A stretch of 61,784 nucleotides of DNA, counting the filler, from Globobulimina sp. (lineage: Eukaryota), in the NCBI GenBank assembly GCA_003354225.1. It is 17 parts of 17 records of this genome, joined end to end, with 100 filler letters (N's around TTAATTAATTAA, not from the genome) between each part and the next. Parts side by side here need not be neighbours in the genome. Positions count along the whole stretch, not along the records: positions 10,931 to 14,472 come from PIVH01002546.1; 16 more parts are not named here. One strand, written 5' to 3'. Below the pieces are notes generated by a model. It searched no databases, was not told the origin of the DNA, and saw only the letters and a program-made list of their open reading frames with translations. Below are positions 1 to 61,784 of the stretch, piece by piece (positions within the stretch are counted from its first letter, which is position 1; each line of letters opens with the position of its first letter). The translations under genes and the position numbers were made by a program.

Positions 1-3000
1 AATCAAACACCTATAATAGTTCGGACAAAAGACGACATGGAGCACGCAATGGATGAACTTTCTGGTCAGAATTTTCATGAACAATTGGTCAATTATGCTT
101 CACCAAATTCGCGTTTCGTTTTCTTTCAACCGACTAACATAGAGATAGAAGTTGTTCCTTTGGAAGATCACCCACTTCGTGGAGATATATTACCTACCGA
201 TTTTCCAATTTCGTTGACAAGCCGAAGAGATGTGTACTGTTTTATCAGAAACAGCAATGGGAAAATTTTGCTTCATGACAATCTGTGTCTGTTTCGCTCC
301 TTGGCAGTTTTCTTATCGAAAAAAAGAGCAACAGATTGCGAAAAAGAAGCAATCAGAATGGCAAAAGAATTCTGTCATGAGCGAGGATTATCATTTGCAA
401 ACTTTCCTGGTATCACAATGGGTGAACTCGAACTAGTTGAAAACCATTTTGATGTTGGTATTAAGGTGTATGGTTGTGAAGATGCCGGAAATCGTAAATT
501 CCTATGCAAACTTCCCCAACTTGAAAAGAAAAATGGTGTTTGCCAATTGTTTAGGTTCAAAAACAAACATTTCTGTCTCATAAAACCAAACCATGAAGAC
601 AGTTTTCTTGGTGGGTTTCAATGTAAACAATGTCAAAAACATTTTCGCACAAATCGCGATTCTAATCTTCATGAAGCTAAATGTAAAGGTGGGTCGAGAA
701 TTGTTGTTAAAACTGGGAGGTATCTTCGACAAGATGTACTAGTTGACCAATTACAGCATAACGTTATGATTAAACAGAAGAGCGATGTGTTCCAACCATA
801 CTTTATTGTCTTTGATGCAGAGAGTTGCATGGAAAAACCGTGTAATGATGATCTGTTTTCGGCCAAGACTGTATACGATTATAAACACAAAGCGATTGTT
901 CTGTGTGCAGCTACTAACATTCCCGGTGAAGCGGCGAAAATTTTCATTAACAATGATGATCCTAATGAACCAGATCGTTATCTTAGAGAATTTTTGACTC
1001 AAGTAGAGAAATGGCGTGTGATGGCCCGAGACATAAACCTCGATCGGGTGCAATACATTCTCGATGAAATGGATAATCATATATCTGTACTTGAGAATAT
1101 TCCTGAACAGTATTATCGCATGAGACGAATGCAAATTCTACGAAAAAAGCTCTGCAAACACATGGAAACAATTAATTTGCTTAGTTTCAATGGTCGTTCC
1201 TATGACATTCCATTAATGAGAAACCATTTGCTACCTCTTATTCATCAGTTTGGAAATGGTTTAAAGTATATTGATGACGGGGAAGATAGTAATGATGATG
1301 AATTGGATGATGTAGAATCAGGTGAAATATTGTCCGGTAAAATGAAATCGGGAATCCATTTCCTGCTTAAAACAGGTGCCAGTCGCTATGATGCCATTCT
1401 TGCACATAATATTAGATTCCTCGATGTGTTGAATTATTTGGGTGGCCAAGCTGTAACTTTAAGATCATTCGTTTCCAACTTTGCAAAAGATCAAAAAGAC
1501 AAAGTGGACAAAGCTTGGTTTCCATATAAATTTCTAAAGAAAATAGAAAAAGCAGAAGACCTAAAACAGTTTGGCTTGCCAGAGATATCAGATTTTATTT
1601 CTGACATGGGAGATGGCAGCACATTGGGCAAAGATGAAACCGAAATAAAAGGAAATTACTTGGAATTTATAACACTGTGGCTTGAAACAGGGTGTTCAAA
1701 TTTGTATGATTGGTTGATGGAATATGTAAAGATTGATTGTCTTTGCATGATTCCTGCTGTTGAAACTCTGCAAAAACAATGGCAAGATAGAAACATTGAT
1801 CTGTTCAGTAATCATTGCACAATTCAATCAGCAAATGCACCTTACCTTCTATCGACTATGCCTCCAAATGTATATTTTACACTCCCTGATAAAGATACCA
1901 TGACAGTTCTGAGAGAAAAAGGTGTCATTGGGGGTTTGGCTGAAATCTTTACTCGTCACCAAGAAGCGGGTGTGACACCAGTACATCCAGGTTCGAATAC
2001 TCTGACACAATCGATTGAAAGTCTTGATTCCAACAGCCAATATTTGGCTGCGTTGGCATCAGAAATGCCTGTAGGACCATATCTAGTAAGAAAAGCTGAG
2101 GACAGTTTTTGGCCAAGGCTTCAGGGAGAAAGACGTGCAACAACCGCAATTCAATGGATCGATTATGAAGCACAAAAAATCAGTTACGGAATCCGTCATA
2201 CATTGAATGGTGGTGAACCAACATTTTTTCATGGCGTGCAGATGAGACCAGATGGTTACTGTCATGAGTTAGACATAATTTACGAGTATGATGGGTGCGA
2301 TACACATGGTTGCGATCGTTGTGATAAGAGCAACCTTGGGGAAGAGATAAGCCCAGTGACTGGGAAAACATACAATGAAATGCGCAAAAAGACCATGGCT
2401 CGAAATGAGATATGGCGATCTCACCATGCTCAACTTGTAATTATGCAAGAATGCCATTTTAAAGAACAGTTGAAAACAGATTACAAAATGAAACAGTTTG
2501 TTGAAAGTTGGTTGCTTGGCCCACAGAAATTTGGTTGTAACACAAAAAAACTGACAGAAGAATCCATGAAAAATAAATTGATTTATGGTGAGGTTTTTGG
2601 ATTTGCACTTGTTGATCTAGAAAGCGACCCATCACATCCAGACTATGAAAAATTTAAAATGTTCCCACCGATAATTCGACACTTAGAAATTAATAGAAAA
2701 ATGATACCCGAGGAGGTGTTACAAGTAGGGAAACAAAATGGTATAGATTTTGTGAAACCCAGAAAAAATTTGGTCGCATGCATGACAGGGAATCAAGTTT
2801 TGATGTACACTCCATTGCTGAAGTATCTCTGTGAAATTGGTGTCAAGTTGACTAAAGTTTATCAAGTAATTCAGTTTCAAGGACGTCATTTCCCATTCAG
2901 ATCATATGAAAAAATAGTAGCTGACATGCGTAGAGAAGGAGATCGGATGGGGAATACTGTGGTAACGAACTTGGCTAAGCATATGGGTGCTAGTGCTTGG

Positions 3001-3544
3001 GGAAAATTTGCATTCAATCCACAAAAACGTAATGAATATAAAATCTCTGATTTGGATGAATTCAAAAAGTTGGCAAATTGTCATACTTATATGAGCCACT
3101 TGGAGTTGGATGAAGGGTATACCGAGATTCAACTGAAACCAAGGACTGTTAAGTTTGATTTGCCAATTCAAATCGCTGTTGCAGTATATGGGGCTGCAAA
3201 ACTGAATTTATTGCGTTTTGTCCACAGTTACATTCTAAAATATTTCGATCATACAAAATTGGCAATATGTGGTTCAGACACGGATAGTGTTATTGTTAGC
3301 TGGGGAAGTGAGGATCCAGATTCGCTTGTCTTACCTCATTTGCGAGATGAATATGAAGAAAATAAATATGAATTTGTGGTAGATGAGCGTACTCCAGAAG
3401 CCGAAGCATATACCAAACGTCAACCGGGTTTATTCAAAGTGGAGAAACGAGCTAAAGGGTTTATTGGTCTGTCAGCAAAATGTTACATTATGGTAGATGA
3501 AGACGAAAACACTTTGAAACATGCGGCAAAAGGAGTGTCAGCCA
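1..3544 (+). CDS. Protein-primed family B DNA polymerase (Polinton/Maverick or Polinton-like virus type); partial at both ends
   Basis: Intronless frame, open from position 1 to the contig end. ExoI FDAES (811-825), ExoII SFNGRSYD, ExoIII YVKID, motif A LDSNSQY (2023-2043), motif B KHMGASAWGKF (2977-3009), motif C GSDTDS (3271-3288), then PGLFKVE and AKCY..KGV. N-terminal OTU-like DNLCLFRSL and a CxxC-H-C finger; VSR-like insert PDGY..YEYDGCDTHGC. Confidence 0.9.
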
Positions 3545-3644
3545 NNNNNNNNNNNNNNNNNNNNNNNNNNNNNNNNNNNNNNNNNNNNTTAATTAATTAA
3601 NNNNNNNNNNNNNNNNNNNNNNNNNNNNNNNNNNNNNNNNNNNN
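3545..3644. other. Artificial contig linker (44 N + TTAATTAATTAA + 44 N); 16 copies in the window
   Basis: The same 100-nt linker starts at 3545, 7188, 10831, 14473, 18114, 21755, 25396, 29036, 32676, 36316, 39956, 43595, 47234, 50872, 54510 and 58148. Its 12-mer has stops in all six frames. Contig lengths fall from 3544 to 3537. Confidence 0.98.
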
Positions 3645-5445
3645 AGTGGTGGGCAGATTGCCGATTTAACGAGGCTCTTTTCTATGAAACATATTTATTT
3701 GAGTCTGCGGTCAAGACCTTGTCATTTATTTCTCGATTCTTTCTCTTGTGCAGCCAGACCCTTGTGCCATAGCTGGCGCCAAATTTAAGTTCGAAGCAAT
3801 AGCACTTTCAAACACCCATGATTTCATAGATAAATAAATCCAAAATGCATAAATAGCGCGTCAGTGACAGACCAATCATTTGTTCCATCCATATTTGTGT
3901 CTTTTTATTCGATTTCATTCTTTTTTGTGTCAGCATAACAGCAGTGCATCTTTCCCTTTAGCTTTGATTTTGGAGGTTCAAAAGTTGCCGTGACGCTCAG
4001 ATTTTTGGACACACACCCTATGGTGATTAAGAAGCAGACTGTATAGATTTCAGCCGATTTAACAGATGTTCCATGTCATATTTCAAGGTTTTCACTTCGT
4101 AGGAAAATCTTATTAGTTTAGTATTCTTGGTATATATACAAGATACTAAACAACTAGATAATGTAACCAAGCACAATGTCAACATTGTCATCTTTTAGTC
4201 AGTTAAAGTTCATTCGAACCACATACGTCCATCAGTCACACTCCATAGATCCCAAATCGAAACCAAGAGCTTCCGGATTTCAGATATTGGCTGAAAATCT
4301 GATATATTCACAACTCCAGCGACAGCCAAAGGTAAACATTATTTATCTATTTTGAATTTAAAATCACATTAATAATACAAGCGAGGGATTGCATTAATTG
4401 GAAGCAGAGATCATGAAATCATTGCTTTTCTAGAGATTATGGGCAAAACAAACACCAACAACGCTGTGCTATCGATATTACACATCAGGTTCCTGCAATA
4501 CTCGGCCTGCGATCACTAAAGAATGAATGCAATCCGATCTCGTTGGTCCTTCCAACTCTATTGCAATATCTAAAACTGGAAAATAGCCACTGTCTGTACA
4601 CATCAAATATATATCTGCATCGTCAACAGGACATTAATGTGGACATTGACTATTGCCATGATTATGTCCAGTTAAATGCAAATATCCATCAGGTCCCATG
4701 AATATTTTGAGTTGTTCAAATCCTTTGAGATCTACGGTATCCAACGAATTCATAATTGGCGAGACCTTAGACGAATATTGTTTTCTTTCGTTTTATATCA
4801 ATGACATCGATGTGAAATTGTGCCTCAATTGCTAATAATCCTAAATCGGTGTCGACTGAACATTTGCCGTACATACGAGCTGTTGCCTTTACTTCACTAC
4901 TTTCAGTTACGCAATTATTATTATTATCATATAATGAATAAAAAAACAAAATGAGATGGGCCTAACCAAAGGTTTGTTATTATGTAATCAAAAAATTTAG
5001 TATATATATTTCCAGAAAGAGCTGAATTTGATCATGGCATCTCTCAAAAGTGCTTCGGAGCAGGATTCAATAGTTAGTTATATGTCGTATGATCATAGCG
5101 ACACAGAATATAACAAGTGTGACACAAAAAAATCAATTCTGAAGGGTGTGCTGAGAATGGAACAAGTGTGACAAAGCATTGAATTGCAATCGTAGAGAAA
5201 GTGTGTACAGTACACTATCTGCAGCGGAAATCAATATTATTTTACAAATCCTCAGCAAACCATCCATACCATTGGGATGTGATGTGTTGTTATCGTTTTG
5301 TTTTGTTTCGCAAACATACCCATTCATATGTTTGGTGAGGTGGCTCACAGATGCGGCGGCGATCGGCGAATAGGGGTCTTTGTGTCTTTGACGCTCCTCT
5401 GTCATTTGTTTATTTATTCAAACCTTTCTGAGCGTAGCGAAGCCA

Positions 5446-5773
5446 TGGTCGGCTTGAGTGGTCTTGGTATGATAAATGTTTCTGTTTCTTTTGACGACTA
5501 TTCAGAAGGCGTGGTTGATGGCGGCTCAGGCTTGGGTGCCTTGGTCTTGGAGCGTATCGCTGTGGATTACAGAAAGAAATCCCAAGTTTTGTTTGCGTAA
5601 TCTCTCCCTATACGCAAATTCGCACTTGCATATATACATAGATTTGAACGAGTTTCAGACCAATTTAGTGCGCGCAGAACTTCTTTACCAAAATCGCTGA
5701 CTTTGATGCCGAGGACGACAAGTATATGGCGATCAGTGTGAATTACAGAGGCGATGTCAAGGCCAAGGAGGCG
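5446..5773 (+). pseudogene. Fragmented alpha-tubulin relic (divergent alpha2 type)
   Basis: Three collinear pieces in different frames, with large internal deletions and a stop: GSGLGALVLERIAVDYRKKS (~5524-5583), DLNEFQTNLV (5641-5670) and AQNFFTKIADFDAEDDKYMAISVNYRGDVKAKEA (5672-5773). They align to alpha-tubulin GSG..LLMERLSVDYGKKS, DLTEFQTNLV and KYMA....YRGDV..K. Confidence 0.75.
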
Positions 5774-6132
5774 TTCGAGGCATTGACGATTGGATATAAT
5801 TTACTCAATTGTGGGGGTACACTGATATCATTTGGTATAATTAGCGATACAGCTCAATTTACAGTAAATCCGTCATATTTTACAAGAAAAGAGATTACGA
5901 TTATTGGGAGTATATTAGGCAATGATACGCAAGAACATGCAATTGATGCAATACAACGATATATTGCGAAGGGATATATGGGCTTGGATATGGCATGGTA
6001 CGAAAATTGAATATTGTCAGATTGTATGATTTTGACGATTATAAACGTGCGATTGGAGATATTGAAAAGGGTAATATTTGTAAAGCGATGATCGATGTTG
6101 GCAACGTACGTTTGAATGAGAGCAAATTATAA
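5774..6132 (+). pseudogene. C-terminal part of a zinc-binding (MDR-family) alcohol dehydrogenase; frameshifted; ends in SKL
   Basis: LLNCGGTLISFG..RKEITIIGS.., then a frame change near 5975-6010 to KLNIVRLYDFDDYKRAIGDIEKGNICKAMIDVGNVRLNESKL*. SKL is a PTS1 peroxisomal signal. No N-terminal half is present. Confidence 0.55.
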
Positions 6133-6382
6133 ATCGTGTATTTTTGCAAATACCAAAAGTATAATTCTATGCGTTGTACATTAGAGTGCGATTTACCTCT
6201 TTTATTATCTTATATTTTATTAATCTATTCATACATGCAATAAATATACTAGCGTTGTGAACATACTTCGGGAAAACCTTGCTTTACAACGGAGTAGGAT
6301 CGGAAAGAGGAAATTGTCTCTAAAAACTAGAAATATGTATGATCGACATATGAATCAACAGCAAACACAAACAAAAAATCAC

Positions 6383-7187
6383 TTATATATTTTTGATGAT
6401 AATGGCAGAAGCACCGCCGCCTCCATTACAAATCCCTGCAATTCCGTACCTACCATTCTTTTGTTTCAATACATTTACCAAAGTCACCACAATGCGTGCA
6501 CCAGAACAGCCCAATGGGTGACCCATCCCCACTGCACCTCCAAAAATATTGACATTCTCGATTGGCACATCCAACAACTTTGCATTGGCAATGGCAGCGA
6601 CACTAAACGCTTCATTGATCTCAAAATAATCTTTGCTCCAATCCAAATCAGTCATTCCCAGCCCTGCCCTCTGCATCGCTTTCGGTATCGCCAACGCAGG
6701 CGTCGTTGGAAAGTCAATGGGGTTTTGAGCTGCGTCTGCAAACGAGATTATCTCACACAACGGTACCAAACTCTCGTTTTCTTTGATATACTTCCCCGAA
6801 CACACAATAAGCACTGCTGCCCCGTCGCTCAACTGAGATGAGTTCGCTGCCGTGACTGTCCCCTCTTTTTTGTCGAATGCGCCTCTTAATTTCCTCAGTT
6901 TCTCTTCATTCAATTTATTGCACCCCTCGTCATTGCTTACCACTTTTGGGTCGCCTTTTCTTTGCGGGACTGAAACTGAGATTATTTCTTTGTCGAATGT
7001 CCCATCCTCGTTTGCCTGTTTTGCTTTCTTGAAACTATCACACATGCACAAAATCGGAAATATTTTTCAAAATAACAAATGTTAGGTATCATACCTGCGG
7101 ATCGCGTAATTGTCCTGCTCATTTCTGGAGATTTTGTGTTTTTTTGCGCAGATTTCCGCACAGTTGCCCATGTGTTGGTCTGTGTAA
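6383..7187 (-). CDS. Acetyl-CoA acetyltransferase (thiolase), 5'-partial; intron 7035-7094
   Basis: HMGNCAE..ISRNEQD joins across a 60-nt GT-AG intron to SFKKA. Motifs GTVTAANSSQLSDGAA, EINEAF, GHPLGCSG and ICNGGGGA. Confidence 0.95.
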
Positions 7188-7495
7188 NNNNNNNNNNNNN
7201 NNNNNNNNNNNNNNNNNNNNNNNNNNNNNNNTTAATTAATTAANNNNNNNNNNNNNNNNNNNNNNNNNNNNNNNNNNNNNNNNNNNNATATATATTAGTG
7301 TATGATCATATATTATCCCTCGACAAGTAGATAATATATATATTAGTGTATGATAATATATATATATATATGAGTAGATAATATACGTAGTTCTTAGTGG
7401 GAACACCTCTGTATATCATTTAAAGGTTTACATTCGTATACTTTATGCCTGCATATTAAAAAAATCAGTAATTTTTCTTGAAGCAACTTTTATTT

Positions 7496-7858
7496 TTATT
7501 CTTTTTTGTTTTTTCCATTTATGACGGTGTACATGCGCAAGATTGAAGTATATTTATTGTTACTATTACATTGGGATCTTTTTTTTAAATGTTCATCACG
7601 TAATAATGCACTCCAACGCAAGGCTCTACCATGAGTATTATATCCATATTCCGCCACTGTGGCTTTGAATCTAGAATTTGATACTCTGCGATTACATCCA
7701 AATTGTACAGTGACAACTATTTTTTTAAAAAGAGTATCGAAGTGATTTTTGTTTGGTTTTATCTTTACCCTCCCTCCCCAATATTTTATGTTATGATTTA
7801 CATCGTAAGATGCTTTAAAAAAACAAACAAAAGCGATGTACTCAAATAATCTATCCAA
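7496..7858 (-). CDS. Hypothetical basic protein lying between inverted repeats
   Basis: 120-aa ORF in AT-rich DNA with no recognisable motif. Confidence 0.25.
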   Translation of the reverse strand: MDRLFEYIAFVCFFKASYDVNHNIKYWGGRVKIKPNKNHFDTLFKKIVVTVQFGCNRRVSNSRFKATVAEYGYNTHGRALRWSALLRDEHLKKRSQCNSNNKYTSILRMYTVINGKNKKE

Positions 7859-8071
7859 TGAAGATAAACTAAACTATTTTTTTCAAATTTAATTATCGAA
7901 TTGCCTGACCTCCCTAAATGATGATTTCTTAGATCTTAATGCCTTCTCGAAATTAACTGCAAACTCAAATTTTTTTCCGAAAGAGACCATTGATAAGTGC
8001 AGTGTAAAGTTTGCTACTCAAAAAAAAAAACATTGTAAAAGAAAACCACATACCAACCTTCCTCCTCACGC

Positions 8072-8992
8072 TATATTCGCTAGTTTGGCGTCTTAATCAT
8101 ATATACAGATGTGTTACCGCAAAGAATTACGCATAGTATTACTCATATATATATATATATATATATATTAGTTTTAATCATATGGTGGACCTGTCAAGGG
8201 ATCATATATGATCATATATATAATATATCTATGATCATATATATATATGAGTAATTTAATAAATATAGACTGTGTGTAGATTATAGTGTGAATTAGTTGA
8301 ATCTGTTTGATATATCACTGAGCTTTCGGCTTACGTAAAGAAGCCATTGTCAAAGTGTTTAAATTGAAAAGTTAATAATCAATCACAAAAAAACTACAAA
8401 CATTCAACACAAACACACAACAAACGAATAAAACCACGTAAACAAAATACAAATATTAAATAGATGGTTAACAATAAAACAAAAAAGAAAACACAATATA
8501 TTCAACCAACCAAATAAAACATAATAATAAAACCATACAAACATAGTGGTGAAACAAAACAAACTCAACCAATTAAAAATAAAATTAAATTAATAATAAA
8601 ATAAAATAAAATCCACGCCACTAATTCTAAATTTGTATCACGCCAACATCGATTCAAATGGTTCGTACTTTTCGTCGTCTTTTAATTTTAATAATTCTTT
8701 CTTCTCCCACTCTCTCCACCTGCTTTCGAACGAATTTTCTGGCAATTTAAAGTCTAATAAATCTTTCTCATTTTCTTCAAATAGATCTAAAAAATCCTCT
8801 CCAGTTTCTACCGCATTGAACTCCAAACTGTAATCTAAATTTACTTGATTTAAATGTGATATAATCAATTTTTCATCAAAAAATACTAAATCCGAGTCCT
8901 GGATATCTAATTCATTTGTTTTTATATTTATGCGTAGTTCTTTGCGGGAACACATCTGTATATATGATTAAGACGCCAAACTAGCTAATATA
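8072..8992. repeat. 64-bp inverted repeat pair (8072-8135 / 8929-8992), with a third degenerate copy near 7300-7420
   Basis: The reverse complement of 8072-8135 matches 8929-8992 at 61/64 positions. 7384-7420 is a more diverged copy. The 7300 and 8100 copies sit next to (AT)n tracts. Confidence 0.85.
8638..8955 (-). CDS. Hypothetical acidic protein or exon
   Basis: 105-aa ORF; its ATG and a possible cag| acceptor lie inside the 8929-8992 repeat copy. Confidence 0.35.
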   Translation of the reverse strand: MCSRKELRINIKTNELDIQDSDLVFFDEKLIISHLNQVNLDYSLEFNAVETGEDFLDLFEENEKDLLDFKLPENSFESRWREWEKKELLKLKDDEKYEPFESMLA

Positions 8993-9024
8993 TAAAACTA
9001 AAAAAGATAAACAGTATGTTAGAT

Positions 9025-9631
9025 TTATTTGAATAAAAAAACTTCAAATTGTGTACATACAATCGCAGTATGTTCTGGCTTCATTAAATTGTGACTCAAA
9101 AGTGATCCAATTCCAGAGAGAGGTCTCGGTGTGTCTGTTACATCAATCGAATCCACCCACTCAATGAAAATCTCTGAAAATTTCTCAGTTGAATCAAAGA
9201 CATAATTATTCGGTAAATGATAAATCCTATTCCATGTATATTTGATTGGGATAGTTTTAACTGATGTTTGTAATAACAAACTCCAGCTATCTTCTTCATA
9301 TCCACCATGAAAATGCATTAAAATATCTCGTGTATTTGTTTGGATAGCCATTATCTTGAAATCTAAATGTTTCATGCAATTTAAAATGATTCAAATCCGG
9401 TATCATTTCATTAAATGCATATCCGATAAATTGAATATGATTAACACTTACAATATTTGAAGTCATGATAATATTTCCATACCATGGAGGTATTATGTTT
9501 TTTAAATCTTGTGGCATTTCTAAATCTAAAATATCTTCGAATTGTGTGCGAATAAATCCCAATACTAATTTATTAATCGATTCTTTTTGTTCAGTGTTTG
9601 AATGAAATTTATTAATCGATTCTTTCTGCAT
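9025..9631 (-). pseudogene. Degenerate TLDc-like domain protein with an N-terminal GFIR..P..L..II motif; frameshift near 9375
   Basis: Overlapping ORFs 9296-9631 and 9025-9375. C-terminal FEVF is typical of TLDc ends. QKESINK is tandemly duplicated (9567-9650). Confidence 0.35.
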
Positions 9632-10082
9632 TATGAACAGTGTTTGAATGCGTTCGTGTACTTATTGTTGGTCGTTTATATAATATTTTTTCGCTGTCTC
9701 TAATTTTCACCAATAATTTTTGCCTTGCAATATACTCTGTTAATGATTGTAATCCAGTTGTTGGTTTTTTGACATATTGCGGTGAGTGTTTGAGGCGAGT
9801 GTTGTTTTTATACATCCGCTCCAACGCACAAAAAAGGTGTTTGAATGCCCTTTGAACATACCAAAGATTTGCACCTGCAATATCATAAATATAATGATGA
9901 TGTAATGTTGTTTCTTTTTTCTTTTTTCTTTTTTCTTTTTTACAATTGGTCACCTTTCTCGTGACTGTTGAATGTCCAGCTAATTTGTTGTAAAAACCAT
10001 ACAATGTTAACTGTCTTTGTTTTTTAAAAGGTCTCTCGTCTGTAGTAGGGTTTTTTTTCTTTTCCTGTGATTGGCCATTCAC
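9612..10082 (-). CDS. Hypothetical Lys-rich protein
   Basis: 156-aa ORF; no family recognised. Confidence 0.3.
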   Translation of the reverse strand: MNGQSQEKKKNPTTDERPFKKQRQLTLYGFYNKLAGHSTVTRKVTNCKKEKRKKKKETTLHHHYIYDIAGANLWYVQRAFKHLFCALERMYKNNTRLKHSPQYVKKPTTGLQSLTEYIARQKLLVKIRDSEKILYKRPTISTRTHSNTVHNAERID

Positions 10083-10930
10083 AAAGATGTACTTTTTTGA
10101 GAGTTTTTTTTTGAACTCTGGTGTGTAAGGTTAACTTAAGTATCTCTCTTATGTGCAAGGATAACTTAGTTACAAAAACAAATACCATTTAAGGCATCAA
10201 ATTGTTCCAATGTGACTTGATTGAAAGTTTGTAATTGTATTGGTGATAGCTTTGATTGCTGCAACGCGAATTTGAGATTACCATATCTTCGAAGAAATGT
10301 TGCTTTGAATTTTGAGCGATAAATATGTGCAACCATCGATACAAGCGAGTATTGTGAGCCTGTCCAGTCCAAACAGTCTTACAATAATATATGTTTATTG
10401 TTTGTAACATATAGCATTAAAAAAAAAACATGGCTCTGGCATTTGCTCGTCCACGAACTGATATAATTAATGCGAATTCGTTTTTAACGACAAATAATTC
10501 GGAGACGCTTCCATGCCTGCGCTCTAAATAGATAACAGTGCCACTCTTTCCTGTATCCTCTGCTTCCTTGGCATCGGTTGTCATTACTACAGAGGTTTTT
10601 CGAGTTTTATAAAGTTTGACTAAGGTAACAAGCACTGTCCCTCACGTCTAGGCTCTAATAATATTATATATATATGATTAAATTTCAAGTGAAGTATCTC
10701 ACGGCTAGCCTCTACTAATATATATATATATATGATTAAAAAAAAAATACTAATATATATATTATTACTCTACTAATATATATATGAATCATTAAGTATC
10801 CTGTCTGAATATTCCGCTTAGTATGCTGACNNNNNNNNNNNNNNNNNNNNNNNNNNNNNNNNNNNNNNNNNNNNTTAATTAATTAANNNNNNNNNNNNNN
10901 NNNNNNNNNNNNNNNNNNNNNNNNNNNNNN

Positions 10931-11174
10931 AGCCCCACACTTTGGACACGGCGCCAAACGCTCCTTTTCCGCACAACTGCGCTTGTGCACAATTATAGAT
11001 GACATTGTGGATGATGCATGGAAGTCGCATTGATTCGGTACAACGTGCTGGTGGTTCGGATGGCAGTGGAGAATGTTCGTTAGGATAATAGTTTGCCAAT
11101 ATAGCGGAACATGTACATGTTGTAGCGGAACATATGACCATCCAAAACATGTGGAAGATGGTAGGCTGAGACAT
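10931..11174 (-). CDS. Possible protein kinase N-terminus with a signal-peptide-like leader, 3'-partial
   Basis: Hydrophobic leader, then a Gly-rich loop GKGAFGAV at the contig end. Confidence 0.45.
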
Positions 11175-11372
11175 GAAACGACTGTTAAAGTTTTTTGATG
11201 TTTATTTTTGAGACAGAGACAGAGACAGATTCATATACGGTATGCGTCATAATAAATTATACTGTACGTGTATAGTACTTCAAATTTAAACATATACAAA
11301 TCCAAACAATTGACAGTAATTACAATTTATAGCAGAAAGCAAATATTTTATTTTTTTATTTTTTTATTTTTA

Positions 11373-12146
11373 TCACATTCCTGAATTAGCATCAAGATAC
11401 GCTTGAAAATATGTAACTAATTTTGTTTTAAAGTCATTTTTTAACAAACTTAATTTAAATGAATTATCCTTACCCTTTTTACCATAATTTACAATAAGCC
11501 ATATACTTAAATGTTGTACACATTCTTTAATTTCATTCTTATCAACATCAGGTTTTCCACTTTTATTTTGTTGTTTATGTTGAGATAATTTATAAAAAAT
11601 TACTAGTAACGATAAGAATTTCTCTATTTCTTCAGTCTCAATTTTCCCACTATTATTTGGATCAGATTTTGCCCAAATTTTATCCGTATTGCTCGAGGCA
11701 ATCATCTTTGTGATAAATTGCATGAATCCATTATTATCACTGCTTAATAATTGTAATGATTGTCGTCGTTTTTCTGCATTTCCTAATATGGATAATTGTG
11801 AGTCGGCTTTATTTTTATTTTTAAATATTCCACTGATAATTTCTTGCAATTCTTTGTTTTTTTTATTTGATTTATCTAACCACGATTCATATTGATTTAG
11901 TTGTAACTGAATTGTGTGATAATCGTCTTTAGATTCTTGCAATAATTCTGTTAATTCGTCATTTTCTGTTTTAGTTTTGTTATATAAATTATTTAATTCT
12001 CTATAATTTTCTTCCATTTCTTGTATTTTTTTATTTAATTCCTTGTTTTTTTTATTTAATTCATCGTTTTCATGTTGCAAACTATTGATATCTTTAATAT
12101 ACTCATTTGGTGCCTCTGTCATACAAAATCTAAAAACAGATGTCAT
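11373..12146 (-). CDS. Coiled-coil protein with an EF-hand-like loop
   Basis: Heptad-rich N-terminal half; DPNNSGKIETEE loop; start codon uncertain. Confidence 0.6.
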   Translation of the reverse strand: MTSVFRFCMTEAPNEYIKDINSLQHENDELNKKNKELNKKIQEMEENYRELNNLYNKTKTENDELTELLQESKDDYHTIQLQLNQYESWLDKSNKKNKELQEIISGIFKNKNKADSQLSILGNAEKRRQSLQLLSSDNNGFMQFITKMIASSNTDKIWAKSDPNNSGKIETEEIEKFLSLLVIFYKLSQHKQQNKSGKPDVDKNEIKECVQHLSIWLIVNYGKKGKDNSFKLSLLKNDFKTKLVTYFQAYLDANSGM

Positions 12147-12193
12147 TATTAACACAGCTAAGTAAAGTATTTTGTCAAGAAAATTGTACAGTT

Positions 12194-14005
12194 TTATGTT
12201 AATGTGTCATCTTCACCCAAATATGTTAATTGTTTAACTTGGATATGCTGAATCGGAGAATAGTTCGATTGATGGTATTTTAAAGTATACTCATTTACCA
12301 TATTTTGCTGTAATAATTTTTTATCATATTTTGCTTTAAAATATGCAAAAGCTTTAACTATTTTGTTCTTATTATTTCCACATTGTACATCAATTAGGAT
12401 TCTTTTATAATGTCCTTTCGCTCCAACCCCTTCATATTGATCTAAACCAAGCAATGTTTCATGATCTACTCTCCACATTTCACCCTTTATTTGCTTCATA
12501 TTTTCAATGTTGTTCATTTCATTTTTATTTATATCCAATAAATACGGCAAACCAGACTCGCCCATAACTAATGGATATTTATTTGATGTGACAGCTTTCC
12601 CATCAATTAATTCACCGCAGCGACTCAAATATTTCTGGTTCCAATGGTATCCACTTTTTAATGTACCATAAACAAATAATATATATTTATTTTTATTTCT
12701 TTCTACATATTCATGTTTAATCAATGGCGCAACAAAACGTTTGTATCTTCTTTTATATTTAAAGTTATTTTGATATATACAATAACCATAATATATTACT
12801 AACAATCCAATGAGACTATAAATTGTATAATCATTCAAATTTTGATATAATGAAAATGCGGATATTAAAGCAAACAACATTGCAACTACAAAATGAGTAT
12901 TATTATAAATACGATCTGCAATATCACTAAATATGACACAATGTGTCGAATATGCATTATTGTACCATTCATAATAAGTTACTGGATCTTTGGTTCTCCA
13001 GTATCTGTGATCCCAATTTGTCTCAATCAAATGCTCAATATTTGGATACCGTTCTTTTCTTATTCTGAATTCAATTTTATCTATACCCAAATCAGAGATA
13101 TTACCATCATTTTGCTTACATTTTGTGGCATGGCCATGCAATAAATCTTTGTCTTTCTCCCAATTAAACAAAGTGGCCCCCGTACACCGTCTGAAAGGAG
13201 AAAATTCAATCACTATAACCTCGTCTTTTGATTTTAAATATGCAAAATCTATCACATAACTTTGCTGTTTCAAGTATGGATGGACTGTTTTCCATTTATT
13301 ATACATCATTAATTTTAATTTATTTTTAATTTTAAATAAATATGGAAATACTCCGTAATGATCATACTGAGAGATGCATGTTATTTGATTGTTGTATATA
13401 AATACTCGGAATTCATAATCTTTGGTAACATCATCATTCCAGACACGAAATACAATTTGTTCCGGTTCGCCAAATAATATCCAATCACGTAAATCGATGC
13501 ATATTCTCTCCGATGACAGTAACTGAGCCATGGCTTCTTTGGCATTGTTTATTTTTAAATATTGCGTTTTCGAGATTGCAATCAATTTTGTATCAACATT
13601 TAGTTTATATCCACTCTCTAATAATTTATTTAATTCGTTTTTATATTTATTTTTGAGATTTTTTCTTCTATCCAATACATCGCAGTCTTTTGCGGATCGA
13701 CCACATAATCTCATAAAAGCGCCATATTTACAAAAATCATATTTTTTATGCTTTAATATTAATGATATTCTATGCTCCAAATTATTCAATATAGTTACAT
13801 CATATTTTGTAAATTGTTTCTTATTCCTTTGTAAATATCGAGCTTGGAAATAATGGACAATCGCTATTGCCTCACATCGTCGTAATGGAAGGAATACTGT
13901 TTTGAATGTAAATTGTGATATTATAGGATACCACACATCAGCATCAAATGGAAGATTTTCTTGTCTTAATTTGTGCTCGCTTGAAATTGCCAAAGTATTG
14001 GTCAT
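12194..14005 (-). CDS. CDC123/D123-like (R2K clade) ATP-grasp domain + 2 TM helices + gamma-glutamylcyclotransferase (AIG2/GGACT-like) domain
   Basis: R2K motifs FMRLCGRSAKD, SSERI..DL, EFRVFI, ISQYD, YVIDF and VIEFSPF. Two hydrophobic segments (~aa 372-412). GGCT motifs LFVYGTLK (12661-12680), IKGEMW and LDQYEG. One uninterrupted 603-aa ORF. Confidence 0.85.
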   Translation of the reverse strand: MTNTLAISSEHKLRQENLPFDADVWYPIISQFTFKTVFLPLRRCEAIAIVHYFQARYLQRNKKQFTKYDVTILNNLEHRISLILKHKKYDFCKYGAFMRLCGRSAKDCDVLDRRKNLKNKYKNELNKLLESGYKLNVDTKLIAISKTQYLKINNAKEAMAQLLSSERICIDLRDWILFGEPEQIVFRVWNDDVTKDYEFRVFIYNNQITCISQYDHYGVFPYLFKIKNKLKLMMYNKWKTVHPYLKQQSYVIDFAYLKSKDEVIVIEFSPFRRCTGATLFNWEKDKDLLHGHATKCKQNDGNISDLGIDKIEFRIRKERYPNIEHLIETNWDHRYWRTKDPVTYYEWYNNAYSTHCVIFSDIADRIYNNTHFVVAMLFALISAFSLYQNLNDYTIYSLIGLLVIYYGYCIYQNNFKYKRRYKRFVAPLIKHEYVERNKNKYILFVYGTLKSGYHWNQKYLSRCGELIDGKAVTSNKYPLVMGESGLPYLLDINKNEMNNIENMKQIKGEMWRVDHETLLGLDQYEGVGAKGHYKRILIDVQCGNNKNKIVKAFAYFKAKYDKKLLQQNMVNEYTLKYHQSNYSPIQHIQVKQLTYLGEDDTLT

Positions 14006-14281
14006 TATATAATTATCACTTGAGACGAGGTTTTTTCTCTTACAAAATACTGAAAATAGATTTTTTCGATATTAAAAGCAAAAATGCCTATAACCACTAC
14101 TGAAATATTAAATTTTTTTCGAAACGGAAATATTGAGACGAAGTATTTAGTGACATATTCTTATTTCGTACAAATACGGAAGAGCTAAAACAAAACAAAT
14201 AGTAAAAACAAAAAATAGCGAACAAATACATGATTTCAACAGGTATATAACAGATAAAAATAGTGTTTTTAATGTTTTTGT

Positions 14282-14472
14282 TTAATGTTTTTGTAGTAAT
14301 TCGTCAGATAAAATTTCCATTATGGTATTTATATTTGCATTCTTGGCATCCATTGCCTCCAATATTTGTGAAATCTCTTCGAAATCCAAATCAGTCATTT
14401 TTGCTAAAATTTTGGGATAAATGACACTATTTTCTTCTTTAATATGCTCATAAGTCTCAAAGATAAATCTTT
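14282..14472 (-). CDS. Hemerythrin-like (HHE) domain protein, C-terminal fragment
   Basis: My translation (absent from the ORF track): RFIFETYEHIKEENSVIYPKIL...QKH*. It matches the HxxxE(E)..(L/I)(F/Y)P motif. Confidence 0.5.
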
Positions 14473-14572
14473 NNNNNNNNNNNNNNNNNNNNNNNNNNNN
14501 NNNNNNNNNNNNNNNNTTAATTAATTAANNNNNNNNNNNNNNNNNNNNNNNNNNNNNNNNNNNNNNNNNNNN

Positions 14573-14964
14573 TAGGTTTATTGATGTATCCATTGGTTTG
14601 CGGTGAAAATAAAGTATCAAATAATAATATATTTAAACCAGTCATATTATCATTGTTTACAAACTTAGAAAAAATCTTATTTTATACAACTCATTGGAAC
14701 GGTGCTGAAATATATCCATTTTTATTATCATCATTTTTGAGTTTATTTTGGAGAGATATTTTGTTTGAACATAAATCATTGAAAACTATACAAATAAAAG
14801 CAACACATAAACGTAATGGAGATCGTAGTTGGATATATCATGAATATATTTTAATGAAAAGTTGGATACATCAATTAAATCAAACTATATGTAAAAGACC
14901 ATTTAAAATATCATTAAATTACGGGAATAATAAAGAAGATACTTTATGTATTGACAGAATTTAA
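14573..14964 (+). CDS. Hypothetical protein, C-terminal fragment
   Basis: Open frame from the contig start. The ending (NLEKI..DTLCIDRI*) loosely resembles 54751-55245 (NLKSF..KTLSIKRL*). Confidence 0.5.
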
Positions 14965-15256
14965 TATTAATTTTTGTTCAGACTTTTTATTTTCAACAAG
15001 TTTTTTTAAATTGTTAATTTTTTGCTGTTTGTTTCTATCGTAATATACTGCATCATTCAATATAGTCATCGAAAAGAGCAAATCCTTCAAATGTGCATGG
15101 TATATTATTTGGTGTAGGATTGGGTGCAAATGTTTTATTGTTTGTGTATTGGATGTGTTGATTGGAGAGCACATACCGATGAGCTTGAAGTGGATAATAT
15201 CCATCAAGGAATACAGAAATCCTTTCAAAATTTGTTCAGAAAGAAATGTTTTTTTT

Positions 15257-16204
15257 TTACAAATAACTAACCCATTCTGGAAACGTTATGTTAAGCCTAT
15301 TATAATCCATTTTGAACGCATTCATTACTTTCATTGCCAATTTTTTATCATAATATTTTGAATAAAATGCAGCTTTCTCCTCATTATTATTTTGGTTGAA
15401 TGACTTTGATGAATGTGATGTCTTTTCAGTAAACATAGTGTCATTGCCATTCTTCCCCCATTTTGAATAATACTCCGAAATACCAACACTTCGCATAAAC
15501 TGTAATGTACGTTCGGCGATTGATACTTTATCAAAATAAATGACATGGTCAAAATATTCAAAATATTTCTCCATTCCACAGAATGTATATTGTGGTCGAA
15601 AATGATCATTAATATCCATAATGTTTCCAATTTTAATTTTATGCAAAATCCGTTCAACAAATGTTGTGAAGTTCGTTGTTTTTGTCCCCTCGCACCAATG
15701 CCTATGATCACGGATACATTTATCATTAAAGCCAGACACCAGTCTTTCCAACGGATCCCGGAGTATAACCACTGCTTTCCACGATTTATCATTTAGTAAT
15801 TTATCAGCAATGAATTGTGCGGTCGGCTTGTATCCATTGAAGTGATTATCAACTTCAATATGAATAATTTCAATATCGTCATCGAATTGAGGTGGTTTAT
15901 TGTTAATAATTCCGACAAATAATGACTTATAAATCGTGCAGACGTTTTTAGGAATAAAACAATACAATAATTTATTGATTGGTTCTTTCATGTAATAAAT
16001 GTATTTGTTTTGCGAGAATGTATTGGTCATTTCCAGGTTGTTCATGTTAATATGTACACAGGATTCAATCTGTAATTGTTTTTGAATCGGTGCATATTTA
16101 TTTGGTTCTATTGTGAAATGCAAAAATAAAATTAATGTTACAGTCGCTGCGATTAATATGGAGATAATTATTGCTTGTATGTTATTGTGATATTTTCTCA
16201 ACAT
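15257..16204 (-). CDS. Golgi-type carbohydrate sulfotransferase (Sulfotransfer_2 / CHST-like)
   Basis: N-terminal TM anchor; 5'-PSB YCFIPKNVCT, 3'-PB LRDPLERLVSGF, DHFRPQ, and a C-terminal F.MDY..L motif. Confidence 0.9.
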   Translation of the reverse strand: MLRKYHNNIQAIIISILIAATVTLILFLHFTIEPNKYAPIQKQLQIESCVHINMNNLEMTNTFSQNKYIYYMKEPINKLLYCFIPKNVCTIYKSLFVGIINNKPPQFDDDIEIIHIEVDNHFNGYKPTAQFIADKLLNDKSWKAVVILRDPLERLVSGFNDKCIRDHRHWCEGTKTTNFTTFVERILHKIKIGNIMDINDHFRPQYTFCGMEKYFEYFDHVIYFDKVSIAERTLQFMRSVGISEYYSKWGKNGNDTMFTEKTSHSSKSFNQNNNEEKAAFYSKYYDKKLAMKVMNAFKMDYNRLNITFPEWVSYL

Positions 16205-17109
16205 TCTAACAATAAATTTAAACTTTAAAATCCCAGAAAATAAATCAGTGCGAATCTCCGGCGTTTCTGATTATGATTTCGTTTCTTTGTTGCAGCTGCA
16301 TTTATTGTTAAAGTACTAAAAAAATCAGAATAAAAAACTGAACAAAATATCGAACAATGACGAACATAGTTTTTTGTTCAATTTGTTGTTGACGCATGCG
16401 TATAATTATAAATAATGTCAAATTTTGAGATTTAATCAGAATATTAATGTAAAACAGCAAAAAAAGCAAATCAACAAACAGAATACATCAAAAATTATAA
16501 TTCCTCACAAAAAGATTAAAGTTTTTTCAAAATGATTACAATGAATACAAATATCCATTCCATCATTAATCACCACATTCATTTTCAATATCATTGCGTT
16601 TATTGAATATATATTCCTTTGCTGCAAAATACATTAAATTAAATCCTCTCAAAATCTCAAGGTCCAATCAGCTACAATTAATTACTCAAAATTCAATTCT
16701 TTCTCTGTTATATTTTAATATAAATCCACAAATTAAAACAAAACAAAATAAACAAAATCACACATCATCGCATACCGATCGCCGCAAACACAACTTTTTG
16801 TTGTTGGGCATTGTTGTGCAAAGTGCCGTGTTCCATGGTTTGTTTTGAATGAATTAATTTTCCATTGATTTCAATCTCAAAATTTCTAATATTTTAATTA
16901 TTTTATTGGTGCCGTATATAAATAACATGGAACAATACATAGTGCACATACCCTGTTACTCCGTTGTCCTGTTCACGTGATTTGTATTTTAAATAATATA
17001 CATTGAGTGATTATATATAATAAATAACTTTTTGTGAGAACACTTCAACATTTTCAGGAAATTTCTTGAGAATCAAGTCCCGCGCGGCACGGAACTTGGA
17101 GGCATAGCC

Positions 17110-17337
17110 TCAGCCGCCACACCATTGAATTTTTACGCATACCTTGGCATCAGATTTTTTCATTTCTGTTTCTATCTCAGACTCTTTGTTCTCTGTCTTC
17201 TCTTTCGACCCGAAGTCAGGGATTAGACGGTAAACGACCCATAGACATAATCCAAAGAAGACCAGTTGGACGAAATTGCCAATGAAATTATCGATGGTTT
17301 CGCCAATGCTCATGGTTGAACTTTCACCACTGCTCAT
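17110..17337 (-). CDS. Small single-pass membrane protein (possibly a first exon)
   Basis: ATG start, one TM segment, charged tail. Confidence 0.4.
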   Translation of the reverse strand: MSSGESSTMSIGETIDNFIGNFVQLVFFGLCLWVVYRLIPDFGSKEKTENKESEIETEMKKSDAKVCVKIQWCGG

Positions 17338-17478
17338 ATCTATGGAAAACTTTATTTAAAAAACATATGCATGGGCTCTTCCTTGACACCAGGAACTTGC
17401 GTGGAAAACACGTGGTGGAAATTAACTTGCGTTTGTTGTATGTAACAGCATTTAAATATCAAACCATGAACAAGGTAT

Positions 17479-17751
17479 TGAAACAACTGCATTTATCGCA
17501 GAGGTTTTATGTTTCAGGTTTTTTTATGTTTCGAGGTTTCAAGGATCCAGCAAAACAGTTCATTTTGGCAGAAGAATGGAATCAATGATTCAATGTTTCA
17601 ATGTTTCAATGTTTGTAGGTCCGACAAAATCCGATTATGTTTCTTTCATTTAATACTGCTGATCTGTATTGAAAATATTGGTCAAACCTACAAACCTCTA
17701 AACATAAAAAACATGAAACCTAAAACCTCTGCAATAAATGCAGTTGTTTCA
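17479..17751. mobile_element. Foldback/MITE-like element with ~60-bp inverted arms
   Basis: 17479-17539 and 17692-17751 are imperfect reverse complements. The arms and centre are built from degenerate 8-mers (TTCAATGT x3 at ~17589-17613). Confidence 0.6.
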
Positions 17752-18213
17752 TTATGGAAAATCATGCAAATCAATTTTTGCACGCACAAAAAATGTATAT
17801 TACCGGAACGTACTGAGTTATTTATGACAATTCTTAAATATGCGAAAAAATACGAGATAACACGCATAAAATAAGTCAATCTGCGCACCGCCAATATAGG
17901 ATGAAAATAAAAATAACAATAATGATAAATCAATTATACTCAAAGTACCAATACAAGCAAATAAAGAAATATGTTCACAAATATATGACATATATTCTTG
18001 TGATTTGATTAAAATTTCATTATATTCTTGAATACCAACCTCATTATTAGTATTTGTTAAGATTTCTTGTTTTAAATTTGAGAATTTACTTTTTTCGATA
18101 AAAAGCTCAAACTNNNNNNNNNNNNNNNNNNNNNNNNNNNNNNNNNNNNNNNNNNNNTTAATTAATTAANNNNNNNNNNNNNNNNNNNNNNNNNNNNNNN
18201 NNNNNNNNNNNNN

Positions 18214-20478
18214 TGTTGAACGTAATCTGCTTTCGCACGACACCATTTTGAAGTATTGTTCTATTTATGAGAAAATAAAAATTATTATTATCGGAATTCA
18301 TTAAAATATTGGTTGACAAATCTATACTATCCCTATGTGGTACATTTATAATTGGTGGCACAGCCAAACAAATAGCATAGCCCTGGTTTTGCCATATAAC
18401 AATCTGACTCTCCTCCAAATATTTATCAAATAATATGACAGTACGTGCATGTGCTTCAAATGTATTATCATTTGGATTTGTTTCATTTAAATACATTTTC
18501 CATTCATACTTATTATATGAAATCCTGCCATCATTCGCTAAACTTGCATCATTTATATACGTAAACATTGCCGAATGAGATAATATTTCAATCATTCTCG
18601 TATCGCTATAATTATCATAATGCACAACAGCTTCATAACCAGCATAATCCGGCGGGATTTCCAATGCATAAATACAAGAATTGTGTGGTATAAATATTTC
18701 AATGTCATCATTAATAAATGATGGTTCTCCTAAACTATCCTCACTCGAATTAAATACTATCCATTCGTCGTCACTTGTATTGTATTTCATATTTGATATT
18801 GGTAATTTTATAAAGGAATTTAAATTATTTACTTTAATATTTGTACTTAATTCATTTGCTCCGATTGGATTTAATGACCATAGCATCGGATACGCTGAAT
18901 TTGTAACCACAATCCTTATTTTATGACTCTTTGGAAATTGCCAAGTTATCCAATGCAATGGAAACGATACATTATACCATTCATTTTGTACCATTTCAAT
19001 GGGATTCAATCTGTCATCGTTCACATCATATTCATTGATAACATTTGCAGAGTTTCTATTGGCTCCAGTTACTAAAACAGATTCGTTTGTTGTTGGATTA
19101 AAATCTTCCAAACGTAGCACCCAATCCACTCTCGATATATTGATCGAGGATGAAACCTGCAACGACACAGCAACAAATCCAATGATCTCATGCATATTCT
19201 CCAATATATCTGTATCATATATTAATCCATCAATGCCATTTGTTTCATTCACAATAAATCCTAAATCAACATTTTGTCCCCACCAATTTTGCCCATATAT
19301 TCCAGAAATCGGACCATATTTCAATGTATGAATATTATTTTCAATATCCACAGTTTCAGTCAGTTTATAATTGTGTGTCAAATGCAATTTCATTTCCTGT
19401 ACATTTGGCAATTCATTATACGTTCTCCATTCCCCATTGACCACCACAACGGGATTAATTCCATCATGTCCTGGAGTATAATGCCGAACATACATTGAGA
19501 TTTTGGCTTCACTCAAAATGGAATCATTACCACCCCTCAGCCAATAATCAAACCATCGAACAGCTTCCTCCTTCCATTCAACCTTTGGATGCACAAAAGA
19601 TGTCGCAGAGAAAGCATGTTCCCAAGGGCCAATCGTCAATTTTATATTTTTAAATATCTGTTTATCCCACAAATGTATGGAATAATCCCTGTATCCATCC
19701 AACTGACCACTCCATAGATACACTGCGACATTTTCGTCATTGATGGTAAACTCAACTGATTTATTCCTCCACCATGCACTGTCCATTTGTTGCTCCACAT
19801 ATATGTGATCAGCCATGGTTGCCGATTGAATCTGTCCTCGAAAAATTGTGCATCAATGCTTGGATATCGATCTATTGTCGACGGCAAAGCTGTAGCATGA
19901 GCAGTATATATCATATAATCTGCATCAATATGTAAGGAGCCATCGACGTAATGTATATCATTGTAATATAAATCATCGGCTGCATCAAATATGAATATAG
20001 TTTTTAAATATGGGGAGGTATATATTAGTGATATAATTAATGAGTTTATGGCTGACCACGATATGCCTAACATTGCAACATTACCATTGGATGCAGGATA
20101 TTTAGTGGCTAACCATTCAATTATATATTGACCATCAGTCATCTCAATATCACTATACTCTCTATTTGGTAATGTGCCCTCTGATGAGCCAGTACCGCGG
20201 ATGTCAGCTCTTGCCATAATAAATCCTCGCCTACCAAAGTAATCGTACAATTCATAATCTTTTGAATAACAAAGTGAATCATCTTTACGATATGGCATAT
20301 ATTCAAGTAAAACTGGAAATCGTTCTGTTTCGTCGTTGCTTTTTGGTGTAGCCAATGAAATTGAAATAGCGGTATCATTTGGTGGAATGTGAATAAAAAA
20401 TCGATCAAAGTCATATTCATATGTCATGGAGGACGCTGCAGTGACAATGAGAAATGTTGCAAAGAGAGAAGCCATCAT
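18214..20478 (-). CDS. Secreted CocE/NonD (peptidase S15-like) hydrolase, 3'-partial; 2-nt frameshift at ~19798-19805
   Basis: Signal peptide, YMPYRKDD, DIRGTGSSEG, nucleophile GISWSA, DGYRD, GPWEH and a PepX_C-like KIRIVVTNSAYP. Removing one AT from ACATATATGTGGAG gives PWLITYVEQQMDSAWW. Confidence 0.88.
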
Positions 20479-20548
20479 GTTTAAAAATCTGCAATTAAAG
20501 TTTTTTTATATTTATTCAATAAACATAACTGACTGAAATCTGTAAACA

Positions 20549-20632
20549 TGATTTAAGCATTTCCCGCGAACCATTGTTACTGTTATACATTTCCCGCGAA
20601 CCATTGTTACTGATTTAAGCATTTCCCGCGAA
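20549..20632. repeat. Tandem 30-32-bp repeat (~2.7 copies) containing TTTCCCGCGAA
   Basis: CATTTCCCGCGAA occurs three times, about 70-150 bp upstream of the CocE start codon. Confidence 0.9.
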
Positions 20633-20925
20633 AACTGGAACATTTCAATTTATTACATGGCATAGGGTACATTTTTGCATTGGTTATTACAGATTCAATG
20701 ATTTCAACCATGTATTAGTATTTTAACATTTCCATTCACAGAAATATGGTATAGAAAATATTGTAATTGTTTACATGCAAAAATATGTGAATATGTGTTC
20801 AAAAACTACTTTTATTATTAAAACAACAAAAACAAATTTGTAAAAACGTACACTTCTGGATAAAATTAAAAAACAAATTCCCAATAATTATCATATTATA
20901 ATTACTAACTGCATACAGTATACAT

Positions 20926-21754
20926 TTACCCACAACTTTGCCATCCCCAGCCACAAATCATTGCACTCAATAAATACACAACAAATATAATGACACACAC
21001 AATAACACATCTTTGTTTGTATAAATCCCTACAATATCTGTAATGCAATGTCCTTGACCTATTCCTAAATGACAATGATTCATCGGCCAAGCGATCCGTT
21101 TTTGACTGCAACAATGCCATACTCTCATGTCGGTCAATAGCCATTTGAATGTTGCCTTGCACGCTTTCCTTCACCTTCTCAATATTACCAATTATTTGAT
21201 CAAACTTCGATCCTGAATTATTTCTATACGTATTGGAGCCCGACGGCGGTGGATTTGATCGCAAATCTGTATATCCTTTGTCATTGATTGGTTTCTTCTC
21301 ATCATCGTCATGTCCAATATTGATATTATTAAAACTATCCGAGGCTGATTCAACATCATCGTTGCCAATATTTTCCATCTGATCCTATAACAGCAAAATC
21401 AAATATATTTTTGGCGTAAATTGTGCAAGGATATAAACGTCATATATATGGCATTATGGCTCAACTTTCATGGATGCGCTGAACATTCGTAAATCGGATT
21501 TCATTTTTTGATCAATGCTAAATATTTGCGATGAATCGATAGAGGCAGAGTCAGATATATTGCCAGATGTGGCTTTGAATAATATGTTTAAATCTCCTCT
21601 GAATTGTTCTAGAAAGTTTCGACGGCTCGAATTTAAAAATCGAAATGCTGCTTCTCGAGTTTCTGAGGGTGTGGCAGCATACGGCAACGCTTCGGTCACA
21701 CATAAAAAAACTAAATTCTCCAATGTGGAGTTATTGTCATCTGGGTCGCATCCA
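20926..21754 (-). CDS. VAMP7-like longin R-SNARE, 5'-partial; intron 21385-21465
   Basis: Longin-like LVFLCVT..AFRFL; SNARE core VKESVQGNIQMAIDRHE..LQSKTDRL; C-terminal TM. An 81-nt GT-AG intron restores the frame. Confidence 0.85.
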
Positions 21755-21892
21755 NNNNNNNNNNNNNNNNNNNNNNNNNNNNNNNNNNNNNNNNNNNNTT
21801 AATTAATTAANNNNNNNNNNNNNNNNNNNNNNNNNNNNNNNNNNNNNNNNNNNNGGAGAGGCCTAATAACTAAAACTGAATGCAATGACTTA

Positions 21893-24800
21893 TTACCACA
21901 TAAATAAAACATTAAAAGCCTTGGAAAATGCAAAAGTACCGCAACAATTCTTCACCATTGGCACAAACATTGAGTACAAATATAAAAACAAACAATGGAC
22001 AAACGGCGAAATTATAAATATTGCAGACATTGCCGACTTGGTTATGGGCGCATTATGAAAGCAGACATTGTCAAACTCTGCGATATCTGGACATATTTCA
22101 TAATAGTAACTGTCTAATAAATTATAATAAGTATAAAACCGGATGACAGCGAGAATAATCCAATTGATTGAGATGATAAATCCAATCCAATTGCTGTAAT
22201 ATTGGAAGTAGCCAAATCTGCGGATGGTTAATTCCGATATTTCATATAAGACAAAGCCAGCATTGAATATCCAAACAACCCATTCATACAAAGCCGGCTC
22301 TTTATAGGGATACAATAACTGGACAGTCACGAAAGAGACCAATATGACATGGCAAATATAAGTGGTGCACTGCAAAGTAAATGCACCGATTGGCGAATAA
22401 TAAAACAATGCGCTTTGATAGAAACACAACTGCAAAATATCCAAACTGTCTGCTTCCCGATTCCGAAATGGTTTGCTTGGATCCAAGTATTGATATTGCA
22501 TCCACATATTCATAAAGATTGGCTGCAATCTGTGAAATTCTAAAAAAACCTCCAACTTAAATCGGATCACAATGTCCAGAATGGATAAGCCATCGATGTT
22601 GGATGGGATTTCAATTAAAATCGCCAATAAATGGTCCGACTCAATCTGCGACAATAAATGCGTGCCGATATTAATATATTTATTGCTAATCTCATTGAAC
22701 TTATCTGCCCGCGAACTGTCGCTGTTTGCATTGGACTGCATGAAGGCGGCGAGGAATAACGCAGTGGCAATGGGATAGGTTGAGGCGGCAATGATTTTCA
22801 AACAAACATTGTCCAGCGGCTCCACATGAAACCGGACCAAAGCGTCGCGGGTCGCTTTCAATAAGTTTATAGCCAAAGAAGTCGGCAATTCTGTGGCTAG
22901 GAATTCTAAAATGTGCCATAATGGCTGGCGGTCTTTGGTGGATAATTGGTCCACACAAAAATACCACAATGGGCGACCAAATGTAGTCACATCAATATAA
23001 CGCAATAACTCTGGCAACTCATTGTCATTAATTTCATCATCAAATTGCTGTATGCTGCGTTGCAGAGATAATTGCAGTGCATTTATGCTGTTTGGAGTGG
23101 GTAATAATTGCACTCTGCTCTCTGCCTCGCGATATAAATTAAGTAATGCCAATCTGCGCTCTCTCCGCAGCCCCGCATCTGTGGTGCCTACGTATGCTAA
23201 GCGCGAATGTGAATGACTGGCCATGGTTTGGTTGTTATTGCCATTAAGTTGCGGTTTATGTGGCTTCTTATCTTCACTCCTTTTGGCATTGCGTGACAAT
23301 GCGCTGTCAACCACTAACAAATCATCCTTCAATGCGAATAAATGAATGTATCGATCTGCGTCGCTCAAATCGCAGGGAATTGCCCCATATCTTTCCTTAA
23401 ACTCATATTCAAAGGAAAACTGTCGAATGGCTTCTTTATATTTCCTCAATGTCTCACAATATAAGTCGTGAAATAAAAAAGTTTTTTTAAACTTATCATT
23501 GCCATTCGTACTCTCGCCGGCTATGTATTTTTTTAATTTGAGTGAATTTAATTTGTTGGCATCTTTTAGTTTGATTTCAGTTTGACAGCCTTCACAAATT
23601 ATAATCTGTCCTTTTTTTACATATTCATCCATCAATTCATTATATGTCATTTCATCCACTTGTTTAAACACAAACGCTTCCGTCCATTTTCGTAATTTAT
23701 TGCATTCCATCGATTTCTTTTGTTCTTTACGCGATTCTTTGCGATGTACTGTCGGTGTCAGATGCCGTGTTGATGCAATATTGAGTTTTGCAGACTTTCT
23801 GAACGTTTCCTTTATAATCGCACTATTATTTGAGCCATACCTCTTTATTTCATACTCATTGTCCAATATGTCGTCCTCATCAATGTCACCAATCGATGGC
23901 GAGATCAGTGAGGACCGAACAATGTTAATCTGATCCTTTGAGACGTCCGACAGTCTGTGTTTAAACACTGTGCTTCGGTCATAAAAATGCGCTCCATTTT
24001 TGCCAAATATTTTGCTTGTTCGTTTTTGTGGAATGGGGAGTAATACCAACGACGGCCCAGATCTTTGCTTTTCGAATATCAGTTTGTTAGCACCTGTTCA
24101 GTATTAAAAAGAAAGTAGACATTGTAATAAGTTGTTTGCAGTTGTTTTAACTTTTCGTTTTTGAACGTTTCGAATTTCTTTTTTGTTTCAACACTGCTCT
24201 GTTATTTTGCAGTGGCAATGACTTTGTTTGCTGAATCACACCGTCCTCATTATTGAGACGCAGTGGTTTCTCTTCAAACTTATTATTAATATTTCCATCT
24301 CGTAGCTCCTCCGCGTGTTCACTGCTTAGCGCCGAAATAGAATTTTCTTCCTCTAACTCATTGATTTCATAATTATTGAGACGATCCGTCGGGCCATGCA
24401 CAACAACCCCAGCCATTTGCGACGATTTCTGGCGTTTTTTGTGTTTTTTGTGCTTTTTTAATTTGTGTTTCCGTTCGGATTTGTTTGTCATAAATCGTGG
24501 CTGATACAATTGGAATGAAATCGGTACAAATATCATGGGATAATCTGCGATTAATTTGCGCATTTTCAATATTTTTATGCCAATTTGTAGCATGATTTCC
24601 ATTGCAGCATTTTCATGTTTTTCGGTGAATGAGTCCGTAAAATCGGTAGCCAATTTTTCATCGAGTCCACCAATGTCGGTGATGGCGTCCTGTACGGAAC
24701 GACCACCCAAATATGCAATGGCAGAGTCAAGGTCATGTACAGCATCACCTTCCTCTGCCAAATAGATTAACATTCGGATGATTTTATCCATCATACATCC

Positions 24801-25238
24801 AAACTCTGGCTCCTCCAGTTCTTGCTCCATTATTTGTTTCTGTTTGATGCGTAAAGTGTTTGTGTGTTTAATTTGTGCGAGGATTAAGGACATGATATGA
24901 TATATGTGAGTGATTAACCAGTGTTTGGGCGTATTGTTTCTGTGTTGAAGAGATTGAATATGGAATATGATCTTCGTCCTCATCCATTGAATCTGTGCTT
25001 GATGACAAATCTGTGGAATCGTCAGAGTCATCGACAAGTATTCTCAGTTTTGGCTTTGTATCATACAAATTATTGCTTTCTTCCTCTTCATTGTCGACTA
25101 ACTCGACTTGGGAATATATGGAGCCTGCATTGCTGTGTACTGTTCAAGTTTGAGACTTTAAAAGTAGAAGAATTGTATAATGTGTTGGTTGATGGATAAC
25201 AAACGTTGTTGATGTTGCTTTTTACCTCTTCTCATGAC
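21893..25238 (-). CDS. TRP-like cation channel (TRPM/TRPC-like pre-S1 region and S1-S4); introns 24840-24918 and 24094-24151
   Basis: PIATALFLA.., LSILDIVI..FL..LQPIF..W, FYYSPIGAF, EWVVWIF...E and YF..YSNW resemble TRP linker/pre-S1/S1-S4. Two GT-AG introns join three ORFs in frame. The 5' start and the 3' (pore) end are uncertain. Confidence 0.65.
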
Positions 25239-25619
25239 TAGTATGTTGATGAATTATTTAAAAAGATTTTTCTATACGTTTTACTCAATTATACTTTTTA
25301 TACAGAAATGGTTTGCTTATATCTTTGTCGTGGGTACATAATCGCAATAGATGCAAACTTTATTTAGATAAAGTAATTTTAAGGCTTTTACTTTGNNNNN
25401 NNNNNNNNNNNNNNNNNNNNNNNNNNNNNNNNNNNNNNNTTAATTAATTAANNNNNNNNNNNNNNNNNNNNNNNNNNNNNNNNNNNNNNNNNNNNCAAAT
25501 TAAAGTACGGTTTGTTTTTTTATGAATTTAATTTGCTCGTTGAGTTATTAAATGGTATTTATTTTATATTTTCTACACATGAGACATTGTCGTCCGAATT
25601 GAATTAATTGGTTGTAAAT

Positions 25620-27425
25620 TGAGAATGTATATCAGATTAAAAAACACGTACAGCATTACTCAAAATATGGCAATCCTCTCAAACTATGCAATTCGCCAAT
25701 AACGGGAATTATTGTTATTGATGAAGTAAAACGGCAATTTGGCCACGCTGCGACAGACCGGCAAAATGCATACCTGTCCGAGCAAGAAATTGAAAATCTG
25801 GCAAATCATGATTTGATTTTAAAATTAAGGTCTTTAATTTCTATTTTTTGTCGATTAAATCTGTGAAATATGTTTTTGATTGCTTGTATTTTAATATTTA
25901 AGTAAGCAATTTATAAAATTGGGCATATTTGAGAATAAAATGGAATGTCTCAATCGATTGTTATATATTTCAAATTTGGTCAAAACACAGTTTGAAACTG
26001 TTTACGACGAACCAAAATTAGAAAGTACTGCAGCAAATCGACAAATTGTCAGACAGCGAAACTCTGCGCCTTTGATTGATTATGAATTGAAAATAAATAA
26101 TTGGGAAATAAAAGAGAAACTAAATAAAGTGATAAGTGACAATGGGATCCGTGGCAAGAATGTCATGCGAAAATGTATGATTTATGCGATTGAGGAGATA
26201 TTAAACCTATACCCTCAGTGTGTGTATATTGGCGAGGATGTGAGCCATGGCGGATATTATTTGGTTACCGATGGATTATCGGCAAAATACCCGTTACGAA
26301 TTCGCGATTTCCCGCCAGATGAAACTGCATTGTTTGGCATTGGCATTGGATATTCGCAGTGCGGCTTGCTTCCCATTGTTGAGATGCCATACGCAAAATA
26401 CTTAGGTTATGTACACTCTGTTTGATGGACATAGCTATGAAATAACTGCATCGCAACACCAACCATACTTAGATTGTGGCGCGGATATGTTTTTTGAAGC
26501 AATTGTGATGAATTGGCTATCAAATGGACAACAATCCAATGGCGTTTTGTTCCGATTGCAAGGCTTTGGAAACGGTTTATTTGGCGGCAACTTCCATACT
26601 CATAATTGTCTATATATAGCACCGGGATTAGATGTGGTTTGCTACAGTAACGGCTATGATTATATTAATGGATGGCGATACAATATACAACAGGCCGCGA
26701 ATGGACGGTGTGTTATGAGTGTCGATTGCACGCAGCAACTAAATAATAGACATATATATGGCGAACAGGTCAAAGATGGCTTATTATTAAATAATATACC
26801 ACACTACAATGAATATCTCACCTTTAATGATATTGTGATATATAATAATAATGCAAATAAGTTTATTTTATTCGATTCTGATGCAAAGGAAAGTTGTCAA
26901 GGAAGAATGGTGGATAATAAAGATAGCGACGATAGCACGTATTTTGATGTTAATAAGTTAACAAATTTGGAGAATATTTTTGTTAATAAAGAAAGTAAAC
27001 AAAATGGAGTTAATATGGTAATTATTACGTATGGTTTAGGTGTCAATGCATCGCGCCAAGCTCAAAGAGAGTTGTTATCGGACAGTGGTAATGAGGATAT
27101 TTGTGACATTTTGGTGGTTGATGTTCCGTATTTGAGTGATATACCGAATCAATTGAAAACATTATTTCGTAATGATATTAAAAAAGGAAATAAAAAAGAA
27201 ATTGATTGCATTATATTTAGTGATATGTGCAAAGAGGGACAAAACCCGTTAAATGGTATGATATCAAAATTGCAACAAAATAATATGTTGCAAAGTTATT
27301 CATGGCTATCATGTGCGGCACAGTTTACGTACAATCCATTGGGTAAAGATTTAACTTTTCTATCGAAAGATGATATTATTCAAACTGCAAATAAATTGAT
27401 ACAAAATTATAAAGAATACAATTAA
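25620..27425 (+). CDS. 2-oxoacid dehydrogenase E1, fused alpha/beta type, 5'-partial; introns 25830-25902 and 26406-26472
   Basis: Alpha-subunit RQFGHAATDRQNAY, followed in the spliced frame by beta-subunit YIGEDV.HGGYY, PPDE, PIVEMPYAKYL|DCG and GGNFH. Confidence 0.85.
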
Positions 27426-27577
27426 TCATAATTTATCAAATATGTTTTTGTTTGTTTCTTTTTTTCAATTCCATTATTTTTTTTGTTGTTTGCTAACGAT
27501 ATAAAAACACTAAAAATAAATTTACGTTCCCATTACTTCACGGCTTAAACTTTGAAAACTTAATTATTTGCAACTGC

Positions 27578-28585
27578 ATGACTGACGTGCTGATGGCAGA
27601 CAACTTGCAACAACACATACCAATTCGAGAAAAAACACTAATAAATGGCTATATTCGAGCAATCGAGAAACAAAAACTGAAAAAAATTATTCCGTTCTGG
27701 ATCAATATGATTTGTCTCGATTATTACCACTCAATCAAATTATTATATCATTTCTCGCACGGTCTTTATTCATGCTTTAATTTTGTTGATTTGGACTTAA
27801 ATATACCATACATTTATAATATTGCCACATTGAATAAACATGGAATGCGCCAACACGAAATACGATGTTCCGGTATCGTACGGAATGCAGCCATGTATTT
27901 GCAAAAAGATTTTAAAATTCCGCAACAAATCAATAATATAAAAATAAAAAGTATGATTATGACCAATGGTAATTTTAATTTTTCAAACTCTCATCAATAT
28001 GATGTAATATTTAAATGTGGCGGATCTGTGAATGATTTCAATGCAAGTAACTATTGTTCCGCATTTATAATGTCTCCAATAACACTTTTAGAAACCCAAC
28101 AAACTTCATTTAATTGGGAATTACCATCATATCCACAGCCAATTGAATGTCACAGTATTGTATATGCAGAGAAATATGGTTTGCTATCAGTCGGTGGGTA
28201 TACGTCTGGCAAAGAGCGATTATTTTATCGTTTGGATTTTGAGAATTTCGGGAAAGAAAATGATTGGAAATGGGATGAAATGCCCTCTACAAAAGATAAA
28301 CGATCGTGGACCTCACTTGTGTGCATTGATGCGAATAGGTTTGTGGCTGTGGGTGGGTATGATGTAAATGTTGGTGCTCTTAATAGTGTTGAAATATTTA
28401 ATTTTAATGAAAATGAATGGGAATTGGGATATATTAAAAATATTAAACATAAGAGATATCGGCAAGGTATATTGTACGATGTATCGAGGATTTCACTGTG
28501 GTGGGTGTGGGTGGTGGTGGTGGGTGGTAGCGGTGGGGGGGTTGTGGGTGATATGTTGTGGCTGGGCAGTTGCCCGTTGACATGA
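27578..28585 (+). CDS. Kelch-like propeller protein with an N-terminal GYIR..IP..I..IC motif; 3' end probably disrupted after ~28480
   Basis: LLSVGGY, VAVGGYD..LNSVEIF..W. The sequence switches abruptly to GT-rich low complexity after 28480. Confidence 0.7.
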   Translation: MTDVLMADNLQQHIPIREKTLINGYIRAIEKQKLKKIIPFWINMICLDYYHSIKLLYHFSHGLYSCFNFVDLDLNIPYIYNIATLNKHGMRQHEIRCSGIVRNAAMYLQKDFKIPQQINNIKIKSMIMTNGNFNFSNSHQYDVIFKCGGSVNDFNASNYCSAFIMSPITLLETQQTSFNWELPSYPQPIECHSIVYAEKYGLLSVGGYTSGKERLFYRLDFENFGKENDWKWDEMPSTKDKRSWTSLVCIDANRFVAVGGYDVNVGALNSVEIFNFNENEWELGYIKNIKHKRYRQGILYDVSRISLWWVWVVVVGGSGGGVVGDMLWLGSCPLT

Positions 28586-29258
28586 TGTGACTGACTATTT
28601 TGGGTGAATATGGCTAGCTCGTTTTTTTTTTAGTTTCTGACATTTGACAATAAATGACCGGTTACATGACTTTCTTTGTTTTGCGTTTTTACAAAAATAT
28701 TTATTTAAGTAAAAAACTTCATCTTCTCTCTCTTCTTCACTTCTACATTTACATTGATTGGATAATTTGGATTAGTCACTATATACATTTGGAAATTGGA
28801 AAAATTAAATTAAATTAAATTAAATTATAATTAAAAATAATTGGAATTGGCCATGCAAAAAAATGGATTAAAAAATGGATTAAACGTTATCGGCATACTG
28901 GTCGCAACTAGATAAGAAGTTGGGGTCATGCCTTTTCTTTTCTTTACAACTCAGTGCCTGACCGGTTTAGTAATTCGGCTGAGGCTTCCTCGATAACGTT
29001 TATTTCATTTTATTTATTAAAACATATTATTTTATNNNNNNNNNNNNNNNNNNNNNNNNNNNNNNNNNNNNNNNNNNNNTTAATTAATTAANNNNNNNNN
29101 NNNNNNNNNNNNNNNNNNNNNNNNNNNNNNNNNNNGGGTACAATTTTAATTACGTAACACGTCAGTTACCTCTGTCAATAAAAGAGAAAATTGAAGGTCC
29201 GCGCATTTGGAAAATTAACTCCACAAAGAACATCATATAATATACAATAGAGTCATTT

Positions 29259-30143
29259 TTAATAGTTATTATTGCCATTTTGACAGTTATTATTATCATT
29301 ATTTCCATAATCAATTTGATTATATCCTCGATTATAACCTCCTCTCTCTCTCCCTCTCCCCCATCCTCCTCTATTCTGCTGATTTTGAGGGCAATCTCTC
29401 TTTATATGCGATGTATCCCCACAGATAAAACAAGCTCTATTATTATTATTATTATAATTTGTATATCCAATGCCTCGGCCTCTACCCCTACCCCTTCCCC
29501 CTCCTCCTCCTCCTCTTCTATTATAGCCATTGCTCCTTTGTTCTGATTGCACTTTGTTAGAAATAGAGGGCCTATCCCCATCAATACCGGGTCCGCCCGG
29601 TTTGTTAATCACCAGATAAGCTCGTCTGTCTTTAAAGTTCTGTGCATGCCATGGATTCCAGGGATTTTCTTTAAATCTCATATGGAATAATTTCGGATAT
29701 TCATTTGCTTCTAACTCTTGTTTATGTTCTTGTTTATTATCAATGTGGAGCTGATTAAATTGGTCATTCATTTCATTTCGCTTTGTCGAATGGACATTGC
29801 TTTGGATGGGATATCTCTGCATTGTTCTTTGTGTGTGTTGGTTGTTGGTATTTGGCGCTGTTTCCTCATCTGTTGATTCCTCTGAATATGTTACATCATC
29901 ATAGACACTGCGAACAATGGTTCGTTGCGGTTTAATTGCGGAGTCCTTCTGCTTTGATGATGGACGATTTGAATAATTATTATTATTATTAATATGTTTT
30001 GTGTTTATTTGTTGGGATTGGTTCAAACCATTCAATTTGTTTGATGTATTAGTTGCGTTCACGTTGTGCACATTGTTATTGTTATGGTAATTATTGTTTG
30101 ATTGTTCATCTTCTGATGAATCGGAATAATCAATGTCAACCAT
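29259..30143 (-). CDS. CCHC zinc-knuckle / RGG-box RNA-binding protein
   Basis: CFICGDTSHIKRDC flanked by RG/RGG repeats and Asn-rich low complexity. Confidence 0.85.
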   Translation of the reverse strand: MVDIDYSDSSEDEQSNNNYHNNNNVHNVNATNTSNKLNGLNQSQQINTKHINNNNNYSNRPSSKQKDSAIKPQRTIVRSVYDDVTYSEESTDEETAPNTNNQHTQRTMQRYPIQSNVHSTKRNEMNDQFNQLHIDNKQEHKQELEANEYPKLFHMRFKENPWNPWHAQNFKDRRAYLVINKPGGPGIDGDRPSISNKVQSEQRSNGYNRRGGGGGGRGRGRGRGIGYTNYNNNNNRACFICGDTSHIKRDCPQNQQNRGGWGRGRERGGYNRGYNQIDYGNNDNNNCQNGNNNY

Positions 30144-30388
30144 TTTGAGAATAACTTTTGTGTTTAATTTTGTACAAAAGCGTTGTTTAATTAATTAGTT
30201 GTTGATGATAGAACTTATAAATATTTATTTGTTTGATGTTGTTTAAAAACTCGCAGTTAAACTCACTATCATCTTAACACACTCATTATTTCCCAGTAAA
30301 TAATCTCTGTTTACTTCCCACAAAAAAAAAGAAAATTTAAAACTAAATCCAATCAGATTATTAATTGTGCATCATTTTCATTCACAAA

Positions 30389-32675
30389 ATGGCGAATCCA
30401 AATGTCTGGAGTACTAATTGGAACAATCAGACTGAGAATTCAATCAACGATCAAAACCATACCATGTCAACCAATTATCGATCCATGAGAACGCCCGGCA
30501 ATCGATATTCACGCTATGCTGCAACTAACAACATCAACAACAACAACCAAGACTCGCCATCCACATCCAACGACAACACCGGCAATCCCTATCCAAACCT
30601 GTTACAACGGGGCAAATTAAGTCCAAGCCCTCATGATCCAAACCCAAACCATCCAGAACCACTCGAAAACAATGGATATGCGCACAACACATACAATCAA
30701 GGACTCTCATTCAACACTTTACTACAAAGTCCTAAGCATTATGATAATGAAAAGTATACACTACTTTCTATCCGCTCATTACATACACTTTCAATCTCAA
30801 AAAAAAAAAAAAATACATACATTTTTTCCATATTTTTAACGCTTTTTACATAAATAAAGGGTCTATCATCGTGATCAGTTATTAGATAAATACAATCCGC
30901 CCCCCAACCCTCACCCAAACCTATCCAACATCCAATTGCAATCTCCCTCCAATAACGCGCCATTCATTCAGCCCGAACCTCGTCCGCCGCTCACCCACGA
31001 TTTGCGCGACCAGTTCGAAGACGACTCTCTTATTCGCAACAAGCGATTTCCACAAAATGCTGGCAATAATAGTCCGGGTAAGTGACATAAAACATGGGAT
31101 CATAATTCTTTATAACTGTGTTCTTCCTTCCTCACCAAAACAAAAAAATTTGTAAACAAACACGTGTCAACGCAAAATCGCAACTAACCGCCACAATGCA
31201 CACACACACAAACACAGCGTCCGGCAGACCCAACCATGGCTTATCGAGCGGGAAATGGAGGTCGCGTCGCGCAGAGAAATTGAAGCAAAACCCACATCAG
31301 AAACATTCGTATAGCAGCAACCCACACAATAAACAGAACACGGACGGACACCTCGCGTCCACCGAGCTGTCCAACCCGTCCCTGGGCACTCCGACCTCCA
31401 TCGTGTCGCCCACCACGTACAAAGACAGTCGGTTTACGCGCTTCACGCAGGAACAGCAATTGATGAACCATGCCAGCAACGGCAGCAACAACAACACCCA
31501 AACTCAAGCACAGAGTCTGCAGAGTCTACAGACGTCGCAAACGCATGCAACTGGCAATGGCAACGTCAACGTCAACGCAGAGAATGAGAACCTAACTACC
31601 AACACAAATCATGCCTATCAAGCAGCGCTGTTGCCCCATTTGCAAGGCAGTGGCCAAGAGCAAGATTGGTATTACAAAGACCCATCGGGACAGGAACAAG
31701 GACCCTTTGACAAGTCACAAATGCGTCAATGGTTTGGCGACGGCTATTTCCCCCAGGATTTGCCCATCCGCTTCAACGACAACACGCCGTTTATTCAGCT
31801 AAAGGACTGGTTCAGACAAGGCATGACTGCGTTCCTCGAGGTTATACCGCAGCAATGGCCGCAGACCAATGAGGTGGTGGTCATACGGAAGAAGGACGAG
31901 AGTGACAGGGACAGTGAGCTACAGATAGCGGCACCGGCTGCAGTACCACATGAATTGACGCCGTCACTGCAGATCCAGCTCCAGCTCCAGACACAGCCAC
32001 AGCCACAGTCTCAGACCGCAGTGGCAGAGGCTATCCCGGCGGGGATCTACAGTCAATATCGGCCGAATACGCCGCCGTCATCGGACAATGAGGAGGAGGA
32101 CAATGCGGGGAAGTCGAATAAATCGCTGCATTCGTTTTACGATCCAAACCGGACACGAATGGCGAGCATACATCCCCGGCCCAGCCTGAGTAGCGGCGAT
32201 AATATGGACAATGCGAAGCGAGCAGGGCCCGCCGGCACTGACGACGCTATTAATTACTATCTAGATGGCGATAATAAGAGCACTGACTATGATTACAATG
32301 AAGAGGACGATGACACACTGCCCATGAACCAAATTGATACTGGCGGGCTGCCACAGGGACAGCGCAGCATTCATATGGATACGAATGCGCATATTGAGAA
32401 TAATCAACATATAGGACCATACATTGAAGCACAAGCACATGTGATGCAACATTACGATCACAACCACAGTCACCAGCGCAATAATAAAATATTGACCAAT
32501 GTGGCGTATGACCGGTCTTTGGCCGCCACGCCGCCCCAAATAGTACAGCCATATCATTACGATATGCGGCACAATGACCATGCCCAGATTATGCAGACGC
32601 GGCCACAGCAAAACCCAAACGCAAATCATCTAAATATCAACCAAAATGGCATGGTGTTGGGAGAGGTGGATGAGG
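30389..32675 (+). CDS. GYF-domain protein (GIGYF/EXA1-like), 3'-partial; introns 30754-30859 and 31078-31217
   Basis: WYYKDPSGQEQGPFDKSQMRQWFGDGYF. The inferred exon 2 carries YHRDQLL (YxxxxLL, 30864-30884). Confidence 0.85.
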
Positions 32676-32775
32676 NNNNNNNNNNNNNNNNNNNNNNNNN
32701 NNNNNNNNNNNNNNNNNNNTTAATTAATTAANNNNNNNNNNNNNNNNNNNNNNNNNNNNNNNNNNNNNNNNNNNN

Positions 32776-33787
32776 AATCAGATTAAAATAATCGGGGAAA
32801 AAGAATCTAGATTCGCCACATTTTATCATCCATTTATTTAAATTGCTTACGCCTTGATCTAACGCAATAATTTGGATGATATCTTCATCGTATTTAACAC
32901 TTAAATCATAAACAAAATCTTCTCCTTTAACTTGCAAATCGACGAAGCTCTAAATAGTATCAATGCAAAAATATATAAATTAAGTACATATATATTAACT
33001 TAACCGGAACCAAATAACATGAATCTGTTAATTTTGACTTGCTCTCAACCACTTGATCCGATTGTATATCCTCTAAAATTCCTTTGCCTACGTTTTTAAT
33101 TAATTCTATGATAGGTGTCGGATCCATGACATTTCTCTCTAAAACACAACATAAATGTTTGGTTAATGTGCTGCCATCATAGTCAATTTGCGAAGTGGCA
33201 CCACGTGTGCATCCATGTAATATAATCTCGTTTTGCTTCCATTTCAAATCCAATTCTTTTGGGTGATAATCGCAATGTGGTTGCACATAATATTCCGTCC
33301 GGCACATATCTGCGATAAATAGCTTTGGATGTGCTGCTGCTTTGAATCCCACAACATTCGGATCTCTAAATTGGTCTGCAATATATTCTGTTGCCAAAAC
33401 ATTGTCATCTGATAATATGACATGTGAATATCCTGTCGGGGATGTGGCACCGTGCGACGATACGAAAATAATCAAACCATCCTTTGATTTATTTTGTTTG
33501 TATTCCTTCGTTGCCGTGGAAATCATATGAATCGCGCCATGATAGTTTAATGGTTTGTTTGGGTCATTAGCCATATCAATATTGTACCCATATTTTGCCA
33601 TACAGCGCTGAAATAAATCTAAATCTATGTATATATTGTTTAACGAGTTTTTTTTATCTTTATATTCACCAATCACAATAGTAATTATAAATGGATTTTG
33701 TATTATATTTCTTAAATATGTTATTTTATTGAATGTGCAATTGTTTAATAAATGAGAATTACTGCATTTGGGACATGCAATACTCAT
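32776..33787 (-). CDS. Caspase-like peptidase (C14 fold), 3'-partial; intron 32950-33004
   Basis: GLIIFVSSHG (catalytic His) and PKLFIADMCR (catalytic Cys); p10-like GSTLTKHL. N-terminal CxxC. Confidence 0.8.
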
Positions 33788-34149
33788 ATTTTAATTAGTT
33801 GTTTGTTTGGTTGTCTGGCGGGGATCGCGGGAAGTAAGTGTTGCTCAGTTAGAAAATGTTAAGAATCTTAATGCATTTGAATACTAATTATGAATGGGAC
33901 TGGTCTCCACTTTAATATTAATATTGACCTTCAATTTATACATGGCACATAGCATTAATTCGGAATGTGGTGTTAGACCAATTAACAATCGACAAACACG
34001 ATATGCATGCAAATATCTAACAAACGACTATGTGTATATCGATAAAAACACTTTACAATTGTCTGATTTTGTTGATGGACAAGGTTTAAAGTACCATAAT
34101 TACAATAATACACATTTATACATCGTTTTGGTTTAATTTATAATCAGTA

Positions 34150-35889
34150 TCAATGCCCTTCAACAGTGTAATTTCTCTCATTAGTATTCCCTTTTGTTTT
34201 ATGTATATTTGTGTTGTTTTCATCACTCTCCGTCTCCGAACTAGAAATATCATCATTTATTGTCATTTTATCTCTTTTGTCAATTGCAACCACACGTGCT
34301 TCATTTCCGATATCTGTTTGATTCACAATTGCCACAACATCTTCGTCTCCAGAATTGGGCAAATGACTAGAAATATCAATCAATTGCATATAATTATCCT
34401 GATTCATTTCATTGGTTCCATTTACGAGACAACGCTTTTTTATATACAAAGCTATAATTGCCACAATACAGCACACAAAAACACACAATATCACAACAAA
34501 TGCTGTTTTATAATTATTCGTTTCTGTTTCTGCGTTCTGTACGTTTGTAGTTGTGCTCATATCAATAATATTCACAGGCGATGGCCATGGCGTAATTCCT
34601 TGGATTGTAGGTTTCGGTGTTGGTAATTTGGATGGATTATATGTTGGATTATTGGTTGGTCCAATTGTTGTCACTCTTGTACGTGATTCACAAATAGTAC
34701 ACTAACAAAAGCTAATATAATTTGTCTTAACTGAGTTGGATATACTGTTGGAATATGGGTTGGAGATTCTGTTGGTTTATACGTTGATCTATTTGTATAT
34801 TTACAGGTGATTTTTAAGGTATATTAAATACATAGAAGTGCATATATGTCTTAACTGTGTTGGATAAAAAGTTGGAGTATTTGTTGGATTTATTGTTGGG
34901 TCAATCGTCGGATTCATTGTTGGATCAATCGTCGGATTACTTGTTTTCGTATTCAAATCACAGATTTCTATGTTTGATACAATATCCACTCCACGATCAT
35001 TCCCATTTGACCCACCAAATATGTATAGTTTGTTTCTGATAACATCCGCAGTAAAACCATATAAGGGCTGTATCATAGTTGTCTCGTTTGCTAGCATTAT
35101 TGCAATTAGATTAGTCTCATAAAAATATGTATAAATTGTATTCCGCGGTATCAGTGATTTTGAAGAACCACCAATGACATAAATATATCCATTCTTAGAT
35201 ACTGCCACTCCTTGACCTTCACCGATGGGTAAATCGCCGATCTGCAGCCAAACTTTGCTGAGAAGCTCATATTTATACATAGCAGTTCCAAAAGAGCCAA
35301 AAACAAATAAATCCGTTTTTACGATTGTACAATATTGTCGATCCCAGCCAGCAGTCTGCATAAAATCTATTTGTTCCCAATGCCATTCGTTAGTATTTAC
35401 ATTGTACGTTTGCAGTGCATATAAATGAGCAGATCCCGTGTACCCACCCACCATAAAAATATGTGTTCCATTTGTAGCCACACAGCCCTCAATGCCAGGT
35501 TGTGAAGGCACGTTAATGTTTGTGTTATCTAACCACTGTTCAGATATAGTGTCAAATAAATATATATTACAATCATACGTACCATCGTAAATACCAACAA
35601 AATAAACGATATTGTTGATAGTGACAGCATTGTTGGCAGGAGAGCTGAATTGCGTTGTTGGGGTGGTAATATGTAATGTAATCCATTCGTCAGTGGTTAC
35701 ATTCCATTTCACAATGGAGTTGAGAGAAACGTAAGATTTGGTTACTCCACCAAAAATATACACCGTTTGAGATGCGATATCATATGACATCTGGTGTTGA
35801 TAACTTGCAACTGGCAATGTTTGCGTGGCAAAATAACATGATGCAATGGCTTGAGACACCAGAAACGTTGCTATTATTATTGTATGCAT
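34150..35889 (-). CDS. Type I membrane protein with a Kelch propeller and PT-rich stalk; introns 34789-34855 and 34676-34731
   Basis: Signal peptide; repeated (Y/F)xxGG blades; PTxxPT repeats; TM AFVVILCVFVCCIVAIIALY; both introns restore the frame. Confidence 0.85.
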
Positions 35890-35954
35890 GCTTTTTCCAT
35901 ACTTTTCATTTACACATCAGAAAATCTACTCTGACACAAAAACCCCACCACAAA

Positions 35955-36315
35955 ATGTCGTCTAAACAAAAAATTGAAGCAAAACGGGACGACTTAATCG
36001 CCAAATTGCAGGGAATACGTGATAAAAAAAACGCGGAGGCAAAAAGTAAATATGAAGATATTTTAGCCAAAGCCCAAGCAATCTATGACAAGCAAACCGC
36101 ATCGGCACAAGCGAAATATGATGAATTTGTAGAGAAAGTGGAGGATGATACAGGTAAACGATTAAAAATTGTTAACAGAGTCATCGACGCCGAAGCCGAA
36201 GAGAGAATATTCAAAGAAGACCAGATCCAAAGACAAAAAGAATCGGAAGAAAGAGAAGCTGCTGAAACGCGATTACGCGAAAATGCTGAAAAAGCCAGAG
36301 CCGCCGAAGAAGAAA
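35955..36315 (+). CDS. Coiled-coil protein, 3'-partial
   Basis: MSSKQKIEAK.. with A/E/K-rich helical composition running to the contig end. Confidence 0.6.
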
Positions 36316-36415
36316 NNNNNNNNNNNNNNNNNNNNNNNNNNNNNNNNNNNNNNNNNNNNTTAATTAATTAANNNNNNNNNNNNNNNNNNNNNNNNNNNNN
36401 NNNNNNNNNNNNNNN

Positions 36416-39400
36416 AGATATCGACACACAATCCATGATCCTCTTAATTAAATCATGTGGCTTCGGCAACGCCGCCACAAATCCAATGTCTTTTTTATTC
36501 AACGACTTCGCCGCTTTCTTGGCCTGTTCCATAAATGGGAGCGCTGCTTGCAACTCTTCATTTGCTTCGGCTTTCTCTTTATTAATAACATCAGCCGTGG
36601 CTTGGCACTCCTTCTCAATAACCATTGCTTGTTGTTTTTGAACCTCTGCTTCTTTGGCACCGACTTCTAACTCCTGTAACATTGCGGCAGTGTTCGCTTC
36701 CGCTACTTTTAATTCTTCCTTTTGAACGGCCAGCACTTTCTTCATATTATTCACATCCTGCGATGCTTTGGCAATTTTGCTTAACCCCAACGAGACATTA
36801 CGTGCTTTAATATCAATCTCTTCTTTTTTCGAGGTATATAATGATTTGTACATATTAATAAATGACAGATATGATTTTGGCGTCACATAAACATGGCGGC
36901 GATATTGCGCAAAATATTCATCACAACAATTGACAATGATGTCGTGTATACGCGCAATATATTTGATCAAGCTTTCCTTTTCGCCATCTTCTTCGCGGCA
37001 TTCTAATACAAATTGGCCACCATCGGTATTGTTAATGAATTTGGTAGACACTGACATCAATGCATCGACGGGCCAACGTAGAAACCAATCAATAGTACAG
37101 CCACTGATTAACGCTGGGAATTTTCGCGCGCGTTCAGCGAATTTGGTATTGGCCGGACTGAATGCCAAAACAATATGGAAATTACTGCGGATTCTACTCA
37201 TTAGAAACTTGACTAACTGCTCATGCGAGTCATCAAAATTAGGTAATTCCTTTTTGGCAATGGGTCGGATTTCGGCTGCCATCATATCGCGTTCTTCTTT
37301 GGCAAATAAGCCGGAAATCAAACCAGTGGCTAACATCATGTTAATATATTCCAAGAAATCTTCATTTACGATATCTGAGTCAGAGACTAAGAATGTCACT
37401 TTTTTGCCATCTTTGCCGCATAAAATGCACATTTTCTTAATATCTTCTAATAAATCTACAGTTTTATAATTTCGAGTTAATTGTATTTGACACAATTCGT
37501 GTCGACATATGTAGGCTGCTAAGCGGGTCAATGACTGACGACCGCTGCCACCAACACCAACAAATAATACGTTCCCGCGCGGCATGGCCAATATGCGGCA
37601 GATTCGCATCAAATGTTTGACAGCGTCGGTAAATAATACTAATGTCATGTCTTTTAGTTTTGGCTCCGCGTTGTATTTTGCTAAAAACATTTCAACTCTG
37701 TCTTTGCAGGACGTAAATGACTCGGCAGGTTCATAGATTTTAGGTGCATACTCGGCGATTTCTTCCGTTTCTTCGTCAATAACATCTTCGCGGAAAAAGT
37801 CTGCCCAATATACAAATTCTTCATGTTGGCTACATATTTCCTCTCCAAACTCTTCGCTGATCAATTCTTGCATAGTTTGTTTATACCAATTCTGGTCCTC
37901 CAATGAGACCAATTTATCACAAAACACACGTTCACATTCATGAATCCATAAATCGATTAAATTGGTGGAGGTACTCACAGCCTCGACTGGTGGCAATAAA
38001 ACGCCTTGAAATACACGCGACAAATCAAATAAATTGAAGATATAATGGAATTTGCTGGGTGTGGGCAACATTTTTGATTTAACTTTTAACCATAATTTGA
38101 TAGTCGACATAGTTATAACTGGAATTATTTGGGATAACTCTGAATTGGTATACCTACCTCGCAACATCTGTCCATATATATTATCGATGGAGACATTACT
38201 TGGCGGCGTCACATTAAATACATAAAAGTGCCGCTTTAATCGGTTTGGAATATCATTTCTGCCGCCCCCTGGATGCGACATAGCGGCCACATAATCCAAT
38301 AACTCAATAGTTTTCCGATCGCCACGTTTATCCTTCTCCAAAAAGAAAAAACCGTGATATTCAATTAATTGTCGCACAATTTCTAATGTTGGCTGATCGC
38401 CCCACGAATTAACTTCCGGCATAGATATATCATCCAAAAATACAATCATTCTTCGACCGAACGGAGGCGCAAAAGTCTTACCTTGCCGCTTTTCGATATC
38501 CGCTTCAATATTTGCTTGAAACATACCGCAACTGGTCGCAGATGAAAAATTGATGGTTTTCTGCGTAATTTCACTGTTTAAATTACCGAAAAACTGCAAA
38601 ATTGTCGAGGTTTTTCCCGTGCCGGAACTGCCTAATACTAAGGTTGGATAATTATTATCTGTGCACATAGTACGTAATAAATATTCTGCACGGACACTAT
38701 CGCGGGTTGGGATTAGGCATTCGCTGAATTTAAATAGTTTTGGATAGCTCCATTTGGGCGCTTTCCATTCCACCCAATCAGGTTCATCACCAGCACCCGA
38801 TTTATAATCATCGTCACGCTTCACATCATCATCATGCTTCATATCATCATCCTCATTTTTATTTTCTTTCAAATCCACATAATATTCATAGATGGTATTC
38901 TCTGCATCGCCGCGCGAATATTGCTCCCAATCTATCTCTGAAATATCAAACAATTTCTCATGAAATTTGAGTTGATCCCCACGCTCAAACAAGCCGCCAA
39001 CACTCCACGCCATGCAATAAATAAATATCTTCTCATACACCACCGCAGCATAAAATATCTGCTCATTCACACTGTATTTTAACAACGCATTTAACAAAGA
39101 CAACAAATTCACGGACAAATGTTTTGGTGTGGATGGAAATACCACATTTGTATGTTTCTTTACCCAGTCAAATATGTCACATTCCACAATGAATTTATTC
39201 CATAACTCACATAATATATTCTTCTCTTTCTCTCTCCGCTGTTGCAGCCACGCATCGACTAAGGGCTGATTCCCTAAATCTGCCTCAGACACAAAAATAA
39301 TACCAGCTCGCGATACCGTTGCAGGCGAAGCATTGCGCAAATCTTCAGCCTCAAACAATATCTTTACATTGTCAGTCATTGGTATTCGATCTCCATTCGC

Positions 39401-39900
39401 CAGAGTTAGCAACTTATTGTCATCCAACACCGTATTTAAATTCTCAATCCATATGGCATCCACAGGACCGTCACACACAATCCACGTGCACTGATTCTTC
39501 GTATTATCATTAAACTTGCTCCAAATCGATGAAAAAACGCCATCCGTCCATTCCCCACTCACAATGTCATTCTCACCAAACATTTCATCCGCTTTCAGAG
39601 CTTTCGGATTCATTCTAATTTCAATATGTTTCTTCTTCTTCACCAATTGCAACGACTGGATCAAGCACCAAATCGCGCGCGTCTTACCACCGCCGGCTGG
39701 CCCAATCATCATCAAACCGTGGCGCACCAACGACGTCTCATACAACTGCACGATTTTCGCAATCCACGATTCGTGTCTGATCAACTTATTTTTCATAATA
39801 ACCTCATTCAATGCAGACTCCACATCGTCGTATTTTGCCTTTTCAGGGTCGGGTTGATTTGGAAATAAATCACGTAACAAACTATTAAATAATGGGTCTG
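36416..39900 (-). CDS. Axonemal dynein heavy chain (outer-arm gamma / DNAH5-8-like), internal fragment from AAA2 to the stalk
   Basis: P-loops GPAGGGKT, GSSGTGKT and GVGGSGRQS; DGPVDAIWIENLNTVLDDNK; KRQGKTFAPP..WGDQ.T.EIVRQ; stalk EL..ALP. Confidence 0.95.
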
Positions 39901-40055
39901 TTATTTGCAACATCAGCCAAACGTTATTCATCTCGGTTTAACAATAGTAATAGAANNNNNNNNNNNNNNNNNNNNNNNNNNNNNNNNNNNNNNNNNNNNT
40001 TAATTAATTAANNNNNNNNNNNNNNNNNNNNNNNNNNNNNNNNNNNNNNNNNNNN

Positions 40056-41279
40056 TGTTTATCGCAAAATCAGCAAACAACCGCAGAACAACAAGATATT
40101 GTAATGATTGATAATGACACACAAGTCACACAACATAATTATAACAAAACAAAAGTAAATTATAATTCAAACATAACTCAAATATTTGATGAGATGGAAT
40201 CAATTTATTATTGTTTAGGTGATAAATGGCGAGAGTTTGCGTATAAAAAAGCCAGTGGATTTATTAAAAAATATCCGAAAAAAATAGAAACACAAAATGA
40301 CATTAAACAATTGAAGAAAATGAAAGGTTTCAGTAAGAAATTAGGTGATAAAGTATTTGAAATTATAAGCCGTGGGAAATTAAGAAAATTAAATGAATTA
40401 AAATTAATGCCGCAAATTAAAATAATTAAATTATTTACCAATATATTTGGTGTTGGTAGTGTTACTGCGCAAAAATGGTATAATTTAGGATTAAAAACAT
40501 TAAATGATATTAAAAATGCGCACAAATCGAAGCAAATTAAATTACAACAAAGGCAAATAATTGGATTAAAATATTATGATGATTTACTAATAAAAATAGG
40601 ACGAGCAGAGATTGATGAAATTAAAAAACTTATAAATAAAGAAATAAATATAAATATATGCATTGGATGTATAAGTGTGATATGTGGCAGTTATCGAAGG
40701 GGTGCATTACAAAGTGGCGATATTGATATTTTAATAACACATTCAAATCTTAAAAAAACTAATGCATTGTTAAGGAAAATTGTAAATAGGTTACATGCCA
40801 TTGGATTTTTAGTCGATGATTTGTCACTGCCCTCAGCTGATAGTTATATGGGAATATGCAAGTTATTGGATAATAAATATAAATATTATCGGCATATTGA
40901 TAGTTAATGTTTTACTTATTTGTGCATTTTTGTATGGATATAATAAATAAATATAAAAAACAAAACAGTTAAAGTATATAAACCGGATTTTTTTGCCTTT
41001 GCTGTATTATATTTTACGGGTTCTGATCATTTTAATCGTTCAATCCGATATTATGCAAAACAAAAAGGATATACATTGTCAGATACGCGATTAGCGCCAT
41101 CACTACGAATAAATAATAAGAAAATATTCATATTTGCACAGAAAGCAATAAAATGTGAAACAGAGCAGGATATATTTAAAGCATTAGGATTAAAATATAT
41201 AAAACCAATTCATAGGGAAACATATGCAACTTTCGGGCAATCATTTACTATCCATGGTGGCAATAATAATACTCCATAA
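40056..41279 (+). CDS. Family X DNA polymerase (lambda-like), 5'-partial; intron 40903-40968
   Basis: FGVG..TAQKWY, CGSYRRG, GDIDIL, spliced RHIDIKVY, LYFTGSDHFNRS and TEQDIFKALGL. Confidence 0.93.
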
Positions 41280-41366
41280 GTTAGATCCATTGGTGTGTTA
41301 TAGTTTGTGTAATTAAAATAACAGCAAGTAACTCGAAAAATATTTGCCCCCACTCCTTACAGTATC

Positions 41367-42953
41367 ATGTCAAACCTAGATAATGTAAACAACAACAGCA
41401 ACAATGACGACATCAGTAACAACCAAAATGATGATACAGAGGAAAACAAAGATGCAATTAATCAGAATACAGAGACACAATCCATATTAGAAAAGACAAC
41501 AACATCAATTCAAACATGGTTGCCATCATTGTCGAATGTATTCTCGTGGTCAAAGTCAAACGGTCCCAATAACAAAACCAATAAACTCAACGAAGAAAAT
41601 AAAAACGAAGACACTGACATTATGAGCTGGTTTAATGATATTATGTCCGGCTGTGAATCAGACAAAAATAAACGATCCATACTTTCTGAAACATGGAATG
41701 AATTATCGAGTAATAATATCTTTTCTCGATTAACAAATTCAAAACTCAGAAAAGCAGCCACCACATTTGGCAAATTATCGCATCGAATAAATATTTCATA
41801 TCCTCCAAAAGACGAACTTGTCCCAATCGATATGTCCAAAGCTATAAACACTGCATTAATGACACAAATAAAATATTGTATCCGCCACGCACTTGCTCCA
41901 TATAAAAAAGTCAAACTCGCCTTTCGCACAAAAGAGAGCGTAATCGCATTGAAGTCAACCAAAACTTTACTGAGGGATTTTTTTGGTATTCCAGCCAAAG
42001 ATATTATCATTGACAACTCCGACAGAAACTTAAAACAGTTCAGAAATAAACTGCATTCGCCACGTTTCTATCTGATAGTCGATAACCAAAATAAAAAAAT
42101 TGTATTATCCATCCGTGGTACGGCCAGTACAGCGGATCGAATAACTGATATTAATGGCAATGCGAAAGTATTTTCAGCATTCAATATTAATGGCTATGCA
42201 CATGAAGGCATATTAGCTTCCACAAAATATATATTTGAGAATATCACGGTTGACTTAGTTAAGCAATGCAAAAAATACACAGATTATGAGGTGCTTATTA
42301 CAGGGCATAGTTTAGGCGGCGGAGTGTCTGCTTTATTGGGCTTAATGTACTATAAACATCCCATTATATGCAAGCAAAATAGATTGAAATGTTTTTGTTT
42401 TGCATCACCTCCTGTTTTATCAAAGCATTTCACAGATAAAAATATTGGAATTGACTATATTTTCTCCATTATATTAAGTACAGATTTTGTAACAAGATTA
42501 TCAATCGAATCGGTGAGGCATTATAATTTGAGAAATGATTTGTTATTGGAATGTAAACAGGATTTGATCGATGAATGTATGGATGTTTTGCATGATAAAG
42601 CCGATAATGAAAGTGTTAAATTTTTAACAATGTTAAAATCGATCGCAGCACCAAATCCTCATCGATTATTGTATCCGTTAGGGAGAATTTTATGGTTTGT
42701 GCCGAATGCAGTGATGGAGGACGATGTTGTGATGAGAAGGAATGGTTTGATGAAGGAGGAGAATGGTGCAATATGGAGGAAAATAAATAAATATTATTAT
42801 GGCAGTGAGGGCAGTGGTGGTTATGTGTTGTGTGACGCAACAAATAGAAGGGATATATTTCAAGAGTTTGTAATTGATTTTCCTGAAAGTTTGCTTTGTC
42901 ATTTGCCTGCGAGATATTTATCTGTCTGCGGCACCTCTATTACTAAACCTTGA
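41367..42953 (+). CDS. Class 3 lipase (DAG-lipase-like)
   Basis: VLSIRGT, AHEGI, nucleophile TGHSLGGG, FASPP, DFVTRLS and a C-terminal His in CHLP. Confidence 0.9.
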   Translation: MSNLDNVNNNSNNDDISNNQNDDTEENKDAINQNTETQSILEKTTTSIQTWLPSLSNVFSWSKSNGPNNKTNKLNEENKNEDTDIMSWFNDIMSGCESDKNKRSILSETWNELSSNNIFSRLTNSKLRKAATTFGKLSHRINISYPPKDELVPIDMSKAINTALMTQIKYCIRHALAPYKKVKLAFRTKESVIALKSTKTLLRDFFGIPAKDIIIDNSDRNLKQFRNKLHSPRFYLIVDNQNKKIVLSIRGTASTADRITDINGNAKVFSAFNINGYAHEGILASTKYIFENITVDLVKQCKKYTDYEVLITGHSLGGGVSALLGLMYYKHPIICKQNRLKCFCFASPPVLSKHFTDKNIGIDYIFSIILSTDFVTRLSIESVRHYNLRNDLLLECKQDLIDECMDVLHDKADNESVKFLTMLKSIAAPNPHRLLYPLGRILWFVPNAVMEDDVVMRRNGLMKEENGAIWRKINKYYYGSEGSGGYVLCDATNRRDIFQEFVIDFPESLLCHLPARYLSVCGTSITKP

Positions 42954-43180
42954 TGTGTGATTGTGTCGGTTTATGATTACTTCCAGTTTCATGTGACATT
43001 TTAAAACCCGACTTCAATTTTTTGTCTTTGTTTCGTTTAAACGTTACGATTGGGAATGTGATGTTATTTAAATTATTCAATTGAGGATCTTCAAACAAAA
43101 AAAAATTGAGGATCTTCAATTGAGTATTATTTGCATTGGATTTTTATTGACGATGTAGATTTTGTTTTGTTTGAATGGCC

Positions 43181-43594
43181 TCAATTATGTGGAAAATCAA
43201 GAGTTACAACATTTCCTTGCGCCATTAATTGACTTTTACTTTCTAAGAATCCTATTGCTCTCTCACTGTTACAGTTGTATGGCCATGTCCATATAAAAAA
43301 ATTGCCCAAACCAATTGAGGATAACATTATATGATGCATTGCCACAATGCCAAAGGGAGGACTCGACACATTGCTGAAGCCCCAATATCTATTCAAACAC
43401 GGCCATATCCACTCGAATGTAAATAATAAAGAATACATCGCCAACTTATTTTGAATCGGGTTACTTGATTGCAAACAGTTACATTTTATTAAAATAATCT
43501 TACATAAAATCGTGACCGTCACCATAATATAAATGGTGACAGGAGCATATAATACCATTTGCCACAGACTTTGGTGTATCCAGCATTCGTACTC
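43181..43594 (-). CDS. cAMP-receptor-like GPCR, C-terminal fragment
   Basis: CWI..LWQMVLYAP, KL..Y..F...WIWP..NR and GLGNFFIW; three TM segments. Confidence 0.65.
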   Translation of the reverse strand, partial: EYECWIHQSLWQMVLYAPVTIYIMVTVTILCKIILIKCNCLQSSNPIQNKLAMYSLLFTFEWIWPCLNRYWGFSNVSSPPFGIVAMHHIMLSSIGLGNFFIWTWPYNCNSERAIGFLESKSQLMAQGNVVTLDFPHN

Positions 43595-43694
43595 NNNNNN
43601 NNNNNNNNNNNNNNNNNNNNNNNNNNNNNNNNNNNNNNTTAATTAATTAANNNNNNNNNNNNNNNNNNNNNNNNNNNNNNNNNNNNNNNNNNNN

Positions 43695-44739
43695 CCTGTG
43701 TTCATCCTTCGTAACGACCGCCATCTGAGCTCCTCCTCAGACTCACTCCATTTCAATTGAAATACGCCCGAATAGCTGCCGGCGCCCAGGAATATATCCG
43801 GCTGTGTGCCGCCTGCAGAGATTAAGCCGTGCGCACCGCAGAAAGACACGCAATTGCCATACGACGCGATGTCTGAAGGCAATGCCGGTAATACCCACTC
43901 ATAAGCTGTCATTGCTATGTATGATATGCATATCTTACATGTAATTTGTGTATGTATTTAGAAGCTAGTTAACTTTTGTTGGTATATACAGTGTGGTTTT
44001 TGGAAAGAAACTGCTTTTTGGGTATAATGATGGCTTTTGCGTCTCTGGTGTTTTGTGAGCCGCATTTAAAGATGGTATGATACTCATTTTGCGTGGTATT
44101 TATGTCGTATTTCTCGTTTATTTGCGAGGGAAATGTGATTTGTGAGGCGGAATATATACAAATGCCGTTTGTATCATAGCCGATACTTATATTTGGAGAG
44201 GATTGGTATTGCGTTTTATAAATGTTATGGATGTCAATGGCTTGGATGGCCGACGTCGATGATGCTATGAAACAAAATAATATACGTTCGATATAAATAA
44301 AATCAAAACAAATTTCTAAGATGTTTGATGGAATGTAGTTAGTGGATGAGGAGGAATGCGATGGTTTGCAATATATTCGAATCCAACCAAAAGTTAATAA
44401 TTTATGCATGCTGATGGTGTTTAAATGTCTGTCGGTGGTGTTGTTGCGTAAAGGCACTGCTTCTTTTTTTTCACGGTCGGCCAGCAGATCTTGGACCGAT
44501 GTGCTGTTGGATGGGATTAACGAGGATGTTAAGCGCATTTTGCCCTTGGCTCCCTTGGCGTGATCAGCTACATTGCCATTGCATTGGTGCTCGACAATTA
44601 GTTGTACGTCGTTGTTACTGTTTCGATCGCGACCACCATTTTTTAACTTGGATCCTATTCTCGATGCTATGTTAGTGTGGCCACTATCTCGTTTGTGCTT
44701 TTTCACTTTGTTGATGTTGTTACTTATTACTGTACCCAT
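43695..44739 (-). CDS. Kelch-like protein paralogous to 27578-28585; MGxxxS myristoylation motif; probable intron 43915-43973; 3'-partial
   Basis: Shares GWIR..IP..I..IC, IFKCG, W.LP and GL.S.GG with the gene at 27578. Confidence 0.7.
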
Positions 44740-44770
44740 TTAACTAAGGTTTTTGAGAGAAAATGTTATC

Positions 44771-46935
44771 ATGAGCTTGCATAGTGACACTAACAATGAC
44801 ACCACACCCGATGGAGAGACTGAAGGATTCCAGCACTTGTCTCCACATATTGAACATTCAGCACTTGTCGCCACATTAATGTCATTGGGTATAGCATCGC
44901 AAAATGCATGTATCAGAGCAACCGCTGCTGTCAATAATAAAAGTGTCGAAGAAGCAGTTGAATGGCTATTCTCTCATTTGAACGATACAGATATAAATGA
45001 GTCCATTCAGCCAAATATTGAGTCATATTCATTAAAACAATGGTGTTTAGCGAATGGATTTTCAATTGATTTATGTCACCGACTACAACGTGCTCCACTT
45101 TATATTGATACATTGCAAAAATTACAATTTTTAACATCTGATGAGGATATTAACGATTTGGTGCAAGAATTAGGCTTACGATTTGGTAAAAAAGCTGCCT
45201 TTGTCCAAGCAATGCAAAAACTTAAAGTTAACTCACCGTATTTATTTATTACAGTGCAAGGATAGTGAATGTACTGTACATTACATTTTTACACAACAAG
45301 GAAAAGGATATATCACCGGAAGAACTATTAATGGACCAAATTCACACAGAAAGCAAGAAAAACCCTCCTGAACCTTGGCATTGTTCACTTTGCGAATATA
45401 CCAATATTGGTACAGATGAACTTTGTTTAATGTGCAGTTCCGCAAAACCTCCAAAAACTGCTCCAAAGTTATTGATATATATTATCTAATTTAAAAATAT
45501 CTTTTTTACAATTTCCCATTATATTTTTTTTGAAAGAAATACCAAATTAATGCAATCAGAAACGGCGATTGAAACAATTGTAAAACAAGAAAACAAGGAA
45601 ACGAAGCAAGATGAGGCTGCAATGAATGATTCCGCATTGCATTGTACCCGTTGCAGTCAGGGATTCCATAAAAACGACTGGAGTCAACATAACGTAATGT
45701 TGGATGCTAAGAATGGAATGGCTTATACGCATTTAATGTGTCCAACATTGGACAGCAACGTCAACATTTCGATGAATGCAACCACACCAAATCAATTTAT
45801 ATCTGATCATAAAACTCCTGATCGCAAAATGCAGCAACGAATTTATAAAAAACCAAACAACACAAAACCTAAACCCGTTCAGGAGAAGAAAGCAGCAAAA
45901 ACGGATAAAAAAGCAAACAAAACAAAATCTAAACTTGTGGAGGATAAGAAAGAAGCAAAAATTGATGATTCCAGATTGCGTTGCAATCGTTGCAAAGAAG
46001 AGTTAAGTGACAGAGACTGGAACAGACAGAATGTTGTCATGGATCAAGATGTATTTTATACACATTTAATGTGTCCAAAATTAAATAAAAAGAAAAAGAA
46101 AACAAAATTAAAAGCGAATCCAAAATCTATCCTTAAAGATATTAATAAAAAGTTTGTAGAGCATAAATCTTTTGGCGATATGACATTTGCGCCAAACCCT
46201 GATTTAACAAAGGATGAAATTGATGGTGAATGTCATATTCGTGATGGTATGATACCTTACAGAACTTTACAGAAATCTAATTTTTTGAAGTTGTATGATT
46301 CAACCAAAGCTGCTCCAAAGTATGACGATATAATTCATCATTTACCTGATGATTTGCTCGATGATTTCAAAGAGTGTTATCAGACAATTTGTGGTCAATA
46401 TACTGACCATATTGTTGGCAGAACCTGTGTTAAGGCCTGGACTCATGAAGAAAATGAATTTACTGCGTCTCGGTTTTATTGCAAATTGAATGCTGCGCTG
46501 TTATCTGACCATAGCGAGTTATTGAAAGAGTGGATGTTATTAATTCGCGGTTTGAATAAGTTTTTGGTGAATACGAGGCCAAAGGAAAAGATTGTTTGTT
46601 ATAGGAAATCTGATTTAAGTTTAGCTCAATTTAAGAGAATTGAAGTTGGTAAGAAATATAGAATAGCAATGTATACGGCGACATCAACGAATAAGGAGTT
46701 TGTGAAGCAATGGAATAGAAACAGTGGCACATTTTATTGGATATTTAATGTTCCAGCAAATTGCTATAATGCATGTTGTATTGCAGAATATTCGTATCAC
46801 GGGGAAGAGAGTGAAGTGTTAATGCCGCCATATTCTTCCATACAGATTGTGTCTAAAAAAGCTGATGGTTATATAACCGCAAACGTTTTGGATAATAAAA
46901 ATTGTTCAATGGATTTACCTACAATTGTTTCATAA
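44771..46935 (+). CDS. UBA - SAM - RanBP2/NZF finger - 2x C2HC repeat - R-S-E ADP-ribosyltransferase; introns 45227-45300 and 45468-45536
   Basis: UBA LVATLMSLGI..A..A..N.SVEEAVEWL; SAM LKQW..L.FG....F; WHCSLCEYTN....CLMC; two CxxC..DW...NV..THLMCP repeats; ART CYRK, YTATST, EESEVL. Both introns restore the frame. Confidence 0.8.
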
Positions 46936-47709
46936 GCTAGCTTTGGTTACATGTATGACGAATTTACAAAACTTTCTTGAATTTTTAGCACATAGTTCTT
47001 TGCATATCCATCATGGCAGTTGCTTTGAATAATGCAGTTTTACGAACATTTAAATGTGTCGATTCAACAATTTCTCCAAGCCAATACACTCAATGTTTAT
47101 GCGGTGTGGATAATGATATTCTGCCATTGCAATGTGATCACATTATAATCATTTCATTGCCGTACAAAAAAAACGACATTAAAAAGGCAATGAAAGAGTT
47201 CATTACCACAGAATTTAGTGATGGTTCAATGATNNNNNNNNNNNNNNNNNNNNNNNNNNNNNNNNNNNNNNNNNNNNTTAATTAATTAANNNNNNNNNNN
47301 NNNNNNNNNNNNNNNNNNNNNNNNNNNNNNNNNATAAAAACACGAAAAAATAAAAAAAAAAAAAAAAAAGAAAAACACAACAACAAAAAATAAAAATAAA
47401 AAAAAAAAAAGGAAAACAAAAAAGAATGCATAAAAAATATTTTCAAACAGATAATTTAAAAATCAATTCAATTATATTTGAAGCGATCTAAATATCTTTT
47501 TCATGAATTTTGATGTACAAAATACGAATTTATGTCATGTCTTTATGTGAGTTTAGATTGAAAATAATATATAGGGAAAACCAACAACATTGCCATAAAC
47601 ATAATAAATAAATAAATAAATATTCCATTTAATGGCAGAACAAGAAAAGGGGAGCACGTGAAACTAAATAATACGAATACGTTACAACTATAGCTAAAAT
47701 TATTAAGAT

Positions 47710-49098
47710 CTATTTGATTTTGGGGGATAACACATTGCCGGAAACAGGCGTTTTAACCGTCGGAGTTTTATTTTTTTTATCAAAAAGAGACACAGTTTCA
47801 TCGATTAATGATGTAATCGCATCCGGTATGGACAGCAAATTAATTTTGATGGACAACGTTTTTTTATATTTTGGCTTCAAGCCATTGTCATAATTGTATG
47901 GCGTTGATGGCGGTGCATCAATATCAAAATTTACGTCTTGCTCAGATGGGTCAAGTGAAGGTGTATATAAATCAGAATTATACTCATGTTCAGACTCAGT
48001 CTCTTCCGAATCGTTGCCATTAATTTTAATTTCATCGATGTCGCAATGTAGATCGGAATAAGAATTCGAAGTATATGGCGATATTATAGATGGAGGATAC
48101 TGCTCCAATAACTCTTCAGATATAACAATGACTTTATTAAAATCAATTTTTTCCCATTTCAAGTGTTGGAAAAAACAATGTAAGGAAACGTCATCACGGA
48201 CTTTGGATAATAACTGTTTTTTGAAATAGATCAACAACGCAGTGGATAAATACAACGATATCTGTTGGCTGCCTGTATTATGCGAGAGGCAGTAATCATA
48301 AATGCGTGCAATGACATTAATCTCTTTGATTTCGTGCGCGAACCACGTCAATAGCCACGATATACAGAATGATAATAAATGAGCGGATTCCAGAGATTCA
48401 AATAACAGACTCAGCTCTGAGTCGTGATAGGAGATTATTTTAAATATTAATTGCAACGATGTGAAGTTTAAGGCAGACGCACCGTTCATTATATAATCAG
48501 ATAAATGCGTGGTGGCCACACGTTGACTTATTGACCGCGTCAACTCCAAACTGCCACAAACTGCGTAAATCACAGATACCACGTCGTTGAATCCTTGAAT
48601 GTAATGCATCTGTACGTAAATGCATATGTTATTATATAATTATGTGTTTTTGTACAATTTTACCTCTGTTGATTCATCAAACATTGAATGTAATATACGA
48701 CCCAAATGGCTTTGTGCTTCCTCTTTTTTTTGTTGTGACAACGTATAGAAATTTAAGATTGAGCGCGCTATGTCTTTCTCGATTTGATCATAATTTGGTT
48801 TATTGGATGCTCTGTTGTGCAATGATAAAGTTCTGGGTTTGGTGGGTGATTTTGGTTTTGGTACCGGTTTGGTTTTGTGGTTGATTTTAATGGAGAGTGT
48901 GCCGACAGATTTGGATCGGTTTCTTGAGGGTGTTTTTTTAGCTTTTATGCCCAATAAAATTGGCCATACTTGTTTGCGTAATTTGTTATTAATAAAACCA
49001 TGTTTTTTAGCTAAAATTTTTAATTCTTCCACATTATTATCTTTCACTGCTTCTTTAATTTTTTTAATTTTAAACATTTGCGTAGCCATTTTTTCCAA
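47710..49098 (-). CDS. TBC-domain Rab GTPase-activating protein (TBC1D20-like); intron 48610-48663
   Basis: GFINNKLRKQVWPILLG, R-finger IEKDIARS, Q-finger HYIQGFND and SWLLTWFAH. Confidence 0.92.
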
Positions 49099-49323
49099 AT
49101 TGGTTCAAATAAAAAAGGTGTATATTGGCCGGATTGTTTTCGAACGAGTGTCGATAAAATTAGTGTGGTTTGATTATTTAAAATCGTTCGTTATCTCTAG
49201 AGCGAGTTGAGATGTTGGTGTGTATATATTTATGGTTGCAACGGAAGAATGACTAGCTGAAGATGTGTAGACTGTTTTGGGGTTGAAAATTTTGTACAAT
49301 ACTATTATATGAACTTTAGACCA

Positions 49324-49527
49324 ATCACCACAATAAATTAGCTCACTACACTGCAGACACAACTATTGAGCTTATTTATTGTGGTGATAGATTAACTCCA
49401 AAAGTTGAAGTTCGATCACCACAATGAAAATTAGCTCAATAGTTGTGATTGCAGTGCGTTGTGTCTGCAGTTATCCACTGCAGACACAAATAGTGATTTT
49501 CATTGTGGTGATCGGACTTCAACTTTT
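49324..49527. repeat. Four-arm palindromic element (two nested or adjacent hairpins)
   Basis: ATCACCACAAT and its reverse complement alternate four times: hairpins 49324-49388 and 49400-49527, with an inner TTGTGTCTGCAGT/ACTGCAGACACAA pair. Confidence 0.85.
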
Positions 49528-49876
49528 TGTTTTGTGTTTGCTCGGTCGGTGTGGTGGGAGATACAGCTGTTGTATCTATTGATAAAAATCCATTATAAAA
49601 CAAATCGCAAAATCGCGATACTATTTATAATGTATAATGTTTAAGATAGATACGCAAAATGGAAAAGCAAAAGATAATAAATTGTGAGAAACATTGAGTT
49701 ATTTATATTAGAAAAAGGATAAGTTTTTATTTGTGGGACTATTAATATTTGATGTTGTTACTTGATTAATTGAAATCAGTCATATTTAATATCGCTTACA
49801 TCCAATCCAAAACAAAAAAAATACCGTTGAATCAAAGACAAGCATTGGTAGCTAGCTATAGAGCGAATGATGGAAC

Positions 49877-50871
49877 CTATGACTTAAATGCATTCCTTTC
49901 ATATTGGTGAAGGCCCCACTTCCACCAACAAACCAGATAAGCAGCTGGATATCCCTTCGTATCACATTTTGCAAACATTGACATTAACCGTATATAACCA
50001 TTAGCAGTACGATTTTGAGCATCCATCAGATACAGAATCAGAAACTCCTGAAAGCTTGCAAAGAAACGATCCGTTTCCATATGACTTCTAATGACAGACA
50101 CACACGATCTTGTATCATTTTGCTGGGACAGAGTTCTCGTTATAGTTCGAATTCCTTTGCCACAGCCCCAAAAATCAAATATTTTAGGTTTAATCAATAT
50201 AAACCTCTGCGGATTTTTAAATAAACGGTCCGTATATTGCATACACCAAACTTTATGCGATGCATCATCTACCACAAATATGCTCTCATATTTATTTAAC
50301 TCAATATAATCGTTGATAAGTTCCAGCGTTTTGCCAGCTCCATCAGTCGCAATGACCATATCGAACATATAATACGCGTCCACAATGTTGTGTGATGTAA
50401 TAGCAGTTCCTTGATGATGCTGTTTCCATTTTAAGTACAATCCAACTAATGCTTCATGGACGTATGCGGCGTATACCTTTTTAGCTCTGGTGTAGTAACA
50501 GTAGTATTTGCATATGATATGCATGTATATGTTGCAAATAATATAAATTATACAATCAATCAAGAAAAGGAGTGAACAGACCTTGTATATAAAATGACAT
50601 TGAAATCTTTAGCTAATACAAACTCCAATATTTCGAAAAAATGTGGTCTGATTATCGAGGTAATATTTAACTGCCTCAAATAGAATAATTCAAATCCATA
50701 TTGCCAAAGGCCTTGGATTTTGTTATCTGTTATATTTGCAATGTCTTTTACGAAAATATCATATCCGATTAAAGGCCATGTGGATGACAAAATTGTTTCG
50801 TCAATATCTAAAATCAACAGTCTTTTTCTGATTTGGAATATCGATGCTGGTGGTTTTATAACGAATGAGTT
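49877..50871 (-). CDS. FCP1/NIF-like HAD phosphatase, 5'-partial; intron 50487-50581
   Basis: Motif I LILDIDETIL, IRPH, spliced LYTRAKKVYA, and motif IV VVDD. Confidence 0.8.
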
Positions 50872-51031
50872 NNNNNNNNNNNNNNNNNNNNNNNNNNNNN
50901 NNNNNNNNNNNNNNNTTAATTAATTAANNNNNNNNNNNNNNNNNNNNNNNNNNNNNNNNNNNNNNNNNNNNTTTATTCGCTGTCAAAACTAGAAAAAAAA
51001 GAATATATTTAACAACTTTGCTGCTCGTTAG

Positions 51032-53869
51032 TTACTTGGTAGATTGCATTTGCAAACAATAATATTCCTGAATATCAAAGACACACTCCTTCAATTTCCA
51101 GTCTTTCAAAATATGATTGCATATTTTCTCATTTTTGTTTCTTATATTTGACAATTTGATCATTTTGAATTTGAGCGAGCCATCCAATGAAAACACAATA
51201 TATTCATAGCTATCATTGCTGACATTTTTATTCTTCTTCCACTCAAAATCACTAAAATTCAGCACATCCAATGGCATAAAAGAGATATTGATATCGTCGA
51301 TTATTAAAATCATTTGATTCGACGCGTAGCAATTATAATAATTCAACTTATCCAACTTATACTGTTCCTTATTTATTTGAAACAGCGACAGCGAAAATCC
51401 TAACTTACAACTTTGAAATGCCGAGAAAATAATCGATGAACACTCGTTGTTGCTGGCCATCGAACGCAGCGAAGCATCAAAATGCAATCTCCCCTTTATC
51501 AAAAACCGGTCATTCAGCGAATAATATCGAAAATACTCGTTATATAACGCTATAATCGCAGCTATAATGCAGTCAATGTCCGAGATATATTTATCCGGCT
51601 CATTTATTCCCACATCCAAGCCGGAAATTTGGATGGTTTGCAAAGCAGAAATATTTAATTTCATCTCTTCCGAAGTCTGTCCCGCAATGGATATGATTTG
51701 CTGCGCCAATTTGAAGGACTGCTCTTTGTCCTGTTGTTGCTGAACAATTTTGTCGTCGTCCACGCCGTACAAAGTCTCGTCGTGCTCCGCTTCGAATTCG
51801 CGTTGTGGGTCCCGAGTTTGCTCGTAATTATAATTTAAATTAGATCGAGTTTGCGACAAAGTGGCTCTTCGCAGGTTGTTCACTGACGGCGTCACATTCG
51901 CGTCCATATATTCTATATTCGTATAATTTGTATGCGAGGTGGCCGAAAATACCAATGCAAAATCATCATTTGCATGCGATCCGCTTTCGACATGGCCAGA
52001 AATATTAATGTCCGACGCCGGCTGCGTTATAACATATTCTGAGGCCATCAAACTGGAGGCGGCGCCGCCTGCGCTCGAAGTCGCTGCGCCGTGTTGGCAG
52101 CTTCTCTGTTTTCGGAACTTTACGTGCTGCAAAGCCAAGGTTAGCGAGGGAGTCGTATTTGGGGTTCGGCCGTAATGCGACAGCAATGAGCGAATATAGA
52201 CATAATTCTGCAGTGTCTGTATCTTGGTCCTCCAGTTTTGTTTGCGTTTTTTATATGTTTTTGACAATACTTTGTAGGAATTAACTGCTGCCAACGTGTT
52301 GCTGTTCGAGTCTTTCGTTTTGCTATATTTGCCATACAATATCATTTCAGAGACAATGTATGGAATAATTGTACATAGCAATAGACAAAAAATGATGGCA
52401 GTGTATGTAATGGAAAACAGATATTTATCACAATTCAGCTGATCAATGCCGAATATTAATAATATTAAGACCATCAAACTGATACTCATCGAAAAATAAT
52501 CAACGTGGTCGATTTGTAATACTATGACAGAATATGTCAACAATAATTGGTGCAATTTATAGTCAATCATTGCCAAAATACTGCTCAATAATATGGTCAT
52601 TATGGCTCGTACACAAATTAAAGTGATCCACGTGTAACATTGCCAATGTTTAATGTCATTGTTTTCAAACAACAATGTTGATATAAACGTGGATCCGATA
52701 AATAACGCACAAAATGCGGATAACAGCAACATATAACATCTCCTCTCCGCATTCATGAGCACATAAAATATTTTCGAACCAACCGGTATCCATATCATTA
52801 ACGTACAATATGGCACCAATAAAACCAGCGCAATCTGCCTCTCATCGAAATTATAGCCCTGTTTATCAGAGCTGACATACAAAACAAATAAAAATCCGAA
52901 ATCAAACCAGGATATCACGCAAGCAATGATAAAATGGGAGAAAATCAACAAATGTTTGACTTTCCGCTTCAACAAATTCATTTGAACTTTTTTCTTATTT
53001 TTCTTCAACTGAATCGCCAATGTCTTTTGTTGCTGTCTTCTGATTTTAACTATCTTTCTGTTATTTGCATTGTTTCTGTATTTAAAATATTTATTCGCCG
53101 GACTCATTCTGCGCACTTTGGATGGAGACTTATTCACTGTCGATATGGACGAAAAGCTCTGAGTCAACCTGGAAATATATGGATGTTCGCTGTCTTTATC
53201 AAACACACTGCCCATTAAACTGTGCGCTGTCTCGATATCGAGTGCCTGCAAATTATTTGCGACTATGTACGAAGCCAGAAACAAATGGAAACATCTCGAA
53301 GAGCATTGTTTTTTATCTGAGAGTGTTTTTTACAGAAATGAGATAATTTGCTCCGTGTTCAAATATGTGAGCGACTGTTCTTCATCTTTCTCGACGAAGA
53401 GTTTGCCATATTTGGCCCAAACGAATTTGGAATATAAAAAAGTAGAAACAGTGCAGCTCAAAAACAATATGAAACAGGTTACAGCAAATCTGTCCTGGTG
53501 CACTTTGACCGGATGCGATGTGTCCACATCGCAAAGATATCCATAAAATGTGGGCACGAATGCAAATGAGCCATATTTGTATGTGAATGCACCATATAAC
53601 AAACCCAAAATGCAGCCGAGTTGCGTGATAATCAATGTATTGGCAATGAAGGAATGTAACCATTTGGAATACTTAAACTGTGTCGTTGTTGCATCGAAAG
53701 CTGAGCCCTGTTTTGGATGCAGCGCAAAATGTAAATCTGGCTCTGAATCGGAAGCGTTTCGACCGTTTGTTACTGCTTTGTTGAGGGAGCTGCTTTGCGA
53801 TACTTTGCTGAAAAAATAAGCAACCGGCGTATTACAAGGAATTCCATTTTCCATTACAAGGAATTCCAT
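51032..53869 (-). CDS. Large multi-pass membrane protein of unknown family; one in-frame TAA at 53330-53332
   Basis: ORFs 53330-53869 and 51032-53284 share a frame and are separated by one stop. About 8 hydrophobic segments. A 22-bp exact duplication at 53831-53874 breaks the frame upstream. Confidence 0.55.
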
Positions 53870-54024
53870 TTTCCAGCCATTTTATGGCCATTTCAATTCA
53901 TCTCAATTCAACTCAAAAATATCAAAATGTCACTTTGGTCGCAAATAGGCAATCTCGCCCACCTTCAGCTACGGCAATAGACATTGTACCGCATTCTCCT
54001 TCTTCTTGAACCACGACAATAGAT

Positions 54025-54186
54025 TCGTGGGCCAGTTTGGCTGTGTTTGATGTGGGCAATTCGTGGATCAGTTTGGCTGTGTTTATTGTGAGCAAATCGT
54101 GGATCACTTTGGATGTGTTTATTGTGGGCAAATCGTGGATCATTTTGGATGTGTTTATTGTGAGCAAATCATGGAGCATTTTGGAT
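54025..54186. repeat. 36-bp tandem repeat, ~4.5 copies (coding IHDLxTINTxK on the minus strand)
   Basis: Units start at 54025, 54061, 54097, 54133 and 54169; in frame within ORF 53922-54179. Confidence 0.9.
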
Positions 54187-54750
54187 CATTTTTGTATTTT
54201 GTTGGGTTGCCTCAGGAGTTGAACCTGAATCTCTGGACGCATCCAGTGCTCTGCTTGAGCTAAGCGACAGCATCGATTGATTGTATGTAAAACGTTGCTT
54301 ATAATTCATACGGCATTCAAATAATTCTAAAAACATACACTAACACACTGTGTTGCCATGAAAAACAATATATAAAAGCTGTTTTTTTTGAAAAAAACAG
54401 TATGATTAGGCTTGTTTTTGCATGAAAAAGTAACACATTTTTATACGTTAACTTTTCATTATTTTAAAAATTATACATAAAAATTCATATTGTATCATAC
54501 TAGTTTGCANNNNNNNNNNNNNNNNNNNNNNNNNNNNNNNNNNNNNNNNNNNNTTAATTAATTAANNNNNNNNNNNNNNNNNNNNNNNNNNNNNNNNNNN
54601 NNNNNNNNNATTCGTCCAAATATCTGTTCTCATGTCCACCTCGCATATAATAATAAATTTGTTGGTAAGGTATCCATATCATTGCGGGTATCATACATCG
54701 AAAGGCTAATTTTTTCACGTCATGTATCTTATTGTTGTGATAAATAAACC

Positions 54751-55245
54751 TTGGTTTGGATGCATTGTGTTATTAATTTGGTTTGGATGGATATCGAAGA
54801 ATATAAAACTAAAACAAAGACTAGATTTGGATATGAATTATTTCGATCATTATTTCTTATCGAAAGTGATGGAGATCGAGTCAATATATTATATTTTTTA
54901 CAATTTTTAGTAAATTTAAAATCATTTACAATATTTTATAAACCTTTCCGTGATTATAAAGGATCTGTATTGATGGATAAATCCTACATTGCTGAACTTA
55001 TCAAAACAATCCAATTTATTAATAATCATAAAAAATTAAGTAAAAGTTTTGAAGAAATAGTAATTGTTTGTCCTCAATTGCCAGAGCGAAATGAATTAAA
55101 TAATTTTATATTAAATAATTTTATTTCACAAAATGATGCGTTATTTGTTGAGAATGGATTTAAATTAACGCATGTCACCTATTCAGATGATAAACGAGCG
55201 GGTTCTGCAAACTCTGATAAAACGTTATCTATTAAAAGATTATGA
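54751..55245 (+). CDS. Hypothetical protein, C-terminal part
   Basis: 164-aa ORF with an ending similar to 14573-14964. Confidence 0.45.
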   Translation: MVWMHCVINLVWMDIEEYKTKTKTRFGYELFRSLFLIESDGDRVNILYFLQFLVNLKSFTIFYKPFRDYKGSVLMDKSYIAELIKTIQFINNHKKLSKSFEEIVIVCPQLPERNELNNFILNNFISQNDALFVENGFKLTHVTYSDDKRAGSANSDKTLSIKRL

Positions 55246-55328
55246 CTTTATTTTATGGTTTTTTTTTTTCATATTTGTGTTTTGTATGTTTGTGTTTTTT
55301 TGTTGTTGCTGCACCAACGTTTTGTCTA

Positions 55329-56915
55329 TTATTTTGTGCATTGCTTTCTATTATAAAATCGTTTCGCTGAATCTTTACCACATTTACATGTTTTACGATC
55401 AGTCTTATTATTCTTTCGACACTTATCAACATGACATATTCTGTTACATTTATGAACACCACAATCCAATACCTTTCCACATGGATCGCCACACGATCTC
55501 TGACGCAGATAACATGGCTTATTATGCACCATAACCCCATGGCCAACACAGGGTTTGCTACATATTCGAATACACTTTGCACAATCACCATGATGGCATT
55601 TATGAGGACATAAATGACCACATCCTATCAATACTTTATTACATATTGAATTACATTGCGGTATTGCCTTTGTACCACATTGAAATGGTCCAACTACGCA
55701 CACCTTACCACACGCACATTGTACACCATTCCTATATGTCACACCGCAGGGATTACATTGTCCGCTATGACAATATGAACCACACAAATGTTTGCCACAA
55801 GATAACTTTTTCCCACACAATTCCCGACATTGATGCGCTTCGAAATAACTCTGTAAACTTCTCCCGCGGCAACAAATTGCAGCACAAATATGTTTACCAC
55901 AGGACTTGACTCGCTTACATTTCTTCCCACAGAGTACCCAATCTTGTCCATCCATTAAAAGAGAAACATCCACAGAGCTGACTATAAATTGTCTCAATCG
56001 TGATTCGTGAATGGTAATCATGACACTTAAATTTCTTCAACGAAGCACCACAGCGACATGCCTTCTTAACCCGTAACGTACAGAATGTACATTTAGTGTC
56101 ATGACACCTGCTACGACAGAAATGTTGTCCACAAGCGAGCATTCTGCCACATTTATGTTTACATTCAGGCAACACATCCAAGCAACTGAAGCAAGATTCC
56201 CGTACCACATTGGAGAATATTGAGGTACCACAGGCACAACGAGTCGGTGTTTGAACCCGTCTATGACAGCCGGAACATGAACCATTATGGCATTTTAATG
56301 TACATTTATGATGCTCACATGTCAATGGCTTGTTACATATTTCAGTACACGAATATTTCCAGACTTTGTGACATTTTACATATATTTCAGTACAACATGG
56401 CCGCAGCTGCGATTTGTATTTACCACAGAAACATTCTTGTTCGATTTGAAGATCACATGCTTGACAGTCGCCGTCATGGCATGGCAGTGTACATTTATGA
56501 GTAATATTGCCGCATAACAATGTTTGAGGCAAGCGCATAGGTTGATTGATATTCATGGTCAAATATGAGTTTGCCACAAAAACATTTATATTGATTAAAT
56601 GTAAAATGTACATCATATTTTATCGATTGAATAATCTGGTTTTACTGCACGTTGTTCGGCTTCTGCAGCTTTGCTTTCTCGTGCTTTGGCCCATTGACTA
56701 GTGTCAAATCAGATATTGAGACAGTGTTTGAAATATATAAAATAAAATTGGAATACTCAACTTTGTGCATGCGATATGAAACACAATATAGCAATGATGG
56801 CATGTCCATACACGCGCCCTTTTACCAACACTGGATTGGCAAACCATGCAATCATAAGTACCCTTAAAGGCCTCAAATATTCAATTCAATTCAATTGTTT
56901 TATTGACAGACATGA
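55329..56915 (-). pseudogene. NFX1/NFXL1-type zinc-finger pseudogene; intron 56698-56761
   Basis: RING-like YDCMVCQ..VWTCHHCYIVFHIAC|.QWA, YKCFCGK and multiple CGxHxCxxxCH repeats. In-frame stops and at least two frameshifts, one a 7-nt duplication at 55998-56011. Confidence 0.8.
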
Positions 56916-56965
56916 TGCTCAGCATCACATGGTTTTCAAACACAAGAAATCAATTCTTCAAAACA

Positions 56966-57907
56966 CTAAGAGATATTTGGCTGCGATTCAGCAGCTTCAA
57001 TATTTGACTTGAATGTATTATTTGCATTTGACGCACTCTTTTCCTTGCAATTGGGTTCAATATTTGAATTTGATACAGTGTTTTTTCCTGAAACGGTAAT
57101 ATTAATTTCCAGTTTTTCCACATTTGAAACGTTCTTTGCAAAAGAGATTGGCACCAAACAGCAACAAAATAATTTCCGTGTTATCCATGAATTCCATTTA
57201 TACATAAGAACGATGCTTAATATCGAAATGATAACATCACCGCCCACCGCAAACATATATGCATTGTGTGTCACGATGAATACCATACAAAGCATTGTTG
57301 ATAAAATTGCGATATTTGACAATATACATTGTTTTACAGCAACCATTTTCATATCAAAATCCGATGTCCTTTTAGATAATTTTATTAACGGTTTAACAAA
57401 CAAGATAAGATTAACAATTCCAGAAAAAATATCTAATGCACCAATGCAGATTACTGCGAAATTGTCAGATAATATTCGACATCGCGGGAAAGAGTCTTCA
57501 ACAAACATATAAGAAACAGTCCTATTCATTTGTATCATATTGAAGGCGCTACATAATAATATAAAGCCAGCCCAAATTTGCAATTTTTTGCGAGAATACT
57601 TTAACCGACCGGTTGAGAACGTAATCAATAATCTGGCTATTAATATGTAGGCCAAACATGCTTTAAATGCTATATATAATGTTGGTCCGTAATAAATAGC
57701 AACGTTACAAAAGTCAATGTTAATGGTTAATTCTAATATAAAATTCATTGCTAAGCCAATGCCAAGTAATATTAATAAAAACGAAAGATACAATGTTTGC
57801 GCTGTTATTGCTTGTTTGCAGGCACTGACCAAATGATATATGAAAATAAGTGCTAAGGTTACAAGGAGAAAAATTGACCATGCAATGCAAAATATGTATG
57901 ATGTCAT
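56966..57907 (-). CDS. 7-TM GPCR-like protein
   Basis: Seven hydrophobic segments, Cys at the top of TM3 and in ECL2, and a C-terminal CCC palmitoylation-like site. Confidence 0.65.
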   Translation of the reverse strand: MTSYIFCIAWSIFLLVTLALIFIYHLVSACKQAITAQTLYLSFLLILLGIGLAMNFILELTINIDFCNVAIYYGPTLYIAFKACLAYILIARLLITFSTGRLKYSRKKLQIWAGFILLCSAFNMIQMNRTVSYMFVEDSFPRCRILSDNFAVICIGALDIFSGIVNLILFVKPLIKLSKRTSDFDMKMVAVKQCILSNIAILSTMLCMVFIVTHNAYMFAVGGDVIISILSIVLMYKWNSWITRKLFCCCLVPISFAKNVSNVEKLEINITVSGKNTVSNSNIEPNCKEKSASNANNTFKSNIEAAESQPNIS

Positions 57908-58791
57908 TTGACTTTTTGCTTCCTACACAATGGTCGACGGAGAGAAATACTGACTCAGAGTATTACAAAAACATTTGTATAAAGAAATGTCCGCTGCCTG
58001 TATTATATGCCCAAACATATGTCAATTGAAGAGCATGAGGTCATTTCGTCAAAAGTGTTCTATTTTTTGTGTACCAAAATTTTAGTCGTCTCGAAAACAT
58101 TGTTTCCCAGTAATGTTTCTACCACTTTAGAATTGTGTACAACTATCNNNNNNNNNNNNNNNNNNNNNNNNNNNNNNNNNNNNNNNNNNNNTTAATTAAT
58201 TAANNNNNNNNNNNNNNNNNNNNNNNNNNNNNNNNNNNNNNNNNNNNCTAAATTATTGCCGAATACAAACAACAAACAGACGCATCTTAATCTTCACTGA
58301 TTCATTATACAATTTCCTCCCTCTGATAATTACACCAAAACGAAAAGAAAAAAATCCAAACTCAGTTCTATTCAAAAATACACAAAATTACCTCAAAAAT
58401 AATAATATAATACTTTGGAAAGTCAAATCACATACCAAACCCAAACAACAACCATTCAATCAGATCGCTGATAATTTAGCCGAAGTTGGCAGAATGCATC
58501 CACGTAATTCATGTTTTATAATCACAAACTTTAATTCCATCCGATATGCCAAATATAAATCCTTCCACTATACAAGGGGTATTAGACCCCAACAACTTTT
58601 ATCTCTCACCAGGATGTTTAAGCAATTGGTGAGCATGGAGCCAGACTTAGACCCTGGCTGAATGTTCTCCCACTACTTACAAAGAGGCAAAGAATACATT
58701 TGGCTCAATGACCTTAAAAGTATCATTATTTTCCGACGATTACCAGGCTGGTAAGAGTTATGCCGGTTTGATAATATATGGAATTGCAGGT

Positions 58792-59165
58792 ACGTACGGT
58801 CACTGTGATAGCTGACTGGTCACCGAAATGAGCTGATCGATCAGGTTATAATACCCTAATTAAATGCCTAATTAAATGCATCCAATTTGATCTGATCGGG
58901 ACTAAATTAGGTCGGGTATTGTCTAAATCTGACTGGTCAGAATAATATGCTGACCGCAGAGCTAAAGGTAAATTACTATAGGAATAGCATATTGATATGC
59001 TGATAGGTCAGATTTGTCCCATCGATCACTGCATTTCGCTGACCAGTCAGCCATCACAATTTAGGTCATAATCAACTGACCGATTTCATTCTGATCTGTC
59101 AGATTTATTTTCTGACCTAAAATTCTGACCTGACAGGATGGTGACCATCAACAATGACCGTACGT
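58792..59165. mobile_element. MITE-like element with terminal inverted repeats and a possible TA target-site duplication
   Basis: ACGTACGGTCACTGT (58792-58806) vs ACAATGACCGTACGT (59151-59165) match at 14/15. An internal ~38-bp inverted repeat at 58804-58841 / 59021-59058; many CTGAC(C/T) motifs; no ORF. Confidence 0.65.
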
Positions 59166-60013
59166 TTCTGTAAAATTGATGGAAAAGTAAAATGGAAAAA
59201 TCCAGGTTGGTTGTTGTGTGATGATATATCTACTTATTTGTAAAATATGTTATGTAACAAATGTAAAAGCGGCAAATGTGGTGGGTATTCTTGTCGCTCT
59301 GGGTATATAGTAATAATGTGTACTGACAATTACCCATCAGATGCATATAAACGTGCAGGGCAAGGCATGATTCACGAGTCACGACTATTTAATTAAAGCA
59401 TCCATTGGCATTGAATTTTCCACAAGATAGATTCGGATATCATAATAACAGTTTATCATTTTCTTCAGCATGGCTCAATGGAAGAAATCAAACTGGCGGA
59501 CAATCGTCATCGCTAAACAATACATTATCATAACTAAGGACATTCAAGCGGCTATTATAGAATATAAGCTATAATAATTTTGGCTTTCACATGTCTGTTT
59601 TTGTTTTGTTTTTGTTTTGATGTTGGTAAATTACGTAATTAATATTATTTTTTCAATTTGCTGTGGTAAATGCAAGAAACACCAATATTGTGATGTAGAC
59701 TTCGAAGGGGAGAATATATAAATGAAACGTAAAAAAAAAACACACACAAACAATACAATGAATATTTTAATAATATATTTTATTTAAAATGAAAATAATG
59801 AAAATAATGCAAAAGTGGAAATAATATGCTTTAAACACAAAAAATGATAAAACAAAAAATACACGAAACAAAATGTAATCGATTAGACAGAAAACAACAA
59901 AAAAAACACTCACATAGTGACATTGCCGAAATTTATTGACAAAAAATACGCAAAACTGTACATGGCTACATGCACCAAAAAATAATATGTATATTAAATA
60001 TAATATAAATGCA

Positions 60014-61784
60014 CTAAATCGATGGCAAAGTAGGCGCAGCAACATTCACAGCGGTTTCTTGTTTAATCCGATAATCCACTTCGCCATTATGTTGATACGC
60101 ATTTTGTGTTTGTACCGGTTGTTTTGCTGTTTGCGTCACAGCTTTTAATGGCTGTGGTGTATGACTCATCACATTGCCATCTGGCTTGACAAGTAAATAT
60201 TTATTAAATCTGTATTTCGCTTCACGCTCTAATGAATTTGCAAAATTGCCGTTAAATGAACTGAAATATACCAATAAATTGCTGGCCACTGTACAAATAT
60301 CGCAATTCGGATCTATACTAAGAATGGAAAGACAGTCCGTAATGATGTCTTTAAACGTTTCGTCATCATTATCATTCCACGCATTTGCTATCAACAAATC
60401 AAACCACTCTCTACAATCATTGCCAGGCACTTCCACATTATTTATGCCATTCCGATATTGCTGTAATTTATTATCATATTTATTTATGTCAATATTAAAC
60501 ATATTATTGACAAATGCTACATGCGAATTAAAAATAATATGTTGAAATATTAATTTGGCGGCAAAAAACCTGACATGCGCTTGAGTCACACATTCGATGT
60601 TCACCTTTTCGTTTAAGAAGCCGCATAACGATATAGTCGCAACCTTATTATGTTTATTTATCACCGCCGTAACAATCTTATTAATACATTGACGACACAT
60701 ATCATGGAATTTCATCGCTCGATTATTGTCCAATAATAAAAACAAATTATCCAATATTTCAGGTAATGAATTCTCAATCAATAGTACAATTTGGTCACCT
60801 TTCAGCTTATTTAAACAATATAGAAATATATCCGCTATTTGCCGAATGCCTTTAATCCGCACATTGTATTCCCTGTAAATATAGTCTTCATGCAATATTT
60901 GTTCCGCATATGCGGATAATAATACTTTGCCATTATCTGTAGATATATTCATATAATCTAAATTCGCATAGATTTCGTCCATGGCTCGCAATCTATGTTT
61001 AATACTACCATGGCCACCTAATAATTTCTCAAACGCATCATCTAAATCCACAGTTGGTGTCATTGGTTGCTGTTGTTTTTGCGGTCTTTGTTGTTTGGCG
61101 TAGTCGGCGCCGTATATCTGTTTTAAAATAGTTTTTCTGTGCGCCATCAATGAAATACCCATTTGTTTTAACATGTTTTCATCCACAGTGTATAAACCAG
61201 ATAAATCATCACCAAATCCATAATTTACAAAATTACGATAATACTCACCCAATGCCATATTATTTAAAAAGGTTTGTAATTCCTTTGTTTTTAGTTTTGG
61301 CGCTGCTGTTTTGGTGCTGCCTTTTTTTGGTGATTGGCATTGTTGATTCTTTGTTCGGTTCATAGTAATCATTGGTTTATTTATCTCGCCACTCATTAAT
61401 GATTCTAATGCAAGCTGTAAATTACCATTCGATGCTTTTATAGCCGCTAAAGATTGGTCTTTGTCCCAGCCCATTGATGTTAACTGGCTCACTAAATATT
61501 GATATTTGGTGGAACTGGATCGTTTGCTAAATAATTGCTGTGGATCGATCACTAATTCATTGGTTGAATATCTCTTTGCAATTTCAATTTTTTCACTTTT
61601 TTTTTCTTCCGTATTCTTCCGTTTTGCTTTTGGTCTGTTTATAATTTGACCGGTCACGTCTTTTTTTGGTGGTGGCACATAATCGCTGGTGTCTGGAGCT
61701 TTTTTAATTAATGCTTTGGCCTCACCCCAGCTCACTTTTGCACCATTTTTCTTTGCAAATGCTTTTTGTTTGAGATGTTTATTA
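60014..61784 (-). CDS. UBA - SAM - helical (HEAT/TOG-like) protein, 5'-partial
   Basis: UBA LVSQLTSMGW....LAAIKASNGNLQLALESL; SAM FL....LGEY...F...G..L..MGISLMAHRKTILKQI; helical repeats follow. Confidence 0.75.
   Translation of the reverse strand, partial: NKHLKQKAFAKKNGAKVSWGEAKALIKKAPDTSDYVPPPKKDVTGQIINRPKAKRKNTEEKKSEKIEIAKRYSTNELVIDPQQLFSKRSSSTKYQYLVSQLTSMGWDKDQSLAAIKASNGNLQLALESLMSGEINKPMITMNRTKNQQCQSPKKGSTKTAAPKLKTKELQTFLNNMALGEYYRNFVNYGFGDDLSGLYTVDENMLKQMGISLMAHRKTILKQIYGADYAKQQRPQKQQQPMTPTVDLDDAFEKLLGGHGSIKHRLRAMDEIYANLDYMNISTDNGKVLLSAYAEQILHEDYIYREYNVRIKGIRQIADIFLYCLNKLKGDQIVLLIENSLPEILDNLFLLLDNNRAMKFHDMCRQCINKIVTAVINKHNKVATISLCGFLNEKVNIECVTQAHVRFFAAKLIFQHIIFNSHVAFVNNMFNIDINKYDNKLQQYRNGINNVEVPGNDCREWFDLLIANAWNDNDDETFKDIITDCLSILSIDPNCDICTVASNLLVYFSSFNGNFANSLEREAKYRFNKYLLVKPDGNVMSHTPQPLKAVTQTAKQPVQTQNAYQHNGEVDYRIKQETAVNVAAPTLPSI

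Follow-up and report, generated by a model that had tools for sequence, protein, structure and literature searches.

The window, a stretch of 61,784 nucleotides of Globobulimina sp. DNA, carries on its minus strand a single-exon gene whose product joins a CDC123/R2K-type ATP-grasp domain to a GGACT-type gamma-glutamylamine cyclotransferase domain (Table 1). Its neighbours in the window encode a coiled-coil/EF-hand protein and a sulfotransferase; gene adjacency carries little meaning in eukaryotes.

Table 1. Features of the fusion gene, with residue numbers in the encoded protein and positions along the window
Feature	Residues	Position	Strand	Basis
Whole gene, single-exon ORF, ATG start	603 aa + stop codon	12194..14005	(-)	ORF listing
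CDC123/R2K-type ATP-grasp domain	~20-345	12971..13948	(-)	Pfam D123, Foldseek Cdc123
RLCGRSAKD; R99 and K106, expected R2K basic pair	99-107	13685..13711	(-)	Model and conservation
D253, equivalent of human CDC123 D233, ATP-grasp active-site acidic residue	253	13247..13249	(-)	Alignment to 8phd
IEFSPF; E267-x-S269 for canonical ExN (human D246xN248)	266-271	13193..13210	(-)	Alignment
Helical hairpin linker	354-419	12749..12946	(-)	Model helices and hydropathy
Basic stretch past helix 2, net +6, predicted cytosolic flank	414-433	12707..12766	(-)	Charge count
GGACT-type gamma-glutamylamine cyclotransferase domain	440-583	12257..12688	(-)	Pfam, profile, Foldseek
YGTL, GGCT-fold substrate-binding motif	446-449	12659..12670	(-)	Motif position
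LDQYEG; E525, GGACT catalytic Glu (human Glu82)	521-526	12428..12445	(-)	Aligned to mouse LDDFED
C-terminal tail past GGACT homology, conserved PIxHIQVKQxxYL, family-specific	584-603	12197..12256	(-)	Conservation

One open reading frame with two domains

The sequence-only reading had described a 603-residue frame bearing R2K and GGCT motifs, and all seven motifs lie at the places it implied (RSAKD at 103, SERI at 165, EFRVF at 198, SQY at 212, IEFSPF at 266, YGTL at 446 and LDQYEG at 521). With the base make-up of this strand (GC 29%), a stop-free run of 603 codons would arise by chance with a probability of about 1e-25. The AlphaFold2 model of the whole protein has a mean pLDDT of 84.2 and a pTM of 0.83, and a full-length homolog, P0001, shares 62% identity with it (E 1e-244). 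No family of NCBIfam or PADLOC matches the fusion protein or a Legionella relative of it.

Could the gene be an artefact, two adjacent genes merged by mis-assembly or by a read-through ORF? The sequencing-run index has no run on record as RNA that contains this stretch, and three presumed RNA runs left the junction unbridged, yielding just short pieces of 90-99% likeness. However, no stop interrupts the frame at the junction and the whole ORF is bridged by one contig of a run from another study, X2 (11900-14035, 6 differences, no gaps). Furthermore, both domains are present in homologs from independent transcriptome assemblies labelled 'ORF type:complete' (for example P0010, P0015, P0019, P0029 and P0033), and the fused relatives number 72. 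The artefact reading is effectively refuted, its residual probability being negligible, and the locus holds one gene, as first read, rather than two or a chimera.

In agreement with the identity first assigned to it, the N-terminal domain belongs to the CDC123 (R2K.1) family of ATP-grasp modules. It scores 63.5 bits against Pfam D123 (cut-off 24) over residues 138-284, which correspond to profile positions 101-254 of 300 only, and Foldseek matches this half to the Cdc123 structures 8phv, 8phd and 4zgp with E values from 3e-11 to 3e-9. It is this gathering score, taken with the Cdc123-like fold, that places the domain in R2K.1; Pfam R2K_2 and R2K_3 both scored under their cut-offs. A search with the ATP-grasp half retrieved 1779 relatives at E<=1e-3.

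The hallmark of the R2K clade is a pair of conserved basic residues, the first placed where RAGNYA strand 2 ends and the second, a K/R, in the loop just downstream (PMC4431377). Both are found here, the first being an Arg instead of a Lys: in the model, strand 96-100 has R99 at its end and is followed by a loop that contains K106. Position 99 is R in 71 of the 72 fused proteins and R or K in 97/97 unfused ones, and position 106 is K in 71/72 and 97/97, respectively. Aligned residue by residue to PDB sequences, the RSAKD region gave no Cdc123 match and hence no counterpart of human K104, so that the assignment of R99 and K106 rests on the model. The acidic residue of the clade is D253, identified in the 8phd alignment (chain numbering +20) and invariant among the 72 fused and 97 unfused proteins. 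The ExN motif departs from the canonical form, E267 being kept and the Asn replaced by Ser-269; the N of ExN is sometimes swapped for other polar residues in the R2K clade (PMC4431377). The comparison shows that the predicted nucleotide- and Mg-binding residues R99, K106, D253 and E267 are retained.

GGACT-type enzymes require a free alpha-amino and a free alpha-carboxyl group on the glutamyl moiety. Their substrate, L-gamma-glutamyl joined to alkylamines, as well as the YG(S/T)L motif and Glu82 of human GGACT, are named in PMC7022552. The C-terminal half of the Globobulimina protein scores 56.3 bits against Pfam GGACT (cut-off 22.8, residues 443-566), and the profile of the fused family matches mouse GGACT (1vkb) with an E value of 1.3e-20. 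Foldseek likewise pairs this half with mouse and human GGACT (1vkb and 3jub, E 4e-9 to 8e-9, TM 0.76-0.77). The sequence-only reading had seen a GGCT/AIG2 domain with a candidate catalytic Glu, and the alignment of E525 with the mouse Glu bears this out: judged by its motifs, the domain is shown to be a GGACT-type cyclotransferase with YGTL and the putative catalytic Glu intact. In the protein-cluster atlas this half falls in generic GGACT clusters only. The Foldseek matches also include non-catalytic GGCT-fold domains, namely the allophanate hydrolase C-terminal domain and a Paulinella transit-peptide part 2.

Of the 66 complete GGACT domains, 56 retain YGTL and E525, which points to selection of the cyclotransferase as an enzyme. 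The remaining ten form a subclade in which both YGTL and the catalytic Glu are gone and the ATP-grasp residues are kept; the ATP-grasp domain therefore needs no active cyclotransferase. Beyond the YxP at which the mouse GGACT alignment stops, the model places a helix (584-595) in the tail, where H587 is conserved in 64, K591 in 57 and Q592 in 61 of the 66 proteins.

In the model, a helical hairpin joins the two domains of the Globobulimina protein, with two antiparallel helices (354-388 and 393-419) of block-mean pLDDT 58-79. They contain hydrophobic segments, 372-390 and 393-411, connected by the short loop NDYT, and the Kyte-Doolittle means of these segments are 1.78 and 1.37, the latter under the usual 1.6. 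Of the two closely spaced transmembrane helices proposed at the outset, the hairpin is thus recovered in the model and the second helix falls short in hydropathy. The hairpin is flanked by a charge of -1 N-terminally and of +6 C-terminally, and its loop carries -1. By the positive-inside rule, according to which a basic flank marks the cytosolic side, we infer that the C-flank is cytosolic. That both domains face the same side of a membrane is plausible for this protein given these charges, but cannot be generalized, as the hydrophobic linker segment is absent in 40-43 of the 72 fused homologs. Its occurrence is scattered over their tree, and the predicted membrane hairpin is a lineage-variable feature, most family members being predicted to be soluble. 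The shortest linkers among the fused homologs count 18 residues, which, together with the whole-chain pTM of 0.83, fits a single unit. When the ATP-grasp and GGACT halves were modelled as a complex, the score was 0.13 (mark 0.34), which speaks neither for nor against their contact.

A conserved fused family and its ExS signature

Among the 182 relatives with a complete ATP-grasp domain, 72 are fused to GGACT, and both Pfam families are present in 46 of the 60 matches of the whole-protein search. One clade of 81 rows takes in all 72 fused proteins (FastTree SH-like 98), and in the IQ-TREE analysis the fused rows sampled (40/40) are all on one side of a branch (SH-aLRT 100). These trees fit a single origin of the fusion, which recurs among the relatives and is, on the same comparison, presumably old.

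The residue exchanged in the ExN motif follows the fusion closely: 71/72 fused proteins have S here, whereas all 97 unfused ones (23/23 + 74/74) have N, and 8 of the 9 'unfused' rows nested in the fused clade also carry ExS. Ser-269 is in this alignment a signature of the fused clade, and W331 and R334 are found in fused proteins only. The coincidence of the ExN-to-ExS change and of W331/R334 with the fusion suggests that the ATP-grasp site evolved in concert with the fused domain.

In the atlas, the whole protein belongs to one eukaryote cluster of 216 members, 99% of them with D123 and 13% with GGACT; Rotifera is the commonest named phylum, the phylum being known for 5 members only. A rotifer as source of the window is rejected: its dynein exon shares 85-87% identity with protist entries, and the closest named organisms are Plasmodiophora (60%) and an entry labelled Cercozoa (59%). 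Scans of viral contigs with patterns of the fused family gave 30 pattern matches and those of prokaryote genomes with the same profile gave 46, none being confirmed in either set; both scans being pattern-based, this absence is weak evidence. The fusion family is conserved and eukaryote-restricted, and the homologs indicate that it is a real bifunctional family, conserved across many microbial eukaryotes. Our literature search found no paper describing a fusion of a CDC123-like ATP-grasp domain and a cyclotransferase. The main text of PMC4431377 contains neither 'cyclotransferase' nor 'transmembrane', and one of its supplements contains none of AIG2, GGCT, cyclotransferase or Naegleria (its Figure 2, on domain architectures, was outside this search). 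The fusion thus apparently was undescribed, as had been supposed.

What the fused domains may do

The sequence-only reading had seen in this architecture a candidate writer and eraser of a gamma-glutamyl tag, an idea that we consider plausible. We tentatively propose, at somewhat less than even confidence, a bifunctional cytosolic protein, both domains of which would act on the same gamma-glutamyl-amine bond. The hairpin would tether the protein to a membrane such that both domains are cytosolic. At the expense of ATP, the ATP-grasp domain would couple L-glutamate through its gamma-carboxyl to the amine of a protein lysine or to a small amine, and the GGACT domain would then cleave the gamma-glutamyl-amine bond to give 5-oxoproline and the free amine. 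The outcome could be a self-resetting tag, with writer and eraser on one chain, or a 'protecting group' device in which the gamma-glutamyl moiety is put on transiently. By general ATP-grasp chemistry (PMC4431377), an amide ligase activating the Glu gamma-carboxyl would produce the class of bond that is the substrate of GGACT.

Several points weigh against this ligase/lyase model. In ExN, the Mg-binding Asn has given way to Ser, so that catalysis could be weaker or changed, and a ligase and a lyase for one bond on one chain would amount to a futile ATP cycle unless regulated. The ten domains devoid of YGTL and catalytic Glu argue against an obligatory eraser. Moreover, we know of no member of the CDC123/R2K clade with a demonstrated ligase activity, and the low hydropathy of helix 2 also counts against the model.

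Alternatively, the ATP-grasp domain could be an ATPase chaperone or assembly factor in the manner of classical CDC123, with ATP binding and hydrolysis driving the assembly or remodelling of a client protein, and the GGACT domain an independent housekeeping activity that degrades gamma-glutamylamines or a binding/scaffold module. Such a protein would fit the closest solved structures, which are those of Cdc123 bound to eIF2gamma domain III, and CDC123 itself is described as an ATPase promoting eIF2 assembly, for which PMC12860950 reports no ligase activity. The subclade pairing conserved ATP-grasp residues with a cyclotransferase devoid of catalytic motifs also agrees with a chaperone, as does the existence of non-catalytic GGCT-fold domains in allophanate hydrolase and Paulinella. 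However, classical CDC123 is only a distant relative (phmmer E 1e-8 over ~100 residues, D123 positions 101-254 only), and the catalytic motifs kept in 56/66 cyclotransferase domains speak for selection as an enzyme. The coincidence of the ExN-to-ExS change with the fusion would furthermore be hard to explain if the two domains were functionally unrelated. We consider a chaperone role doubtful.

Another possibility, which seems to us improbable, is a one-way small-molecule pair in which no protein is tagged. In one version, a small amine would be gamma-glutamylated, the product transformed or moved, and the glutamyl group removed by GGACT, as in the BtrJ/BtrG logic, where the ATP-grasp ligase BtrJ adds gamma-glutamyl to an amine and BtrG, a cyclotransferase of GGCT fold, later releases 5-oxoproline. 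In the other, the protein would handle amines at the membrane in a manner resembling the gamma-glutamyl cycle, with 5-oxoproline as by-product. Such a pair would be in line with the small gamma-glutamylamines on which GGACT-type enzymes act according to PMC7022552, with the listing of btrJ and btrG in the butirosin side-chain gene set in PMC13707489, and with the predicted membrane location of the protein in some lineages, Globobulimina included. But neither a carrier protein nor a transporter nor an intermediate-modifying enzyme is part of the fused proteins or was seen as a conserved neighbour, the bulk of the family is predicted to be soluble, and the authors who defined R2K predicted protein or peptide substrates (PMC4431377).

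A broader proposal, to which we attach a low probability, is that the Legionellales/amoeboid branch of the CDC123 family consists of gamma-glutamyl-amine ligases acting on protein lysines or amines, the fusion being a self-contained writer-eraser switch that can be tethered to a membrane, or a writer-reader where the cyclotransferase is dead. The fusion would then be the 'Rosetta stone' of this branch and would reveal a formerly unrecognised reversible protein gamma-glutamylation in eukaryotes, and would also predict which chemistry its standalone bacterial relatives use inside amoebae. It has been a standing question since 2015 whether the ATP-grasp proteins of the CDC123/R2K clade are ligases at all, and of what. 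A single-origin fusion to an enzyme known only for gamma-glutamyl-amine cleavage points to glutamate and an amine as substrates, and the naming of a substrate class makes the ligase hypothesis directly testable by simple assays, for which the ExN-to-ExS switch and the dead-cyclotransferase subclade provide natural mutants. As the ATP-grasp domain is related to proteins of bacteria that live inside amoebae, the answer would bear on the role of those proteins as well.

Comparison with known systems

The likeness of the fusion to BtrJ and BtrG is one of logic only. BtrJ and BtrG are separate bacterial proteins, whose substrates are carrier-protein-bound and aminoglycoside intermediates, and BtrJ does not, to our knowledge, belong to the R2K clade.

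CDC123 is, as far as we know, the only studied relative of the ATP-grasp half. Classical CDC123 (8phd, 4zgp) has the same ATP-grasp fold as the N-terminal half of the fusion and shares with it EFR, ISQ.D, D233/D253 and the DxN/ExS positions, but the similarity is local only, being confined to residues 183-284, and classical CDC123 has no fusion partner, unlike the Globobulimina protein. Full-length similarity, as expected of a classical CDC123 ortholog, is lacking, and the nearest relatives are paralogs of the Legionellales type. No feature of the fusion protein points to eIF2 binding. PMC12860950 describes CDC123 as an ATPase chaperone of eIF2 alpha-gamma assembly and the rat protein as an ATP-binding ATPase aiding this assembly, and the word 'ligase' is absent from it.

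For the C-terminal half, the best structural and profile match is mammalian GGACT/A2LD1 (1vkb, 3jub, 3juc), which is 25-27% identical (TM 0.73-0.77) and aligns with it at YGTL, the catalytic Glu and the C-terminal YxP. GGACT/A2LD1 is a free-standing protein of ~150 residues, whereas the domain of the fusion follows an ATP-grasp domain and has the extra tail HIQVKQxxYL.

The ATP-grasp half is most closely related to standalone CDC123-family (R2K.1) proteins of Legionellales and amoeboid eukaryotes, the 'second set' of Burroughs, Zhang and Aravind 2015 (PMC4431377), where peptide ligation is predicted only. They include proteins of Legionella longbeachae, L. impletisoli and Legionella MAGs, as well as loci labelled Berkiella and Coxiellaceae. 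No GGACT-like ORF was found within 6 kb at any of eight Legionellales loci, and no conserved neighbour was detected among 28 scanned of 50 flanking ORFs; these loci thus bring no independent support from gene context. The standalones adjoin the fused clade in both trees (FastTree and IQ-TREE), and they align to the ATP-grasp half over nearly its full length at 30-36% identity. Standalone and fused proteins have R99, RSPKD, SER, EFR, SQY, D253 and ExxPF in common. They differ in that the standalones, of 340-410 residues and devoid of GGACT, have the canonical ExN, N at position 215 and neither W331 nor R334, whereas the 603-residue fused protein carries D at 215 and the GGACT domain.

The fused gene and its surroundings

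The sequence-only reading had described an R2K/CDC123 ATP-grasp domain joined to a GGCT-type domain in one ORF, and this observation is confirmed by the ORF itself, by Pfam and by Foldseek. Given the base composition of this strand, a run of 603 stop-free codons has a probability of about 1e-25. All the motifs named in that reading were located: RSAKD at residue 103, SERI at 165, EFRVF at 198, SQY at 212, IEFSPF at 266, YGTL at 446 and LDQYEG at 521. Pfam's R2K_2 and R2K_3 also match the query, under their cut-offs. The AlphaFold2 model, built from a 28-sequence alignment, has a mean pLDDT of 84.2 and a pTM of 0.83. In Foldseek its N-terminal half matches human and S. pombe Cdc123 (E 3e-11 to 3e-9), and its C-terminal half mouse and human gamma-glutamylamine cyclotransferase (E 4e-9 to 2e-8, TM 0.73-0.77, 25-27% identity), with GGCT and ChaC as weaker matches.

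Features of the fused gene, of the window and of two prokaryote loci
Feature	Coordinates	Strand	Description
Fused gene	12194..14005	-	ATG-started ORF, 603 aa, 29% GC DNA
D123 (Pfam)	residues 138-284		63.5 bits, cut-off 24
GGACT (Pfam)	residues 443-566		56.3 bits, cut-off 22.8
Linker helices	residues 354-388, 393-419		AlphaFold2 model
Downstream ORF	11373-12155	-	260 aa, coiled-coil and sub-threshold EF-hand; starts 39 bases downstream of the fused gene's stop
DNA_pol_B_2 ORF	37-3600	+	1187 aa, organellar/viral type-B DNA polymerase family
ART ORF	45550-46935	+	NAD:arginine ADP-ribosyltransferase domain
Peptidase_C14 ORF	32960-33787	-	caspase-family
Paired 44-N runs (examples)	10831-10874 and 10887-10930; 14473-14516 and 14529-14572
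Ankyrin-repeat proteins, one with an F-box-like domain	L004:6708-7922; L007:4072-5238		adjoin CDC123-like genes in two uncultured gammaproteobacterial MAGs

The predicted fused ORF is a real gene, not a chimera. Indeed, a contig from an independent sequencing run of a different study matches 11900-14035 with six differences and no gaps; it extends from some 30 bases ahead of the ATG, across the entire ORF, into the start of the downstream ORF, as far as 11900, the edge of the stretch compared. Both Pfam families are present in 46 of 60 proteins among the listed matches to the full-length query, and several fused homologues are transcriptome ORFs labelled complete; PROFUN_07061 of Planoprotostelium fungivorum is one fused homologue. 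The runs recorded for the locus itself include none of RNA. A chimera of two genes was rejected on this gap-free contig and on the fused homologues elsewhere.

The window is eukaryotic nuclear DNA, in which we found dynein heavy-chain exons and Pol beta/lambda-like, RabGAP-TBC, Kelch, GYF, caspase-like, class-3 lipase, ART and Polinton-type PolB domains. A dynein exon shares 85-87% identity with three protist entries; among named organisms Plasmodiophora brassicae comes closest at 60%, followed by an MMETSP entry under taxid 136419 (Cercozoa) at 59% and by chlorarachniophytes at about 50%, so that the host is a protist and probably a rhizarian. The upstream neighbour of the fused gene is a family-2 sulfotransferase; the functional reading draws nothing from the gene's two neighbours. 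Past 11900, the contig of the independent run joins an odd repeated piece. The polymerase ORF at the window edge points to a mobile element, Polinton/Maverick-like or of a similar kind. Paired 44-N runs recur every ~3.64 kb across the window (32 runs, 16 pairs), none within the fused gene and some cutting other ORFs; they look like deliberate masks rather than assembly gaps.

Relatives and active site of the ATP-grasp half

Searched alone against 1.84 billion representatives, the ATP-grasp half has 1779 relatives at E<=1e-3, 104 of them at E<=1e-30. We pooled 295 sequences (the homologues P0001-P0286, the query and 8 bacterial loci), and with local HMMs a complete ATP-grasp was found in 182, of which 72 also carry GGACT. 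In a FastTree of these 182 rows, all 72 fused proteins lie inside one 81-row clade (SH-like 98). The nine other rows of this clade mostly stop right after the ATP-grasp domain (eight with ExS, one with ExG) and read as probable truncated gene models. We also ran IQ-TREE (LG+C20 PMSF, quick search) on 90 hand-picked rows, namely 40 fused, 22 of the Legionellales-containing group and 28 other unfused, leaving out the nine truncated rows, ten long-branch rows and, for size, the remainder. Here a branch with an SH-aLRT of 100 separates the 40 fused rows from all the others. As the root was not inferred, a single origin is the most economical interpretation but is not proven.

Closest to the ATP-grasp half are proteins of 340-410 aa that stand alone and have 30-36% identity to it, with named members from Legionella longbeachae ('cell division cycle protein 123 family protein'), L. 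impletisoli, Legionella MAGs and one diatom. Burroughs, Zhang and Aravind (PMC4431377) describe a 'second set' of CDC123-family members that evolve fast and occur in Legionella, giant viruses and amoeboid eukaryotes, and on that description the standalone relatives are this set. None of the eight prokaryote loci examined (titled Legionella, Berkiella, Coxiellaceae or uncultured Gammaproteobacteria) has a GGACT-like ORF within 6 kb, and no conserved neighbour was found among the 28 of 50 flanking ORFs scanned. Ankyrin, F-box and pentapeptide proteins occur in these flanks, and the ankyrin/F-box neighbours fit islands of eukaryote-like effector genes. Scans of viral contigs and prokaryote genomes with the fused-family profile and patterns gave no fusion, which appears eukaryotic as far as tested.

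A phmmer alignment to 8phd_A (chain numbering +20) places human D233 on D253 and D246xN248 on E267xS269. We tabulated residues for three groups, with 72 fused, 23 Legionellales-group and 74 further unfused proteins. All three show little or no variation at R103, S104, K106, D107, S165, R167, R187, E198, R200, Q213, Y214, D253, E267, P270 and W282. At position 269, 71/72 fused proteins have Ser, where all 23 and all 74 of the others have Asn; at position 215, 70/72 fused proteins have Asp and 22/23 proteins of the Legionellales group have Asn. W331 and R334 occur essentially in fused proteins alone. In the sequences examined, the change from the canonical ExN to ExS goes together with fusion. 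In the model, R99 is the last residue of strand 96-100 and K106 falls in the loop that follows, an arrangement that would fit the two basic residues by which PMC4431377 defines the R2K clade.

The cyclotransferase half and the linker

A match of the family profile to mouse GGACT (E 1.3e-20) aligns YGTL, the C-terminal YxP and the DxYE glutamate. PMC7022552 gives the YG(S/T)L motif and, in human GGACT, Glu82 as the catalytic hallmarks; YGTL and E525 are kept in 56 of 66 complete GGACT domains. In the other ten (P0045, P0047, P0055, P0056, P0077, P0078, P0084, P0085, P0096 and P0212) xS(V/L)L replaces YGTL, and Tyr or a gap replaces Glu. These ten form one subclade of the FastTree, adjoining the query's own group, and keep the ATP-grasp residues including Ser-269, P0056 being off at 3 of 20 tabulated positions. 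Some of their 90% clusters are large (54 member sequences for P0056, 29 for P0047). The Atlas cluster nearest the query, where GGACT is found in only 13% of members and Rotifera is the commonest named phylum, may be this subclade. Beyond the GGACT homology, a tail PIxHIQVKQxxYL is near-universal (H587 in 64/66, Q592 in 61/66).

Two closely spaced transmembrane helices had been read from the sequence. Two linker helices are present in the query model, with hydropathies of 1.78 (372-390) and 1.37 (393-411) and a net charge of +6 after helix 2 versus -1 before helix 1. The query thus likely forms a hairpin with both domains cytosolic, a placement that follows from the positive-inside rule and also suits an ATP-dependent domain. 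As a family feature, however, the hairpin did not hold. Linkers vary from 18 to 164 aa among the 72 fused proteins; 43 have no hydrophobic segment at KD >= 1.5 (40 at KD >= 1.2), 14 have one (10), 15 have two (21) and none has three (1). Placing the hairpin label on the fused subtree of 40 rows takes 13 changes, against a shuffled mean of 13.5. Membrane anchoring therefore appears to be a labile, lineage-specific addition, outside the family definition.

Proposed joint chemistry and known systems

Two enzyme folds, conserved catalytic residues, a single-clade fusion and an accompanying active-site change are established, and the sequence-only interpretation is partly supported, in its folds and catalytic residues and not in a hairpin as a general family feature. 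ATP-grasp enzymes form amide bonds via an acyl-phosphate. GGACT-type enzymes act, according to PMC7022552, on L-gamma-glutamyl linked to alkylamines. The simplest joint chemistry would be ATP-dependent gamma-glutamylation of an amine by the ATP-grasp half, after which the GGACT half would remove the gamma-glutamyl as 5-oxoproline. The earlier proposal of a writer and eraser, taken jointly with its small-molecule variants, has roughly an even chance; that both domains work on the same bond is a more tentative proposition, which we consider somewhat doubtful. Against a ligase, we know of no proven one among CDC123-family members. CDC123 is moreover reported as an ATPase chaperone in PMC12860950. 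Against coupling, the motif-less subclade indicates that the ATP-grasp half can do without an active cyclotransferase, and a ligase and a lyase on one chain would need regulation to avoid a futile cycle.

In the literature searched we found no published description of a CDC123-type ATP-grasp/GGACT fusion, and for Cdc123 in Legionella PMC4431377 was the sole relevant paper. Outside the domain architectures of its Figure 2, its main text has neither 'cyclotransferase' nor 'transmembrane', and one supplement likewise has no fusion terms. NCBIfam and PADLOC hold no model, and members carry automatic database labels such as 'GGCT/AIG2-like uncharacterized protein YtfP'. The fusion provides a first contextual clue, open to simple assays, to what chemistry is carried out by this ATP-grasp branch, which is enigmatic and which intracellular bacteria of amoebae also have. 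It is apparently an architecture visible in databases yet undescribed, built from known kinds.

Follow-up and report, generated by a model that had tools for sequence, protein, structure and literature searches.

The window analysed here, a stretch of 61,784 nucleotides of Globobulimina sp. DNA, contains an expressed three-exon nuclear gene, the second intron of which is predicted, and whose 673-aa product joins a UBA domain, a SAM-like domain and three zinc modules to an ADP-ribosyltransferase (ART) domain of the R-S-E type. We read this protein, with moderate confidence in the reading as a whole, as an intracellular arginine-type mono-ART whose N-terminal modules decide where it acts, possibly guided by ubiquitin; we hold the targeting by these modules less firmly than the arginine mono-ART activity. 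Docking on ubiquitin or its chains would fall to the UBA, avidity or further partners would come from the SAM-like domain together with the fingers, and the ART would then mark proteins near the ubiquitin signal. The architecture has so far been seen only in the Globobulimina/Bolivina lineage, whereas the ART domain itself is a sizeable, variously fused family.

Gene structure and protein features

The gene and the features of its product are as follows (positions along the window).

44771..45226, + strand: exon 1 (aa 1-152), with the ATG, the UBA and the SAM-like domain; its end is fixed by contig X2 record 11
44861..45001, + strand: UBA domain (aa 31-77) of the USP5/USP13/UBP14 type (Pfam UBA_7, E 4.7e-14, 52.5 bits, cutoff 27)
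45032..45226, + strand: SAM-like five-helix domain (aa 88-152), a predicted fold
45227..45300, + strand: intron 1, 74 nt, GT..AG, phase 0, absent from X2 record 11 and from the contigs of a diverged copy
45301..45467, + strand: exon 2 (aa 153-208), 5' end given by the spliced contig, 3' end predicted from a GT donor and the frame
45376..45435, + strand: RanBP2-type zinc finger (W178, C180, C183, C194, C197; Pfam Zn_ribbon_RanBP, E 6.8e-6)
45468..45536, + strand: intron 2, predicted, 69 nt, GT..AG, phase 2
45537..46935, + strand: exon 3 (aa 208-673 and stop), within the open frame 45490-46935
45643..45741, + strand: C2HC module 1 (aa 244-276), C-x2-C-x25-H-x2-C
45982..46074, + strand: C2HC module 2 (aa 357-387), same pattern with x23 spacing, kept in the diverged-copy contigs and in the Bolivina homologue P0001
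46150..46932, + strand: ADP-ribosyltransferase of the R-S-ExE cholera-toxin-like clade (aa 413-673; Pfam PF01129)
46603..46605, + strand: catalytic-type Arg R564 in CYRKS, aligned with the YR of the toxin Vis
46684..46686, + strand: Ser S591 of the S-T-S-like strand, in A-T-S, aligned with the third residue of the Vis S-T-S
46807..46815, + strand: E-x-E motif E632-S-E634, aligned with the Vis E-A-E

The coding sequence opens with the ATG at 44771, with an in-frame stop upstream at 44741-43, and closes with the TAA at 46933-35; joined, the three exons amount to 2022 nt, that is 673 codons and the stop, with no internal stop codon. The first-pass annotation had joined three ORFs through two frame-restoring introns. 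For intron 1 this is confirmed by a near-identical contig (X2 record 11, one other letter in 117), in which 45226 is followed directly by 45301 and the GT..AG intron is cut out exactly, the sequencing runs behind contigs X1-X3 being RNA by guess, with no RNA source on record. A further run, X4, yielded no contig although it contains 0.98 of the sequence words. Intron 2 is predicted from the frame and its GT..AG borders: its removal lets the frame continue beyond the TAA at 45487-89, it has a T-rich tract ahead of its AG, and shares with intron 1 a donor in the context AAA/GTTA. Among contigs X1-X3 no record bridges its junction and none crosses 45440-45607; X1 record 6 covers 45634-45826, the region of C2HC module 1. 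A diverged copy, about 94% identical, carries the UBA through the ART on single contigs, one of which (X3 record 14, 1850 nt) lacks intron 1 and reaches from 44789 to 46919; the indels listed against the contigs sum to multiples of three (+6, -1 with -2, -3, -3). An error in the gene model, with UBA-SAM and ART belonging to separate genes or brought together by a chimeric assembly, is extremely improbable: although intron 2 is predicted and the Met at 45550 could open a shorter protein, UBA-SAM is joined to the ART on individual contigs from the diverged copy as well as in the independent homologue P0001, and distance and phases suit two ordinary short introns.

The protein looks soluble and intracellular, because it has no hydrophobic termini and because its partner domains are of cytosolic or nuclear types. 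Its first 30 residues are polar, its C-terminus is non-hydrophobic, and the highest mean hydropathy over 19 residues is 1.35, inside the UBA; the signal peptide and GPI tail of the ecto-ARTs (ARTC1-5) are thus missing, as had been noted at first pass.

Catalytic domain and N-terminal modules

The initial assignment of the C-terminal domain to the ART fold is borne out by several searches. Its Pfam score (PF01129, 27.1 bits) exceeds the cutoff of 22.3, and its structural model (pLDDT 94.5, pTM 0.90) gave 146 Foldseek matches at E <= 0.001, the top ones all R-S-E ARTs, with Vis (4xzk) at E 4.4e-10. In VIA the matches ranged from Z 12.5 to 16.7 over 146-196 residues, the best being ART2.2 (16.7), XopAI (16.4), a PAAR toxin/immunity pair (6drh, 16.4), HopU1 (15.9), ExoS (15.4) and Vis (14.4). 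A PDB search with the family profile found 'NAD(+)--arginine ADP-ribosyltransferase Vis' (E 1.4e-12), and in this alignment YR, S-T-S and E-x-E line up. The motifs lie where they were first placed, with R564 at 46603, TATST from 46675 and E-S-E at 46807-46815, and four of their residues are kept in most of 120 aligned family rows: R564, preceded by Y563 in the aromatic-Arg pair of strand 1, is Arg in 117 rows; S591 is Ser in 104 and Thr in 13; E632 is Glu in 114 and Gln in four; and E634 is Glu in 118. The E-x-E form is typical of arginine-specific R-S-E ARTs. The H-Y-[EDQ] pattern of the ARTD enzymes was not found; both profile and fold match R-S-E members.

We infer that the domain is probably an active NAD+-dependent mono-ADP-ribosyltransferase acting on arginine side chains, as do the relatives closest to it in structure and sequence. 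It is very unlikely that it is no transferase at all, but a pseudoenzyme, an NAD+ glycohydrolase or a scaffold in a protein that acts mainly via its binding modules. The modest Pfam score and the replacement of the first Ser of the S-T-S strand by Ala (A589 in A589-T590-S591) would fit such a loss, but the Globobulimina protein, P0001 and 104-118 of the 120 relatives retain the Arg, the Ser and the two Glu. Moreover, most of the family has Ala at the first position (93 of 120 rows, against 21 with Ser), so that it is no private loss.

At the other end of the chain, the UBA assigned in the first-pass annotation proved to be a clear, USP5-like UBA_7 domain. Its closest solved relatives in a phmmer search of the PDB are USP5 (3ihp, E 3.8e-9) and a 'ubiquitin-specific protease 14, putative' (1vek, E 7.4e-9), and it may bind ubiquitin, to judge from this kinship. 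Against this, the loop that reads M-G-F in USP5 and in the 1vek protease is L-G-I in the Globobulimina protein, and in the copy from organism A the Gly of this loop is replaced by Asn (GG>AA at 44888-89). Of the annotated ubiquitin readers it is this USP5/USP13-like UBA that carries the claim of ubiquitin reading; the zinc finger, whose nearest relatives are in Nup153, does not.

The domain following the UBA had been called SAM, a designation that holds at the level of the modelled fold but not of the sequence profile. No Pfam SAM family matched at E <= 1, and scores for the region in the Atlas reached only 0.84-0.87. The AlphaFold model, made from a two-row alignment, has five helices (pLDDT 77.4), and its best 14 Foldseek matches are all SAM domains, yet the best E is 0.31. 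In VIA the best 25 matches are likewise all SAM domains, headed by that of EphA7 (Z 9.0, rmsd 2.1, 65 of 77 residues aligned), a Z of 9 not being decisive alone for a small helical domain. The region is 64% identical to its counterpart in P0001. Self-association or polymer formation is a property of only some SAM domains. A second UBA-SAM gene in the window, at 60014-61783, was considered as kin of exon 1 and rejected, as the two show no sequence likeness (BLASTP E 16; tblastn), and in a search among longer proteins the N-terminal module matched P0001 alone.

The finger encoded by exon 2 shows the W-x-C-x2-C-x10-C-x2-C pattern, with a Pfam score (25.7 bits) slightly below the 27-bit cutoff. 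It had been labelled RanBP2/NZF; the RanBP2 type stands, but a ubiquitin-type NZF is not indicated. Its best solved relatives in the PDB are the Nup153 fingers (phmmer E 8.9e-6), while the finger of HOIL-1L (RBCK1, or 'UbcM4... interacting protein 3') follows at E 0.21-0.86 and that of TRABID at E 0.54. Nup153 fingers bind Ran, whereas those of HOIL-1L and TRABID bind ubiquitin, and ubiquitin-binding NZFs carry a T-F signature followed by a hydrophobic residue. This signature is absent from the Globobulimina finger, which reads C-E-Y-T-N and C-L-M-C, so that the aromatic residue and the Met are kept and the Thr is replaced by Glu.

Two C2HC repeats had been annotated further downstream; both are present and alike, sharing DW..QN and Y.HLMC with each other and with P0001. 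Pfam gave only sub-threshold matches to zf-C2HE (E 0.024) and to the variant PHD PHDvar_NSD (E 0.031). A phmmer search of the PDB gave nothing meaningful, Atlas scores did not exceed 0.83, and residues 130-190 of exon 3 had no match at E <= 0.1 in a word-index search. The module is therefore unclassified, with a possible likeness to a half-LIM or pre-PHD knuckle. C2HC module 1 is missing from the diverged copy and the RanBP2 finger from P0001, so that neither is essential to the design.

Relatives and alternative functions

P0001, a 514-aa protein from the EukProt transcriptome of Bolivina argentea, is a single chain with UBA_7, the SAM-like domain, one C2HC module and the ART; its identity to the Globobulimina protein is 59% across exon 3 and 75% in the ART. 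It differs from the Globobulimina protein in its single C2HC module and the missing finger, and among the proteins searched it is the only other one with the UBA-SAM-ART layout. No published description of such a protein, or of foraminiferal ARTs, was found in the literature searched, and it was fair of the first-pass annotation to call the architecture unrecognised. Protist R-S-E ARTs may be treated in 'The natural history of ADP-ribosyltransferases', a review. The ART family as a whole comprises 201 representatives, with protists among its few named members, and its partner domains include Roc-COR, ankyrin, fn3, Vint/Hint, DUF4116 and UBA_4/CUE. The last of these provides a further link to ubiquitin: in P0103 (799 aa, from NCBI) the ART stands behind UBA_4 and CUE repeats and belongs to the same 19-row clade as the Globobulimina ART. 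However, P0103 has UBA-like domains of other types, has neither SAM nor fingers, and lies on a different branch; it is therefore a separate fusion. Indeed, on a quick tree of the ART domains, which has long branches, the UBA label needs at least two changes, which suggests that a UBA-like partner joined the ART family more than once. A Tudor protein of Papaver (P0137) had no match to the family profile and was treated as a chance match. Scanning metagenomes with the exon-3 protein found no relatives; a scan with alignment A3 found two distant ones (L001, L002), on contigs of 1.1-1.6 kb, which are too short to display an architecture. Between the Globobulimina gene and its copy of about 94% identity, 21 of the 32 scorable changed codons are non-synonymous and 11 synonymous, in a comparison of 36 listed coding differences that all lie before 46129, in the N-terminal two thirds and outside the ART domain, a pattern that points to weak constraint in the half concerned with targeting.

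Several other functions are conceivable for a protein of this composition. Ubiquitin itself might be the substrate, held by the UBA and perhaps the finger while the ART modifies one of its arginines; the protein would then be an endogenous switch blocking or re-routing ubiquitin signalling. In catalytic clade and motif type the ART agrees with that of the Legionella SidE effectors, for which modification of ubiquitin at Arg42 is described in the abstract of PMC10951314; a ubiquitin-binding-type domain is present in the same chain, and since UBA_4/CUE was fused separately to an ART of this clade, ties to ubiquitin-like ligands seem to recur. On the other hand, Pfam detects neither a phosphodiesterase nor any other SidE part, the ART is nearest in sequence and in fold to Vis, ART2.2, XopAI, HopU1 and ExoS, and a reader domain beside an enzyme would more often target neighbouring proteins than the mark that it reads. 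We therefore consider ubiquitin as the substrate quite unlikely. The broader proposal that Foraminifera, and perhaps other protists with UBA/CUE-ART proteins, have an enzyme of their own for ADP-ribosylating arginine on ubiquitin or its chains is a similarly long shot, which, if true, would provide a native eukaryotic counterpart of SidE chemistry and make arginine-ADP-ribosyl-ubiquitin a normal regulatory mark and not only a trick of pathogens.

Alternatively, the protein could be a nuclear or nucleic-acid-associated ART, in which DNA, RNA or chromatin is bound, or nuclear import signalled, by the Lys-rich linkers together with the three zinc modules, the UBA is a general protein contact, and the targets are chromatin- or RNA-bound proteins or nucleic acid. 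Lysine makes up 71 of the 673 residues, with runs such as KKKKK adjoining both C2HC modules, and the kinship of the finger with Nup153 and the faint likeness of the C2HC modules to a variant PHD and a C2HE finger would agree with such a role. But no significant nucleic-acid-binding family was found by Pfam, PDB phmmer, Atlas or word-index searches, and protein arginine is the acceptor suggested by the E-x-E form and by the closest relatives, which makes a nuclear function of this kind unlikely. Equally doubtful is a role in conflict or immunity, with a domesticated toxin ART restrained by the N-terminal half and released upon infection or damage. Fast-varying partners in the family (Roc-COR, ankyrin, fn3, Vint/Hint, DUF4116) together with long tree branches, the bacterial toxins among the nearest solved relatives, and the presence of two expressed copies that have diverged and differ in their middle parts are what might be expected of such an effector, and an origin of eukaryotic ARTs in bacterial toxin systems is proposed in a passage of PMC3482391; yet a scan of 35 of the other long ORFs of the window revealed no immunity-like or ADP-ribosyl-hydrolase neighbour. 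An effector function of this sort is a statement about role and can overlap with the ubiquitin-guided arginine mono-ART that we prefer.

Comparison with known ADP-ribosyltransferases

Cholera-toxin-like ARTs are extracellular in mammals, whereas the Globobulimina protein is a soluble, intracellular-looking member of this group wired to ubiquitin-type and SAM-type modules. It might thus serve as a natural system in which to study arginine ADP-ribosylation inside cells and the cross-talk of ubiquitin with ADP-ribose, although its reach is limited by the fact that the exact layout is known from one hard-to-work-with lineage. The best fold match of the catalytic domain is rat ART2.2 (1GXY; Z 16.7, rmsd 3.0, 194 residues aligned, identity about 15-16%), a member of the vertebrate ecto-ARTs (ARTC), with which it has the R / S / E-x-E pattern and PF01129 in common. 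The ARTCs modify mainly arginine, and those of mammals carry a signal peptide and are either secreted or GPI-anchored, as stated in a passage of PMC9027952. The Globobulimina protein has neither signal peptide nor anchor and instead carries the UBA, the SAM-like domain and the zinc modules. By sequence the family profile matches best the Vis toxin of Vibrio splendidus (4XZJ/4XZK, E 1.4e-12), and by fold ExoS/ExoT, HopU1, XopAI, the PAAR toxin 6DRH and Vis all reach Z 14-16 at 14-19% identity to the Globobulimina ART. These bacterial arginine-ART toxins and effectors are secreted or injected, unlike the Globobulimina protein, which is encoded by a spliced eukaryotic gene and carries signalling domains of eukaryotic type.

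A coupling of an ART of the same clade to ubiquitin is known from the SidE effectors of Legionella, whose mART ADP-ribosylates ubiquitin on Arg42 (PMC10951314); in the Globobulimina protein the link to ubiquitin would be made by the fused UBA. No SidE phosphodiesterase, deubiquitinase or other SidE domain was detected by Pfam in any exon, and no SidE-family chain is among the PDB matches listed, with which kinship is still compatible.

In the logic of its design the protein resembles two enzymes of another ART clade. PARP10, which combines a UIM with an ART, binds K63-linked ubiquitin, and tankyrase combines an ART with a SAM domain that polymerises. The catalytic domains of both are of the H-Y-E, diphtheria-toxin-like ARTD clade, for which UIM and SAM are partner domains according to the legend of Fig. 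2 in PMC9027952, whereas the Globobulimina protein appears to follow a similar logic on an R-S-E catalytic domain.

A spliced gene and its diverged copy

The window is AT-rich (GC 0.27-0.43) and holds short-intron eukaryotic genes (dynein heavy chain, Pol beta/lambda-like, lipase, RabGAP-TBC, caspase-like and Kelch) besides the gene for an ADP-ribosyltransferase (ART); a caspase-domain ORF (Peptidase_C14, E 1.3e-13) adjoins Kelch-repeat ORFs. The first-pass annotation had placed the ART gene at 44771-46935, and its start, end and motif coordinates all matched on re-checking. The spliced frame comprises 2022 nt (673 codons plus TAA) with zero internal stops.

44744-45265, 45232-45489, 45490-46935, + strand: open frames, joined through two introns
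45227-45300, + strand: intron 1, 74 nt, GT..AG, donor AAA/GTTA
45468-45536, + strand: intron 2 (predicted), 69 nt, GT..AG, donor AAA/GTTA
aa 31-77: UBA, Pfam UBA_7 E 4.7e-14
aa 88-152: SAM-like domain, five-helix predicted structure
W178 to C197: RanBP2-type finger, Pfam E 6.8e-6, 25.7 bits, slightly under the 27-bit cutoff
aa 244-276 and aa 357-387: C2HC modules 1 and 2, with a common pattern
aa 413-673: ART domain, Pfam PF01129, 27.1 bits versus a cutoff of 22.3
32963-33790 (-), 34804-35916 (-), 27497-28582 (+): caspase-domain/Kelch-repeat ORFs

Contigs of three sequencing runs (X1-X3), which were taken as RNA by guess and carry no RNA entry on record, were aligned to window positions 44600-47100. 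In X2 record 11 (1 of 117 letters differing) position 45226 abuts 45301, i.e. intron 1 is excised exactly. It is also absent from contigs of a diverged copy of the gene (~6% diverged; X1 record 5, X2 record 10, X3 record 14), the last of which (1850 nt) spans 44789-46919 and thus unites UBA, SAM-like domain, finger, C2HC and ART in one molecule. The ART gene is a real spliced gene with this domain order; a wrong gene model is a very improbable alternative.

In the diverged copy, which comes from runs of organisms A and B, 45434 connects to 45907, with 472 nt absent and 13 other letters in between. Reading these letters by hand against the flanks places the join in frame, and the indels listed against the contigs each sum to a multiple of three. 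Both intron 2 and C2HC module 1 are missing across the join, so that the finger leads directly to module 2; the join says nothing on intron 2 of the window copy. This in-frame absence indicates that the diverged copy is a shorter paralogue or allele and that gene forms with one or two C2HC modules coexist; X1 record 6 covers 45634-45826, within module 1. Two contigs (X1 record 4, X3 record 14) carry 245-255 nt of 5' sequence without a match upstream of window position 44789, which points to another 5' exon or another genomic context of the diverged copy.

A head-to-head neighbour ORF (43969-44739, - strand, 256 aa, beginning MG), in which no Pfam family was found, has its ATG 31 nt from that of the ART gene; its contig depth in the same runs is 308-448 versus 20-34 for the ART gene. 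N runs (masked or unresolved stretches) flank the region at ~43640, 47214-47300 and 58190-58250, and one lies 280 nt past the ART stop codon.

The ART domain and its relatives

The ART domain belongs to the R-S-ExE (cholera-toxin-like) clade, with an active-site pattern that is intact save for Ala in place of the first Ser of S-T-S. Its model (pLDDT 94.5, pTM 0.90, 74-row alignment) has as best Foldseek rows Vis, C3, Plx2a, HopU1, ExoS and ART2.2 (from E 4.4e-10), and VIA gives Z scores of 16.7 for ART2.2, 16.4 for XopAI and the 6DRH toxin, 15.9 for HopU1, 15.4 for ExoS and 14.4 for Vis. The family profile matches Vis at E 1.4e-12 with YR, S-T-S and E-x-E in register. Of 120 rows covering 150 or more profile positions, 117 keep the catalytic-type Arg; the conserved Ser is Ser in 104 and Thr in 13, the two Glu residues of E-x-E occur in 114 (Gln in 4) and 118, respectively, and 93 rows have Ala at the first S-T-S position. 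A reading of the domain as a non-transferase is a very improbable rival. The C-terminal tail, a confident strand in the model, is conserved (LPTIVS at 46915-46932; LPAIVA, LPTICA, LPTIVV and LATILA in relatives) and also ends P0001, P0003, P0004, P0005 and P0103.

An exhaustive profile-free search for homologues yielded 201 representatives at E <= 0.001, 81 of them at <= 1e-10. The only protein with the layout of the ART gene among the matches listed is P0001 (514 aa, EukProt transcriptome of Bolivina argentea), which has UBA_7, a SAM-like domain, one C2HC module and ART, without the RanBP2 finger. Pfam scanning of 150 listed representatives (50 at E <= 1e-3, 100 at E <= 1e-5) detected ubiquitin-type modules (UBA_4, CUE) in one, P0103; further partners were Roc-COR, ankyrin, fn3, DUF4116, Vint, ExoX-like_C, PAH_ZNF598 and zf_CCCH, and WWE at sub-threshold level only. 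In a quick, provisional tree of 103 rows the window ART pairs with P0001 (SH-aLRT 98), and P0103 stands elsewhere in the shared 19-row clade (support 95); the UBA label must have changed at least twice on this tree. Cluster look-up of 20 proteins gave species names for four relatives besides P0001, namely Bolivina argentea (P0006, P0019), Sulcionema specki, a diplonemid (P0017), and Fugacium kawagutii, a dinoflagellate (P0138), the remaining ones being from metagenome or run assemblies; P0137 (Papaver somniferum) was treated as a chance match.

N-terminal modules

The nearest solved relative of the UBA is that of USP5 (E 3.8e-9), followed by that of a 1vek chain named 'ubiquitin-specific protease 14, putative' (E 7.4e-9). 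Residues 88-152 probably adopt a SAM-like fold, judging from a five-helix model (pLDDT 77.4, two-row alignment): Foldseek rows 1-14 are all SAM domains, at a best E of only 0.31, and the top 25 VIA rows are SAM, with EphA7 SAM at Z 9.0 (rmsd 2.1, 65 aligned). Pfam gives no SAM family match here at E <= 1, and Atlas leads reach 0.84-0.87, no higher. The RanBP2-type finger is closest to Nup153 fingers (E 8.9e-6), HOIL-1L and TRABID fingers matching weakly (E 0.21-0.86), and has E-Y at the T-F positions of ubiquitin-binding NZFs. Both C2HC modules share C-x2-C ... DW.xQN ... Y.HLMC with P0001, are bordered by lysine-rich linkers and have no meaningful match to any Pfam family, solved chain or Atlas cluster.

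A second gene (60014-61783, - strand, running off the window end) encodes a UBA (Pfam E 5e-6) followed by a SAM (SAM_2, E 7.1e-7) and ~340 residues without a Pfam family; compared with the first exon of the ART gene by BLASTP, it shows no sequence likeness (E 16). A UBA followed by a SAM may be an N-terminal unit that recurs in Globobulimina sp.

Predicted function and known systems

The E-x-E motif goes with arginine-directed ARTs, and this motif and the nearest relatives suggest that the product would be an arginine-directed mono-ADP-ribosyltransferase. According to PMC9027952, arginine is the main target of ARTCs; the clade definitions are those of PMC3482391. More tentatively, the UBA might recruit the enzyme to ubiquitin. 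Several observations count against a simple 'ubiquitin reader': the Nup153-likeness of the finger, the UBA loop L-G-I, in which the copy from organism A has Asn instead of Gly, 21 of 32 scorable changed codons between window and diverged copy being non-synonymous (a partial list from the N-terminal two thirds), and relatives that do without the finger and one C2HC module. Rival readings, each of low probability, take ubiquitin itself for the substrate, assign the protein a role in the nucleus or on nucleic acids, or make it a conflict effector.

No description of the product was found in the literature searched. Its predicted activity is like that of ARTC enzymes, but the secretion and anchor features that define vertebrate ecto-ARTs are absent (signal peptide, transmembrane stretch and hydrophobic tail were looked for, and none is present), as are the phosphodiesterase of SidE and the catalytic pattern of the ARTD (PARP/tankyrase) clade. 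PARP10 and tankyrase are parallel in design, whereas the product described here is built on the other ART clade.
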